Shown here: one piece after another, positions 1-12,599 of the stretch | Position numbering within the stretch: the stretch's first letter is position 1 | How the letters are laid out: every line of letters starts with the position of its first letter | Source: a virus | Taxonomy: Duplodnaviria > Heunggongvirae > Uroviricota > Caudoviricetes | IMG/VR virus record: IMGVR_UViG_3300050007_000314 | Coordinates: 1 to 12,599 of that record | Direction: 5' to 3' (one strand) | DNA length: 12,599 nucleotides | Notes under the pieces: generated by a model | What the model was told of the DNA's origin: nothing | Databases searched by the model: none | What the model saw: the letters and a program-made list of their open reading frames with translations, nothing else | Made by a program: the position numbers and the translations under genes

Positions 1-723
1 TAAGATCGCCCACATCAGCGGCTGTCGCCGCGCCCCCATACCCGTCAGCATAGTGGTGTAGAGCGAATCTGTGGGATGTTCGTGATACTCGTCGACAATC
101 GCACAGTGCGGTGAAGCGCCGTCACCAGGGTTACCAATCAGCGGCTCAAAACGCGCGCCATCCTCTGGCCGGTTCAGGTTGGACGCATTAACCTCGATCC
201 CGAACGCTTCCACCAGCAGCGGTGTACGCTTACACATCAGGCGAGCGGGTCTGAATACTTCCCACGCCTGCTTTTCAGTTGTGGCCCCGGAATATACTTC
301 AGCGCCAAACTCGTTATCACAGGTAAAACAGTACAGCGCCACACCCGCCGAAATAGCTGATTTCCCGTTTTTACGCGGTATCTCAGTGTAAACCTCGCGA
401 AAGCGACGAAGCTTCGAGCCTTTCTGGACCCAGCCAAAGGCGCAGCACACAATAAACAATTGCCATGCCTCCAGGGTTATCGGCATCCGCTTGAATGCCC
501 ACTCTCCTTTTGTATGTGGCAATAACTGGATAAATTTCGCAGCCTTTTCTGCCATGTCTTTATCGAAACGGTAACGAAATTTCTTACTCTTTTCAGCCGC
601 CATGTCATCGATATGACGCTGGCAGGCCTGAATGACAAACTGGCACGCCGGGATTTTCCCCCGCACAACGTTGCGGGCGTATTGATTCGCGGCGTTTACG
701 TTGGGGTACGATTTCCGGCTCAT
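1..723 (-). CDS. Phage terminase large subunit (TerL), N-terminal ~240 codons; gene runs off the left edge of the window
   Basis: Minus-strand frame is open from ATG at 721-723 to position 1 with no stop. It is absent from the ORF track only because it has no stop inside the window. Translation [29 protein letters not shown]...[20 protein letters not shown]...[35 protein letters not shown] has a Walker A-like NGKS and Walker B-like IVDEYHE, typical of terminase ATPase domains. Start ATG overlaps the terS stop (ATGA at 720-723). Confidence 0.85.
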
Positions 724-1217
724 GAGTTGATCATCTTCAGGAATGGGTTAGAGGTTTTCTTCTGTCCGGCAAGGCCGATCAGGCGTTGCCGGCTGCTGGG
801 GTCAAGGCCAAGCATGGAGCCGGTAGAGCTCATCTCCGATTCCTGCTCTTTCTTTGCGGTTAGCTCAGGGTTTTTTATCTTCCCTCCCATAGCACCAGTG
901 ATAGAAAGCCCATCTCTGGCGATATTTTTAACCGCCCTGCGCCAGAACTCGTAGGCAACACACCAGCGCTCAAGTACGGCAAGATCGGTAACACACAGTA
1001 ATCCCTGTCCACATAATTCTTTTGTGGTCAGTTCCCACATGATGGCCGCCATAGGCAGGCCGTCATCCTCAGAAAACCAGTCAGGTGGTGCCACACCTTT
1101 AATCGGTGTGAATACAGGTTCCTCTTTATTCAGAGCTCGTTTGCCGGGGTTCCCTGCCAGCTCCTTGCGCGCCGTTGGCTTGGGGCGACGCCCGGAACGC
1201 CCCGCCGTTCCAGCCAT
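720..1217 (-). CDS. Phage terminase small subunit, P27-family-like (TerS)
   Basis: ORF track 720..1226. N-terminus [27 protein letters not shown] matches the recalled P27-type TerS signature. The ATG at 1215-1217 is preferred over the GTG at 1226 because AGGAG lies about 8 nt upstream of it. It sits immediately upstream of terL with overlapping stop/start. Confidence 0.8.
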
Positions 1218-1343
1218 AAGCGACACTCCTGGTTAAATTTCATTTTTCGCGGGTATAAAAATACGAGGAGGCGGGCAGTCCGGAAGGCGCGCGGTCGCAG
1301 AGATTTGACCTCCCCCTACCCTGGCTGATGATGACATTAATTC
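1218..1343. other. HNH-terS intergenic region; candidate cos (cohesive end) site
   Basis: A 126-bp non-coding gap between the HNH endonuclease stop and the terS start, where HK97-like cos phages place cos. It contains a GC-rich core (gaggaggcgggcagtccggaaggcgcgcggtcgcagag, about 1265-1302) flanked by AT-rich sequence (gggtataaaaatac). Position and composition only; no cut site can be determined from sequence. Confidence 0.3.
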
Positions 1344-1694
1344 TCACTTGAGCCGCTCGCGCGCAGTCTTCGCTGCGTGACACGACCAGCACAGGCTCTC
1401 AAGGTTGCTGTCCTCATCAGTACCGCCGTGGGCCTTCGCCTTGATGTGGTCCACGCAGGACGCCTGCTTAACTATTGCCTGCCGTAGATGGTTCTGACAC
1501 AACCCCTTGTCGCGCTTAAGTATCCGCTCCCGGATGAATTCCCACTTTGTTCCGTATCCACGCTGCTGCCGTGATTGGCCTGGCTTGTAGGACTTCCAGC
1601 CTTCACCTTTGTGATTTTCACAGTAGCCAGATGGGTCTGTTGTGGTGTTCCGACAGCCGCGAACGCGACAAGCCTTCGGTGTGCGCGGTGGCAT
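1344..1694 (-). CDS. HNH endonuclease (phage packaging-associated)
   Basis: ORF track 1344..1733. Chosen start is ATG at 1692-1694 (MPPRTPKACRVRGC...), with GGGGAG about 5 nt upstream. Cys-rich N-terminal part (CRVRGCRNTTTDPSGYCENH) and an HNH core (CVDHIKAKAHGGTDEDSNLESLCWSCH). An HNH gene next to terS/terL is a well-known arrangement. Confidence 0.85.
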   Translation of the reverse strand: MPPRTPKACRVRGCRNTTTDPSGYCENHKGEGWKSYKPGQSRQQRGYGTKWEFIRERILKRDKGLCQNHLRQAIVKQASCVDHIKAKAHGGTDEDSNLESLCWSCHAAKTARERLK

Positions 1695-1758
1695 ATTCAC
1701 TCCCCAAAAAACGTATAGCATTATCGCAGACACTCAGTGAATGCCTGCTGTAATGCCG

Positions 1759-1962
1759 CTAGTCGTCGAGTTGTAACACACCGTGCTCAAGTGACTCGGA
1801 ATAGGCAATCAACCCGGTGTACTCAGGGATAACCTCACCATCATCAGCTTCGAATTCCGGGATTGTCCCAGTGGTGATGGTGTATTTGGGCTGACCATCT
1901 TCTTTCGCAAAGGCTGCCAGGTATTCAATCTGTTTTGCTGTAAGAACTACCGTCATGTTCAT
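1759..1962 (-). CDS. Hypothetical small acidic protein (67 aa)
   Basis: ORF with ATG start and GAGGA RBS-like motif about 6 nt upstream. Product is D/E-rich (MNMTVVLTAKQIEYLAAFAKEDGQPKYTITTGTIPEFEADDGEVIPEYTGLIAYSESLEHGVLQLDD). No family recognised. Confidence 0.5.
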   Translation of the reverse strand: MNMTVVLTAKQIEYLAAFAKEDGQPKYTITTGTIPEFEADDGEVIPEYTGLIAYSESLEHGVLQLDD

Positions 1963-1985
1963 TCCTCAGTTGTTAAAAAGCCCAG

Positions 1986-2219
1986 CTATTGCGAGGCTGT
2001 AATAATTTTATTTAGGCAGTTGAGCTGAACAGACCTGTTATGCGCCAGAATGTCCCGCTTCGTCTGTTTATCCAGCACGGCAATATCATGCTCAGTAAGG
2101 TAGATGATACTTACCCAGTCACAAGCCGTGTCCGTTACTTCAGGTTTTGCGGGTAAAGTTTTCGCGCAACTCGCGGTCAACATCGTCATCAGGAAGATGA
2201 TTAACAGTCTGCTGTACAT
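1986..2219 (-). CDS. Outer-membrane lipoprotein, putative o-spanin (Rz1-like), 77 aa
   Basis: Internal ATG at 2217-2219 with AAGGAG 7 nt upstream. N-terminus MYSRLLIIFLMTMLTASC has a lipoprotein signal peptide and lipobox Cys. The gene starts inside the preceding i-spanin-like gene in another frame and extends beyond it, the classic overlapped spanin layout. No sequence similarity to lambda Rz1 is claimed. Confidence 0.5.
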   Translation of the reverse strand: MYSRLLIIFLMTMLTASCAKTLPAKPEVTDTACDWVSIIYLTEHDIAVLDKQTKRDILAHNRSVQLNCLNKIITASQ

Positions 2220-2409
2220 CCCTGGCTCCTTTTGTTGTCTCCACCCGGCGTTCTGCAACGGCTTCAGTAGCTGCTGCGCGTTCCTCAGTGCGTTGCTGGT
2301 TAGCTTTTGTCTCAGCGATATTGGTACCGCGTGACTTACCCAGACCAAAAGCACCTGCAATTGCAGCCAGCACAGCAACAGCCAGGCCGAGAATCATTTC
2401 AAGTCCCAT
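2140..2409 (-). CDS. Putative i-spanin (Rz-like), 89 aa, N-terminal transmembrane anchor plus charged helical periplasmic domain
   Basis: ATG at 2407-2409 with GAGG about 6 nt upstream, directly after the endolysin stop. N-terminal hydrophobic segment MGLEMILGLAVAVLAAIAGAFGLG is followed by a charged, helix-prone region (ETKANQQRTEERAAATEAVAERRVETTKGARD). Shorter than a typical Rz, so the call is positional and structural only. Confidence 0.45.
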   Translation of the reverse strand: MGLEMILGLAVAVLAAIAGAFGLGKSRGTNIAETKANQQRTEERAAATEAVAERRVETTKGARDVQQTVNHLPDDDVDRELRENFTRKT

Positions 2410-2416
2410 AGTGACC

Positions 2417-3031
2417 TCACACCAGTGCGGCTTTAGCTTTGGCGTAACGTTCACGGCGGTCTTTAATGCCGTTCTGCCCGCCGTTAATAATTTGCGTGAC
2501 GCGTTCCACATCCCCCGAATAGAGGAGACAACCGCGTAACGTGAAGTACCATGCTGCCGAGCGGGCCGCGTGTCGCTCTTGCGTCAATAGTTCAGGAGTG
2601 CTCACAAGGTCAAGCTTCAGCGCTGTACCGCATTTGGTATAGTTCTCTCGGCCGGTGATTTGAAGCAGGCCGCGACCGCGATATTTCCAGCCATCACCCT
2701 GGCTGTTATTCCCCATGCGGTCACCGTAAACCAGATTGGCTATTTGTGGCTGGTGAGCGACTTGTTTACCATCGACACGCCCCAGCATTTCGCTCTGATA
2801 CGGCGTCAGGCGCTTACCGAAGGTTTTCTTCAGCCCTTCAACCGAGTAGTTAAAGTTCTCTACCAGCGAGGTAAAGCCATTGGATTCATGCCCAACTTGT
2901 GCAATGAACATGGCCTGATCATTAACCGCTGTAATTCCAAACTCTTTCATTGCCGCATCAATGTGCGGAAACCAGCGCGCAGAAAGCCCGGCGCTGATAC
3001 CAGCCGCCTGCTGAAATTGTGATTGGTTCAT
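2417..3031 (-). CDS. Endolysin, glycoside hydrolase family 19 (chitinase-like lysozyme)
   Basis: 204-aa ORF with ATG start and GAGG RBS. Contains the GH19 signature region GDGWKYRGRGLLQITGRENYTKCG. Sits between the holin-like genes and the spanin pair. Confidence 0.85.
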   Translation of the reverse strand: MNQSQFQQAAGISAGLSARWFPHIDAAMKEFGITAVNDQAMFIAQVGHESNGFTSLVENFNYSVEGLKKTFGKRLTPYQSEMLGRVDGKQVAHQPQIANLVYGDRMGNNSQGDGWKYRGRGLLQITGRENYTKCGTALKLDLVSTPELLTQERHAARSAAWYFTLRGCLLYSGDVERVTQIINGGQNGIKDRRERYAKAKAALV

Positions 3032-3033
3032 TA

Positions 3034-3312
3034 TTACCTCAGATGATCAACCAGCCGCGCTACGTTGCCCCTGACGGCGACCAGCACAGACAAGAAAATA
3101 ATGTTGGCCCCGATAGTGGCCCACGATGAATAAGGGTAGATACCGCACAGATAAGCCAGCGGAACCGCGCTATAGATGACCGTAAGCAGCCACGCTAAGC
3201 GAGATATCCACGGTCGATGTCGGGAATCACCACGGCGGTAAAACATCAGGGTCAGGACTACCCCAGCGCAAAGCAGCGCATTAATTGTTGCCGACGGGTC
3301 ATTTAGTACCAC
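3034..3312 (-). CDS. Holin-like small membrane protein (92 aa), second member of a holin/antiholin-like pair
   Basis: GTG start at 3310-3312 with GGGAGG about 6 nt upstream; 14-nt overlap with the upstream membrane-protein gene. Product has about 3 hydrophobic helices (INALLCAGVVLTLMFY, LAWLLTVIYSAVPLAYLCGIY, IGANIIFLSVLVAV) and a charged C-terminus. Lies immediately upstream of the endolysin. Confidence 0.6.
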   Translation of the reverse strand: MVLNDPSATINALLCAGVVLTLMFYRRGDSRHRPWISRLAWLLTVIYSAVPLAYLCGIYPYSSWATIGANIIFLSVLVAVRGNVARLVDHLR

Positions 3313-3685
3313 CTGAACCTCCCCGGCGCGTTATCAGCGCCACCAGCGAGCCGACATCCTGATTATTCAGGAACGTCAGGATTTTGACGGCTAAAGCAGA
3401 AACGATTACGGCGCCAATGGCATCCAGTGGTTTATCACTGTAGCCGGTCGCCTGAGCCAGCTTTGAACCCACCAGCCCGGAACAAAGGATCCCCGCGATA
3501 TACGACACCAGAAAATATGCCAGCCGACGCGTTGCACTCAGGTCAGCAGCCGTTGCAATGTAAAATACAGCTCCGGCAAATGCACCAAACACCACGCCAT
3601 AATCGGTTCCGGAAAGAAATCCATAGACGCTGGCCCCCGTCAGGACACCACCAGCCAGCCCAGTACCGGAAATCGGATCGGACAT
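3299..3685 (-). CDS. Holin-like membrane protein (128 aa), first gene of the lysis cassette
   Basis: ATG at 3683-3685 with GAGGGGG RBS. Gly/Ala-rich polytopic membrane protein (GLAGGVLTGASVYGFLSG..., VVFGAFAGAVFYIATA..., LAYFLVSYIAGILCSGLVG..., AIGAVIVSALAVKILTF). Function inferred from position; no specific family recognised. Confidence 0.55.
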   Translation of the reverse strand: MSDPISGTGLAGGVLTGASVYGFLSGTDYGVVFGAFAGAVFYIATAADLSATRRLAYFLVSYIAGILCSGLVGSKLAQATGYSDKPLDAIGAVIVSALAVKILTFLNNQDVGSLVALITRRGGSGGTK

Positions 3686-3728
3686 TTAGCCCCCTCTTAA
3701 TTGCTGTAAGTCCTCTCAGAATGAGGGG

Positions 3729-3757
3729 AATAAAAAAGGCCACCGAATGGCAGCCTT
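3729..3757 (-). terminator. Intrinsic terminator on minus strand, downstream of the 79-aa ORF and upstream of the lysis cassette
   Basis: Minus-strand reading AAGGCTGCC-ATTC-GGTGGCCTT: a 9-bp stem with two G-U pairs and a 4-nt loop, followed by TTTTTTATT. Confidence 0.5.
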
Positions 3758-3792
3758 AGTAAATGTTGTGTAGTGCTTTACTGGTAAATGCG

Positions 3793-4032
3793 TTATTGCT
3801 CATGGTCTTTTAAATAGTGATGCCCTTTGGAGGTAATTTCAGTTGCTATCCACGTACCATCACCGGATCTACTCTTAACAGCATTTACTAACCCTGCGTC
3901 AGCAAGATCAGAAATAGCAAAATTTACTGTTTCCTTTGGAATGAGCGGAAGTACTGAAGACTGAACCGCTTCATGTGGACCAAGAGCATTTACGCGACTC
4001 AGAATTTCGAAATGTACAGATGTGATTTTCAT
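3793..4032 (-). CDS. Hypothetical protein (79 aa), moron-like small gene between the Q-like gene and the lysis cassette
   Basis: ATG at 4030-4032 with GGAGG RBS. Flanked by an upstream promoter-like element and terminators on both sides. Local GC looks lower than in neighbouring structural genes. No family recognised (MKITSVHFEILSRVNALGPHEAVQSSVLPLIPKETVNFAISDLADAGLVNAVKSRSGDGTWIATEITSKGHHYLKDHEQ). Confidence 0.5.
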   Translation of the reverse strand: MKITSVHFEILSRVNALGPHEAVQSSVLPLIPKETVNFAISDLADAGLVNAVKSRSGDGTWIATEITSKGHHYLKDHEQ

Positions 4033-4067
4033 AGCACTGCCTCCGGTGGCTTGTTTTGACCAGCGGA

Positions 4068-4076
4068 ATTATAACA
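4068..4076 (-). promoter_or_regulatory. Candidate extended -10 promoter (TGtTATAAT) on minus strand; possible late promoter (PR-prime-like) or the small ORF's own promoter
   Basis: Minus-strand sequence TGTTATAAT (plus ATTATAACA, 4068-4076) matches the extended -10 consensus TGnTATAAT exactly, about 35 nt upstream of the 79-aa ORF start. No good -35 is needed for extended -10 promoters. Confidence 0.35.
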
Positions 4077-4111
4077 TATTGATTTTGACGTAGATTGAGT
4101 GCCAAAAGAGG

Positions 4112-4140
4112 TTAAAGAAAAACCCGCTCACAGGCGGGTT
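4112..4140 (-). terminator. Intrinsic terminator on minus strand downstream of the Q-like gene (tR-prime-like candidate)
   Basis: Minus-strand reading AACCCGC-CTGTGA-GCGGGTT followed by TTTTCTTTAA: a 7-bp GC-rich stem plus U-tract. On the plus strand the same hairpin lacks a comparable T-tract. Confidence 0.55.
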
Positions 4141-4233
4141 TATAGAACTTTGGCAACATATCAAATATGCTTCAAATATGGCTTATTTTGTTGCATTTTG
4201 CAAGCGCGTTTGAAGGAGATAGTGAAATTTACT

Positions 4234-4944
4234 TCACATTTCTGCCACTTTGAGGGCGTCTTCTTCCTCATAGTATTCAAGAGCCATGGCCAGCGCAGAT
4301 TCATCAAGCTGGGTAAAAGCGGCCTTTAACCCAGCCCAGTGCCCTGAATAGACGCGCAACCATGTCGAACGGTCAACGCTAACCATGCGGGCCAACGCTG
4401 CACTAGCATAGTCTTTATAGGTTTCATTATTTCTGGTTGCGGCAATTTCCTGCCCTGCCAGCCATACCAGGCCAATCAGTTTCTTTACTACGCGCTCCTG
4501 AAGGGAGTTATCACCCAGGCATTTCTGATAAGTTTTCCAGACGTATTCACACATCATCACCTGGTGCTTATAGCTAAGGTCAAAACCGTAGCAGTACCGC
4601 AACCAGGCCTGCTGGTATCCACTAAGCGCGGACACTGCCCTACGCCACGGCGCGGACTCAAATTCCGCATCTTTTATCGGCGGCATTGGCCTGCGGCGGC
4701 TGCGTGTTTCCAGTACATACAGTGGCGCGGAAAGCGAGTTAACAAAGCGTGGCCCCTTCTCTCCTTCGAGTTCGACGAGGTGAATTCCACGGCGCGGGGT
4801 GGCATTTTTGTCTGCTGGTGGGTGTTCACTGAAAGCCTCAAGCTGCCCTTTTGTTCCCCCAGAGAGGTCAGGTAGCGCGCGGCGCAATTCTATTCTTACA
4901 AAATTCAGGTCTTGTTGATTCATGCTTCTTTGCGCTCCATACAC
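4234..4944 (-). CDS. Putative late-gene antiterminator (Q-like), 229-236 aa
   Basis: ORF track 4234..4944 (GTG start; alternative ATG at 4921-4923 giving MNQQDLNFVR...). The call is positional: directly upstream of a promoter/terminator interval and the lysis cassette, downstream of a DUF968-like gene, as in many lambdoid prophages. No sequence similarity to lambda Q is claimed. Confidence 0.5.
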   Translation of the reverse strand: MYGAQRSMNQQDLNFVRIELRRALPDLSGGTKGQLEAFSEHPPADKNATPRRGIHLVELEGEKGPRFVNSLSAPLYVLETRSRRRPMPPIKDAEFESAPWRRAVSALSGYQQAWLRYCYGFDLSYKHQVMMCEYVWKTYQKCLGDNSLQERVVKKLIGLVWLAGQEIAATRNNETYKDYASAALARMVSVDRSTWLRVYSGHWAGLKAAFTQLDESALAMALEYYEEEDALKVAEM

Positions 4945-5940
4945 TTAAGCTTTCGCAATTACGCCGATCGACAGCGCCCGATCCATAAAACGCAGTAGCA
5001 GCTCAAGCTGCGTACCATGCTTCTGCTCGAATGCTGGTACATCGGCGTGTAACTCGTCGTGGCACTCTCTGCACAGAGGGATCACGAAGAGGTCATGGGC
5101 TTTTGTTGCTGTACCACCCATACCGTGCCCTACGATATGGTGCGGATCATCTGCTGGCCGTCGGCAACACTCACAGGGTTGTGTTTTAACCCAGCGGGTG
5201 TACGTCTCATTTACCCAGCGGCGACGTTTTGGCCTGAGCATAAAAGATTCCGGGGACTCCGGATCGACGGTTAGCGTCAGTATTGCCTTTTGGGTTTCCA
5301 CATCCAGGCTGTCAGACCGCCGAGCTGGTAACGTATCAATCGACCTGGCTTTTTCCTGCATAATGCTGATGGCCGGCGGCATAGGTACGATGTCACTTTC
5401 CCGGTAAACAGATAATAATGGTTCGTCTGGCAACCGAAGTGCCCGTTGCGCCATTCCTTCGGTGACAGCATCAGCGACACCAGACTGAACCGCCCACCAG
5501 CAAAGCTCGGCTAAAGAGAGGGAGCGCTCTTTGTTGTGGCCAAGCCCAACCAGTACGGTATCAACAATCCATTCGGCAACATTGCTCAGCGCAAGCGCCT
5601 GTAATCTCTCCGTTGACTGACCGCGCAATTTGTTATCGCAGTGCCAGCACACCACTAACGCGCCAGGAGGATGCCATAGTGTTGTTAGCTCGGCATGATG
5701 GTAGTCAGAAACAGGGTACTGACACTTTTTAACGCGCTGACGAAGCCAGTACTCAAGCCCGGCCATACCACCAGCAGCAGTAATTACCCGTTCATCGGTG
5801 AAGAAAGTGTGAAGGCTGGCATCCTCCAGTAGCGGTTGCCGTGCATCGGGGATCCGACCAGACGGAAGCCTGGCCATGTTTTCAGGCTCACGCTCAACGA
5901 GCACACGACCTGCAGGGGTAAGTAAGGCTCTCAATGCCAA
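4945..5940 (-). CDS. DUF968-like phage protein (YdfU-like) with C-terminal Cys/His HNH-like zinc-binding motif
   Basis: 331-aa ORF. C-terminal region PCECCRRPADDPHHIVGHGMGGTATKAHDLFVIPLCRECHDELH resembles an HNH/zinc-ribbon nuclease-like motif. Placement between the Nin-like region and the Q-like gene matches recalled DUF968 genes in lambdoid prophages. Start is uncertain: TTG at 5940 or ATG at 5875-5877. Confidence 0.6.
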   Translation of the reverse strand: MALRALLTPAGRVLVEREPENMARLPSGRIPDARQPLLEDASLHTFFTDERVITAAGGMAGLEYWLRQRVKKCQYPVSDYHHAELTTLWHPPGALVVCWHCDNKLRGQSTERLQALALSNVAEWIVDTVLVGLGHNKERSLSLAELCWWAVQSGVADAVTEGMAQRALRLPDEPLLSVYRESDIVPMPPAISIMQEKARSIDTLPARRSDSLDVETQKAILTLTVDPESPESFMLRPKRRRWVNETYTRWVKTQPCECCRRPADDPHHIVGHGMGGTATKAHDLFVIPLCRECHDELHADVPAFEQKHGTQLELLLRFMDRALSIGVIAKA

Positions 5941-5944
5941 CCCC

Positions 5945-6466
5945 TTATACCGTCAGATCTTTAAATTTCTGTACGGCCTTCCCCATATCCGCCATTGCAT
6001 CCACAAACTCATCAAACTTACGGCTTGCCATTCCATAAGCCTGTAGGATTTCAAGTTTCAGAGGATCGAGTTGTTTTTTGATTTCAGCTCGGTCACCGGC
6101 CTTTTTTTCAGCTTCTTCAGCGGCGCGAATGAGGGCTTCAGCCTGCTTGCGTAATTCTTCAGGGGTCACGGTTGACTTATTCATAGTGGCTTCCTTCAAT
6201 GGCTTCGACGACGCAATAACCGGCGCCACGGATTTATGACCAAATTTAGGGTGATGCAGGGTTGTTGTCCTGCCGTCATCAGTGACACAGAGCAGGCTGT
6301 TTTCGCGGATGATTTCGATCAGGGTTTCTTTATCCTTCCGACTCAACGAGCTATAAGCTGATACCTTGTGCGTCAGATGGGTAAGAGTTGCCCCATCGGG
6401 TTGTTTCTCAACAAACCGTTTAACCCTGGACAATACTGGCTGAAGGTGCGGAGGGGTCACTCTCAC
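5945..6466 (-). CDS. Hypothetical protein (173 aa), translationally coupled to the upstream antirepressor-like gene
   Basis: GTG start overlapping the stop of the upstream gene (GTGA at 6463-6466), with a G-rich RBS-like stretch upstream. C-terminal part is a charged, helix-prone region (EELRKQAEALIRAAEEAEKKAGDRAEIKKQLDPLKLEIL). No family recognised. Confidence 0.5.
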   Translation of the reverse strand: MRVTPPHLQPVLSRVKRFVEKQPDGATLTHLTHKVSAYSSLSRKDKETLIEIIRENSLLCVTDDGRTTTLHHPKFGHKSVAPVIASSKPLKEATMNKSTVTPEELRKQAEALIRAAEEAEKKAGDRAEIKKQLDPLKLEILQAYGMASRKFDEFVDAMADMGKAVQKFKDLTV

Positions 6467-7347
6467 TGGAGCCCCCCTGCTAAATCTTTGTCGTGGGTAA
6501 AACTACCGTTCCAGGTGACCTTCATCGGAAGCTTTCCCTTCAGGTAGTTTTTGTACAGCCAGACAGCGCCTTCGCGCAGCAAGACGGGCTGGTAGGAAGT
6601 AAAGCTCACTGCAGAGTTTGGCGATACTTTACTGCTTTTCTCGGTGAGGTATTTGTCGCGGGCATACGAGCGTACACGCCACTGTGCGCTGCGGCCTTCG
6701 GGATTGTCATCGTACAGCCAGTTAGCAGAGACAAGCCAGGCACTGATCTTGGAGGTATTCACACCATTCAGACGCTTACAGAACTGTACAGGGGAAAGCC
6801 CGTCAGTGAAGAGACTCTCGAGATGCTCGATATATTCGGCCTGCTGGTGGGTGAGTGCTTCAGCCTGCTGCTTTGCCTCCATAGCGTCCGCCCAGGCTCG
6901 CGCTAAAGTAATTGGATCAGACATATTGGGCAGCATGACACCGTGGACCTCACGAAGATTGAAGTAATGATCTTCAAGCTGTTCAAAGAAGTCCCAGGCT
7001 AATTCGGTTTCAAGCATTTTCGCATGGCGGGAAGCTCCACGCTCAGTCCAAAGAATAAGTGAAGTAGTGTGTTTATTAACCACATCGCTAAATGATAGTC
7101 GGAACGATTTCAGCTCATCACCAGTGATTTTGAAGAAGTGTTTACCCTCGACAAAGCGTTGCTCGTTTCGAGCGAAGTTTTGCTGAATTCTTACTGGTGT
7201 TGTGCCGTAACCGGCAGCAAGGGAATCCGTTGTCACTACGCGTTGATTGCGATAGGTGATCACCGGAACCGACGAGTGATTAACGGAAATTACTGATGAA
7301 GTGCTATTTTCGGGCGTAGCAGTGCCCCTAACATGATGATTGCTCAT
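6463..7347 (-). CDS. Phage antirepressor/regulatory protein (Rha/ORF6N-like N-terminal domain, KilA-C-like C-terminal region)
   Basis: ORF track 6463..7452. I favour the ATG at 7345-7347 (MSNHHVRGTATPE..., GGAGAG RBS), but the ATG at 7450-7452 also has an RBS-like AGAGGTGG and would overlap rusA by 19 nt. N-terminal region VITYRNQRVVTTDSLAAGYGTTPVRIQQNFARNEQRFVEGKHFFKITGDELKSF resembles phage Rha/antirepressor N-domains from memory; C-terminal half is helical. Family assignment is from recall, not search. Confidence 0.5.
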   Translation of the reverse strand: MSNHHVRGTATPENSTSSVISVNHSSVPVITYRNQRVVTTDSLAAGYGTTPVRIQQNFARNEQRFVEGKHFFKITGDELKSFRLSFSDVVNKHTTSLILWTERGASRHAKMLETELAWDFFEQLEDHYFNLREVHGVMLPNMSDPITLARAWADAMEAKQQAEALTHQQAEYIEHLESLFTDGLSPVQFCKRLNGVNTSKISAWLVSANWLYDDNPEGRSAQWRVRSYARDKYLTEKSSKVSPNSAVSFTSYQPVLLREGAVWLYKNYLKGKLPMKVTWNGSFTHDKDLAGGLQ

Positions 7348-7433
7348 ATTCTCTCCATACTCTGATTGTTGCGACGAGCCTGCACGCCCGTTTCGCTTGC
7401 ACTTTCCGACATTACTGCCATATCGACCAATAT

Positions 7434-7832
7434 TCAACCCACAGCTGGACATATAACCACCTCTTTTTTATATGCCGTTATGGTTATCTCAACTTTTCCC
7501 TTCGGTACTATTGGTCCCCATTCCACCAGCATGCGCTTAATCTGGCTGTCGTCTTCCCAGACACCCGCATGCGTCAGCGCGTCAAACAGGGCTTTGTTGT
7601 AATTATCGATATCCCGACGGCGCGCATCCGGTGGGTACAGAGTGATTTCTACCGCTGCCAGTTCAGTCGATGGCTTCGGGAGACGTCGTAATTGCTCAAT
7701 GATCGCCACGCAGGCAGCGCTCTGGTATTTACGACCATCAGAGCTAATGAGGTGACGACCGGCCAGCGGCCCCTTGTTAGGGGCGCGCCAGTAAGTGTTC
7801 ACGCTCGGAGGAAAAGGCAGGATAAGTTTCAC
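7434..7832 (-). CDS. rusA: Holliday junction resolvase RusA (crossover junction endodeoxyribonuclease)
   Basis: 132-aa product MKLILPFPPSVNTYWRAPNKGPLAGRHLISSDGRKYQ...DIDNYNKALFDALTHAGVWEDDSQI is the characteristic RusA sequence pattern. GTG start overlaps the stop of the upstream methyltransferase (GTGA); GGGGAGAGG RBS. Confidence 0.9.
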   Translation of the reverse strand: MKLILPFPPSVNTYWRAPNKGPLAGRHLISSDGRKYQSAACVAIIEQLRRLPKPSTELAAVEITLYPPDARRRDIDNYNKALFDALTHAGVWEDDSQIKRMLVEWGPIVPKGKVEITITAYKKEVVICPAVG

Positions 7833-8707
7833 GCGGCCTCTCCCCGCATATTGCGAACAAGTTCAGAAGCTGCAGTAATGATTTCGCTGGTGGCCGTTCG
7901 TTCCAGCCAGAGTTGATTTATGTTGGCTTTCAGCTTGTTCTGCTGAGCCTCACTCAATACGTCAACGCCTTCCACTTGGTTGAACACAAGACCAACCTCG
8001 AGAGGCCAGATACGTGACTCAGTTTCCGGTGTTGCTGCTGGTTCCATGGCTGCCTGCATTGCGATTGTTTGCTCTTTACTAACGGCGAATTGAGCCAAAG
8101 CCATAAATGCCCGCCCTTTTTCCTCCAGTTCTGTGCGGTTGATATAGCTGAACCGCTCACCCCGCCACGACTTATCGAATACAGCTATGGCACCGGCAAA
8201 AAACGCGCTGGTGGGTTTCTGTTTTTCGTCAGCAGGTACAAACCACACAGGCAGATCGAACCCAATACGACCACGAATAAACATGATGTGATCGGCATCT
8301 TCCGGCCACCATGTTTCACTTGTGGCAGACTTCACCAGGTAAATATAGCGACCACCTCTTTCACGCATGTCCATGGTGTGATTCATGATGTGTGTCATAC
8401 CCGTAATCGCCTGCTTGTCGTGATACTGGGAGCGGCTATATGGAGGGTTGGCAAAAGCCGCGCCGCCCAGTTCATCCAGACGTTCAGACCAGTTCTGTGT
8501 CAGCGCGTTATCTTCGGCGGTGTACCATGCCGGACACTTCGCGTTATCGTCGTCAGCAAACAGGTCCAGAACTAATGGACCAAATAGCGCGTTGATCCCC
8601 CAGAAAAGCAGATCCGGTGTCCGCCACTGATCGCCAACTTCTTTCAATTCGTGGGCTGGTTGGCTACGTAGTGCCGCCAGCGCCTGGCAATATTTGTTTA
8701 ACGTCAT
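7829..8707 (-). CDS. Phage DNA N6-adenine methyltransferase (Dam-family) with a ~100-aa C-terminal extension
   Basis: 292-aa ORF whose ATG start overlaps the stop of the replication gene (ATGA). N-terminal two-thirds has the phage Dam-type pattern (WRTPDLLFWGINALFGPLVLDLFA ... AAFANPPYS, with the NPPY catalytic motif). C-terminal ~100 aa (RTELEEKGRAFMALAQFAVSKEQ...) is unassigned. Confidence 0.8.
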   Translation of the reverse strand: MTLNKYCQALAALRSQPAHELKEVGDQWRTPDLLFWGINALFGPLVLDLFADDDNAKCPAWYTAEDNALTQNWSERLDELGGAAFANPPYSRSQYHDKQAITGMTHIMNHTMDMRERGGRYIYLVKSATSETWWPEDADHIMFIRGRIGFDLPVWFVPADEKQKPTSAFFAGAIAVFDKSWRGERFSYINRTELEEKGRAFMALAQFAVSKEQTIAMQAAMEPAATPETESRIWPLEVGLVFNQVEGVDVLSEAQQNKLKANINQLWLERTATSEIITAASELVRNMRGEAA

Positions 8708-9561
8708 CCTCTGAACCCCGCAGGAATCGTTGTATCAACCGGACCAAAAGCCATCACATCGCGCTTTTTCGCACCCCAGTCAGCGCGTTTAGGCCGTCCT
8801 TTCTGATCCCAGCGGGTAGCGCTTTGCAGATAGCTCTCGAATTTCTTCGGGCCAAACAGCGTTTCCGGCCTCATGTACTGGTACTGCTCGTCGTTCTCGT
8901 GCCAGTGCTCATGCTTCAGGTCGATAACCAGTTGCAGGTCTGCAACGCTGTACCCCTCACGCAGTCGGGCACGGATGTTCTCCAGGGAGGTTTTTGATTT
9001 CTGATACCGGGATCCGCTGATCTGGTTCAAATGGGACAAAACCAAAATCGCCTGGTCAGTAATCACGACTTCAGGGTCTGGTTGCGCCGCAACCGGACAA
9101 GAGGGTTTTGAAGTTACTTGTGGATCTTGTGTTGATTTTACTGACGGATCCCCGCCAGATTCTGACGGGTCAAAACCGCCGTTTTTGCCAGATTTCGACG
9201 GGTCAGTTTTTGAGGCGTCAAATTTTGATGCGTCAGATTTTGACGTGTCAGAATCTGACAGTTGAGAAAATGCGGCAGCCTGAAGTTTCGCCACATTCAG
9301 ACGATACACGTTCGAAGCATTACGGTTACCATTACGGCGCTGTGTACGCGTGAGCCAGCCATCTTTTTCAAGCTTAGCGATTGCCGTTCTGATAGTGCTC
9401 GGCCCTGCGCCAAGCTGACGAGCAATAGTTTCAATGGACGGCCAGCACACCCCCTCATCGCTGCTGAAATCAGCAAGGCGAGCCATGATCGCGACACTAG
9501 ACAACTTCATGCCCGACGCCGCGCAACCATCCCATACGTAGCCGGTTAATTTAGTGCTCAT
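8704..9561 (-). CDS. Replication initiator protein (lambda O-like role): N-terminal HTH domain, low-complexity acidic Ser/Asp/Lys linker, conserved phage replication C-terminal domain
   Basis: 285-aa ORF with ATG at 9559-9561. N-terminal winged-HTH-like region (LSSVAIMARLADFSSDEGVCWPSIETIARQLGAGPSTIRTAIAKLEKDGWLTR), a central repeat linker SDSDTSKSDASKFDASKTDPSKSGKNGGFDPSESGGDPS, and a C-terminal block (ITDQAILVLSHLNQISGSRYQKSKTSLENIRARLREGYSVADLQLVIDLKHEHWHENDEQYQYMRPETLFGPKKFESYL) recalled as the conserved C-terminus of phage replication initiators. Iteron-like DNA repeats are embedded in the linker-coding region. Confidence 0.7.
   Translation of the reverse strand: MSTKLTGYVWDGCAASGMKLSSVAIMARLADFSSDEGVCWPSIETIARQLGAGPSTIRTAIAKLEKDGWLTRTQRRNGNRNASNVYRLNVAKLQAAAFSQLSDSDTSKSDASKFDASKTDPSKSGKNGGFDPSESGGDPSVKSTQDPQVTSKPSCPVAAQPDPEVVITDQAILVLSHLNQISGSRYQKSKTSLENIRARLREGYSVADLQLVIDLKHEHWHENDEQYQYMRPETLFGPKKFESYLQSATRWDQKGRPKRADWGAKKRDVMAFGPVDTTIPAGFRG
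9137..9265. repeat. Iteron-like tandem direct repeats inside the replication initiator gene; candidate origin of replication
   Basis: Plus-strand tandem units at about 15-bp spacing: GCGTCAAATTTTGAT (9215-9229), GCGTCAGATTTTGAC (9230-9244), GTGTCAGAATCTGAC (9245-9259). Looser copies lie upstream (ACTGACGGATCC at 9140-9151, TCTGACGGGTCA at 9161-9172, TCGACGGGTCAG at 9195-9206). AT-richer flank at about 9100-9140. Analogous to ori-lambda iterons inside gene O. Confidence 0.5.
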
Positions 9562-9902
9562 GATCGTCCGTTATCTCCCTGAATTTTTGCCTGAAATGCT
9601 CAAGTGGGCTGAAGCATTCGTGCGGGTAGCCATCACGCAGATAGATAACGCGCTGTGTTTCTGGCTCCCAGCGGATAACACGGACTGGCACTCCGCGGTG
9701 GTCTTTGAACCTTCGGTTAAGTTCGCGCACAGGCGTTTTGCCCTCCGGTTGTAGACCCCCACAATTGAAACCGCCCTACTGTGGTTACACGGAACCCAGC
9801 GGTTTGATAATCTGCGCTCATACCGAAACAACGGAGTACCCGAAACCGGGATCATCCTTAGTTGCGGTAGACGGTTAAAAGCCGTTAAACTGCTCATGCG
9901 GA

Positions 9903-10454
9903 TTATTTCTCCATACTCGAAGAGTTGTTCGCCAAGGCGCCCGGAGCTGCACACTCGCGGGCGTCACTCTTTTCTGGAAGGCAATAAACTCGTGAAATCA
10001 GGTTCAGGAACGTCATAAGCGTTACCCGGAACTGGTAGGCGATTTCATTCAGACTGTCCCACTCCCCTTTATCAACTACACCATCATCGATGTATCGACG
10101 GTATGCGTTGACCAGATCCCCAAGCCTGCCCACCAGCTCAGCCAGCTTTAAGCCAATTTCTTCGTTCTCTGTTTCTGGTGCTGCGCCAGGGATATGAATC
10201 CCGTTATCTGTTTGACGAGAAAACGCATCTGCTATGTAGCTAACACCGGCGGCTTTCTGTAGCACCATCGCCCATCCCATAGGGAAGATCTGATCCCCAT
10301 CCACACGAAGGCGGTTAAACAATGCGTTCTCTGTCACGCCCAACCATTCCGCAGCCTCAGCATATCCACCAGGCAGATCGGTAATCGTTTTTTTAATCGC
10401 TACCACCAGCCAAGAAGGCTGACGTTCAACTTTCCAAATAGGTTCGTTACCCAC
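9903..10454 (-). CDS. HTH regulator in the cII position (cII/YdaT-like, putative), 183 aa
   Basis: ORF track 9903..10559 would overlap the cro-like gene by 77 nt. I prefer the in-frame GTG at 10452-10454 with AAGGGG 6 nt upstream (MGNEPIWKVERQPSWLVVAIKK...). Helix-turn-helix-like segment GGYAEAAEWLGVTENALFNRLR. Gene order cro-like then this gene then replication initiator parallels lambda cro-cII-O. Function inferred from position and the HTH only. Confidence 0.4.
   Translation of the reverse strand: MGNEPIWKVERQPSWLVVAIKKTITDLPGGYAEAAEWLGVTENALFNRLRVDGDQIFPMGWAMVLQKAAGVSYIADAFSRQTDNGIHIPGAAPETENEEIGLKLAELVGRLGDLVNAYRRYIDDGVVDKGEWDSLNEIAYQFRVTLMTFLNLISRVYCLPEKSDARECAAPGALANNSSSMEK
9936..9977 (+). 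terminator. Possible plus-strand intrinsic terminator antisense to the 3-prime end of the cII-like gene (OOP-like antisense RNA terminator candidate)
   Basis: Plus-strand GGCGCCCGGAG-ctgcaca-CTCgCGGGCGTC (stem about 10 bp with a 1-nt bulge) followed by ACTCTTTTCT. The T-tract exists only on the plus strand. No convincing promoter was found upstream, so this is low confidence. Confidence 0.25.
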
Positions 10455-10482
10455 GGTTAACCCCTTAATTCTGTGGTTACAA

Positions 10483-10725
10483 TTACGCTGCTGAATCTTT
10501 AATCTTTTGAAAAATATCAGGACGTAATTTCTCTCTTGAAACTCCGGTGACCTTTTCAATTAGCGCTGATAGTTTTGCTGGTGGTTTTTTCTCTCTGTTC
10601 AGCCAGTTCCAGACCTGCTGTTGTTTCACTAACCGCCCAGAACTAGCGGTAAGCTTGCGCGCTAACTCTGATTGGCCACCAGCCAGAGCGATTGCCTCTG
10701 AAAGGGCTAACTGCTCGGGAGTCAT
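10483..10725 (-). CDS. Cro-like HTH repressor (YdaS-like, Cro/CI family), 80 aa
   Basis: ORF track 10483..10743 (TTG). I prefer the ATG at 10723-10725 with AGGAG 7 nt upstream (MTPEQLALSEAIALAGGQSELARKLTASSGRLVKQQQVWNWLNREKKPPAKLSALIEKVTGVSREKLRPDIF). The GGQS-x-LAR-x-L ... V-x-QW ... LRPDI pattern matches recalled YdaS/Cro-like proteins. Divergent from the cI-like gene across an operator-rich intergenic region. Confidence 0.7.
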   Translation of the reverse strand: MTPEQLALSEAIALAGGQSELARKLTASSGRLVKQQQVWNWLNREKKPPAKLSALIEKVTGVSREKLRPDIFQKIKDSAA

Positions 10726-10861
10726 AGTTTTCTCCTGTATCAATACATAAAAGTTGTTGCCGATAGAGATTATACAACCTCAACAACTTTTATCACAACT
10801 TTTAGGTGTTGGAAAGCTAAAACATAAAGTTGTAATCTCACCGTAAATAAGGGGGGAAGTT
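10726..10861. promoter_or_regulatory. OR-like divergent promoter/operator region between the cro-like and cI-like genes
   Basis: Four copies of an 8-bp half-site in inverted orientations: AAAGTTGT at 10750-10757 and 10826-10833, ACAACTTT at 10783-10790 and 10795-10802. Minus-strand promoter candidate: -35 TTGTGA, 18-bp spacer, perfect -10 TATAAT (plus 10769-10774). Plus-strand candidate for cI: TTGGAA (10809-10814), 16-bp spacer, TGTAAT (10831-10836). Both overlap the half-sites. Confidence 0.6.
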
Positions 10862-11548
10862 GTGAACACACTGGCGGAAAGACTGAAAGTTGCGAGAGAA
10901 AAAACAGGGTTAAGCCAAGCTCAACTCGCTGAATCAATAGGTGTTTCTCAACAATCCGTAGCAAAAATAGAAAACGGAGATACGTTGCAACCGCGAAAGA
11001 TAAAAGAAATCGCAAATGTATTAGGCGTTAGCCAAAAGTGGTTGCAACTAGGCATTGAGGAAAATGCTTCACTTTCTGATTTTGTGGTTGGAGAGGCTGA
11101 AAGTGCCAGTTTAGACCCTGCCATTTTCGCTGACATACCAGTACTAGATGTAGAGTTATCAGCAGGAAATGGTTGTGAAGCCGAAATTGTAGAGTCTGTA
11201 ATTGACTGGTTTCCTATCCGAAGAATGGATCTAAGGAAAGCTGGAGTCAGCGCTTCAAATGCTAGGATCGTAAAAATTTGGGGGAACAGCTTATTGCCAG
11301 TTCTCAATAACGGCGATCATGTTGCTGTTGATATCGCACAGACAAACCCTATTCGAGATGGCGATTTATACGCTGTCAGAGATGGGGTCCTGCTAAGGGT
11401 CAAAGTGCTAATAAACCAACCTGATGGTGGTTTAATTATAAGAAGCTTCAACAAAGATGAGTATCCAGATGAAATACTCACCTTCAATGAACGCCGCGCA
11501 AGAATTCATGTTATCGGCAGGGTGTTTTGGTCATCACGTTCATGGTAA
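10862..11548 (+). CDS. cI-like prophage repressor (N-terminal XRE-type HTH, C-terminal S24 LexA-like autopeptidase domain)
   Basis: 228-aa ORF with GTG start and a G-rich RBS (AAGGGGGG) about 5 nt upstream. N-terminal HTH LSQAQLAESIGVSQQSVAKIENGD; C-terminal S24-like region with the Ser motif in KIWGNSLLPVLNNGDHVAVD and a downstream Lys (LLRVKVL). Only substantial plus-strand gene in the window; AT-rich. Confidence 0.9.
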   Translation: MNTLAERLKVAREKTGLSQAQLAESIGVSQQSVAKIENGDTLQPRKIKEIANVLGVSQKWLQLGIEENASLSDFVVGEAESASLDPAIFADIPVLDVELSAGNGCEAEIVESVIDWFPIRRMDLRKAGVSASNARIVKIWGNSLLPVLNNGDHVAVDIAQTNPIRDGDLYAVRDGVLLRVKVLINQPDGGLIIRSFNKDEYPDEILTFNERRARIHVIGRVFWSSRSW

Positions 11549-12421
11549 TACGCCAAATAACATTTCCTCTGAGATAATTTTTAGCTTTGCGCCATTATCG
11601 TCGCGATAGCTAACAGCTTTCTCTATCTTTCTCCCGTGGCTGGAAAATTTCCAGTCTCTGGATGATAGGGTTCCGACTACAAGGAAGTCCAGTTTTTGGG
11701 TAATTCCATTACTTATTTTCCCCCCTGCACTTTTGATCCGTTCCTCTACCACCGCTCGCTTACCTGCCATAAAGGTACCCGTTAAACAGTAGGTTTTGTC
11801 CGTAAGATCAACGACTACATTATTATCAATCGGTAGCCTCGTCGCCAATCCATCAACAACACCGCTATCTAGATCGCATCCAGTAAAGTCAACAAGTGCT
11901 TTATGTAGAGTTTCGCTTTCTTCTGGAGTTATTACCCCATCGTTAAGGATATCTTTTATTAGAATGTACAAATCCTTCCCTGGGTAGTTACTCTTAAGAG
12001 CCCCATTTTGTGTTAACCACCAGTCGAGATATCTAATTTCATCTTCCGTCAAGGTCCTATCCGAGATCAGCCCTTTACACAATCCACTAAGAAGATGTAG
12101 ATCCATTTCAGCAGAATAAAAATCAATTCCAGGAATATCTAAAATTTCTCTTTGGATTTTTGTCAGACTGTTTTTGAGTTCTTTTCTTTCTTCCTCTGTA
12201 ATCACCCCATCAGCTAAAATATCTGAGACCCTCGCCGATAGACTCTTAATAACCCCATTTCTTATAATTTGATTTGCTTCAAGTAGCCATGTGTCAAGGT
12301 AAAGAACTTCCTCATCTCTTACCACCCCATCAGCAACAATACCATCAATGATACTGATTAGGTTCGCAAACAACTTATCTCTATTGTGTGTGTAATTAAA
12401 TACGTAAAGCTTGTCTTCCAT
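11540..12421 (-). CDS. Accessory protein of unknown function: N-terminal TerB-like repeat region plus C-terminal BRCT-like domain (293 aa)
   Basis: ATG at 12419-12421 with AGGAGG 5 nt upstream. Four repeats of an ADG-type helix motif (IIDGIVADGVVRDEEVLYL, VSDILADGVITEEERKEL, GLISDRTLTEDEIRYL, IKDILNDGVITPEESETL) resembling TerB domains. C-terminal DKTYCLTGTFMAGKRAVVEERIKSAGGKISNGITQKLDFLVVG...AKLKIISEEMLFGVL resembles the BRCT domain of NAD-dependent DNA ligases. GC roughly 35-40 percent by eye. Convergent with cI, 9-nt 3-prime overlap. Confidence 0.7.
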   Translation of the reverse strand: MEDKLYVFNYTHNRDKLFANLISIIDGIVADGVVRDEEVLYLDTWLLEANQIIRNGVIKSLSARVSDILADGVITEEERKELKNSLTKIQREILDIPGIDFYSAEMDLHLLSGLCKGLISDRTLTEDEIRYLDWWLTQNGALKSNYPGKDLYILIKDILNDGVITPEESETLHKALVDFTGCDLDSGVVDGLATRLPIDNNVVVDLTDKTYCLTGTFMAGKRAVVEERIKSAGGKISNGITQKLDFLVVGTLSSRDWKFSSHGRKIEKAVSYRDDNGAKLKIISEEMLFGVLP

Positions 12422-12476
12422 ACAGCCTCCTCTTTTTTATACATCCTTGCATTCATCTCATCTTCAATCAAACCAC

Positions 12477-12522
12477 ATAAAGTTGTTGACATTGTGTTTC
12501 ACCACAACTAAATTACAACTTA
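12477..12522 (+). promoter_or_regulatory. PL/OL-like promoter-operator: plus-strand promoter pointing out of the window, overlapped by repressor half-sites
   Basis: -35 TTGACA (12486-12491), 17-bp spacer, -10 TAAATT (12509-12514). Half-site copies overlap it: ATAAAGTTGTTG (12477-12488), ACAACTA (12504-12510), ACAACTT (12515-12521). ACATAAAGTTGT occurs here and in the OR region. Confidence 0.5.
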
Positions 12523-12599
12523 AAGGTGTTAACCAACAGCGAACAGGCAGGACGCACATGAAGTAGCCGCCGGTGGCATATGAATAACCGGATGATTCC

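Follow-up and report, generated by a model that had tools for sequence, protein, structure and literature searches.

Does the non-coding gap between the gene for an HNH endonuclease and terS, the gene for a small terminase, hold the cos site of a lambdoid prophage, and if so, at which bases would the phage DNA be cut? The question arises from the window, by which we mean the whole 12,599-nt stretch of viral DNA analysed here, and from a sequence-only reading that had placed the cohesive-end site of a prophage in this gap, with the HNH gene beside cos and upstream of terS and terL. The comparisons set out below suggest that a lambdoid prophage, probably of a Citrobacter, has its cos region in this gap, where it is served by an HK97/SfI-type machine composed of an HNH protein, a P27-family TerS, and TerL; resting as it does on sequence comparison, we give this reading a probability of roughly 0.85. 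The type of site, a cos with 3' overhangs, is already well known from HK97 and SfI, so that the current understanding of cos packaging is unchanged and the value of the assignment lies mainly in annotation.

The gap and its genomic setting

PHROG and Pfam scans identify the window as a lambdoid right arm, which carries genes for a CI-like repressor, Cro/CII-like regulators, an O-like replication protein, a methyltransferase, RusA, and Ant, and continues with those for a DUF968/HNH protein, Q, two holins, a GH19 endolysin, and spanins, a 67-aa ORF, the HNH gene, the gap, terS, and terL. The succession of Q, holins, endolysin, spanins, HNH, gap, terS, and terL is the order of a lambdoid late region. 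The nearest relatives of the HNH-gap-terS segment are found in Citrobacter meridianamericanus, a C. freundii MAG, and Scandinavium (HNH 99% identical, TerS 93-99%); together with the best protein match of TerS, a C. freundii protein of 98% identity, they point to a Citrobacter-like host. Among complete E. coli genomes, the window found no match at a coverage of 80% or above.

Two neighboring features of this arm may be recorded in passing. The 67-aa ORF (1759-1962, minus strand), situated between the spanin genes and the HNH gene, matches PHROG 9518 (E=9e-39) and has no Pfam match; at its junction with the upstream side of the HNH gene, a 42-nt stretch (1718-1759) shares 95% identity with non-coding DNA of phi80 (44296-44337), a phage that carries this sequence although its cos is of the lambda type. 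A second HNH-type protein of 331 aa (4945-5940, minus strand), assigned to PHROG 96 and to DUF968 in its E. coli relatives, is encoded directly upstream of the Q antiterminator gene and is unrelated to the packaging HNH protein.

The gap measures exactly the 126 bp that had been claimed for it, between the HNH stop codon (TGA, 1346-1344) and the terS start codon (ATG, 1217-1215), and the HNH gene, gap, terS, and terL follow one another as the sequence-only reading had described (Table 1). The GC-rich core to which that reading drew attention (1265-1302) is borne out as well: its G+C content is 76%, as against 36% (1218-1264) and 46% (1303-1343) in its flanks, and across the 12.6-kb window just 0.2% of all 38-bp windows are equally G+C-rich. 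The string singled out within the core, ggcgcgcggtcgc, is present (plus strand, 1286-1298), but it falls in a spacer where conservation is among the poorest in the gap, with a mean identity of 53% to 11 related phages versus 83-97% in the flanking blocks. It is the adjoining segment (1268-1277), still inside the core, that is the homologue of an experimentally mapped cohesive end.

Table 1. Features of the HNH-terS region in window coordinates. Identities are means over comparisons with 11 of the aligned phages; signed positions are relative to the predicted cut.
Feature	Coordinates	Strand	Matches, position, and conservation
HNH endonuclease gene, 116 aa	1344..1694	-	Pfam PF01844 E=2e-10; PHROG 144 HNH E=3e-39
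HNH gene, final 100 nt	1446-1347		mean identity 73%
HNH-terS intergenic gap	1218-1343		126 bp, non-coding; ORFs on minus strand
Stretch right after HNH stop codon	1343-1322		mean identity 46%
Upstream box GGGTAGGGGGAGG-TCAAATCTCTG (G-run + box)	1298..1321	-	about -54 to -31; mean identity 83%
Variable spacer CGACCGCGCGCC, 12 nt	1286..1297	-	mean identity 53%, lowest of the blocks downstream of the G-box
Wider core block TTCCGGACTGCCCGCCTC	1285-1268	-	mean identity 86%
Predicted cleavage core GGAC-TGCCCGCCTC	1268..1281	-	conserved motif GGACYGCC(N)GCC; aligns with HK97 TGACCGCCGCC
Predicted 10-nt 3' cohesive end TGCCCGCCTC	1268..1277	-	homologue of SfI TGCCCGCCCC
A/T-rich block ATTTTTATACCCGCGAAAAATGAAATTTAA	1233..1262	-	+6 to +35; mean identity 97%
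terS Shine-Dalgarno AGGAG	1226..1230	-	8 nt ahead of ATG; kept in alignment
terS, P27-family small terminase, 165 aa	720..1217	-	Pfam Terminase_4 PF05119 E=8e-21
terS, first 100 nt	1217-1118		mean identity 92%
terL 5' part (large terminase, ATPase domain), cut by window edge	1..723	-	Pfam PF03354 E=3e-22

Genome ends of related phages and the predicted cut

Deposited phages were searched by BLAST, and linear records cut within the gap were rejoined end to end before alignment. The region was matched in the Shigella phages SfI, SfII, SfIV, and SfV, the Salmonella phages ST64B and 118970_sal3, the E. coli phages SKA5 and vB_EcoM-720R4, Klebsiella prophage-derived phages, and Edwardsiella EPP-1. 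Once the ends had been rejoined, 13 sequences could be aligned across the whole gap with no large indels, and 12 phages from E. coli, Shigella, Salmonella, Klebsiella, and Edwardsiella have HNH-terS gaps that align block by block with that of the window. More distant alignments extend to Burkholderia phi644-2, Vibrio H20, and HK97, and a search with the gap alone also recovered phi644-2 (record positions 6-35) and Vibrio H20-like phages.

The record ends of HK97, SfI, EPP-1, and phi644-2 all fall in one column of this alignment, the column that corresponds to window 1268|1267. At least three of these four phages have ends tied to virion-DNA data; for phi644-2 they are the deposited record ends. 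For SfI, virion DNA was sequenced by run-off from within HNH and terS toward the ends, and in comparison with the prophage the reads left a 10-nt gap, 5'-TGCCCGCCCC-3' (PMC3636060), and the same 10-mer closes the SfI record; as the reads left a gap and not an overlap, the 5' ends would be recessed, which is to say that the overhangs would be 3'. HK97 DNA likewise ends in 10-nt 3' overhangs (PMC9410871), and the EPP-1 record, described as 'corrected using PhageTerm' (PMC11043334), ends in TGCCCGCCTC, identical to window 1277-1268. Joined end to end, the phi644-2 and HK97 records each display the same architecture as the window gap.

Two further results concern the placement of HK97 in this alignment. 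The published account of HK97 names T16, the C:G pair 21, the A:T pairs 24-29, and a 9-bp A-tract (PMC11331095), and position 1 of the HK97 record can be equated with the published +1 because T16, C:G21, and an A-tract at 23-31 fit the record. In addition, a profile HMM constructed from 56 distinct family cos regions, HK97 excluded, and run with nhmmer matches the left half of the HK97 cos (-79 to -4) with 23.7 bits and E=4e-7 in a 40-kb search space, and aligns HK97 GACCGCCGCC to window GGACTGCCCGC. In HK97, the left half alone is statistically detectable by the family profile.

With four deposited ends in one column, the likely cut can be placed at window 1268|1267. From this homology, the minus strand is predicted to be nicked between 1268 and 1267 and the plus strand between 1277 and 1278. 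The putative overhang matches its SfI counterpart at 9 of 10 bases, the single difference being a C to T, and EPP-1 and sal3 carry the window variant; at the overhang position of the IMG/VR loci, the CCCC form TGCCCGCCCC was found 81 times and the CCTC form TGCCCGCCTC 13 times. The homology of the gap to HNH-terS regions with mapped genome ends thus supports the earlier suggestion that cos lies here. The packaged genome would likely have its left end from 1267 and a right end carrying the overhang 1277-1268, coordinates of use for prophage mapping, for the design of end-specific PCR, and for the reading of induced-lysate coverage.

A cos in this gap might nonetheless be cut at other bases, and two places come into consideration. 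The records of SfV (NC_003444, L001), SfIV, and VIT_AJPSC all start 17 nt upstream of the shared end column, at the base equivalent to window 1284, so that a boundary at 1285|1284 would give an end such as TCCGGACTGC; the other place is the center, TCCGGA, of an imperfect palindrome with 14-nt arms (1271-1292). We regard either cut as unlikely. The paper that measured TGCCCGCCCC directly in SfI termed the cos of SfV only 'postulated' (PMC3636060), the ends of HK97, phi644-2, and EPP-1 agree with those of SfI, and the left arm of the palindrome belongs to the variable spacer and shows no conservation. The deposited 'ends' of SfV and SfIV are probably not the real cut. The palindrome itself, whose arms are 79% complementary, extends over the spacer and into the beginning of the core, and the lack of conservation in its spacer arm makes it lineage-specific.

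Two observations on deposited termini stand apart from the mapping at 1268|1267. The ends of IMG/VR contigs, considered as independent termini, proved uninformative, most matches being prophages inside genome-derived contigs. The terS ORF of EPP-1 (L013 48-653, the first CDS) carries a tandem duplication of about 36 codons near the start of the record, which may be an assembly or re-circularisation artefact close to the terminus.

Conserved blocks and the proteins that may read them

The pattern that emerges from the alignment consists of three blocks, namely a G-run/TCAAATC box, separated by a variable spacer from a GGACYGCC core, and a T-run with the 20-mer CCGCGAAAAATRAAATTTAA; it is kept as DNA in the window (1233-1321) and in loci L023-L077 and L080-L199. 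The A/T-rich block is 97% identical among the phages compared, more than the adjoining coding DNA (73% for the end of HNH, 92% for the start of terS), and within it ACCCGCGAAAAATGAAATTTAA spans +14 to +35. HK97 TerS binds at +15 to +29 and needs a C:G pair beside a flexible A-tract (PMC11331095). The position and composition of the A/T block match this site, with its C:G step followed by an A-tract, and by analogy we propose the block as a cosB-like binding site for the small terminase, which makes it a testable candidate TerS site outside HK97. The 14-mer of the core (1268-1281) occurs only once in the window, and the spacer upstream of it (1286-1297) varies in sequence between lineages. The box farther upstream is kept, as a G-run with TCAAATCTCTG, in 56 distinct family sequences, and as G-run/TCAAATC is also present in HK97 (GGGGGGGGGATCAAATC), phi644-2, and H20. 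We propose that it is a recognition element on the TerL/HNH side or a termination element. That the box is common to the window and HK97 despite different TerS families suggests that TerL or HNH reads it, and not TerS; its position recalls, by way of speculation, the cosQ of lambda.

Conservation of this kind bears on the possibility that the gap is a mere expression signal, such as the terS ribosome-binding site or the leader of a late transcript, or else the dead cos relic of a defective prophage that no longer packages. A good AGGAG does stand 8 nt ahead of the terS ATG, but the conserved blocks reach about 90 bp upstream of this ribosome-binding site, and the same architecture recurs at loci with no terS behind it (L030, L036, L042, L046, L063, L077, and L166), which argues that what has been preserved is the DNA itself and not a leader of terS. 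With regard to a relic, the prophage, of which only 12.6 kb are visible, could be defective; against this, the HNH gene, terS, and the part of terL in the window are intact ORFs, 79-99% identical to their relatives. Both versions of this alternative appear quite improbable to us.

The flanking proteins fit a cos region of the HK97/SfI type. The 116-aa HNH protein is probably the accessory factor for cos cleavage of HK97-type packaging machines, a role suggested by its sequence: it is 79% identical to the HNH protein of SfI and distantly similar, in a pairwise comparison, to HK97 gp74 (30% identity over 71 aa, E=6e-6). The HK97 protein stimulates cleavage by TerL at cos (PMC9410871). Over its first 240 aa, TerL shares 91% identity with the SfV protein, and its pairwise similarity to HK97 gp2 is again distant (31% identity over 131 aa, E=1e-10). 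The TerS proteins of the window and of SfI share 87% identity. BLASTP, hhalign, and a profile search of PDB sequences detected no similarity between the window TerS and HK97 gp1, and PF05119 has no match in gp1.

Among 23 P27-family TerS proteins, whose overall identity goes down to 50%, a basic N-terminal arm (consensus ...AGNPGKR) and a C-terminal motif are nearly invariant, in parallel with the near-invariance of the DNA 20-mer CCGCGAAAAATRAAATTTAA. In the HK97 TerS, a nonamer, Arg7 of the N-terminal arm and Arg128 of the C-terminal helix clamp the A-tract (PMC11331095), and the conserved arm and motif of the P27-family proteins are candidates for a similar 'arginine clamp'.

These protein relationships also bear on whether packaging might proceed by a headful (pac) mechanism in which the gap plays no part in defining ends. 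Assignment of TerL to a family does not by itself prove a mode of packaging, and nothing specific for headful was found; TerL, however, shares 91% identity with its counterpart in the SfV/SfI group, which is reported to have defined ends (PMC3636060), and an HNH gene directly upstream of terS is a hallmark of HK97-type cos machines. We consider headful packaging very improbable. It is scarcely credible that the G+C-rich core serves, between HNH and terS, as a transcription terminator or as an RNA element, for although a G+C-rich segment followed by a T-run bears a superficial likeness to an intrinsic terminator, the gap has no terminator-like site on either strand, its RNA folds with an energy no better than that of shuffles (z=0.24), and Rfam gives no match at E<=1.

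Two other searches of the gap were negative. No promoter-like site was found on its coding strand, and the sole promoter-like match, on the plus strand (1305-1332), is within what shuffled sequences yield. In SfI-like sequences the G-box (GGGGCGGG in SfI) pairs perfectly with the overhang (CCCGCCCC) as an inverted repeat, and this pairing shows no covariation: in 37 diverse sequences, 69.9% of cells pair, as compared with 73.3% in shuffles, and slid registers are equally good. The complementarity is compositional, and a covariation reading was rejected.

If the gap is indeed a cos region of the HK97/SfI type, a sequence of events can be drawn up by analogy. On concatemeric DNA, TerS would bind the bendable A/T-rich block (+6 to +35, 1262-1233), and TerL, stimulated by the HNH protein, would introduce two nicks into the core 10 nt apart, generating the 3' overhang TGCCCGCCTC (1277-1268). 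The new left end would lie at 1267 and packaging would proceed into terS and terL, downward in window coordinates, such that the HNH side with its G-run/TCAAATC box would enter the capsid last. From the analogy with known systems we infer the activity of the prophage, the exact nicks, the assignment of proteins to blocks, and the direction of packaging.

Relation to known cos systems and distribution of the pattern

The cos of SfI, and of the group that it forms with SfII, SfIV, and SfV, occupies the same place between HNH and terS as the putative site in the window, and the flanking DNA is alignable throughout. The downstream block TTTTTATACCCGCGAAAAATGAAATTTAACCAGGAG of SfI is identical to that of the window, the cohesive-end 10-mer agrees at 9 of 10 bases within a conserved context, and TerS, TerL, and HNH are closely related. 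The two sites differ in the CCCC of SfI, which is CCTC in the window as in EPP-1 and sal3, in the G-box (GGGGGAGG in the window and GGGGCGGG in SfI), and in the 12-nt spacer; the hosts differ as well, being Shigella for SfI and probably Citrobacter for the window prophage.

With HK97 the window shares the gene order HNH-cos-terS-terL, homology of the HNH and TerL proteins, the shared end column, and similarity of the cos DNA, which in the left half extends to the G-run, TCAAATC, the spacer, and the GACCGCC core. An ACCCG step and an A/T tract lie 15-35 bp downstream in the window, where HK97 TerS binds. The sequence family of HK97 gp1 differs, however, from that of the window TerS (PF05119), the downstream block reads CCCGCGAAAAATGAAATTTAA in the window and CCCGATTTTTTTAGTTTTAA in HK97, and the distance from HNH to the right end is 319 bp in HK97 and about 66 bp in the window. 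EPP-1 and phi644-2 encode P27-family TerS proteins with the same N-terminal arm and C-terminal motif as that of the window, even though the phi644-2 protein is only 53% identical to it, and the hosts and the remainder of the genomes of these two phages are different.

The cos of lambda is composed of cosQ, cosN, and cosB, has a 12-nt 5' overhang, and is cut by Nu1/gpA. It shares with the window site a common logic, consisting of a nicking site, a bendable region for TerS binding downstream, and a separate conserved element upstream, and lies like it at the junction of lysis and head genes in a lambdoid genome. The predicted overhang of the window, by contrast, is opposite in polarity and 10 nt long, and it is associated with an HNH accessory nuclease and a TerS of another family. 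Lambda cosN, GGGCGGCGACCT, has no match at <=2 mismatches, and with TerS belonging to PF05119 and an HNH gene adjacent, the site is not of the lambda type.

How widely the pattern occurs was assessed by scanning one genome per bacterial species, as well as IMG/VR, for the 20-mer CCGCGAAAAATRAAATTTAA of the A/T block. Whole cos-type architecture surrounds 48 of the 55 matches in bacterial genomes, a terS homologue lying 30-100 nt downstream in 39 of the 48 and an HNH homologue upstream in 36. These matches are distributed among Enterobacterales, Burkholderiales, and Vibrio, whereas the other 7 are chance matches in unrelated taxa; the Burkholderiales hosts that carry the three-block pattern have about 65% G+C. 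In IMG/VR, essentially all of the 121 matches are genuine, and at least 103 of the 121 are flanked by an HNH gene on one side and a terS gene on the other. The 20-mer is thus a near-specific probe for such cos sites, and in combination with the three-block pattern it provides a simple signature by which the cos sites of P27-TerS/HNH phages can be located. A full-text literature search for the conserved DNA strings returned only unrelated matches to primers and aptamers.

This distribution raises the further possibility, which we advance tentatively and hold to be rather doubtful, of a modular cos 'grammar' common to the HNH-dependent packaging machines of Enterobacterales, Burkholderiales, and Vibrio. 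The left half of the site, made up of the G-run, TCAAATC, and the GACYGCC core, travels with TerL and HNH, and those proteins would accordingly be its readers; it would perhaps act as a signal for termination in the manner of cosQ. The right half, CCGCGAAAAATGAAATTTAA (+16 to +35), would travel with the P27-family TerS, whose arm and C-terminal motif would grip it with an arginine clamp like that of HK97. Copies of cos alone beside non-terminase genes would, on the same modular scheme, be satellites that borrow packaging machinery.

Copies of this kind are at hand. Complete cos-like regions with neither HNH nor terS alongside were found at L030 (6280-6391), L036, L046, L063 (5060-5172), L077, and L166, and further cos-like regions of this sort at L042, L052, L061, and L073. 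One terminase-less group, from Enterobacter, Kluyvera, Atlantibacter, and Lonsdalea, has an SSB gene, a gene for a protein of ~1000 aa that matches 'tape-measure' PHROGs, the cos, and a PRiA4_ORF3-like gene; at L042 (Edwardsiella hoshinae), a D5-type primase-helicase is encoded near the cos-like region. Such cos-only loci may be satellites that borrow the packaging machinery of a helper phage.

Two variants of the module itself complete the survey. In Xenorhabdus prophages (L032, L055, L062, L065, L066, and L072), an inverted repeat of 7-9 bp brackets the core, as in CCCAAGG-ACCGCCA-CCTTGGG, with an apparently compensatory variant, CCCAC...GTGGG, at L066; these loci have 40-70 extra nt between the 20-mer and terS, and the repeat is absent from the lineage of the window. 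Lastly, the IMG/VR contig L097 carries two nearly identical HNH-cos-terS modules (3556-3575 and 6427-6446), 2.87 kb apart and in the same orientation, which could reflect duplication of the packaging module or else an assembly that is tandem or chimeric.

Follow-up and report, generated by a model that had tools for sequence, protein, structure and literature searches.

A probable overlapped spanin pair of the HK639/mEp390 type in the lysis cassette of a lambdoid prophage

Results

The lysis cassette

We examined a 12,599-nucleotide stretch of viral DNA (hereafter, the window; IMG/VR record IMGVR_UViG_3300050007_000314), focusing on the end of its lysis cassette. The cassette genes occur in the order holin, holin, GH19 endolysin, i-spanin, o-spanin, and all features described below are on the minus strand. 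The first gene encodes a holin of 128 aa (3299..3685; Pfam Phage_holin_8, E 6.8e-34; phrog_198 holin, E 2.9e-41) and the second a holin-family protein of 92 aa (3034..3312; Pfam Phage_holin_3_7, E 7.6e-20; phrog_217 holin, E 1.7e-31), possibly its holin/antiholin partner. The 204-aa endolysin that follows (2417..3031; Pfam Glyco_hydro_19, E 7.7e-8; phrog_181 endolysin, E 4.5e-89) bears out the original prediction that a GH19 enzyme precedes two small overlapping genes. The endolysin sequence, on reading, shows neither a membrane segment at its N-terminus nor a SAR segment, so the enzyme is holin-dependent. A 67-aa ORF with no assigned function and the genes for an HNH endonuclease and the small terminase lie downstream of the spanin pair. 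Elsewhere the window has the makeup of a lambdoid prophage, with genes for a Q antiterminator, DUF968, ORF6N, RusA, Dam, a replication protein and a CI-like repressor.

The i-spanin gene and its product

The putative i-spanin gene (2140..2409) encodes 89 aa plus a stop codon and matches phrog_1026 'Rz-like spanin' (E 9.2e-32; profile length 85) over residues 1-88. Its Shine-Dalgarno sequence, GAGGT (2414..2418), is a strong one; 4 nt separate it from the ATG, and it shares bases with the stop codon of the endolysin, TGA (2419-2417). The same GAGGT context occurs upstream of the gene in several related loci and is recorded for phage HK639 in SpaninDB.

As had been proposed, the translation yields an 89-aa protein with an N-terminal membrane anchor and a charged tail. 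The sequence starts with MGLEMILGLAVAVLAAIAGAFGLGKSRG, and the predicted transmembrane helix spans the hydrophobic residues 5-23 (MILGLAVAVLAAIAGAFGL; 2341..2397), 9 of which (out of 19) are Gly or Ala; an AlphaFold2 (AF2) helix covers residues 3-22. A SAR-like character for this helix was considered and rejected, given a summed Hessa-scale value of -1.56 kcal/mol versus +0.78 for the R21 SAR control. By sequence reading, the tail carries 13 acidic and 13 basic residues among 66, and the protein has no Cys at all. In the AF2 model, which is of low confidence (pLDDT 58), a Gly-rich break separates the membrane helix (3-22) from a helix of 41 residues (30-70), and a second break, at HLP, precedes a final helix of 15 residues (74-88). 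Residues 74-89 (2143..2190) hold the conserved motif DDDVDRELRENFTR within this last, low-confidence helix. D75, D76, V77, D78, R79, E80, L81, R82 and R87 are invariant or almost so among homologues, and the motif helix is the likely site of contact with the o-spanin.

The reading frame is also open from an upstream ATG at 2511, which would give a 123-aa protein. We rejected this form: stops 2-16 codons upstream shut the extension in many homologues, and no conserved start for it was found among them. Judged from these comparisons, the conserved start is that of the 89-aa form. The 123-aa ORF would have added a basic tail in the cytoplasm and brought the protein closer to a "normal" length.

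The o-spanin gene and its product

The second gene (1986..2219) encodes 77 aa plus a stop codon, a predicted outer-membrane lipoprotein precursor that matches phrog_1275 'Rz-like spanin' (E 5.5e-30). Its likewise strong Shine-Dalgarno sequence, AAGGAG (2226..2231), is inside the i-spanin gene, with a 6-nt spacer to the ATG at 2219. The precursor begins with MYSRLLIIFLMTMLTASC, which satisfies a PROSITE-style lipoprotein pattern, and continues as AKTLPAKPEVTDTACDW...NC...ASQ. The signal peptide region (2166..2219) ends in the lipobox L-T-A-S-C18 (Cys codon 2168-2166); the +2 residue is Ala, not Asp. The 77-aa lipoprotein with a signal peptide and a lipobox Cys that was originally described is thus present, as a prediction from the pattern, though not the three additional Cys attributed to its mature part: besides C18 there are only two, C33 and C68, for a total of three.

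The conserved core comprises residues 28-68 (VTDTAC33DW...TKRDILAHN....C68; 2016..2138) and is helical, with two invariant Cys. The o-spanin has 215 close database matches, and an exhaustive search gave 79 clusters at 50% identity. Among 35 diverse homologues, the lipobox Cys (C18), C33, W35 and C68 are invariant, and I39, I57, L58, H60 and N61 are at least 90% conserved; the lipobox varies as L(T/I)(A/V/G/T)SC among 80 viral loci. AF2, run on the 35-sequence alignment, predicted the core with confidence (mean pLDDT 81.8, with means of 90-98 for 10-residue blocks over residues 31-60). In this model helices at 32-35, 43-48 and 51-75 follow a low-confidence tether. Neither a fold neighbor nor a sequence relative was found in the PDB, and the neighbors among predicted viral structures are the o-spanins of Pectobacterium phage PP101, Escherichia phage Mangalitsa and Proteus phage Myduc. 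The product does not resemble a unimolecular spanin of the T1 gp11 type, in which one protein combines a lipobox at its N-terminus with a transmembrane helix at its C-terminus, as the 77-aa lipoprotein has no C-terminal hydrophobic segment and ends in the polar tail NKIITASQ.

Conserved overlap of the two genes

The two ORFs overlap out of frame, as had been noted, sharing 80 nt (2140..2219) that encode residues 64-89 and the stop codon of the i-spanin as well as residues 1-27 of the o-spanin. Relative to the i-spanin, the second ORF is read in the +1 frame (2409-2219 = 190 = 1 mod 3). Both ORFs are short and the second is often truncated or skipped by gene callers, as might be expected if one or both were chance open frames that are not expressed. 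For example, the exact 89-aa i-spanin also occurs in an NCBI chromosome (5.15 Mb) and in two assembled read sets; the o-spanin gene call is truncated in the former and absent from the two read-set contigs.

The comparative data speak against chance. Hundreds of homologues conserve length, start, Shine-Dalgarno site, lipobox and cysteines, and both PHROG matches have E-values of ~1e-30. A relative is encoded in 577 of 600 candidate stretches in viral contigs, and both homologues are present in all 80 IMG/VR loci retained. Both frames are conserved through the overlap: they are intact, with the same overlap class and frame, in 79/80 loci, the exception being a locus whose i-spanin frame is truncated. 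At every one of the 80 loci the o-spanin occupies the +1 frame, and the overlap measures 80 or 86 nt in 77 of them and 101 nt in two. This pattern confirms, at the level of sequence conservation, that the ORF pair is more than chance. The chance reading is effectively excluded by the conservation data, and we give it a negligible probability.

Family assignment

The closest relatives of the pair are in Citrobacter, E. coli and Salmonella prophages, and in the phage collection the nearest annotated ones belong to coliphages mEp390 and HK639 and to a group of temperate phages of Klebsiella and Escherichia. SpaninDB (Kongari et al., 2018) curates the genes of phages HK639 and mEp390 as an overlapped spanin pair (PMC6139136), and RefSeq names this pair 'Rz-like spanin'. 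The window's i-spanin is 73% identical to that of mEp390 and 70% identical to that of HK639 over the whole protein. The o-spanin regions of both phages are 66% identical to the window's o-spanin over 68 residues. SpaninDB groups proteins into one family when they are at least 40% identical across no less than 40% of the periplasmic domain (i-spanin) or mature domain (o-spanin). By this rule the 89-aa protein belongs to i-spanin family 'HK639' (phrog_1026) and the 77-aa protein to o-spanin family 'BcepNazgul' (phrog_1275).

The original prediction of an overlapped i-spanin/o-spanin pair is thus upheld by the two PHROG matches, the HK639/mEp390 relatives and the position behind the endolysin. 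The pair has the parts of a two-component spanin, namely an N-terminal transmembrane helix and a helical domain in the i-spanin, a predicted lipobox, adjacent genes within the cassette and periplasmic Cys. The option of a different envelope-disruption pair, raised at the same time, finds no backing: searches of Pfam and NCBIfam, a sequence profile search of the PDB and a PDB fold search returned no non-lysis homologues, and the structural neighbors are exclusively phage o-spanins. Neither Pfam nor NCBIfam has a model for either protein; the only Pfam matches of the two are to DUF6779 and DUF2681, both weak and below the cut-off.

Prophages do carry small outer-membrane lipoprotein genes as morons. 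The 77-aa protein could accordingly be a lysogenic-conversion or superinfection-exclusion moron (Bor-, Cor- or Llp-like) that overlaps an unrelated small membrane protein, and both proteins are 'hypothetical' in most database entries and lack a Pfam or NCBIfam model. Against this, the lipoprotein gene is fixed directly behind the endolysin with a conserved out-of-frame overlap, the family occurs in holin-endolysin-Rz-Rz1 cassettes beside terminase genes in Pseudomonas, Xanthomonas and Burkholderia phages, and no matches outside lysis were obtained in Pfam, NCBIfam or the PDB, the fold neighbors being o-spanins. We consider the moron reading very improbable.

Length of the i-spanin

The i-spanin was initially described as unusually short, a view that the family does not sustain. 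There are 931 database matches to it, and 115 of the 120 best are 89 or 91 aa long. At least 15 overlapped i-spanins in the SpaninDB table span 69-91 aa: Bk and phiHSIC (69 aa), phi1402 (73), phi1422 (75), phi1M2-2 (77), phiEcoM-GJ1 (78), Jenny_12G5 (80), AF (82), Chi, Enc34, iEPS5, FSL_SP-088 and FSL_SP-124 (84 each), and HK639 and mEp390 (91 each) (PMC6139136). The accompanying statement that i-spanins usually have 130-180 aa fits the embedded (lambda-type) class, at 143-189 aa, but not the overlapped class, which ranges from 69 to 213 aa in SpaninDB.

We then compared six distant phages whose o-spanins are of one family with that of the window (Burkholderia E169 and KL1, Xanthomonas Langgrundblatt2 and Samson, Halfdan, and Pseudomonas SCUT-S3). 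In all six, the genes for holin, endolysin, i-spanin and o-spanin occur in that order, followed by TerS or an integrase. Their i-spanins are 94-106 aa long, and SpaninDB adds one of 118 aa. Profile alignment (hhalign) joins the enterobacterial 89-91 aa i-spanins to these distant ones with a probability of 98.7% (E 3e-16). Superfamily members have in common the C-terminal motif LR(D/E)x(W/F)xR, which reads LRDEW(S/T)R in the distant proteins and RELRENFTR in the window. The length gap is mainly an extra ~10-residue N-terminal tail in the distant proteins, which the enterobacterial branch has lost. The periplasmic domain has 64-97 residues across the superfamily, versus 131 in Rz, and shortness is therefore a trait of the family as a whole.

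Topology and reach

The membrane topology of the i-spanin is less clear-cut. Its N-terminal tail, MGLE, contains neither Lys nor Arg, and E4 is conserved in 114/116 sequences, while the flank after the membrane helix, GKSRG, carries the conserved K25 and R27. Judged by the positive-inside rule alone, the C-terminal domain would be cytoplasmic, a doubt that the curators of SpaninDB also recorded in the case of HK639 (PMC6139136). Membrane helices in the superfamily are Gly/Ala-rich, and some are marginally hydrophobic, near the SAR control. These observations are those expected if the 89-aa protein were oriented N-out/C-in, like the Pf3 coat protein, and served as a small lysis regulator (antiholin-like or holin-associated), with the lipoprotein acting alone or with another partner.

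Several findings nevertheless speak against this reading. Lys or Arg precedes the membrane helix in five of the six distant i-spanins that we fetched and in AH2 (none is present in Halfdan or BcepNazgul), and lambda Rz, reported to be N-in/C-out (PMC6139136), likewise carries net positive charge in the flank after its membrane helix. The i-spanin of the window has a clearly hydrophobic membrane helix (-1.56 kcal/mol), and the lysis cassette has no other candidate inner-membrane partner for the lipoprotein. In addition, the conserved C-terminal motif accompanies this family of periplasmic lipoproteins in different hosts and beside different types of endolysin. A homologous pair follows the endolysin in Burkholderia, Xanthomonas, Pseudomonas and Loki-type phages despite differences in the annotated enzyme, the types found ahead of the pair across hosts being GH19, lysozyme, amidase and SAR endolysin. 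This co-inheritance of the i-spanin motif and the o-spanin core is the best indirect evidence for contact between the two proteins. An N-out/C-in regulator seems to us quite unlikely.

Taking 0.15 nm for each helical and 0.35 nm for each extended residue, we roughly estimate a reach at full stretch of ~11 nm for the i-spanin and ~7 nm for the o-spanin, or ~18 nm at most. The E. coli periplasm measures roughly 20-25 nm, so the fit of the pair across it would be tight. Kongari et al. have noted that periplasmic lengths are not conserved among the spanins of phages infecting one host (PMC6139136).

Because of the N-terminal tail without basic residues but with a conserved Glu, the Gly/Ala-rich helix and a reach about half that of Rz, we also considered that HK639-type i-spanins may have an inverted or dynamic (SAR-like, pmf-dependent) topology, or may be minimal spanins that engage the o-spanin only after wall degradation. 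We regard this as unlikely; if true, either version would amount to a variant mechanism of outer-membrane disruption. In the minimal-spanin version the pair would be unable to bridge an intact periplasm, and the o-spanin domain would be folded and disulfide-bearing.

Discussion

The last module of this lambdoid prophage lysis cassette is very probably a two-component spanin of the HK639/mEp390 type. The sequence features, the family membership, the conserved pairing and the place in the cassette are direct observations; for topology, lipidation, complex formation, disulfide chemistry and membrane fusion we infer the behavior of the pair from lambda Rz/Rz1 and T4 PseT.3/PseT.2. By this analogy, the 89-aa i-spanin would be anchored in the inner membrane via residues 5-23, with ~66 mostly helical, highly charged residues in the periplasm. 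The 77-aa protein would be exported, lipidated at Cys18, cut by signal peptidase II and sorted to the outer membrane, the last step being predicted because the +2 residue is Ala rather than Asp. The mature lipoprotein would then consist of a ~13-residue tether and a small helical domain held together or dimerized via the invariant C33 and C68. These two Cys could supply a disulfide linkage of the kind that T4 needs. When the i-spanin C-terminal helix (DVDRELRENFTR) binds the o-spanin domain, the complex would reach through the peptidoglycan mesh and connect the inner membrane with the outer one. With the endolysin released by the holins and the wall broken down, the complexes would be able to collapse and fuse the two membranes, letting the virions out.

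By sequence comparison the pair is an ordinary member of an already catalogued spanin family. It carries little weight as a discovery, given that the family, the overlapped architecture, the short i-spanin and the cysteine pattern were all catalogued in that year. A literature search found no report of an experimental test for any member of the HK639-type spanin family. The practical value of the analysis is in annotation. RefSeq calls such proteins "hypothetical" because Pfam and NCBIfam lack models for both, and gene callers often begin the o-spanin at an internal Met, with loss of the signal peptide, or omit the gene. To the existing catalogue we add the homology, seen by profile comparison, between the HK639-type i-spanins and the 94-118 aa proteins paired with this o-spanin family in phages of Pseudomonas, Burkholderia and Xanthomonas. 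A further addition is that the enterobacterial branch is without the N-terminal tail that is basic in most relatives, and its topology deserves attention for this reason.

The systems closest to the pair are those of HK639 (HK639_70 and its neighboring gene) and mEp390 (gp51/gp52), in which two holins, an epsilon15-like/GH19 endolysin, the i-spanin and the o-spanin occur in the same order, with the same overlapped +1 architecture (overlap of 86 nt versus 80 nt in the window). Their i-spanins have 91 aa compared with 89 aa here, 65-67 residues of them periplasmic, and no Cys, as in the window; SpaninDB assigns them to family 'HK639' (PMC6139136). An MG(L/F)E start and a GAGGT Shine-Dalgarno sequence are also common to both. 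The o-spanins of the two phages have 75 aa (77 in the window), of which 58 are mature residues, with 2 Cys beyond the lipobox, again as here, and are placed in family 'BcepNazgul' (PMC6139136). The differences are at the sequence level only: the i-spanins end in ...RPGGG/RPGGD rather than ...FTRKT, and the o-spanin tail after C68 differs.

The 'BcepNazgul' o-spanin family also takes in phages 73, Kakheti25, KL1, PY100, AF and AH2 (PMC6139136). Phages of this type include Pseudomonas phages 73, Kakheti25 and SCUT-S3, Burkholderia phages KL1, AH2 and E169, and Xanthomonas phages Samson and Langgrundblatt2. Their o-spanins share the core V(I/V)DT(A/G)CxW...ILxHN...C with that of the window, with both Cys invariant, and those of phages 73 and AF are 43% and 42% identical to it, respectively. 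Most of the pairs are overlapped and all are directly after the endolysin, as here. On the other hand, the endolysins are of other types, the o-spanin tethers are often longer, and the partner i-spanins mostly have 94-118 aa, with the extra ~10-residue N-terminal tail before the membrane helix. SpaninDB put these partner i-spanins in families apart from HK639 (PMC6139136).

With lambda Rz/Rz1, the prototype of two-component spanins, the pair shares the proposed job and the parts (an inner-membrane helix protein with a helical periplasmic domain and an outer-membrane lipoprotein), and in both cases one stretch of DNA serves two genes, in the +1 frame, at the end of the lysis cassette. Neither protein matches the Pfam models for Rz/Rz1 at E-values up to 1. 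Rz has 153 aa, two coiled-coil segments and 2 Cys (PMC6139136), whereas the i-spanin of the window has about half its periplasmic length and no Cys; SpaninDB gives 72% predicted helix and no coiled coil for the mEp390 and HK639 i-spanins (PMC6139136). Rz1 is embedded fully in Rz and is proline-rich and unstructured, with 1 Cys (PMC6139136), in contrast to the folded, helical core that AF2 predicts for the window's o-spanin. P2 LysB/LysC, the prototype for overlapped spanin genes, resembles the pair in layout: the o-spanin gene begins within the 3' portion of its i-spanin partner, in the +1 frame, and runs past its end. LysB, however, has 141 aa and two predicted coiled coils and is from another sequence family.

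The T4 PseT.3/PseT.2 genes are separated and outside the lysis cassette, unlike the overlapped genes within the cassette here, and we detected no sequence similarity between the two pairs. The Cys of PseT.2 are near the C-terminus, while C33 and C68 bracket the o-spanin domain in the window. The T4 pair nonetheless combines a structured o-spanin with a short i-spanin (117 aa) (PMC6139136) and has, like the pair in the window, no Cys in the i-spanin and 2 in the o-spanin. At least one Cys is present in 507/528 catalogued pairs, and this 0+2 pattern is the commonest among two-component spanins (PMC6139136). PseT.3/PseT.2 complements lambda Rz/Rz1, and both of its Cys are needed (PMC6139136).

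Relationships among i-spanin families

The SpaninDB catalogue treats several i-spanin families as separate: the HK639 pair, the 73/KL1 group, the BcepNazgul singleton and the AF singleton (PMC6139136). We find that the HK639-type i-spanins, to which the 89-aa protein of the window (2409-2140, minus strand) is related, are homologous to those of the 73/KL1 type, BcepNazgul and AH2 (hhalign 98.7%). This comparison used BcepNazgul and AH2 sequences taken from SpaninDB, and 73/KL1-type sequences fetched from six distant phages (L083-L088, including Burkholderia phage KL1). The motif LR(D/E)x(W/F)xR recurs at the C-terminal end of most of the compared proteins. A single o-spanin family is the partner of all of them.

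Membrane helix, topology and start site of the i-spanin

Across this superfamily (the window and L083-L088), most i-spanin membrane helices are rich in Gly and Ala, which make up 8-9 of 19 residues. Several members have a helix whose summed hydrophobicity comes close to the value for the control, the SAR endolysin of phage 21. The helix of the window's i-spanin (2341-2397) is clearly hydrophobic. It is preceded by the residues MGLE (1-4; window 2398-2409), in which the Glu is conserved and Lys and Arg are absent, and is followed directly on its C-terminal side by GKSRG (residues 24-28; window 2326-2340). The flanking charges are biased opposite to N-in/C-out, the topology required of an i-spanin. 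The SpaninDB curators raised the same doubt about topology for the HK639 i-spanin (PMC6139136).

The i-spanin frame is open further upstream (window 2410-2511, minus strand), back to an ATG at 2511 that lies within the endolysin gene. Starting there would lengthen the ORF to 123 aa, and the added N-terminal part would be very basic. We rejected this longer form, as stop codons interrupt the added part in many homologues and it thus looks incidental.

Annotation of the spanin genes

Annotation pipelines label both spanins "hypothetical" (E. coli DA33137, sequence records L089 and L090, and many NCBI entries). The o-spanin is often annotated from an internal start, the Met in MLT(A/V)SC, with loss of the signal peptide, and elsewhere the gene is missed altogether. 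No model for the i-spanin or the o-spanin was found in Pfam and NCBIfam. Some database "proteins" (P0248 and P0252) join the i-spanin in-frame to the o-spanin core; fusions of this type are probably frameshifts or sequencing errors inside the overlap.

Other genes in the window

The 293-aa product of a gene at 11540-12421 (minus strand) has a BRCT domain at its C-terminal end (Pfam E 6.7e-7) and matches PDC-S48 of PADLOC weakly (E 1.3e-6). The gene adjoins that of the CI-like repressor (10862-11548, plus strand), a typical moron/defence-gene position. Between the o-spanin and an HNH endonuclease, a 67-aa acidic protein is encoded (1759-1962, minus strand; phrog_9518, "unknown function"), and the coliphage mEp390 has a hypothetical gene at the matching position. 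Two holin-family genes lie in tandem at 3034-3685 (minus strand). Their products, Phage_holin_8 (128 aa) and Phage_holin_3_7 (92 aa), differ in family, and the genes, which share a 14-nt overlap, may form a holin/antiholin pair. The same two genes are carried by mEp390 and related E. coli prophages.

What the first reader, a model, noticed from the sequence alone, without database searches (positions are those of the whole stretch)
3729..4233. Late-control interval between the Q-like gene and the holin: promoter, two terminators, and a small moron-like ORF in the slot that carries stx in Shiga-toxin phages
Seen in sequence: downstream of the Q-like gene, on the minus strand, there is a strong hairpin terminator with a U-tract (4112-4140), a perfect extended -10 element TGTTATAAT (4068-4076), a 79-aa ORF with a GGAGG RBS (4032-3793), and a second hairpin terminator with a U-tract (3729-3757) before the first holin-like gene. 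Established knowledge: lambdoid late promoters are constitutive and stop at a nearby terminator unless Q modifies RNA polymerase; the Q-to-S interval is a classic site for accessory cargo such as stx. Inference: lysis and packaging genes here need antitermination through both terminators, and the 79-aa ORF is a cargo gene in the stx-equivalent position.
Basis: partly seen in the sequence, partly recalled or inferred. Interest (0 to 1): 0.55.

Follow-up and report, generated by a model that had tools for sequence, protein, structure and literature searches.

The report
Phage late switch plus small passenger gene
This is the ordinary late-gene on/off switch of a lambda-like phage (phage-82 type), followed by a small self-contained passenger gene for a winged-helix protein that, unexpectedly, sits in this same spot behind all three known families of Q antiterminators.

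Summary
Both hairpins are the top-ranked terminator-like sites in the window.

The reading needs one correction. TGTTATAAT is not the late promoter. The late promoter PR' lies upstream of the first terminator: TTGCAA, 17 nt, CATATT, predicted +1 at A4168. It is followed by an extended -10-like pause element (TGaTATGTT), GCC at +15-17 and a U at +25. That is the published phage 82 layout, and the Q protein belongs to the Q82 family (PF06323). Terminator 1 is therefore tR'.

TGTTATAAT belongs to a 31-bp block that travels with the 79-aa ORF. Block, ORF and terminator 2 form a low-GC, independently transcribed moron.

The ORF is a real gene (dN/dS 0.2-0.35). It folds as a minimal MarR-type winged helix (pLDDT 91.5).

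In 45 of 49 related viral loci a full-length antiterminator gene lies directly upstream of a homologue. In the other four the held or surviving sequence lacks one, which includes a truncated Q. The antiterminators are Q82-, Qλ- or Q21-like, and at least six holin types follow. The order is always terminator, extended -10, ORF, terminator.

The protein's function is unknown. My best guess is a prophage-expressed DNA-binding regulator. The switch itself is ordinary; only the fixed position of the small gene is mildly new.

The parts
4234..4923 (-). Q antiterminator gene of the Q82 family, 229 aa from the ATG at 4923. The open frame extends upstream to a GTG at 4944.
   Evidence: PF06323, E = 1.1e-36, 127 bits against a cut-off of 25. 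phrog_304, 7e-72. RefSeq annotates the 229-aa form in relatives. PF06323 is the Q82 family according to PMC9388147.
4175..4203 (-). Predicted late promoter PR'. -35 TTGCAA at 4203-4198, 17-nt spacer at 4197-4181 (putative Q-binding element, TGCAAAA/AACAAAAT), -10 CATATT at 4180-4175.
   Evidence: Read from the sequence. The hexamers and most of the spacer are invariant in 7 Q82-type phages whose Q proteins are only 54-63% identical. The Q-binding element lies between -35 and -10 in phage 82 (PMC4914094). The match is 8 of 12 to consensus, below the scanning tool's threshold. No transcription start has been mapped.
4144..4168 (-). Initial transcribed region. Predicted +1 at A4168 (uncertain by about 2 nt). 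Sigma70-dependent pause element TGaTATGTT at 4163-4155 (+6 to +14). GCC at 4154-4152 (+15-17). AT-rich +18-25 ending in U at 4144 (+25).
   Evidence: With +1 at A4168 the positions coincide with those published for phage 82 pR': an extended -10-like element, GCC at +15-17, an AT-rich +18-25 stretch and U at +25 (PMC5001585). The element is invariant in alignment A2. The 9-nt repeat CATATTTGA occurs twice.
4112..4141 (-). Terminator 1, equivalent to tR' of the Q cassette. It would end a PR' transcript of about 54 nt when Q is absent.
   Evidence: Across 7 relatives 98% of cells are paired, with two compensatory pairs, both from 705R4. Relatives with a different cargo diverge immediately after its U-tract.
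4068..4098 (-). Promoter block of the cargo unit, TCAATCTACGTCAAAATCAATATGTTATAAT. The extended -10 TGTTATAAT is at 4076-4068. There is no -35 match. Predicted start is near 4061.
   Evidence: Two or fewer substitutions separate cassettes whose ORFs differ at dS 0.6-2.0 and whose 5' UTRs are unrelated. All 16 viral contigs with the block also carry the ORF. The Klebsiella-type homologues have a different upstream sequence but keep an extended -10 (TGGTAAAAT or TGTTAAAAT) at the same distance from the ATG.
3793..4044 (-). GGAGG ribosome-binding site (4044-4040) and the 79-aa ORF (4032-3793), encoding a minimal MarR-type winged-helix protein.
   Evidence: dN/dS 0.20-0.35 against 12 homologues. 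PF10711/DUF2513 scores 29.2 bits, just under the 29.6 cut-off. phrog_32916, 3e-22. AlphaFold2 pLDDT 91.5, pTM 0.82. Foldseek finds MarR-family structures at TM 0.62-0.68. A PDB profile search finds 3f3x, E = 1.4e-3.
3729..3757 (-). Terminator 2. It ends the cargo transcript and is the second barrier for late transcription.
   Evidence: The hairpin GGCTGCC-N4-GGYRGCC follows the ORF in every close homologue. Changes are one-sided and keep pairing (G-U to G-C, U-G to U-A). The Klebsiella-type group has unrelated terminators with a UUCG loop at the same place.
3299..3685 (-). First holin gene (Phage_holin_8), the first lysis gene and a target of Q-dependent read-through.
   Evidence: PF16931, 6.8e-34. 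phrog_198, holin.

Best explanation
The interval holds two nested transcription units.

Unit 1 is a canonical phage-82-type late switch:
- RNA polymerase starts constitutively at PR' (TTGCAA, 17 nt, CATATT).
- It pauses through sigma70 at TGaTATGTT-GCC, around +25.
- Without Q it terminates at terminator 1 (tR'), giving an RNA of about 54 nt.
- When Q is made it binds in the promoter spacer and loads onto the paused polymerase. It then carries the polymerase through terminator 1, across the inserted gene, through terminator 2 and into the holins, endolysin, spanins and terminase.

Unit 2 is an autonomous moron placed between tR' and the holin. It consists of an extended -10 promoter that needs no -35 element, a GGAGG site, a 79-aa MarR-like winged-helix protein, and terminator 2.

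Because terminators insulate unit 2 on both sides, it can be expressed independently of Q, including in the lysogen.

The protein's role is inferred, not shown. I think it most likely acts as a small dimeric DNA-binding regulator. It may bind the conserved 22 bp just upstream of its own -10.
For: Q family: PF06323 at 127 bits. PF06323 is the Q82 family, and the published cassette order is Q, PR', pause element, terminator, late genes (PMC9388147).

Leader: with +1 at A4168, the extended -10-like element, GCC at +15-17, the AT-rich +18-25 stretch and U at +25 match the published 82 pR' positions. The leader is conserved in 7 phages with 54-63% identical Q proteins. The terminator 1 stem is kept by compensatory changes.

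Minimal form: in 705R4 the holin starts about 25 nt after tR' with no insert.

Cassette limits: E. coli elppa4 shares Q, leader, terminator 1, terminator 2 and the holin, but has an unrelated 261-aa gene in between.

Composition: cassette GC is 40% and GC3 is 27.5%, against 52-56% GC3 in flanking genes.

Promoter block: nearly invariant, and found with the ORF behind unrelated Q genes and leaders.

Coding: dN/dS 0.2-0.35.

Fold: pLDDT 91.5 and MarR-type matches.

Architecture: terminator, extended -10, ORF, terminator recurs in a 35%-identical subfamily with unrelated non-coding sequence.
Against: - No transcription data exist. PR', its +1, the pause and both promoter activities are predictions.
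- PR' matches only 8 of 12 consensus positions, and the scanning tool did not call it.
- The real phage 82 transcript starts with AAA, whereas this one would start AUAUUU. The match is therefore in layout, not sequence. I could not retrieve the 82 sequence to align it.
- The family is acidic (pI 4.8-6.3). Its recognition helix has no Lys or Arg, and the Klebsiella-phage homologue (L056) and its close relative P0024 have no arginine at all. DNA binding is therefore uncertain.
- The protein lacks the MarR dimerisation helices.
- The upstream block has no clear dyad symmetry.
Confidence: 0.8

Rival explanations
1. TGTTATAAT is the late promoter. The 79-aa ORF is then the first late gene, only terminator 2 is the Q-controlled terminator, and terminator 1 merely ends the early (Q) operon.
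For: It is the best -10 match in the interval. It lies between Q and the lysis genes. Terminator 1 could plausibly end the Q transcript.
Against: - No -10-like pause repeat follows it.
- The block accompanies the ORF behind Qλ-type and Q21-like genes that have their own λ-like leaders (AACGAT-GGG). It is therefore not matched to any one Q.
- Q82-type relatives without the cassette (705R4, elppa4) keep the upstream TTGCAA...TGaTATGTTGCC leader and terminator 1, and lack TGTTATAAT.
Confidence: 0.05
2. The architecture is as in the best explanation, but the winged-helix protein does not bind DNA. It acts by binding a protein, for example as an anti-defence, exclusion or host-factor-binding module that benefits the lysogen or the infecting phage.
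For: Every member but one is acidic. There are no basic residues in the presumed recognition helix, and no wing-tip arginine of the MarR D-x-R type. The family is very narrow: 12 representatives among 1.84 billion. That is typical of fast-evolving accessory genes. Morons often carry such functions (PMC2629481).
Against: Every structural neighbour is a DNA-binding regulator. The recognition-helix motif VNFAISDLA is invariant in the subfamily that shares the invariant promoter block, and both differ in the Klebsiella subfamily. That pattern fits autoregulation. There are no PADLOC hits.
Confidence: 0.3
3. The small gene is part of late-gene control itself. Examples would be a prophage-expressed safeguard that limits leaky read-through into the lysis genes, or a modulator of Q-loaded polymerase. 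That role would explain why it always sits just after tR'.
For: In 45 of 49 related loci a full-length antiterminator gene lies directly upstream, and no locus shows the gene anywhere else. The antiterminators come from three unrelated Q families and at least six holin types follow. The architecture persists at about 35% identity.
Against: - Many Q82-type phages work without it (705R4, Flotzy, Eeyore, elppa4).
- One ancestral insertion, followed by exchange of flanks at the terminator hairpins, also explains the fixed position. L041 is a hybrid joined at tR'.
- The gene does not co-vary with Q type.
Confidence: 0.15
4. TGTTATAAT acts mainly as a second sigma70-dependent pause site for polymerases coming from PR', rather than as a promoter.
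For: A consensus extended -10 on the non-template strand about 93 nt from the PR' start would trap polymerase that still carries sigma. Phage 82 Q can engage polymerase paused about 100 nt downstream (PMC4914094).
Against: Its distance is fixed relative to the ORF's ATG (-37 to -46), not relative to PR', in four different leader contexts. No Q-binding element lies next to it. Without Q, few polymerases pass terminator 1.
Confidence: 0.05

Closest known systems
Phage 82 late-control cassette (Q82, 82 pR', promoter-proximal sigma70-dependent pause at +25, nearby terminator)
   Same: Q protein family (PF06323). Order Q, promoter, pause element, terminator. Extended -10-like pause element followed by GCC at +15-17, an AT-rich stretch and U at +25. 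A short terminated leader RNA.
   Different: The sequence is not identical. Phage 82 starts its transcript with AAA, this one would start AUAUUU. Q is only a family member, and its identity to 82 Q was not measured. Activity is untested.
stx operons and other cargo between Q/tR' and the holin in Shiga-toxin phages
   Same: The same slot, downstream of tR' and upstream of the holin. The cargo is co-transcribed with late genes once Q acts, and is absent from related phages (stated from established knowledge; PMC8065619 is listed).
   Different: The product is a 79-aa winged-helix protein, not a toxin. The unit has its own extended -10 promoter and its own terminator. The gene family keeps this slot across three Q families.
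Morons as defined for HK97, lambda and P22-like phages (promoter, gene and terminator inserted in an operon), including the P22 ant moron with its small repressors Mnt and Arc
   Same: An independently expressed unit, present or absent among collinear relatives, with atypical base composition. In P22 it is a small DNA-binding protein gene inside the late operon that is expressed in the lysogen and can influence late read-through (PMC2629481).
   Different: No sequence or fold relation to Mnt or Arc, which are ribbon-helix-helix proteins. The location is after tR', not before the tailspike gene. There is no antirepressor partner.
MarR-family transcription regulators and DUF2513 (PF10711)
   Same: The winged helix-turn-helix core superposes on MarR, MftR, BpsR and ST1710 (TM 0.62-0.68). 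Profile match to residues 33-107 of 3f3x.
   Different: Half the size. It lacks the N- and C-terminal dimerisation helices. It is acidic, with no basic residues in the recognition helix. It scores just below the DUF2513 cut-off.

Membership tests
Q82-family antiterminator cassette | Protein matches Pfam PF06323 above the curated cut-off | tested here: met
   127 bits against a cut-off of 25, E = 1.1e-36, covering 11-222 of the protein. The assignment of this family to Q82 comes from PMC9388147.
Q82-family antiterminator cassette | Gene lies at the end of the early-right operon, immediately upstream of a promoter, pause element, terminator and late genes | tested here: met
   The order is RusA, ORF6N, DUF968, Q, leader, terminator 1, then holins, endolysin and TerS. 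The leader layout matches the published 82 pR' positions.
Q82-family antiterminator cassette | Sigma70-dependent pause at about +25, and Q-dependent read-through of the terminator | not testable with these tools
   Needs in vitro transcription or reporter assays. Only the sequence elements are seen.
Moron (independent transcription unit inserted in a phage operon) | Present in some and absent from other, otherwise collinear, relatives | tested here: met
   Absent in 705R4. Replaced by an unrelated gene in elppa4.
Moron (independent transcription unit inserted in a phage operon) | Own promoter upstream and own terminator downstream | tested here: inconclusive
   A consensus extended -10 and a hairpin with U-tract are present and conserved across subfamilies. 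Their activity has not been measured.
Moron (independent transcription unit inserted in a phage operon) | Base composition differs from the surrounding genes | tested here: met
   GC 40% and GC3 27.5%, against 52-56% GC3 in Q, DUF968, holin and endolysin.
MarR family / DUF2513 winged-helix proteins | Winged helix-turn-helix fold of the MarR type | tested here: met
   pLDDT 91.5. The top 50 PDB matches are nearly all MarR-type regulators.
MarR family / DUF2513 winged-helix proteins | Sequence match above the curated Pfam cut-off | tested here: not met
   PF10711 scores 29.2 bits against a cut-off of 29.6. There is no PF01047 hit. Some close homologues carry precomputed PF10711 hits.
MarR family / DUF2513 winged-helix proteins | N- and C-terminal helices that form the MarR dimer interface | tested here: not met
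   The 79 aa align only to the core, residues 33-107 of 3f3x. Coverage of the targets is about 0.4.
MarR family / DUF2513 winged-helix proteins | Sequence-specific DNA binding | not testable with these tools
   Acidic pI and no basic residues in the recognition helix raise doubt.

The most novel reading that the evidence does not exclude
The small winged-helix gene is not incidental cargo. It would be a so far unrecognised accessory component of lambdoid late-gene control: expressed from the prophage, and kept directly behind tR' in front of the lysis genes whichever of the three unrelated Q families the phage uses. It could guard against leaky lysis-gene transcription or tune Q-dependent read-through.
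Probability: 0.15. Interest if true: 0.7.

Novelty: new member of a known kind. Interest (0 to 1): 0.33.

Why it matters
The switch itself is textbook. The locus simply gives a well-resolved natural example of the less-studied Q82 type, with the promoter, the pause element and a candidate Q-binding spacer defined by conservation.

The modest new point is the small winged-helix gene family. It is uncharacterised and narrowly distributed, and it carries its own promoter and terminator. It keeps the first position after the Q-dependent terminator across Q82-, Qλ- and Q21-like phages of Citrobacter, E. coli and Klebsiella.

If it regulates late or host genes from the prophage, it would be a new player in a very well-studied circuit. 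If it does not, it is a clean example of a moron whose terminator hairpins also serve as module junctions.

Tried and rejected
- Rfam on the whole window found only a sub-threshold Trp_leader match over the leader and terminator 1 (25 bits against 41, E = 0.18). I treat it as a generic terminator resemblance.
- The sigma70 scan found no -35/-10 promoter in 3200-5200. Both promoters proposed here fall outside its rules.
- PADLOC and NCBIfam gave nothing useful for the ORF. PADLOC had one weak hit at its E-value limit (Csa3, E = 0.0099), and NCBIfam had none.
- Foldseek against viral structures gave only generic winged-helix hits.
- Two genome-contig scans, with A7 and with A4, returned no confirmed loci. 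A mixed alignment was too divergent to search with.
- I tried to obtain the actual phage 82 pR' sequence from papers or supplements and failed. The comparison with 82 therefore rests on published positions only.
- An IHF consensus overlaps the -10, but it is not significant on its own: 81 of 200 shuffles also contain one.
- A hairpin that could sequester the holin ribosome-binding site has z = 0.03 and was rejected.
- A search for a second copy of the 21-bp upstream block in the window found none.
- The literature holds nothing functional on DUF2513.

Full report
**What is there.**
- Terminator 1 has the stem AAACCCGC/GCGGGTTT at 4141-4120 followed by a T-run (-12 kcal/mol, z = -3.05).
- TGTTATAAT is at 4076-4068.
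- GGAGG is at 4044-4040, seven nt before the ATG of a 79-aa ORF (4032-3793).
- Terminator 2 has the stem AAGGCTGCC/GGTGGCCTT at 3757-3736 followed by a T-run (-13.2 kcal/mol, z = -3.54).

The two hairpins rank first and second among all terminator-like sites in the 12.6-kb window. The extended -10 is the only TGNTATAAT in the window. That alone is weak evidence, because 49 of 200 shuffles also contain one.

**Context.** The window is a lambdoid temperate-phage segment. It carries a CI-like repressor on the plus strand. On the minus strand the order is: a replication gene, Dam, RusA, ORF6N, DUF968, Q, the small ORF, two holins, a GH19 endolysin, spanins, HNH and TerS. It is a complete 12,599-nt JGI/IMG contig. 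Identical or near-identical copies of the small protein come from Citrobacter.

**The late promoter is upstream of terminator 1.** The Q protein belongs to Pfam PF06323 (127 bits). Ebright and colleagues identify that family as Q82. They describe the regulatory cassette as Q gene, PR', sigma-dependent pause element, terminator, late genes (PMC9388147).

Between the Q stop codon (4234) and terminator 1 lies TTGCAA (4203-4198), a 17-nt spacer and CATATT (4180-4175). If transcription starts at A4168, the next elements are:
- TGaTATGTT at +6 to +14, an extended -10-like element;
- GCC at +15-17;
- AAAGTTCT at +18-25, ending in U at +25.

These are the positions published for phage 82 pR' (PMC5001585). 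A 9-nt repeat, CATATTTGA, links the -10 to the start region.

This leader is conserved almost base for base in seven phages and prophages whose Q proteins are only 54-63% identical: Eeyore, Flotzy, vB_EcoM-705R4, two E. coli prophages and a Citrobacter prophage, plus the window. The terminator 1 stem is paired in 98% of cells. Two pairs are kept by changes on both sides, both in 705R4.

In phage 82 the Q-binding element lies in the promoter spacer (PMC4914094). Here the spacer carries the invariant motifs TGCAAAA and AACAAAAT, which I mark as the candidate site.

Terminator 1 is therefore tR', and the Q-less product would be an RNA of about 54 nt. All of this is prediction from sequence and conservation. 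I could not retrieve the phage 82 sequence itself. The real 82 transcript begins AAA, so the agreement is in layout rather than sequence.

**TGTTATAAT belongs to the small gene.** Three comparisons define an inserted cassette.
- In 705R4 the holin starts about 25 nt after tR', with nothing in between.
- In E. coli elppa4 the Q gene, leader, terminator 1, terminator 2 and holin match the window. An unrelated AT-rich 261-aa gene fills the gap. Similarity ends right after the terminator 1 U-tract and resumes at the terminator 2 stem.
- In E. coli 1943 and in Citrobacter the same small ORF, with the same upstream block and the same hairpin, precedes different holins.

The 31-bp block TCAATCTACRTCAAAATCAATRTGTTATAAT differs by at most two bases between cassettes whose ORFs have diverged to 50% amino-acid identity (dS 0.6-2.0) and whose 5' UTRs are unrelated. 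All 16 viral contigs that contain the block also contain the ORF. A few variants have TGTTACAAT.

The cassette has 40% GC and 27.5% GC3, against 52-56% GC3 in the flanking genes. Together with terminator 2, this meets the usual definition of a moron (PMC2629481), apart from direct proof of promoter activity.

**The ORF is a real gene for a minimal winged helix.** dN/dS against 12 homologues is 0.20-0.35, and indels are in frame. The protein scores just under the DUF2513 cut-off (29.2 against 29.6 bits). It matches phrog_32916, a family of unknown function.

AlphaFold2 gives pLDDT 91.5 and pTM 0.82, with the topology H-H-H-β-β-H. Foldseek finds MarR-type regulators at TM 0.62-0.68, among them MftR, MarR, BpsR and ST1710. 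A profile search of PDB sequences finds the MarR core of 3f3x, residues 33-107.

The protein lacks the MarR dimerisation helices. The family is acidic (pI 4.8-6.3), and its presumed recognition helix has no basic residues. DNA binding is therefore plausible but not assured.

The family is very small. Only 12 representatives were found among 1.84 billion proteins, and 17 clusters in the 90% identity database, from Citrobacter and E. coli. The E. coli variant occurs in 41 of 5426 complete genomes.

**The gene keeps one position.**
- In 19 of 23 viral loci of the close group a full-length Q gene lies about 200-215 bp upstream of the ORF. That Q is either Q82-type or one of two different Qλ-type (PF03589) genes. 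In the other four loci (L050, L052, L053, L047) the upstream sequence is short or carries no full-length Q. The ORF is followed by one of three holin types, sometimes after a second cargo gene.
- A second subfamily from Klebsiella-type phages is about 35% identical. Its homology is confirmed by hhalign (probability 98.9%, E = 1e-17).
- In 25 of its 26 loci it lies 151 bp after a DUF1133 gene that also scores above cut-off on the Q21 family model PF06530. In the remaining locus it lies after a Qλ-type gene. At least five further downstream gene types follow.
- In all 26 loci the order is again terminator, extended -10 (TGGTAAAAT or TGTTAAAAT, 37-39 nt before the ATG), Shine-Dalgarno site, ORF and terminator. 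The non-coding sequence is unrelated to that of the window.

So the architecture is conserved beyond the sequence. That is the best available evidence that the gene has its own promoter and terminator.

**How it most likely works.**
- In the lysogen, PR' fires constitutively and stops at terminator 1.
- The moron is transcribed from its own extended -10 promoter and stops at terminator 2, so the small protein can be made independently of Q.
- After induction, Q loads at PR' and carries the polymerase through both terminators into the lysis and packaging genes.

The protein's role is inferred. My preferred reading is a small DNA-binding regulator, possibly autoregulating through the 22 conserved bp upstream of its -10. 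In support, the recognition-helix motif and the upstream block are each invariant within a subfamily, and both differ between subfamilies. A protein-binding role is a serious alternative (about 0.3).

The fixed position could reflect a function tied to late control (about 0.15). It could equally reflect one old insertion whose flanks have since been exchanged at the terminator hairpins. L041 is such a hybrid, joining a λ-type leader to 82-type post-terminator sequence at tR'.

**Verdict.** The switch is a new member of a known kind. The position-locked winged-helix moron is a small, testable novelty. Interest is about 0.33.

Noticed in passing
L002 2180-2965 (minus); L003 3480-4274; L004 3769-4263: E. 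coli relatives carry another AT-rich cargo gene in the same tR'-to-holin slot. It is 261-264 aa, with a 164-aa shorter form. It occurs alone or after the winged-helix gene. It has no Pfam, PADLOC or NCBIfam match.
   Followed up: partly
window 4112-4141 and 3729-3757; L041 upstream region: Related loci diverge and re-converge exactly at the two terminator hairpins. L041 joins a λ-type leader to 82-type post-terminator sequence at tR'. The hairpins appear to serve as junctions for module exchange.
   Followed up: partly
window 4072-4084 (minus): AATCAATATGTTA fits the IHF core consensus WATCAANNNNTTR and overlaps the extended -10. It is the only match in the window, but 81 of 200 shuffles also have one. 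It is kept in all cassette variants.
   Followed up: partly
window 3685-3734 (minus): An inverted repeat, UUCCCCUC with GAGGGGGC, could sequester the holin ribosome-binding site. Its folding energy is no better than that of shuffled sequence (z = 0.03).
   Followed up: yes
L056 2272-2850 and loci L057-L081: The DUF1133 (PF06576) proteins at the Q position of Klebsiella-type phages also score above cut-off on the Q21-family model PF06530 (40 bits against 26). This suggests DUF1133 proteins are Q21-like antiterminators.
   Followed up: partly
window 4181-4203 (minus): The PR' spacer contains the repeated motifs TGCAAAA and AACAAAAT, invariant in seven Q82-type leaders. It is a candidate Q82-binding element that could be tested directly.
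   Followed up: no
window 4945-5940 (minus): A DUF968/HNH-like gene immediately precedes Q here and in nearly all related loci, whichever Q family follows it.
   Followed up: no

Follow-up and report, generated by a model that had tools for sequence, protein, structure and literature searches.

The initiator gene and its surroundings

The window, i.e. the whole stretch of 12,599 nt that was analysed, carries an operon of the lambdoid early-right type. A cI-like repressor gene (10862-11548, plus strand) is followed by cro-like and cII-like genes, a gene of unknown function, the replication initiator gene and a Dam methylase gene, and then by genes for RusA, an antirepressor, a DUF968 protein, Q, holins, an endolysin and the small terminase subunit. 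The initiator gene and the gene next to it are composed as follows:

8704-9561, minus strand: replication initiator gene (285 aa), which holds the whole repeat array described below
9262-9561, minus strand: N-terminal winged-helix domain of the initiator (N-domain), aa 1 to about 100, with Pfam HTH_36 at aa 23-70
aa about 101-165, minus strand: low-complexity linker between the N-domain and the C-domain of the initiator
8824-9042, minus strand: C-terminal Phg_2220_C/TIGR02220 domain (C-domain), aa 174-246, from Pfam and NCBIfam
7829-8707, minus strand: phage N6-adenine (Dam-type) methyltransferase gene (Pfam Dam 2.7e-45, TIGR01712 5.8e-61), whose start overlaps the initiator stop codon

When compared with Pfam, the initiator matched HTH_36 (2.1e-12) and Phg_2220_C (7e-24), and its C-domain scored above the curated cutoffs of both Pfam (84.1 bits, cutoff 27) and TIGR02220 (67.7 bits, cutoff 66.65). 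The PHROGs families matched by the protein, with E-values from 1e-50 to 1e-81, are named 'primosomal protein', 'replication initiation protein' and 'replication initiation O-like'. In addition, weak sub-threshold Pfam matches to RP-C and DnaD_N point to a predicted fold of the same class as that of the winged-helix Rep proteins of iteron plasmids.

The Phage_rep_O profile (PF04492), which recognized lambda O as a positive control with 123 bits, did not match the initiator of the window, whose best match was HTH_36; the BLASTP comparison with lambda O was likewise not significant (E 0.75). Judged by its sequence, the initiator is outside the lambda O family. Remote homology between the two proteins is possible, and HHpred gave HTH_36 and 2220_C domains for the O and O-like proteins analysed in an earlier study (PMC5509034).

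A profile search of PDB sequences with the N-domain returned only generic winged-helix regulators (best E 1.6e-4), and no PDB sequence matched the C-domain. Because the best 120 hits of the protein homologue search were all at least 98% identical, no diverse alignment was available for structure prediction; the single-sequence AlphaFold2 model was poor (mean pLDDT 46.5), with no predicted secondary structure at aa 103-162. Identical proteins are common in the genomes of Citrobacter freundii and Salmonella enterica, where they bear the public names 'GntR family transcriptional regulator' and 'conserved phage C-terminal domain-containing protein'. The former label has probably been assigned wrongly on account of the winged-helix domain.

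Among 64 relatives (see below for their selection), 35 have a Dam-like gene no further than 1.9 kb downstream from the initiator, and the association between the two genes is not obligatory; the Dam-like gene is sometimes fused to a PAPS-reductase-like domain. In 19 loci, the gene next to the initiator encodes a protein of about 160 aa of unknown function. No gene for a helicase or a helicase loader (DnaB, DnaC or lambda P type) was found at 4900-8707 of the window or among the three genes downstream of the initiator in the 64 relatives, and none is annotated in the whole genome of phage LLS, in which the O-like initiator has no other replication-type gene beside it. A single gene appears to make up the replication module.

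An ORF of 293 aa (11540-12421, minus strand) lies beside the cI-like repressor gene, with 22-30% GC in 40-bp windows around 11940-12410. At its C-terminus, the product contains a BRCT domain (Pfam 6.7e-07); it also matches, weakly, the PADLOC candidate defence family PDC-S48 (1.3e-06). The ORF may be a moron or a defence gene.

A periodic array between the two domains

The DNA encoding the linker is repetitive. The initial annotation had quoted three near-identical 15-bp units in this region, with looser copies beside them, and had interpreted them as iterons embedded in the initiator ORF. The three units are present at 9215-9229, 9230-9244 and 9245-9259, and seven copies spaced 15 bp apart were grouped into one family by a gapless repeat search, which also gave looser copies at 9153-9175 and 9186-9208. 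The sites are the following:

9188-9258: iteron array of five 15-bp units in register (from repeat search, motif scan and 65-locus alignment)
9248-9258, 9233-9243, 9218-9228 and 9203-9213: array cores, followed by a degenerate core at 9188-9198
9155-9165: distal sixth site, reading TCAGAATCTGG in gene sense, and CCAGAATCTGG in many relatives

The core of each unit is an 11-bp palindrome, TCArA-w-TcTGA, and its dyad symmetry is exemplified by 9247-9259, which reads GTCAGAATCTGAC. The sixth site starts 48 bp from the start of the last full unit, a spacing found again in 34 relatives, and falls in the nearly invariant block described below. Together, the six sites extend over 9155-9258, which corresponds to aa 102-137 of 285, between HTH_36 and Phg_2220_C; the repeats are therefore within the initiator ORF, as had been annotated. 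Tandem Repeats Finder located only two tandem arrays in the 12.6-kb window, and the stronger one is at 9189-9252 (period 15, 4.3 copies, 79% matches, score 79). The motif TCARAWTYTGA, with at most one mismatch, matched five times in the window, always within 9155-9258, as compared to 0.99 +/- 1.02 matches in shuffled windows, and none of 200 shuffles reached five.

At the protein level, the array encodes S-[K/E/D/N]-[S/F/T]-D-x pentapeptides, residues 102-125 being SDSDTSKSDASKFDASKTDPSKSG. The low-complexity peptide that had been read from the minus strand is correct, and corresponds to aa 101-129 of the ORF translation (LSDSDTSKSDASKFDASKTDPSKSGKNGG). Its proposed role as an interdomain linker agrees with the position of the repeats between two Pfam domains and with their variable copy number among relatives.

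The half-sites in the array alternate in inverted orientation, spaced 6 and 9 bp. As far as the arrangement of these half-sites can tell, the dimer site of the initiator could be either TCAGA-w-TCTGA or the junction palindrome TCTGAC-nn-GTCAGA.

Constraint on the DNA rather than on the peptide

Relatives were collected by searching one genome per species with aa 1-100 of the initiator only, i.e. with the repeats excluded from the query. The 77 loci obtained belong to Citrobacter, Kluyvera, Enterobacter, Yersinia, Pantoea, Providencia, Proteus and other genera. The repeats were present in all of the 65 distinct analysable genes, which come from many Enterobacterales genera, so that the conservation in relatives with the same N-domain, on which the initial annotation had made its interpretation depend, was indeed observed.

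In these 65 genes (59.6 kb), the motif was found 319 times in the linker and 3 times elsewhere, with 2-9 sites per gene. All of the 254 spacings between sites are multiples of 3 (15 bp in 216 cases, 48 bp in 34, 30 bp in 3 and 63 bp in one). Because one unit is 15 bp, or five codons, units can be gained or lost with the reading frame preserved; the range of 2-9 sites and the S-K-S-D-x peptide repeat both follow from this unit length.

Codon tables and a position weight matrix were built from 310 units of the 65 loci, using the N-domain of the same genes as a control. It should be noted that codon counts over the 65 genes are not phylogenetically independent and are to be read against this internal control: lysine is encoded by AAA in 193 of 193 cases in the units vs 62% in the N-domain, and asparagine by AAT in 30 of 30 vs 35%. 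Moreover, one and the same amino acid uses different codons according to its position in the unit. Glutamate is GAA at unit position 2 (43/43) but GAG at position 4 (27/32), aspartate is GAT at position 2 (37/37) but GAC at position 4 (193/238), and serine is TCA at position 1 (271/293) but TCT or TCC at position 3 (240/240); in the N-domain, TCA and TCT account for 12% and 9% of serine codons. Amino acids may also change with the bases retained. At unit position 3, any of S, F, T, P, Y, I or C may occur, while nucleotide 9 is T or C in 307 of 310 units; similarly, the residue at position 2 can be K, E, D or N, while nucleotides 5-6 keep A and A/T. Codon usage and residue variation thus show that the invariant bases fit the 11-bp palindrome TCArA-w-TcTGA and not the codon positions, and the codon choice fixed by unit position, together with amino acid changes that leave the palindrome intact, places the constraint on the DNA.

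It is conceivable that the segment is just a slippage-prone Ser/Asp/Lys linker, and that its periodicity is a by-product of recent unit duplication, with no role in cis. The copy number ranging from 2 to 9 sites and the prediction of a coil for this region (in a low-confidence model) would suit such a linker, as would the fact that the array is always in one reading frame, which implies that protein-level selection can be separated by codon statistics only, and not by context. These statistics, however, run against this explanation: different codons are fixed for the same amino acid, by unit position, across genera whose N-domains are about 73% identical in nucleotide sequence, and the bases of the palindrome are kept while amino acids change. 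In addition, unit variants are position-specific across genera, with TCAGA[T/A]TCTGAC first and TTTGAG or TTTGAC (KF) commonest last, and the neighbouring block, which is not repetitive, is also frozen at its synonymous sites. We therefore regard a linker without a function in cis as very improbable.

The palindromes might instead work at the mRNA level, forming hairpins that govern transcript stability or make translation pause between the domains, and inverted repeats of up to 37 nt, which could fold, do occur in the window. However, what is conserved is the bases, not the pairing, and the commonest unit, TCAAA-w-TCTGA (179/310), is asymmetric. No Rfam family matched in the window, and the co-variation described below follows the N-domain of the protein. 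A role in the mRNA can be given next to no credence.

A nearly invariant block, two GATC sites and an A-rich tract

Three further features were recognized on the side of the array that is downstream in gene sense:

9120-9177: nearly invariant block of about 58 nt, in gene sense GGTTTTsACCCGyCAGAATCTGGsGGGGATCCGTCAGTAAAwTCAA....GATCC
9147-9150 and 9123-9126: conserved GATC sites within the block
9106-9145: candidate unwinding element, the 40 bp with the lowest GC content in the gene, rich in A on the coding strand

The block adjoins the array and contains the sixth site. Over the 65 loci, from Citrobacter to Providencia/Proteus, its per-column identity is mostly 0.92-1.00. When block and N-domain of the same genes are compared, the frequency of the major allele at third codon positions is 0.92 vs 0.574 (Mann-Whitney p = 4e-6), and the mean pairwise nucleotide identity is 0.89 vs 0.726.

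Both GATC sites are followed by similar A-rich sequences, GATCCGTCAGTAAAATCAA and GATCCACAAGTAACTTCAA, 24 nt apart. Over the whole window, GATC is not enriched (50 occurrences vs 41.5 +/- 5.5), and it is just this conserved pair that stands out. It is possible that the phage Dam methylase modifies the two sites of the putative origin.

As to the AT-richer stretch that had been reported next to the repeats, it does exist, since 9106-9145 is the lowest-GC 40-mer of the gene, but it is modest, with 32.5% GC (the 4th percentile of the window) as compared to 20% for its lambda equivalent. In the direction of transcription, it comes directly after the last site, and it overlaps the invariant block. 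No match to the DnaA box TTWTNCACA was found in the window, and a scan for promoters and terminators around the initiator gene gave nothing above shuffles.

Co-variation of the array with the N-domain

The array and the N-domain imply each other. All of the 65 genes retrieved through the N-domain have the array; in the opposite direction, a search of viral contigs based on DNA only, requiring three phased sites, retrieved 80 arrays, and each of these is preceded, at a distance of at most 120 nt and in the same frame, by an N-domain homologue of 60-100% identity. Among these 80 loci, no array was found in a non-coding or out-of-frame context.

BLASTN showed that the initiator gene is mosaic. 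With phages SfIV, SfII and KpF5, as with many phages of Klebsiella and E. coli, the match is confined to the N-domain and the repeats (query 373-858); with Salmonella phage 118970_sal3 (L003), it is confined to the C-domain, with 92% nucleotide identity. In SfIV-type proteins, the same N-domain and array are joined to another C-domain, which BLASTP shows to be homologous to the lambda O C-domain (1e-25); the module composed of N-domain and array therefore fills the place of the origin-binding module of O. Phage 118970_sal3 has another N-domain, and the array in the same relative position is also a different one, with about six copies and a period of 23 bp:

3463-3620 of 118970_sal3: 23-bp repeat array in the linker-coding DNA of the initiator

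The initiator of this phage also has about 150 additional aa at its C-terminus.

The most diverged N-domains of the set (L076 and L077, 67% identity) have R58 replaced by I in the predicted recognition helix, and their site is changed on both half-sites, to TTCAGA-w-TCTGAA, with the peptide becoming S-E-R-S repeats. A Pseudomonas relative with 40% identity has unrelated GC-rich repeats. The co-variation with the N-domain that the initial annotation had anticipated is thus found in three forms, in that the array is kept when the C-domain is swapped, is replaced when the N-domain is swapped, and is altered symmetrically along with a diverged N-domain. In the relative LLS (L088), a plaque-forming phage with a complete genome of 42.9 kb, the gene of the 'O family protein' contains every exact match to the motif as well as the best tandem repeat of the genome.

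The junction between N-domain and C-domain in these mosaics is just downstream of the array, at about aa 150-160. This might suggest that the array is a recombination 'linker' at the module boundary, or else a site for some other host or phage factor, and that its conservation comes from frequent exchange. Exchange alone, however, would leave a palindromic array with a 15-bp period unexplained, and neither the symmetric co-variation with the recognition helix nor the absence of the array from all other contexts favours this view, which appears extremely improbable.

Some loci are peculiar in other respects. In E. coli ECDA1023 and ECGI0523 (L075/L081 and L084/L085), the initiator gene is split, with residues 1-79 fused to unrelated sequence at one site of the chromosome and residues 79 to the end about 1.25 Mb away, which suggests an inversion or rearrangement between two prophages. 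Three loci titled Vagococcus sp., Chryseobacterium sp. and Martelella alba (L022, L026 and L053) carry an initiator gene of the enterobacterial type, with 80-90% identity, and are likely to come from contaminated or mislabelled assemblies.

A putative replication origin inside the initiator gene

The lambda origin is made of four iterons within gene O, which are bound by the N-terminal domain of O and lie beside an AT-rich unwinding element. With reference to this model, the initial annotation had proposed that the repeats are the prophage origin and double as coding sequence for a linker. Conservation and co-variation support this reading, and we consider it quite probable that the array and the block constitute the replication origin of a Citrobacter/Salmonella-type lambdoid prophage, located inside its own initiator gene, as in lambda.

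We infer initiator binding, unwinding and helicase recruitment as follows. Dimers of the N-domain would bind the alternating inverted half-sites to give an O-some-like nucleoprotein complex. This complex, aided by transcription of the early-right operon, would open the adjoining A-rich stretch (about 9106-9145), and the Phg_2220_C domain would recruit the host DnaB helicase. As a phage gene of the P, DnaC or DnaB type is absent, the loader of the host itself would be needed in this model. A literature search found no paper on the motif, on the origin of this initiator family or on the function of Phg_2220_C; in the SfIV genome paper, orf41-45 are merely named 'replication module'.

The sites could be bound by the initiator for the purpose of autoregulation or copy control, through titration, handcuffing or a roadblock in its own transcript, with the true origin elsewhere in the prophage. 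Such dual roles are known for plasmid iterons, and the moderate AT-richness of the tract and the absence of DnaA boxes from the window would be in keeping with them. On the other hand, neither the window nor the whole LLS genome contains another repeat cluster; the array, the conserved block and the lowest-GC tract reproduce the layout of ori-lambda; and the module is exchanged with lambda O-type C-domains as an origin-binding module should be. A function restricted to control is, in our opinion, distinctly unlikely, and neither it nor the recombination linker discussed above accounts for the full lambda-like layout.

The origin reading can be taken further, although this extension is to be considered unlikely: the origin might be loader-less and methylation-gated, with a lone winged-helix plus Phg_2220_C initiator recruiting DnaB/DnaC, with Dam methylation and SeqA controlling firing at the two invariant GATC sites, which lie on either side of the putative A-rich unwinding tract, and with the often adjacent phage Dam gene freeing the phage from the methylation state of the host. 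On this view, the 15-bp unit, being in frame, would be an adaptation by which the number of sites can evolve with the gene left intact.

The proposed origin is a testable one, defined by its sites, their spacing and a candidate unwinding tract. The replication module to which it belongs is widespread among the prophages of Enterobacterales, and examples are Shigella phages of the SfII/SfIV/SfV type, Klebsiella, Yersinia and Citrobacter phages and E. coli phage LLS. The initiator is often mislabelled in public databases, and the finding is useful for annotation. Finally, the array represents a clean case of dual coding, in which putative DNA-binding sites dictate the peptide of a linker, and this matters for dN/dS analysis, recoding and phage engineering.

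Comparison with known origins

Iteron plasmid origins such as those of P1 (oriR), R6K, pSC101 and F combine direct repeats, to which a winged-helix initiator binds, with an AT-rich unwinding element alongside, and GATC methylation is used by P1 oriR as well as by oriC. Plasmid iterons are, however, non-coding and usually accompanied by DnaA boxes, whereas the array of the window is coding and has no DnaA boxes, and kinship at the sequence level is limited to sub-threshold matches.

Other parallels come from lambdoid phages. Gene 18 of Salmonella phages P22 and L encodes distantly related lambdoid initiators with in-gene repeats of their own, which have been read as origins; there are four repeats of about 20 bp in P22 and six imprecise 11-bp repeats, TGTCCAACGGA, in L (PMC8022706). 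The site length in L (11 bp) is similar to that of the 11-bp core found here, while the motif is different. In addition, P22 and L encode a DnaB-type helicase (gene 12) beside the initiator (PMC8022706), whereas no gene for a DnaB-type helicase is present here.

In lambda and Stx phages, the origin, made of iterons and an AT-rich tract, is in the middle of gene O, and the number of iterons can be four or six, with 13 additional aa in the latter case (PMC7466680). In our analysis of lambda O, the iterons were found at aa 117-145, spaced 20, 24 and 23 bp and followed by an A-rich tract with 20% GC (O-sense strand). The differences between the window and ori-lambda concern the N-domain, which matches HTH_36 and not Phage_rep_O, and the sites, whose core is 11 bp (18 bp in lambda) and whose spacing is exactly 15 bp (20-24 bp in lambda). 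This period, unlike that of lambda, is a multiple of 3, and the peptide repeat in the initiator is a consequence of it. Furthermore, the AT tract is less pronounced (32.5% GC vs 20% GC), the initiator gene is followed by a Dam methylase gene instead of a P-type loader gene, and the block next to the array has two invariant GATC sites.

The similarities extend to the whole organization. As in ori-lambda (lambda, 933W, P27), the putative origin is in the DNA between the DNA-binding N-domain and the C-domain of the initiator, and it comprises at least four direct repeats that are each symmetric about a dyad. The 40 bp of the gene with the lowest GC content, A-rich and a candidate for the unwinding tract although only mildly AT-rich, come directly downstream in the direction of transcription, where lambda has its AT-rich tract. 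Here, too, the number of iterons differs among relatives and adds residues to the protein; the gene has the same position in the operon, after cII; and the SfIV-type relatives even carry a C-domain homologous to that of lambda O. An origin of the lambda kind within the initiator gene is already well known, and the present case leaves the current understanding of phage replication unchanged: it is a further example, not a new kind of system.

Follow-up and report, generated by a model that had tools for sequence, protein, structure and literature searches.

The OOP RNA of phage lambda is a transcript of about 77 nt, antisense to the cII 3' end, whose promoter, pO/oop, lies inside the opening codons of the next gene downstream. 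This promoter host is the gene of the replication initiator O, and OOP begins 11 nt before the O ATG, past the O Shine-Dalgarno sequence, which stays uncovered. A second arrangement is that of SymR and SymE in E. coli, a type I toxin-antitoxin system in which the antitoxin RNA opposes the translation start of the toxin mRNA and is transcribed from within the toxin ORF (Kawano et al. 2007, PMC1891008). Closest to the present locus is ECS003 of the cryptic prophage e14 of E. coli K-12, a constitutive cis-antisense sRNA (Shinhara et al. 2011, BMC Genomics 12:428, PMC3175480). A strand-specific Northern with a sense-sequence probe gave about 70 nt for ECS003, while its read-dense region covers 78 nt and starts with CAUGCG; a faint species of about 120 nt was taken by the authors as a precursor (PMC3175480). 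Among the cis-antisense candidates for which a sigma-70 promoter was predicted in that study, ECS003 ranked first in abundance, with 357.9 mean reads (Table 2; PMC3175480). Our literature search for later work on ECS003, or for an alternative name, returned nothing relevant.

Here we compare these systems with a locus in a 12,599-nt stretch of Caudoviricetes DNA, hereafter called the window. A sequence-only reading had described a 340-bp gap without a convincing minus-strand ORF between a cII-like gene and the replication initiator. We found instead that this region is filled by a ymfM-like and a DUF4222 gene, both conserved and both on the minus strand, and the genes are thus packed as tightly there as elsewhere on the strand. 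The cII-like gene itself (9903..10454, minus strand, GTG start) encodes a YmfL-family regulator, which scores 133 bits against NCBIfam NF041471 phage_reg_YmfL (cut-off 90), matches PHROG 101 'CII-like transcriptional activator' with E = 9e-42 and shows a weak match to Pfam CP76. Five nucleotides past its stop starts an ORF of 108 aa (9571..9897, minus strand). The predicted product is 38% identical to e14 YmfM (BLASTP E = 6e-15; PHROG 1170, E = 4e-17), and on this similarity we regard it as homologous to YmfM/SfiC, the cell-division inhibitor of e14. All relatives keep the frame of this ORF open, apart from the Providencia locus L013 with a shorter version. The N-terminal 56 codons vary synonymously, for example R14 (CGA/AGG) and L10 (TTA/TTG/CTA/CTC). 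The final ~52 codons overlap the DUF4222 gene out of frame, and in this part constraint is absent from the ymfM frame.

The DUF4222 gene (9551..9730, minus strand, GTG start, 59 aa) is recognized by Pfam PF13973 (E = 4e-17) and PHROG 1343 (E = 1.5e-33) and is annotated by PGAP in E. coli relatives. Among the relatives, the diversity at its three codon positions is 0.085, 0.063 and 0.30, a sign of strong purifying selection. A literature search on DUF4222 function gave nothing relevant. Its stop codon overlaps the initiator ATG (ATGA); the initiator gene (8704..9561, minus strand, HTH_36 and Phg_2220_C domains) lies outside the RNA element and serves as context only. For annotation this means that the seeming intergenic gap in PGAP-style records is a YmfM-family gene overlapping DUF4222. 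We also considered a −1 frameshift joining the YmfM N-terminus to DUF4222 and rejected it: frame 0 is closed by stops located 21-75 nt before the DUF4222 start, and the start codon and ribosome-binding site of DUF4222 are conserved.

Two smaller proposals of the sequence-only reading are explained by the same gene. The plus-strand ORF of 64-66 aa (9554/9560-9754), taken in its 66-aa version, has no family match and is interrupted by in-frame stops in 44 out of 91 distinct relatives; it is the shadow of DUF4222. The two GATAAC sequences, which had been compared to DnaA boxes, are both GTT-ATC (Val-Ile) codons of DUF4222. The region 9562-9977 holds no match to TTATNCACA at up to 1 mismatch, and the 9 such matches across the whole window compare with 10.3 expected by chance.

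On the plus strand we predict, from a covariance model and the published ECS003, an antisense sRNA of ~80 nt at 9895..9975, with a precision of about +/-3 nt for the 5' end. The predicted RNA complements the ymfM ATG (9895-9897) and Shine-Dalgarno sequence CTCC (9909-9912) as well as the stop (9903-9905) and the final ~24 codons of the YmfL-like gene. The covariance model matches 9895-9979(+) with 92.5 bits and e14 with 82.9 bits, but both sequences are in its training set, and hence the direct alignment, not these scores, is the independent evidence. This alignment shows that the window and e14 share the homologous ymfL-ymfM junction, the promoter hexamers with their spacing, an RNA 5' end opposite the ymfM ATG (predicted, for the window), the anti-Shine-Dalgarno block TCTCCA, a hairpin core of 28 identical nt and a similar tail; the length is 78 nt for ECS003 and, as predicted, ~80 nt for the window RNA. 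Indeed, the CAUGCG start of ECS003 lies opposite the e14 ymfM ATG, its 78th nt is located just beyond the conserved hairpin, and the 78-nt species ends in a tail homologous to that of the window. The two differ at stem pair 2, where the window has G·U in place of A-U, and in the 5' single-stranded part, which is only ~60% identical. ECS003 was detected as RNA, while the RNA of the window is predicted.

The same pattern extends to the relatives. Each related locus gives one strong model match, which in every case is antisense and ends at the ymfM ATG, and the invariant blocks of alignment A1 are CA-GCG, TCTCCA and the hairpin core. Matches were found in phages SfV (Shigella) and ST64B (Salmonella), a Stx2c phage, a Klebsiella phage, E. 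coli Nissle and Providencia, and the element is matched in 2,709 of 5,426 complete E. coli genomes. None of the genome records that we inspected annotates it, and a search of the region against 4,227 Rfam families (E <= 1) returned no match. Judged by its position at the junction and its homology in sequence and structure, the window element is a new member of the known, barely characterised ECS003 sRNA family.

Which promoter could drive such an RNA? Promoter prediction on the plus strand had been suggested by the sequence-only reading. A generic scan missed the promoter and also the hairpin, the latter owing to its bulge and loop limits; a conserved hexamer pair is nevertheless present. The scan's sole plus-strand promoter (9784-9811, GTTACA/GATAAT) was discarded, as its −10 is unconserved and reads GATACT, GCTATT or GGTACA in other clades. 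The conserved pair consists of a −35-like hexamer TTGCGG (9862..9867, plus strand), the complement of ymfM codons 11-12 (CCG CAA), and a −10 hexamer TAAACT (9886..9891, plus strand), the complement of ymfM codons 3-4 (AGT TTA). The corresponding elements of e14 ECS003 are TTGCGA-18-TAAACT, compared to TTGCGG-18-TAAACT in the window. All 92 distinct related sequences keep TTGC[G/T][G/A/T] at a fixed position with an 18-nt spacer, and the −10 is TAAACT, TACACT or TAAATT in all 92. By consensus and conservation, this is a candidate sigma-70 promoter of the kind predicted for ECS003. It is suboptimal in its 18-nt spacer and its −35, which matches 3/6 positions, and it is without the TGn extended −10 present in e14 and clade C. 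Sigma-70 RNA polymerase holoenzyme binds the K-12 ymfL/ymfM junction in vitro (PMC3946193).

Because the hexamers lie within a gene, the codon usage of ymfM is informative. P11 is CCG and Q12 is CAA in every one of 65 sequences, where other codons have several synonyms, and Leu4 is TTA in 64 of 65, while 3-5 different codons occur at each of Leu10, 13, 23 and 56. Thus TTA, CAA and CCG, all of them rare codons, are frozen in a neighbourhood where Leu, Arg, Val and Gly codons vary, and this synonymous freezing is confined to the promoter hexamers. As the hexamers are part of the coding sequence, their conservation could be partly protein-level.

The predicted 3' end is formed by a stem-loop at 9936..9965 (plus strand), which we defined by folding and covariation and which is carried by the last ~24 codons of the YmfL-like gene. 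The outer stem comprises 8 bp (arms 9936-9943 and 9958-9965, including G9937·U9964) and the inner stem 3 bp, GAG (9944-9946) with CTC (9954-9956), with a bulged G9957 and a loop of 7 nt. Directly 3' of the stem follows the U-rich tail ACTCTTTTCT (9966..9975, plus strand). Similar tails (ACCTTTTTCC, ACTTCTTTTTGC, ATTACTTTCT, ATTTCTTTTGGCTTTTC) are found in nearly all relatives; the U-tract begins 2-4 nt past the stem, is weak in some of them and is poor in L042 and L044. Taken alone, the window hairpin is only modestly more stable than shuffled sequence (z = −2.0). Comparison across relatives is far more telling. In 20 hand-aligned distinct sequences 100% of the stem cells pair, with changes on both sides in 4 of 11 pairs, a result equalled by 0 of 500 shuffles. 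The larger set of 55 distinct relatives shows pairing in 603 of 603 stem cells, with both-side changes in 7 of 11 pairs, against 32-50% pairing in slid controls. Since alignment A2 was fitted to the covariance model and the sequences share descent, the shuffle statistics overstate the independence of these observations. The GC-rich plus-strand hairpin with its T-tract, which the sequence-only reading had placed at 9936-9977, is therefore seen and is backed by covariation beyond chance and by conservation among related prophages.

Could this conservation merely reflect the YmfL protein? We tried the encoded motif DARECAAPG as an explanation and ruled it out: the hairpin is kept despite a 1-nt loop deletion that alters the YmfL frame, and it is intergenic in Providencia-type loci. 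The same two facts bear on the broader idea that nothing here is regulatory, that the conservation is that of YmfL and YmfM coding and that ECS003 is transcriptional noise. Every element does lie in or beside coding sequence, and a functional follow-up of ECS003 was not found in the searchable literature. We nevertheless hold this to be extremely improbable, given a hairpin that outlasts both frame change and intergenic placement, the stem covariation, the frozen synonymous sites that coincide with the promoter hexamers only, and the high abundance of ECS003 noted above.

A different question is on which strand the hairpin acts. It could work in the sense mRNA, for example by being cut by RNase III or otherwise processed, by stabilising the message or by tuning ymfL-ymfM translational coupling, the antisense RNA being a by-product. 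In favour of such a role, Watson-Crick covariation is strand-symmetric, the sense RNA folds too (−23.3 kcal/mol), and the hairpin precedes the ymfM ribosome-binding site by 30-60 nt. The wobble pairs, however, distinguish the strands: at 5 pair positions, 35 cells form G·U or U·G wobbles in the antisense RNA and would be A·C mismatches in the mRNA, with L117 as the single counter-example. Moreover, the end of the abundant e14 RNA, on the antisense strand, falls exactly at the hairpin, and the sense side is without a T-tract, which also led us to reject an intrinsic terminator on that strand. A function in the sense mRNA thus appears highly unlikely. From these data we conclude that the plus-strand hairpin is real and, as the strand-asymmetric covariation argues, selected as RNA.

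This conclusion also bears on a DNA-level role of the inverted repeat, either as a palindromic protein site or as a recombination 'linker' at the ymfL 3' boundary. Among the relatives the upstream sequence is highly mosaic while the hairpin is constant, and BLAST homology to many phages ends just beyond it, which would favour a role of this kind. The compensatory changes, on the other hand, run throughout the stem, the inner 3 bp included, and the wobbles, the differing loops (CUGCACA, CUGCAA, ACCGCAUAU) and the missing bulge in L147 are typical of RNA helices and not of operators. As a documented transcript ends at this hairpin in e14, we find a DNA-level role scarcely credible.

Which of the two genes does the RNA address? 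The sequence-only reading had proposed an OOP-like antisense RNA. A small antisense RNA ending at the hairpin has indeed been documented for e14 in the form of ECS003; the cII-like gene as its constant partner did not hold up. The likeness to OOP is considerable in architecture: a constitutive antisense RNA of ~77-80 nt (predicted, for the window) in the early-right operon of a lambdoid prophage, with a promoter in the first codons of the gene after a CII-type regulator and an intrinsic terminator hairpin in or beside the 3' end of that regulator. In a true OOP analogue, the RNA would pair with the 3' end of the YmfL mRNA, lead to RNase III decay and lower the lysogeny regulator, and the coverage of ymfM would be incidental. 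The PHROG 101 match of YmfL, the size (~78-80 versus 77 nt), the parallel to pO/oop and the ~72 nt of window RNA, whole hairpin included, that lie inside the YmfL-like coding region (e14 is similar) would all fit this. Across the relatives, however, this overlap with YmfL coding sequence is not kept. The YmfL stop ranges from +1 to −89 relative to the ymfM ATG, and the ~72 nt of the window shrink to about 0-15 nt in many relatives, those of the Providencia type among them. In 24 Providencia-type loci the YmfL-like stop precedes the ymfM ATG by 61-89 nt, and in most of L123-L153 by ~63 nt; at such far-stop loci only the terminator or tail reaches the YmfL coding region, or nothing does.

The ymfM side, in contrast, is constant. 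In every locus the RNA 5' end is at the ymfM ATG, and the complementarity to the ymfM Shine-Dalgarno sequence and AUG is invariant. With this overlap constant and the YmfL overlap variable, the conserved target is more likely ymfM than the cII-like gene. This is different compared to OOP also in detail, since here the promoter host is ymfM in place of the replication initiator, and the predicted RNA covers the Shine-Dalgarno sequence and start codon of that gene, which OOP leaves free. The covariance model, run over lambda 38200-38900 (701 nt, filters off), gave a best match of 7.3 bits (E = 0.07), which is not significant; the resemblance thus concerns architecture only, and we regard a true OOP analogue as unlikely. 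This match falls at the oop position. The lambda oop terminator stems ACGCUCGG/CCGGGCGU resemble the Providencia-type stem and were set aside in view of that score.

With the ymfM ribosome-binding site and start codon as the constant partner, the layout is closer to that of SymR/SymE than to that of OOP: the promoter falls within ymfM codons 3-12, and both the Shine-Dalgarno sequence and the AUG are spanned by the predicted RNA. Additionally, YmfM is SOS-inducible and toxic through filamentation, as published for e14. The likeness does not extend to homology, as no Rfam family matched at E <= 1, SymR included if Rfam has one. The proteins differ as well, with YmfM being a division inhibitor of a phage early operon and SymE an AbrB-fold RNase, and repression of YmfM by the RNA is here only inferred.

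Our preferred reading, to which we assign a probability of roughly 65%, is that the window carries an ECS003-family cis-antisense sRNA gene over the ymfL-like/ymfM-like junction, which keeps YmfM silent until SOS. The sigma-70-type promoter embedded in ymfM codons 3-12 would start plus-strand transcription at ~9895-9898, the complement of the ymfM ATG, and transcription would end at the hairpin and U-rich tail (9936-9975). The resulting RNA of ~80 nt would match, without a single mispair, the ymfM Shine-Dalgarno sequence and start codon, the ymfL stop and the ymfL 3' end. By analogy to e14, we infer that the RNA is expressed in the window prophage and terminates at the hairpin. Made constitutively in the lysogen, it would pair with the leaky ymfL-ymfM transcript and keep ribosomes off ymfM, probably yielding an RNase III substrate. 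With its putative target ymfM repressed, the division inhibitor YmfM/SfiC would stay silent until SOS induces sense transcription strong enough to outrun the RNA. If true, this would explain how prophages silence a potent division inhibitor in lysogens and release it only on induction. As a tentative extension, to which we give somewhat less than even odds, the ECS003-family RNA and ymfM may form a conserved, SOS-linked module of the lambdoid early operon that resembles a type I toxin-antitoxin pair, with the RNA as the safety catch of SfiC.

In e14, expression of ymfM prevents Z-ring formation and causes filamentation (bioRxiv 10.1101/2020.11.19.390815). With that work the SfiC gene was identified in 2020, after 35 years; the RNA is absent from the paper. 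The cloned e14 ymfM ORF includes 53 of the 59 DUF4222 codons as well. Since the K-12 'ymfM' ORF thus overlaps an unannotated, strongly constrained DUF4222 gene, either of the two products may be SfiC. The prophage group that carries the element is a very common lambdoid one, present in about half of the complete E. coli genomes and reaching out to Providencia.

The minus strand of the window carries a lambdoid early-right operon, which faces a LexA-family cI-like repressor gene on the plus strand (10862-11548) and includes a Cro/YdaS-like gene (10483-10743), a YmfL-family regulator (9903-10454; NCBIfam NF041471, 133 bits; PHROG 101 "CII-like transcriptional activator"), a replication initiator (HTH_36/Phg_2220_C, 8704-9561) and a Dam methylase gene. 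The 340 bp from the YmfL-like stop to the start of the initiator, which the sequence-only reading had taken for a gap, are in fact occupied by two minus-strand ORFs. The first, a YmfM homologue (9571-9897; BLASTP E = 6e-15 against e14 YmfM; PHROG 1170, E = 4e-17), starts 5 nt past the YmfL-like stop; the second is a DUF4222 ORF (9551-9730; Pfam E = 4e-17), whose TGA overlaps the initiator ATG. The DUF4222 gene is PGAP-annotated in E. coli relatives, and the equivalent place in E. coli K-12 is annotated as ymfL-ymfM-ymfN. Two other proposals for this region had to be abandoned: DnaA boxes gave no match with one mismatch or fewer there and a window-wide count at chance, the GATAAC motifs being Val-Ile codons of DUF4222, and the 66-aa plus-strand ORF has no family match and is interrupted in 44/91 relatives.

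The GC-rich plus-strand hairpin of the same reading was confirmed. Its outer stem of 8 bp, which includes G9937·U9964, pairs 9936-9943 with 9958-9965; it encloses a bulged G, an inner stem of 3 bp and a loop of 7 nt, and is followed by the tail ACTCTTTTCT. The single-sequence z-score against shuffled sequence is only -2.0, and we consider the comparison of relatives decisive for the significance of the hairpin. Among 20 distinct hand-extracted sequences all 220 of the 220 stem cells pair and 4 of the 11 pairs are changed on both sides, a combination matched by 0/500 shuffles. When more distant loci, fetched via their YmfM-like proteins, were included and aligned to a covariance model, 55 distinct sequences gave 603/603 paired cells and two-sided changes at 7/11 pairs, compared with 32-50% pairing in slid controls; these figures come from an alignment that is fitted to the model and from sequences that share ancestry. 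A protein motif is ruled out as the explanation, because the hairpin is kept in a clade in which a 1-nt loop deletion alters the YmfL reading frame and is intergenic in Providencia-type loci. At five pair positions, 35 cells are G·U or U·G on the plus (antisense) strand and would be A·C mismatches in the mRNA, while the reverse asymmetry occurs only in one related locus, L117. Because the wobbles pair on the antisense strand and would mismatch in the mRNA, the functional strand of the hairpin is the antisense one. In two IMG/VR contigs (L042 and L044) the tail reads ACCTTCCCCAAA, almost without a U-tract, with hairpin and promoter intact; termination there may be inefficient or proceed by a different route.

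The predicted promoter consists of a -35-like hexamer TTGCGG (9862-9867, plus strand) and, after an 18-nt spacer, the -10 hexamer TAAACT (9886-9891), followed downstream by the complement of the ymfM ATG (9895-9897). This register is kept in 92/92 distinct sequences as TTGC[G/T][G/A/T], 18 nt and TAAACT, TACACT or TAAATT. On the opposite strand the two hexamers fall on ymfM codons 3-4 and 11-12, and the codons beneath them are frozen (TTA 64/65, CCG 65/65, CAA 65/65), whereas other Leu, Arg, Val and Gly codons vary. Independently, genomic SELEX with the sigma-70 holoenzyme placed a site of constitutive RNA-polymerase binding at the K-12 ymfL/ymfM junction (PMC3946193). The match that a generic promoter scan gave, at 9784-9811, was rejected as unconserved among relatives.

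An RNA from the homologous locus has already been detected: ECS003, found in E. coli K-12 antisense to e14 ymfL and ymfM (Shinhara et al. 2011, PMC3175480). Among the tabulated cis-antisense candidates with a predicted sigma-70 promoter, its read count is by far the highest. The read-dense region spans 78 nt, a sense-sequence oligo reveals one band near 70 nt and a faint second one near 120 nt, and the level stayed constant over the growth and stress conditions tested (PMC3175480). The deposited sequence (PMC3175480) begins CAUGCGUUAGUUUCUCC, which is complementary to the ATG and ribosome-binding site of ymfM, and nucleotide 78 falls in the tail just past ...CGCGGGCGUC, the hairpin conserved in the window. 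The covariance model finds one strong antisense match per locus, without exception abutting the ymfM start, among others in the window (9895-9979, 92.5 bits), in e14, phages SfV and ST64B, a Stx2c phage, Klebsiella phage Kp4866-6, E. coli Nissle and Providencia. A 126-nt query of promoter and RNA has matches in 2,709/5,426 complete E. coli genomes; the records inspected carry no RNA annotation at the matched loci, and an Rfam search returned no matching family in the region. The proposal of a small antisense RNA is borne out, on the strength of published detection at the homologous e14 locus, and we assign the element to a known sRNA family of putative function as a new member. Modest novelty lies in the covariation seen throughout the family, in the constant relation to ymfM and in the connection with SfiC, the SOS-inducible division inhibitor of e14.

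What does the RNA act on? The earlier assignment, an OOP-like RNA directed at the cII-like gene, draws on the roughly 72 nt of YmfL-like coding region that the RNA would overlap in the window. This overlap is variable: among family members the position of the YmfL-like stop ranges from +1 to -89 with respect to the ymfM ATG, and in Providencia-type loci the RNA barely reaches YmfL. Two features are invariant, the 5' end facing the ymfM AUG and the anti-SD (TCTCCA/CTCCA). Expression of YmfM prevents Z rings from forming and explains the SOS-inducible SfiC phenotype, according to a paper that mentions neither an antisense RNA nor DUF4222 (bioRxiv 10.1101/2020.11.19.390815). The OOP/cII assignment is therefore probably wrong, and the best-supported reading is that the RNA would occlude the ymfM translation-initiation region by pairing over it, possibly with added RNase III cleavage. 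Masking of the ymfM ribosome-binding site was also the suggestion of the ECS003 authors (PMC3175480). An additional OOP-like effect on YmfL may exist in clades with a long overlap. The layout parallels SymR/SymE, in which a 77-nt RNA faces the 5' end of the mRNA for an SOS-induced toxin and has its promoter inside the toxin ORF (PMC1891008): in both the RNA lies at the gene start and the promoter within the ORF. Lambda oop differs, as it starts beyond the Shine-Dalgarno of the O gene, whereas the window RNA would cover the ymfM ribosome-binding site, and the covariance model finds no significant similarity to oop (best 7.3 bits). This best, non-significant lambda match falls exactly on oop (lambda 38590-38660; 391-461, minus strand, of the fetched locus L156), and there is a likeness between the stem of the oop terminator, ACGCUCGG/CCGGGCGU, and that of the Providencia type, GACGCUCGGG/CCUGAGCGUC, which may be coincidence or very old common origin. 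Atlantibacter sp. RC6 (L009), with promoter and hairpin intact, has GTG in place of ATG as its ymfM start, so that the first bases of the RNA would be CACGCG.

Of 90 related loci fetched via the DUF4222 protein, all but one Providencia locus have a ymfM frame without stops between the YmfL stop and +157 of DUF4222. Within the overlap, DUF4222 has the textbook codon pattern (diversity 0.085, 0.063 and 0.30 at codon positions 1, 2 and 3), and codon diversity revealed no constraint on the ymfM frame there. The N-terminal 56 ymfM codons, outside the overlap, encode invariant residues with several synonymous codons (for example R14 CGA/AGG; L10 TTA/TTG/CTA/CTC; also V18, G20, R51 and L56), which points to protein-level selection. 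The Providencia-type YmfM-like protein is only 68-69 aa long and ends at the DUF4222 start. The conserved YmfM unit thus comprises the N-terminal 60 or so residues.

In K-12, ymfM is annotated ("cell division inhibitor", 112 aa), while a 59-aa DUF4222 ORF under strong constraint, which lies across the 3' half of ymfM in a different frame, is unannotated (3002-3181 of the e14 locus L003; NC_000913.3 about 1204001-1204180; TTG start, AAGGAG ribosome-binding site). Because codons 1-53 of DUF4222, together with a ribosome-binding site of their own, would be present in the published pBAD-ymfM clone, either ORF may be the cause of the SfiC filamentation. Phage SfV orf37 ("immunity region", 1938-2774 of locus L094), a 278-aa ORF running from the ymfM-type ATG through DUF4222 and the Rha region, is probably an annotation artefact of overlapping frames; PGAP annotates DUF4222 and Rha as separate genes in E. 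coli relatives (L002). The window's initiator ORF contains, in its linker region, five to seven direct repeats spaced by 15 nt (9154-9308, core 9187-9265, consensus about GTCAGATTTTGACGNGTCA), which look as one would expect of iterons or of an origin that, as in lambda O, lies within the gene for the initiator. A 293-aa ORF (11540-12421, minus strand) with a C-terminal BRCT domain (Pfam E = 7e-7) converges on the cI-like repressor gene from just beyond its 3' end; the domain is unusual in a prophage immunity region, and the ORF may be an accessory or defence gene.

Follow-up and report, generated by a model that had tools for sequence, protein, structure and literature searches.

Predicted 15-bp dyad operators of a 434-like cI repressor at the early promoters of a prophage with a BRCT gene

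Which protein reads an 8-bp sequence that recurs between two divergent regulatory genes of a prophage and again some 1.7 kb away, and in what arrangement of sites is it read? The window analysed here is the whole stretch of 12,599 nucleotides of the Caudoviricetes record IMGVR_UViG_3300050007_000314. An earlier note, made from the sequence alone, took the two genes for cro and cI and the repeats for operators of the cI-like repressor, organised like lambda OL and OR. The gene guesses were right: the cI-like protein joins HTH_3 to Peptidase_S24, and the cro-like product is a YdaS-family helix-turn-helix protein heading an operon. Three genes frame the question.

10483 to 10725, minus strand: cro-like gene, 80 aa (Pfam YdaS_toxin, 3.3e-15; phrog_35), first of the early-right operon; start ATG at 10725, Shine-Dalgarno GGAGAA at 10730-10735
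10862 to 11548, plus strand: cI-like repressor gene, 228 aa (Pfam HTH_3, 1.6e-14; Peptidase_S24, 1.5e-13)
11540 to 12421, minus strand: accessory gene, 293 aa (Pfam BRCT, 6.7e-7; phrog_3989, 2e-119)

After cro, the minus-strand operon continues with a CII/YmfL-like gene, a replication protein and Dam/methylases; relatives keep this early-right order, which leads via RusA and DUF968 genes to the antitermination gene. The S24 domain of cI has its Ala-Gly, Ser and Lys motifs, read from the sequence as Ala101-Gly102, Ser143 and Lys181. For the N-terminal domain the best PDB match is 434 repressor (1per_L, 2e-12, residues 4-67, gapless). As in 434 repressor, helix 3 starts with Gln-Gln-Ser, and the relatives, with 26 distinct N-terminal-domain sequences, all keep Gln-Gln.

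The exact octamer AAAGTTGT/ACAACTTT has five copies in the 12.6-kb window, where 0.41 are expected, and none of 200 dinucleotide shuffles of the window reached that count.

10750, plus strand: exact copy
10783, minus strand: exact copy
10795, minus strand: exact copy
10826, plus strand: exact copy
12479, plus strand: exact copy; there are none elsewhere in the window
12515 to 12522, minus strand: one-mismatch copy TAAGTTGT
12522 to 12529: one-mismatch copy AAAGGTGT
10822 to 10833 and 12475 to 12486: extended form ACATAAAGTTGT

Four copies, in both orientations, thus lie between the cro-like and cI-like genes, exactly where the earlier note had placed them. The recurrence it saw at 12477-12521 consists of one exact copy and the two one-mismatch copies, and the extended form is indeed present in both regions. 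It had named a motif search across relatives as a check, and a similar density in unrelated regions as what would speak against operators. In 22 dereplicated related loci the octamer occurs at 28.6 per kb inside OR and OL and at 0.05 per kb over the remaining 160 kb, so this objection falls away.

The copies are best described as halves of a longer palindrome, the 15-bp dyad ACAACTT-N-AAGTTGT, that is ACAACTTNAAGTTGT. Exactly four dyads with at most 2 of 14 mismatches occur in the window (0.03 expected) and none with three. Two of them lie between cro and cI and two at the distal promoter.

10795 to 10809: dyad OR-A, ACAACTTTTAGGTGT, 2/14 mismatches to the consensus
10819 to 10833: dyad OR-B, AAAACATAAAGTTGT, 2/14 mismatches, in the PRM spacer and touching the PRM -10
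12472 to 12486: dyad OL-A, ACCACATAAAGTTGT, 2/14 mismatches, between the -35 elements of PL and of P_acc (the promoter proposed for the accessory gene)
12515 to 12529: dyad OL-B, ACAACTTAAAGGTGT, 1/14 mismatch, over the PL start point

Where a half-site is perfect, its partner matches at 5-6 of 7 positions in 60 of 119 cases from 16 relatives, compared with 1.6% for random 7-mers, and the partner-half scores are clearly bimodal. Over the dyad variants, half-site positions 1 to 3 read A (34/38), C (32/38) and A (36/38), fitting the ACA of 434, and position 4 is degenerate (A21/C14/T3). A start with ACA is what one expects for a 434-like Gln-Gln recognition helix. We consider it very probable, judging from sequence, that the octamer is the half-site of predicted 15-bp dyad operators of the prophage's cI-type repressor, located at its early promoters. 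The operator proposal of the earlier note is thereby supported in its lambda-like outline and refined in unit and number: the predicted functional unit is the 15-bp dyad, only four copies belong to dyads while the others are orphan half-sites, and each region has two dyads as against three in lambda.

Two other registers were tried and rejected. Neither OR nor OL contains a site in the 434-style 14-bp register (ACAA-N6-TTGT). A 12-bp register, ACA-N6-TGT of ACATAAAGTTGT, fails because OL-A in Proteus and Providencia relatives is ACAACATAAAGTTGT; the upstream half is therefore a degenerate ACAACAT in the 15-bp register. A search of the immunity region for LexA boxes gave none.

In about 20 dereplicated relatives with repressors 59-99% identical, the sites are almost invariant, and flanking bases and cI third-codon positions vary freely. 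With 17 dereplicated relatives, 10782-10835 and 12468-12530 are almost invariant, whereas at the same conservation threshold cI keeps only 8% of its third-codon positions. Because the relatives were partly retrieved with the recognition-helix peptide QQSVAKIE as seed, this set is biased towards an unchanged helix. The sites accompany this repressor type into Serratia, Proteus, Providencia, Plesiomonas and Salmonella loci, and the motif is absent from OR and OL of the heteroimmune ST64B, SfV and e14, which have the same backbone.

How the dyads sit on the promoters can be followed first at OR.

10751 to 10757, plus strand: orphan half-site h1, AAGTTGT, at about +5 to +11 of the PR transcript
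10769 to 10798, minus strand: PR, -35 TTGTGA (10798-10793), 18-bp spacer, -10 TATAAT (10774-10769), promoter scan 10/12
10774 to 10780, plus strand: orphan half-site h2, ACAACCT, abutting the PR -10
10783 to 10789, plus strand: orphan half-site h3, ACAACTT, within the spacer of PR; the left half of OR-A follows 12 bp later
10809 to 10838, plus strand: PRM-like promoter of cI, -35 TTGGAA (10809-10814), 18-bp spacer, -10 TAATCT (10833-10838)

The divergent promoters that the earlier note saw overlapping the motif are borne out by PR, whose elements (TTGTGA from 10798, TATAAT to 10769) overlap the cluster. The PRM-like promoter was not reported by the consensus promoter scan; its block is conserved among relatives, with -10 variants TAATCT, TAACCT, TAGTCT, TAAAAT and TAGGCT that keep T1, A2 and T6. 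The same three bases are kept by the PR -10 (TATAAT, TATTCT, TACAAT, TATGAT, TATATT), and PR, PRM and PL all vary as T-A-x-x-x-T. OR-A shares 4 bp with the PR -35 and lies directly against the PRM -35, a position like that of lambda OR2; it is conserved in all relatives, with variation confined to dyad positions 6-12. OR-B has an OR3-like position, is identical in 16 of 19 representative loci and is centred 24 bp from OR-A.

A search for a third dyad, OR1-like and covering the PR -10, gave at best a candidate with 4/14 mismatches (hit at 10743, left half not conserved). The PR -10 and spacer are covered by orphans only, and a lambda-like OR1 is therefore missing. These orphans are well conserved in the 17 relatives: h1 is an invariant island amid variable flanks (partner half only 3/7), h2 has an invariant ACAAC and no dyad partner, and h3 is invariant (partner half 1/7); h1 and h2 are separated by 16 bp of freely varying sequence. 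A simple model of dimers on dyads leaves part of the conserved sequence unexplained, since four conserved half-sites have no dyad partner and the PR -10 and spacer lie under orphans alone.

The distal region has a comparable inventory.

12486 to 12514, plus strand: PL-like promoter, TTGACA, 17-bp spacer, TAAATT, promoter scan 10/12
12504 to 12510, plus strand: orphan half-site ACAACTA, directly against the PL -10; the left half of OL-B follows 11 bp later
12535 to 12599, plus strand: leader of the PL transcript, a conserved structured RNA, present with its 5' part up to the window edge

PL is the plus-strand promoter described by the earlier note at the distal copies, and the promoter scan recovered it (12486, 12514). 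Its -10 reads TAAATT, TAGATT, TAATAT or TAGCAT in relatives, where the downstream operon runs to xis/int. The orphan ACAACTA is conserved in 17 relatives and absent from one Plesiomonas locus (L097). The centres of OL-A and OL-B are 43 bp apart. At OL-B some lineages have ACAACTTAAAGGTGT and others ACACCTTAAAGTTGT, with the same single mismatch in the opposite half. The OL copy still adjoins PL in loci whose accessory gene is internally deleted.

The leader RNA scores 69.8 bits against its covariation model; covariation is seen at three pairs of one stem and at one pair of the closing helix. Neither the window nor the PL leader matched any Rfam family. Identity with HK022 put was considered and rejected: BLAST detects no resemblance to the early region of HK022, and the covariation model finds nothing in that phage either. 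According to this model each locus has one copy of the element, after PL; a put-type element needs a copy after PL and another after PR.

Do the orphans mean that the functional unit is rather the single half-site of 7-8 bp, arranged in direct or everted repeats, with dyads as one arrangement of several? There are four or five conserved orphans to explain, direct repeats occur at spacings of 12 bp (h3/OR-A), 9 bp (h2/h3) and 11 bp (OL orphan/OL-B), everted AAGTTGT-N16/17-ACAAC pairs bracket the core elements of PR and PL, and the P2 C repressor, which binds direct repeats (PMC2995052), sets a precedent. We nevertheless find this improbable. The partner scores fall into two classes, with those 60 of 119 cases at 5-6/7, and the OL-B mismatch swaps symmetrically between halves. 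Moreover, the DNA-binding domain resembles that of 434 repressor, a protein that binds dyads (PMC1636474). The spacing of orphans varies in Proteus, Providencia and Salmonella, and one orphan is missing in Plesiomonas. The stricter P2 C type, with direct repeats only and a short repressor lacking S24, is rejected, as dyads are present and the protein is HTH_3 plus S24.

A second objection accepts the sites but gives them mainly to the Cro-like YdaS-family protein or another factor, with cI recognising something else. Throughout the relatives, variation in cI goes together with variation in Cro and the BRCT gene, and Cro follows the sites as tightly as cI itself does, so that comparison among relatives cannot tell which protein reads them. 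The presumed recognition helix of Cro starts with Gln residues (VKQQQVWNW), and a single comparison with 434 Cro gave a weak local match (E = 0.036). The cI helix fits the ACA core much more strongly, though, and OR and OL hold no other repeated motif for cI to bind, which makes this reading highly unlikely. The lambdoid switches that have been studied use common operators for cI and Cro, which means that the two readings are not really exclusive. Least credible of all, and close to negligible, is the idea that the motif is kept by common descent or promoter-hexamer overlap, for although several copies overlap -35 or -10 elements and the relatives represent one co-inherited module (cro, cI and BRCT gene), intervening bases including promoter spacers vary freely and the sites do not, copies occur in both orientations and at non-promoter positions, and the OL-B swap preserves the dyad, not the sequence.

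We return to the dyads as operators of cI and suggest how the switch might work. A repressor dimer would bind the 15-bp dyad, each 434-like helix-turn-helix reading an outer ACA via Gln30-Gln31. From OR-A it would repress PR and activate cI. OR-B would serve negative autoregulation and is likely the first target of Cro. At the other end, repressor on OL-B would cover the PL start, and on OL-A it would sit directly upstream of the PL -35. With OR and OL occupied, both early operons would be off and cI on in the lysogen. The switch would be released once RecA stimulates the S24 domain to cleave itself. If OR-A and OR-B, 24 bp apart, were bound cooperatively as lambda OR1-OR2 are, PRM would be shut whenever PR is shut. 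As a second operator cluster lies 1.7 kb away, OL-OR looping is conceivable.

What, then, is the accessory gene doing inside this interval? It is convergent with cI, the 3' ends overlapping by 9 bp, and adjoins this cI type in all loci examined. The protein is modelled as two helical bundles followed by a C-terminal BRCT domain; Foldseek on a medium-confidence AF2 model (pLDDT 68.5) identified the BRCT domain alone, and PADLOC gave a weak partial hit to the candidate model PDC-S48 (1.3e-6). A promoter can be proposed for it.

12443 to 12471, minus strand: P_acc, proposed accessory-gene promoter, -35 TTGATT (12471-12466), 17-bp variable spacer
12451 to 12443, minus strand: P_acc -10 block, TGC plus -10 AAGGAT

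Both hexamer blocks are conserved around the variable spacer, including in Providencia, Plesiomonas and Salmonella loci. Measured to the first base of the -10, the dyad centre stands at the same distance of 31 bp in both cases, OL-A (12479) relative to P_acc and OR-A (10802) relative to PRM. Class II-type geometry, with a dyad at about -42 abutting the -35 of a weak promoter, is found at PRM and P_acc alike. Since the two distances agree, repressor may activate the accessory gene in lysogens. The earlier note had placed this gene in a repressor-bracketed interval; its position is confirmed, and the gene can now be described as a fixed partner of the repressor with its own predicted promoter abutting OL.

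Tentatively, we propose as a possibility, derived from site geometry, that OL is a two-way control region like OR, where OL-A-bound repressor would activate the weak extended -10 promoter of the BRCT gene, on in lysogens and off at induction. The orphans and the 43-bp OL spacing would then belong to an operator design unlike that of lambda and 434. On the same proposal the BRCT gene, found beside this repressor from Escherichia to Proteus and Plesiomonas, would belong to the immunity module as an integral component that depends on the repressor, and might, for instance, provide a lysogen-only defence or sense DNA ends. If the OL promoter is repressor-activated, the gene would be tied to lysogeny without co-transcription with cI.

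The operator map concerns an immunity type common in prophages of Citrobacter, Escherichia, Serratia, Salmonella and related genera, and predicts which of them are homoimmune. It also offers directly testable parts, namely a repressor, a predicted 15-bp operator and three or four promoters, and a natural variant of 434 recognition in which the Gln-Gln head is kept, the dyad is 1 bp longer and Lys replaces Gln33. No publication on this operator or on a BRCT gene next to cI turned up in literature searches, and INPHARED has no sequenced phage of this immunity type. A near-identity search of phage genomes matched only the 60-nt PL leader, and a protein search of the phage collection found no cI above about 45% identity.

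The closest cI proteins in that collection are those of Stx1 phages (SH2026Stx1, 42% identity) and one Salmonella-phage fragment (44%). The SH2026Stx1 protein is a homologous full-length repressor with dyad operators of the form A-x-AAC ... GTT-x-T, but its helix 3 is SQPAIQK (Gln-Pro) instead of SQQSVAK, its half-site ATAAC instead of ACAAC in a 14-bp dyad ATAAC-N4-GTTAT, and it is accompanied by an N-like gene and no BRCT gene. The e14, SfV and ST64B prophages share with this one a YmfL/cII-like gene, a divergent Cro-cI pair, the same PL leader RNA and YfdP/YfdQ-type early-left genes. They differ in being heteroimmune, with unrelated or distant repressors, other operator motifs (GTACC-type in SfV and e14, TTGCGCAA-type in ST64B) and no BRCT gene. 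The interval between cI and PL is a recognised hotspot for lysogen-expressed genes (10.1101/2020.07.13.199331). Lambda rexAB and BTP1 bstA likewise lie directly downstream of the repressor gene, but run in the same direction as cI, whose promoter they are believed to use, whereas the gene here is convergent.

Phage 434 resembles this prophage in the N-terminal domain, Gln-Gln-Ser, the ACA(A) start of the half-site, the LexA-like C-terminal domain and dyad operators at divergent PR/PRM and at PL. Its operators are 14-bp dyads beginning ACAA (ACAA-N6-TTGT; PMC1636474), three per region, whereas here the dyads have 15 bp (ACAA-N7-TTGT), two per region plus orphans. Position 5 here is C, the residue equivalent to 434 Gln33 is Lys, and Cro is of the YdaS family, not 434 Cro-like. 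With lambda the prophage shares the gene order cro, OR, cI ... OL/PL, accessory genes between cI and PL, dyads at about -43 (OR2-like) and -19 (OR3-like) of the cI promoter, assuming a start 7 nt after the -10, and the 24-bp distance between two OR dyads. It departs from lambda in having no OR1-type dyad over the PR -10, OL dyads 43 bp apart that bracket the PL core promoter, an operator unrelated in sequence and length, a cI gene with a Shine-Dalgarno leader and an accessory gene convergent with cI under its own predicted promoter. Taken together, we have found a repressor with HTH and S24 domains, a divergent cro operon with cII-like and replication genes, dyads overlapping PR and PRM and a second cluster of the same operators at the early-left promoter. 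These sequence features give good support to the view that this immunity type, not previously studied, would operate as an ordinary lysogeny switch as in lambda and 434.

The right end of the window has the standard lambdoid immunity layout, in which the cro-like gene is followed on the minus strand by a CII/YmfL-like gene, a replication gene and a Dam methylase, and a strong plus-strand promoter lies beyond the accessory gene with its BRCT domain. The main features are:

10483-10725, minus strand, cro-like gene, YdaS-family HTH
10798-10769, minus strand, PR, predicted promoter of the cro-like gene, TTGTGA-18-TATAAT, from promoter scan
10862-11548, plus strand, cI-like repressor gene, 228 aa, HTH_3 and Peptidase_S24 domains
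11540-12421, minus strand, accessory (BRCT) gene, 293 aa, convergent with the repressor gene, 3' overlap 9 bp
12486-12514, plus strand, PL, predicted early-left promoter, TTGACA-17-TAAATT, from promoter scan

Both promoters had been predicted by the earlier note, PL as a strong promoter at the distal site and PR as a candidate divergent promoter at a cluster of 8-bp motifs. The four motif copies described between the cro-like and cI-like genes (the OR region) were recovered at 10750, 10783, 10795 and 10826, and the recurrence at the distal PL region (OL) holds, with an exact copy at 12479 and one-mismatch copies at 12515 and 12522. These five exact copies are the only ones in the whole window (expected 0.41), and as many were reached in 0 of 200 shuffles. 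The extended form ACATAAAGTTGT is indeed present in both regions, at 10822 and 12475. As to whether the motif is equally common elsewhere, its density over 22 dereplicated related loci is 28.6 per kb in OR/OL versus 0.05 per kb in 160 kb outside.

Judged from its sequence, the unit of the motif is a 15-bp dyad. When the window was scanned with ACAACTT-N-AAGTTGT and mismatches were counted out of 14, exactly four sites had at most two mismatches (expectation 0.03 per shuffle), none had three, and ten had four or fewer, against five expected. The four dyads are:

10795-10809, OR-A
10819-10833, OR-B
12472-12486, OL-A
12515-12529, OL-B

Further, the partner of each perfect half-site was scored against the consensus in 16 relatives. 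The scores are bimodal: 60 of 119 partners match at 5-6 of 7 positions (1.6% of random 7-mers do so) and the remainder at 3 or fewer, so that two classes exist, true dyads and orphan half-sites. At OL, a second exact copy, 43 bp downstream, is present in many relatives and gives ACACCTTAAAGTTGT where the window has ACAACTTAAAGGTGT. Depending on the lineage, the single mismatch of OL-B falls in the left half or at the symmetric position of the right one, as would be expected of a two-fold symmetric site.

For comparison, searches with the repressor yielded 86 related loci, and further loci were obtained through the BRCT protein. Measured from the cI start, the motifs keep their positions across repressors of 59-99% identity, in Citrobacter, Escherichia, Serratia, Proteus, Providencia, Plesiomonas and Salmonella. 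Among 17 dereplicated representatives, the blocks 10750-57, 10769-78, 10782-10835, 12468-91 and 12504-30 are invariant or nearly so, while the bases between them, promoter spacers included, vary freely; of the third-codon positions of cI, only 8% are conserved at that threshold. In five more loci with an identical repressor and 6-kb flanks, dyads with at most two mismatches are confined to the same four places. In 14 loci where the BRCT gene is internally deleted, the distance from the cI start to the OL cluster shrinks from 1617 to 874 bp, and the cluster still adjoins PL. The phage collection searched has no genome with this immunity region and no repressor above about 45% identity, and the literature search found no paper on the region.

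The -10 hexamers of PR, PL and PRM (the predicted cI promoter) vary among relatives, always keeping T1, A2 and T6, which argues that the three promoters are real:

PR: TATAAT, TATTCT, TACAAT, TATGAT, TATATT
PRM: TAATCT, TAACCT, TAGTCT, TAAAAT, TAGGCT
PL: TAAATT, TAGATT, TAATAT, TAGCAT

OR-A shares 4 bp with the PR -35 and a single base, its last, with the start of the PRM -35. Assuming that the PRM transcript begins 7 nt downstream of the -10, OR-A is centred near -43, as lambda OR2 is. The second dyad, OR-B, 24 bp from OR-A, occupies the PRM spacer and touches the -10, like lambda OR3. At OL, the last base of OL-A is also the first of the PL -35, and OL-B lies over the predicted PL start point. 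With such geometry, a classical switch is most likely at work, each step of it being read from position and homology. In the lysogen, repressor would keep PR and PL off, and its own synthesis would be sustained and then limited. In the lytic state, Cro would occupy the same sites. SOS-driven self-cleavage in the Ala101-Gly102 region of the repressor would flip the switch.

A simple dimer-on-dyad model leaves the conserved orphan half-sites unexplained:

10751-10757, h1, at +5 to +11 of PR
10774-10780, h2, ACAACCT
10783-10789, h3
12504-10, ACAACTA, at OL
10857-10863 (region 10857-10864), AAGTTGT copy, final bases within the GTG start codon of cI

No dyad lies over the PR -10 and spacer, which are covered by h2 and h3 only. 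A direct copy of the left half precedes OR-A by 12 bp and OL-B by 11 bp, and everted pairs (AAGTTGT-N16/17-ACAAC) flank the core elements of PR and PL. Among close relatives orphans are conserved as strongly as dyads; their spacing shifts in Proteus, Providencia and Salmonella, and one is missing in Plesiomonas. Possible roles are as Cro sites or as additional contacts of repressor that binds cooperatively. The copy at the cI start could be a half-site or reflect a constraint on translation start: GTTGTG is invariant there in 17 close relatives while the Shine-Dalgarno just upstream varies, and the AAGTTGT copy is absent from the Plesiomonas and Salmonella relatives.

Every locus examined has the BRCT gene convergent with this repressor, and together with this cI and cro the gene makes a fixed three-gene module across Enterobacterales and Plesiomonas. 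Because the convergent stop regions overlap by 9 bp, PRM and accessory transcripts must collide or overlap. Its candidate promoter (P_acc) is:

12443-12471, minus strand, TTGATT (12471-66), 17-bp spacer, TG(C/T)AAGGAT (12451-43), in the window TGC AAGGAT

Both elements are conserved in relatives around a variable spacer; the consensus promoter scan did not pick P_acc up. When the stretch from OR-A to the start of cI is aligned with that from OL-A to the start of the BRCT gene, the dyad falls at 1-15, the -35 at 15-21 and the -10 at 39-44 in both, the start codon following at position 68 (cI) or 66 (BRCT); the distance from OL-A to putative P_acc thus equals that from OR-A to PRM. It is this geometry that suggests that repressor at OL-A would activate the BRCT gene as at PRM. 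In one lineage (L072-L085, e.g. L075), only the start region and the last ~45 codons of the BRCT gene remain, about 680-880 bp after the cI start, and the putative promoter reads GGC AAGGGT.

The protein itself, closest to one of Citrobacter freundii (98% identity), is modelled at medium confidence (pLDDT 68.5) as two four-helix bundles, in which DGxxxxEE motifs recur, and a BRCT domain; among solved structures, the BRCT domains of RFC1, LigA and XRCC1 are nearest to it. Its sole match in the defence library is a weak one, to PADLOC candidate PDC-S48, and some databases misname it 'NAD-dependent DNA ligase'.

PL is followed by a conserved, structured leader:

12535-12599 (cut by the window end), leader RNA of ~65 nt; full copy at 8085-8155 of related locus L001

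It begins ~20 nt after the predicted PL start and consists of a closing helix, whose outermost pair covaries (G-C/A-U), and two hairpins; one stem has three covarying pairs (CCGGT/ACCGG, CCTGG/CCAGG, CCCGA/TCGGG, CCCCA/TGGGG). Sequence past GATTCG differs between loci. The leader follows PL in 53 phage records (ST64B, SfV, SfII, SfIV, mEp460, ZF40 and others), whatever the immunity type, and occurs in e14 of E. coli K-12 between ymfK and ymfJ. Each locus has a single copy, never after PR, and in these loci the leader is not followed by an N-like gene; neither an Rfam family nor similarity to HK022 put was found. The leader may act in antitermination, in the manner of put or nut elements. Past the position of the window's right end, related locus L091 (about 7700-8175) has ~450 nt without a called gene between leader and first PL-operon gene. 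A long GC-rich hairpin there (CTGGCGG...CCGCCAG), then CCTTTTTC, read by eye and not listed by the scan tool, resembles an intrinsic terminator, which early-left transcription would need to pass.

The motif changes with the repressor. ST64B, SfV and e14 have backbone and even PL leader sequence in common with the window, but their repressors differ, and their OR/OL regions lack ACAACTT sites, having repeats of other kinds instead (TTGCGCAA-type, GTACC-type). The closest cI proteins in the phage collection are those of Stx1 phages and one 44%-identical Salmonella-phage fragment. In the one Stx1 phage examined, SH2026Stx1 (42% identity), the recognition helix has Gln-Pro where the window repressor has Gln-Gln, and the operators are 14-bp ATAAC-N4-GTTAT dyads at OR and before N (2385-2510 and 4800-4880 of its locus, L100). 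These dyads and the Gln-to-Pro change form a natural specificity pair with the ACAAC sites of the window.

The best solved-structure match of the repressor is the 434 repressor N-terminal domain (2e-12); residues 4-67 align without gaps, and Gln-Gln-Ser, the first three residues of helix 3, is conserved. In structural studies of 434 (Aggarwal et al. 1988), Gln28 and Gln29 are reported to read the first base pairs and Gln33 position 4. Half-site counts at positions 1-3 are A 34/38, C 32/38 and A 36/38, so that, given the 434-like helix, it is well grounded by analogy that the Gln pair would read the outer ACA. Position 4 is degenerate and position 5 a strong C; the equivalent of 434 Gln33 is Lys, and we infer a Lys-to-G contact at position 5. 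The operators of 434 are 14-bp dyads with a conserved, directly contacted outer ACAA (PMC1636474). Being one bp longer, the dyad described here is strictly speaking no 434-type operator. Taken as a whole, the immunity region clearly belongs to the lambdoid cI/Cro class and has a 434-like reading head; its unusual features are limited to the promoter at OL and the orphan half-sites.

Follow-up and report, generated by a model that had tools for sequence, protein, structure and literature searches.

The cI-type repressor gene of a lambdoid prophage and the convergent gene behind it, which encodes a BRCT-domain protein and is here called the accessory gene, share the last 9 nucleotides of their coding sequences, and we found that this tail-to-tail overlap is conserved across related loci as a matter of routine phage genome compaction. 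Within the cI coding sequence, beyond the accessory stop codon, we also identified a conserved hairpin with a U-rich tail that may serve as the intrinsic terminator of the accessory gene, and, next to the left operator, a promoter-like element through which the cI protein itself might control that gene. The explanation that we favor combines an overlap that is a by-product of packing, an accessory terminator embedded in cI, a cI transcript that ends through Rho or at weak hairpins, and a coupling to lysogeny through cI bound at OL1; taken as a whole, it seems to us moderately probable on the strength of the sequence comparisons described below. The arrangement is better described as orderly packing of the genome than as transcripts clashing without control.

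The immunity module and its two convergent genes

The window (the whole stretch of viral DNA that was analyzed, 12,599 nt) is a lambdoid prophage, and it contains the parts expected of a lambdoid immunity region: a repressor that joins an HTH domain at its N-terminus to an S24 autocleavage domain at its C-terminus (HTH_3, 1.6e-14, and Peptidase_S24, 1.5e-13, in a Pfam search), a cro-type gene that diverges from it, and operators that are repeated at two flanking sites and overlap outward promoters (Table 1). The segment OR-cI-accessory gene-OL would form a compact lambdoid immunity module that is passed on as a single unit. The closest protein match at the junction of cI and the 293-residue accessory gene was from Citrobacter freundii (98%), and the two genes are arranged likewise in E. 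coli prophages resembling CPS-53, with a nucleotide identity of about 76%. A megablast search of the phage collection yielded no close relative of the module.

Table 1. Features of the immunity module and its surroundings in the window.
Feature	Position	Strand	Description
PR-type operon		-	cro-like (YdaS family), CII-like, replication gene, Dam, RusA, ORF6N protein, DUF968, antiterminator Q, holin, endolysin, small terminase
cro-like gene (YdaS-type HTH)	10483-10743	-	Listed ORF start TTG 10743; likely start ATG 10727
OR, four operator copies	10748-10833		10748-10757 (-), 10783-10792 (+), 10795-10804 (+), 10824-10833 (-); conservation 0.85-0.96
PR-like promoter driving cro	10769-10798	-	TTGTGA-18-TATAAT; consensus scan
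Putative PRM	10810-10838	+	TGGAAA 10810-10815, 17-nt spacer, TAATCT 10833-10838; directly downstream of the 10795 operator
cI-type repressor gene	10862-11548	+	GTG start, 228 aa, TAA stop 11546-11548; HTH_3 and Peptidase_S24; Ala-Gly cleavage motif LSAGNG
Terminator-like element, accessory transcript	11447-11491	-	Within cI codons 196-210; conserved
Tail-to-tail overlap, 9 nt	11540-11548		cI Ser227-Trp228-stop opposite accessory Leu292-Pro293-stop
Accessory gene	11540-12421	-	ATG start, 293 aa; stop TGA 11542-11540 (TCA on the + strand)
Weak terminator candidate, cI transcript	11668-11699	+	GGGTTCC..GGAAGTCC, then AGTTTTTGG; 120-150 nt past the cI stop, inside the accessory gene
Accessory Shine-Dalgarno sequence	12432-12426	-	GAGGAGG
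Putative accessory promoter	12443-12471	-	-35 TTGATT 12471-12466, 17-nt spacer, TG 12451-12450, -10 AAGGAT 12448-12443
OL, three operator copies	12473-12530		12477-12486 (-), 12504-12513 (+), 12515-12524 (+); conservation 0.77-0.86
PL-like promoter	12486-12514	+	TTGACA-17-TAAATT; points away from the module; overlapped by OL operators

Both cI and the accessory ORF are genuine genes, since each had family matches and full-length homologues that aligned end to end (residues 1-228 of cI, at 59-99% identity, and residues 1-293 of the accessory protein). ORF lists are mechanical and cI starts with GTG, so the overlap might in principle be an artefact of ORF calling in which one of the two frames is not a gene or ends earlier. 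This reading is extremely improbable in view of the family matches and of homologue alignments that reach the last residue of both proteins, the C-terminal residues of which are conserved, and RefSeq annotates the same pair in E. coli as an "XRE family transcriptional regulator" and a "BRCT domain-containing protein" with an 18-nt overlap.

Conservation of the tail-to-tail overlap

The ORF listing and translations confirmed the coordinates of the 9-nt overlap exactly as they were given in the original prediction, and the antisense codon register is exact as well, with TAA of cI opposite the accessory TTA (Leu292), TGG opposite CCA (Pro293) and TCA opposite TGA. It also follows, as had been claimed, that the 3' ends of the two mRNAs must be complementary, because each must include its own stop codon.

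We collected 76 cI-bearing loci with the accessory protein as query (from GTDB genomes and IMG/VR) and 80 with cI as query. The two genes overlapped tail to tail in 75 of the 76 loci found with the accessory protein, the exception (L078) having a frameshifted accessory gene, and in all 65 loci found with cI in which the accessory gene was intact, where the overlap measured 9, 15 or 18 nt. No locus collected had an intergenic spacer between cI and the accessory gene. This conservation across loci makes the overlap a family feature and not a chance coincidence of a single sequence.

The length of the overlap was not conserved in the same way. Among relatives the cI stop occupied a fixed alignment column and the accessory stop shifted by 0, 2 or 3 codons, so that the overlap length was set only by which serine codon of the cI tail (S-S-R-S/T-W) is TCA. 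Because the topology was conserved but the length drifted, we regard the overlap as a consequence of packing and not as a tuned signal, of which it shows no sign. The TCA serine codon of the cI tail simply doubles as the TGA stop of the accessory gene.

A terminator-like hairpin within the cI coding sequence

Neither between the two stop codons, where there is no room for one, nor near them did a simple consensus scan call a terminator; to this extent the original prediction that no terminator separates the genes was upheld. On the accessory strand, a conserved terminator-like hairpin, likewise not called by the consensus terminator scan, is nevertheless located 57-91 nt past the accessory stop. 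A blind scan for hairpins followed by T-tracts covered both strands of the whole 1.9-kb module in 23 lineages (<97% nucleotide identity). The only positionally conserved site that it returned, present in 20 of the 23 lineages (mean dG -9.5), was this minus-strand hairpin, whose tail falls at 11445-11459.

The element consists of an upstream A-run (11483-11491), a stem-loop (11456-11482) and a U-tract, UUUGUUGAA (11455-11447), and the hairpin plus U-tract (11447-11482) correspond to cI codons 196-208. The minus-strand RNA of the window reads 5'-GGUGAGUAU-UUCAUCUGG-AUACUCAUC-3' from 11482 to 11456, with GGUGAGUAU and AUACUCAUC as the two arms of the stem and the third position of Pro202 within the loop, and its dG was -10.2 to -10.4 kcal/mol in a custom hairpin plus T-tract scan and folding. 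Three sequence features of an intrinsic terminator were found, namely a stable stem-loop, a U-rich tract directly 3' of it, and a position beyond the stop codon of a same-strand gene; the stem is AU-rich with 3-4 G-C pairs, and the U-tract is broken by G or A.

Synonymous variation in cI pointed to the same stretch. The synonymous pair-difference averaged 0.555 over the gene, and the windows starting at codons 194-203 gave its lowest values (0.22-0.36), compared with 0.39 at the start codon and 0.47-0.67 elsewhere; the minimum, 0.217, was matched in 0.01% of 20,000 codon-column permutations (p about 1e-4). This dip coincided with the hairpin. The codons of the stem and tail were nearly fixed (Lys198 AAA in 23/23 lineages, Glu200 GAG in 21/23, Tyr201 TAC in 22/23 and Leu206 CTC in 21/23, the last in spite of six possible leucine codons), and the loop codon Pro202 varied freely across lineages. 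An alternative-frame ORF at 11457-11609 on the plus strand was considered as the cause of the dip and rejected, as the dip spans only about 45 nt, and the ORF list contained no alternative-frame ORF spanning just the stretch of codons 196-208.

The element also differed between the two strands. The minus-strand RNA hairpin was more stable than its plus-strand counterpart in 20 of 23 lineages (mean -9.2 versus -6.1 kcal/mol), an asymmetry whose p-value does not constitute independent evidence, as the 23 lineages are related to each other. U-G pairs lengthen the stem on the minus RNA only, their plus-RNA counterparts being C-A mismatches, and a TTTRTT tail was present in all 23 lineages on the minus side only. 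The hairpin was kept in metagenomic relatives with an accessory protein just 58-61% identical and was weak or lost in lineages of the Tatumella/Rosenbergiella type (L004, L005, L189 and L203). Covariation was weak, with double changes at two pairs and a score matched by 49 of 500 shuffles, and the RNAalifold consensus comprised only 7 pairs; because covariation was slight, support for the stem comes from conservation and not from compensatory change. No Rfam family was found near the junction or OL.

The conservation in position, the synonymous constraint, the codon pattern and the strand asymmetry are four independent lines which indicate that the element is under selection. We infer, with moderate confidence, that the hairpin is the intrinsic terminator of the accessory gene, embedded in cI; with its AU-rich stem and interrupted U-tract, its strength as a terminator would be moderate at best. 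In a module that leaves no intergenic room, the accessory terminator would have been written into the cI coding sequence, and the hairpin at 11456-11482 followed by UUUGUU (11455-11447) would most likely bring the accessory transcript to an end some 90 nt beyond the stop codon. The resulting 3' UTR of about 90-100 nt would be antisense to the last ~33 codons of cI, and a terminator at this position would keep convergent polymerases off most of cI and PRM, which looks more like insulation than like a means of interference.

The end of the cI transcript

The blind scan of the 1.9-kb module in 23 lineages found no conserved plus-strand hairpin with a T-tract after cI. Nor did the accessory gene contain a conserved terminator that could serve cI; in it, the lowest synonymous value outside the first 10 codons was 0.41-0.43, which is not below the mean minimum of 0.39 in the cI permutations against which it was judged. 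A weak candidate inside the accessory gene (Table 1) was common only to the closest relatives, L022 and L076, and is lineage-specific, not family-conserved. A palindrome at 11640-11654, CTGGAAAATTTCCAG, was rejected as a candidate since it was not conserved as a hairpin in relatives.

Beyond the cI stop the plus-strand RNA is untranslated, and its C/G ratio was 1.1-3.6 in 20 of 21 windows of 80 nt and 0.85 in the other, with 36% C and 11% G at 11709-11788. Such a composition is commonly seen where Rho terminates antisense RNA, and Rho-dependent termination of the cI transcript is plausible from it. Transcription of cI probably continues for a stretch across the accessory gene, in antisense to it, and would most likely end there, either through Rho or at weak hairpins confined to particular lineages (11668-11699, for example). 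No lambda-type CII sites (TTGC-N6-TTGC) were found near cro/cII by which PRE could be placed.

Operators, promoters and the link to lysogeny

The operator word ACAACTWWWW had seven matches in the window, all of them in OR or OL, where 0.41 were expected by chance. Because the word was clustered beyond the accessory start far above chance, we assigned the second cluster as OL. In the DNA between OL and the accessory gene, a TTGATT block abuts the OL1 operator and is followed by a TG-n-AAGGAT block and then by the Shine-Dalgarno sequence. The -35 and -10 blocks were conserved, and the spacer between them was variable in sequence but fixed at 17 nt, in 21 of 23 lineages. Conserved blocks around a variable spacer of fixed length are the signature of a promoter, and it is for this reason that we propose a promoter for the accessory gene here; its -10 element, AAGGAT, is a poor match to the consensus, and a stricter consensus scan missed it. 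The putative start sites, at about 10845 for PRM and about 12436 for the accessory gene, are approximately 1.6 kb apart.

The geometry at OL1 and the accessory promoter repeats that at OR and the putative PRM, in that the distance from the operator ACAAC to the -35 element (15 nt), the 17-nt spacer and the position of the -10 element are the same. A cI repressor bound at OL1 would overlap the -35 element of PL and lie around -43 of the accessory promoter, and lambda cI at OR2 occupies a comparable position at PRM. The cI protein at OL1, just upstream of the accessory -35 element, most likely couples the accessory gene to lysogeny. The original prediction had proposed transcriptional interference or antisense pairing as a possible basis of such coupling; a promoter-like element that abuts OL1 with PRM-like geometry offers a more direct route, and we infer that direct control by cI protein at OL1 explains the coupling better. 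The PL leader was also compared with HK022 putL, and there was no blastn match to HK022 and no sequence match in the supplements of the put paper.

Alternative explanations

A different account of these observations would take the overlap as neutral and the element at codons 196-208 as something other than a terminator, such as a stabilizing stem-loop at the 3' end, an RNase processing site, a palindrome bound by protein at the DNA level (GAGTAC-N9-GTACTC) or a signal for the translation or folding of cI. Synonymous constraint proves that an element exists at the level of nucleic acid and does not prove its role, the core of the element is a perfect DNA palindrome, and the weak covariation, modest stem stability and interrupted U-tract would all be compatible with such a role. 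We nevertheless consider this account unlikely. The element is positioned 57 nt past a convergent stop codon and carries an invariant, orientation-specific TTTRTT tail, the G-U pairs stabilize the minus RNA and the loop codon is free to vary, a combination that fits a hairpin acting on the transcript of the accessory gene. Moreover, there is no operator word or promoter consensus within the element, and no alternative-frame ORF that spans just this element.

The opposite view, that there is no termination near the junction, so that long convergent read-through leads to collisions and/or sense-antisense duplexes and to mutual regulation of cI and the accessory gene, is quite improbable in our judgment, even though several of its premises are sound. 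The overlap is real and conserved, the cI transcript is without a conserved intrinsic terminator, so that transcription from PRM/PRE probably enters the accessory gene in antisense, and about 100 nt of the two mRNAs would be complementary even with a working hairpin. Antisense control of an S24 repressor by terminator read-through was shown for S. aureus lexA/sbrB (PMC8745188), and part of the termination between convergent genes is known to come from head-on collisions (bioRxiv 10.1101/2022.10.23.513370). However, the conservation of a hairpin with a U-tract on the accessory strand speaks for selection against read-through into cI and not for its exploitation, and the length of the overlap is not conserved. 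The putative promoters, furthermore, are weak-looking and about 1.6 kb apart, unlike the closely spaced convergent promoters of the strong interference in 186/P2, and an operator-linked promoter provides a simpler coupling to the lysogenic state. The interference or antisense effects proposed originally are thus retained in part, as regards the 3' complementarity, the conserved arrangement and the likely read-through from cI, but the accessory transcript is probably not open-ended.

Comparison with known systems

In lambda, cI-rexA-rexB lie between OR and OL, and rexAB is co-directional with cI, transcribed from PRM and followed by a terminator before OL. The module described here resembles lambda in having a lysogen-type accessory slot between cI and OL, multi-operator OR and OL regions and outward PR and PL promoters. 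It differs from lambda in the inverted orientation of the accessory gene, in the overlap of this gene with the cI stop, and in an apparent OL-linked promoter and a terminator that would lie inside cI; its BRCT protein is unrelated to RexAB. The lambda OOP RNA, a dedicated non-coding RNA of 77 nt that is made from its own promoter, acts through RNase III, its overlap with cII being at the 3' end; the 3'-end complementarity of a lambdoid regulatory mRNA with a convergent transcript is common to both cases, whereas here both partners are mRNAs and the antisense partner would be the 3' UTR of an mRNA. A consensus scan found no promoter for a separate antisense RNA near the junction, which places this arrangement outside the OOP/cII type.

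At S. aureus lexA/sbrB, an intergenic terminator is weakened by natural mispairs, and the antisense effect was shown experimentally (PMC8745188). There, as here, a repressor gene of the S24 family stands tail to tail with a neighbor whose terminator sets the antisense reach over the repressor gene, with the difference that the hairpin predicted here is conserved and lies within the repressor ORF. Bidirectional or overlapping terminators serve convergent bacterial genes with little or no spacer (bioRxiv 10.1101/2022.10.23.513370; PMC13500782). The element in cI resembles them in its architecture of A-run, hairpin and U-run, and differs from them in lying within the coding sequence of one partner and in being apparently one-directional, judging by stability and U-tract. 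Comparable cases, namely lexA/sbrB, OOP/cII and bidirectional terminators between convergent genes, are already known. Coliphage 186 likewise has convergent transcription units in its lysis-lysogeny switch, as does P2, but in 186 the promoters stand face to face at a distance of 62 bp, with the overlap at the 5' ends (PMC5001618), unlike the arrangement described here, where the putative promoters are far apart, the overlap is at the 3' ends and a terminator-like element lies between; closely spaced face-to-face promoters of the 186 pR/pL type were not found in this module.

If the proposed terminator is correct, it would mean that a terminator can be written into the coding sequence of a repressor by synonymous codon choice when intergenic space is absent. 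Such an embedded terminator would be a useful warning for prediction programs that leave coding regions out and for the codon recoding of phage genes. Neither this element nor the repressor linkage of the BRCT gene alters the current understanding of lysogeny control.

The accessory BRCT protein

The accessory protein was assigned as a BRCT protein, with a score of 29.9 bits for Pfam BRCT PF00533 (gathering cut-off 21.3), and matched PHROG 3989 across its full length (2e-119). It comprises helical modules at about residues 10-93 and 104-180 and a C-terminal BRCT domain at residues 205-290. The mean pLDDT of the AlphaFold (AF2) model was 66.8, with values mostly of 73-89 over residues 205-290 and a dip to 54 at residues 251-260, and Foldseek retrieved BRCT domains only (RFC1, LigA, XRCC1 and Rad4). 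The positions T214-G215 and K221-R222, which may bear on the binding of a phosphate-bearing ligand (a phosphopeptide or a 5'-P DNA end), were conserved. PADLOC matched only residues 152-253, weakly, to the candidate PDC-S48 (1.3e-6), which does not assign the protein to a defence system, and no function beyond BRCT came from PADLOC, from a sequence search of the PDB or from Pfam searches with the N-terminal part. We found no characterized BRCT prophage protein, and no characterization of K139 orf2, in the literature.

The linkage of this protein to repressors extends beyond the lambdoid module. The orf2 of Vibrio phage K139 encodes a 32%-identical homologue and is co-transcribed with cI in a lysogenic operon (cI-orf2-glo-int), according to the GenBank annotation. 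As in our module, the homologue there adjoins the repressor gene, within a unit for which the annotation gives transcription in lysogens, but K139 is P2-like with a 186-type CI, and its orf2 is co-directional, 25 nt downstream and without a convergent overlap. Homologues in other metagenomic contigs were found 11-46 nt downstream, on the same strand, of 186-type CI or S24-type repressors. This uncharacterized BRCT protein is linked to prophage repressors of at least three unrelated architectures, and in the present module its gene apparently has its own operator-coupled promoter, which makes it a good candidate for a lysogen-expressed gene with a part in exclusion, defence or the control of induction.

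It is conceivable that the OR-cI-BRCT-OL segment is a self-contained, lysogeny-dependent circuit. In such a circuit, cI would activate the accessory gene from the PRM-like promoter at OL, the terminator within cI would deliberately set a ~100-nt 3' UTR that is antisense to the C-terminal part of the cI coding sequence and that would feed back, through RNase III or polymerase collision, on repressor level and thereby on the induction threshold, and the BRCT protein, by binding DNA ends or phospho-ligands, would be a new repressor-linked sensor of superinfection or DNA damage, common to lambdoid, P2-like and other temperate phages. We regard this extended scheme as a long shot. More simply, the accessory gene behaves, by analogy, as a repressor-linked accessory gene in the manner of rexAB in lambda. 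It is dispensable: it was internally deleted in 14 of the 80 cI-bearing loci found with cI and others carried a nonsense or frameshift mutation.

Natural variants and repressor linkage of the accessory gene

Comparison of the sequences of related loci showed that predicted loss-of-function variants of the BRCT-domain accessory gene occur naturally. An internal deletion was present in 14 of the 80 cI-bearing loci, joining the first ~8 codons of the gene to the last ~40 codons (with the reading frame preserved in L145), while its putative promoter and the operator cluster OL were retained. Further variants carried either a CAA-to-TAA nonsense mutation at codon 242 or a frameshift. In the variant loci, both cI and the terminator-like hairpin embedded in it were intact.

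Homologues of the accessory protein were also encoded directly 3' of prophage repressors, and in the same direction, in L079, L184, L192 and L197. The repressors that precede them are of mutually unrelated types (186/P2-type Phage_CI_repr with Phage_CI_C, and HTH_3 with S24), which brings to at least three the number of architectures in which the gene accompanies a repressor.

The cI-BRCT module, elsewhere enterobacterial, was also present on a 760-kb contig labelled Pseudomonas lundensis (L003, JAWQUI010000002.1), whose accessory protein is 77% identical. It is possible that this assembly is mislabelled or contaminated, or that the module has jumped hosts.

Positions of features in the window and in related loci
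Feature	Locus	Position	Strand	Remark
Putative PRM with operator	Window	10795-10838
Putative accessory-gene promoter with operator	Window	12443-12486
CII-like gene	Window	9903-10559	-	YmfL / phrog_101 type
Structured RNA, ~62 nt	Window	12529-12599		Immediately past PL; truncated by window end
BRCT accessory homologue beside repressor	L079 (K139)	2771-4349
BRCT accessory homologues beside repressors	L184, L192, L197	around 900-2400
Predicted accessory-gene loss-of-function variants	L145	3187-3410
	L158	3187-3330
	L142	3335
	L128/L078

Promoter geometry and cI establishment

The putative PRM and the putative accessory-gene promoter have an identical layout (operator ACAAC, 15 nt, -35, 17-nt spacer, -10), and this matching geometry suggests that OR and OL share a duplicated or convergent regulatory design. 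The CII-like gene product matched Pfam CP76 below that family's cut-off. A lambda-style TTGC-N6-TTGC site, which would place the cI establishment promoter, was sought near cro/cII and not found.

A structured RNA downstream of PL

The RNA that follows PL, for which an Rfam search returned no family, is complete at L001:8085-8150 and at further loci. It resembles HK022 putL (PMC9378689) in position and size, although a search for sequence similarity between the two found none. Its fold consists of an outer stem (GCGAACA/UGAUUCGC) that encloses two inner hairpins, with compensatory changes at three pairs of the second inner hairpin among the nine distinct sequences compared. Copies with 78-97% identity occur, mostly within unannotated DNA, in many temperate phages, including ST64B, SfV, SfII, SfIV, mEp460, mEp237, ZF40 and phiNP.
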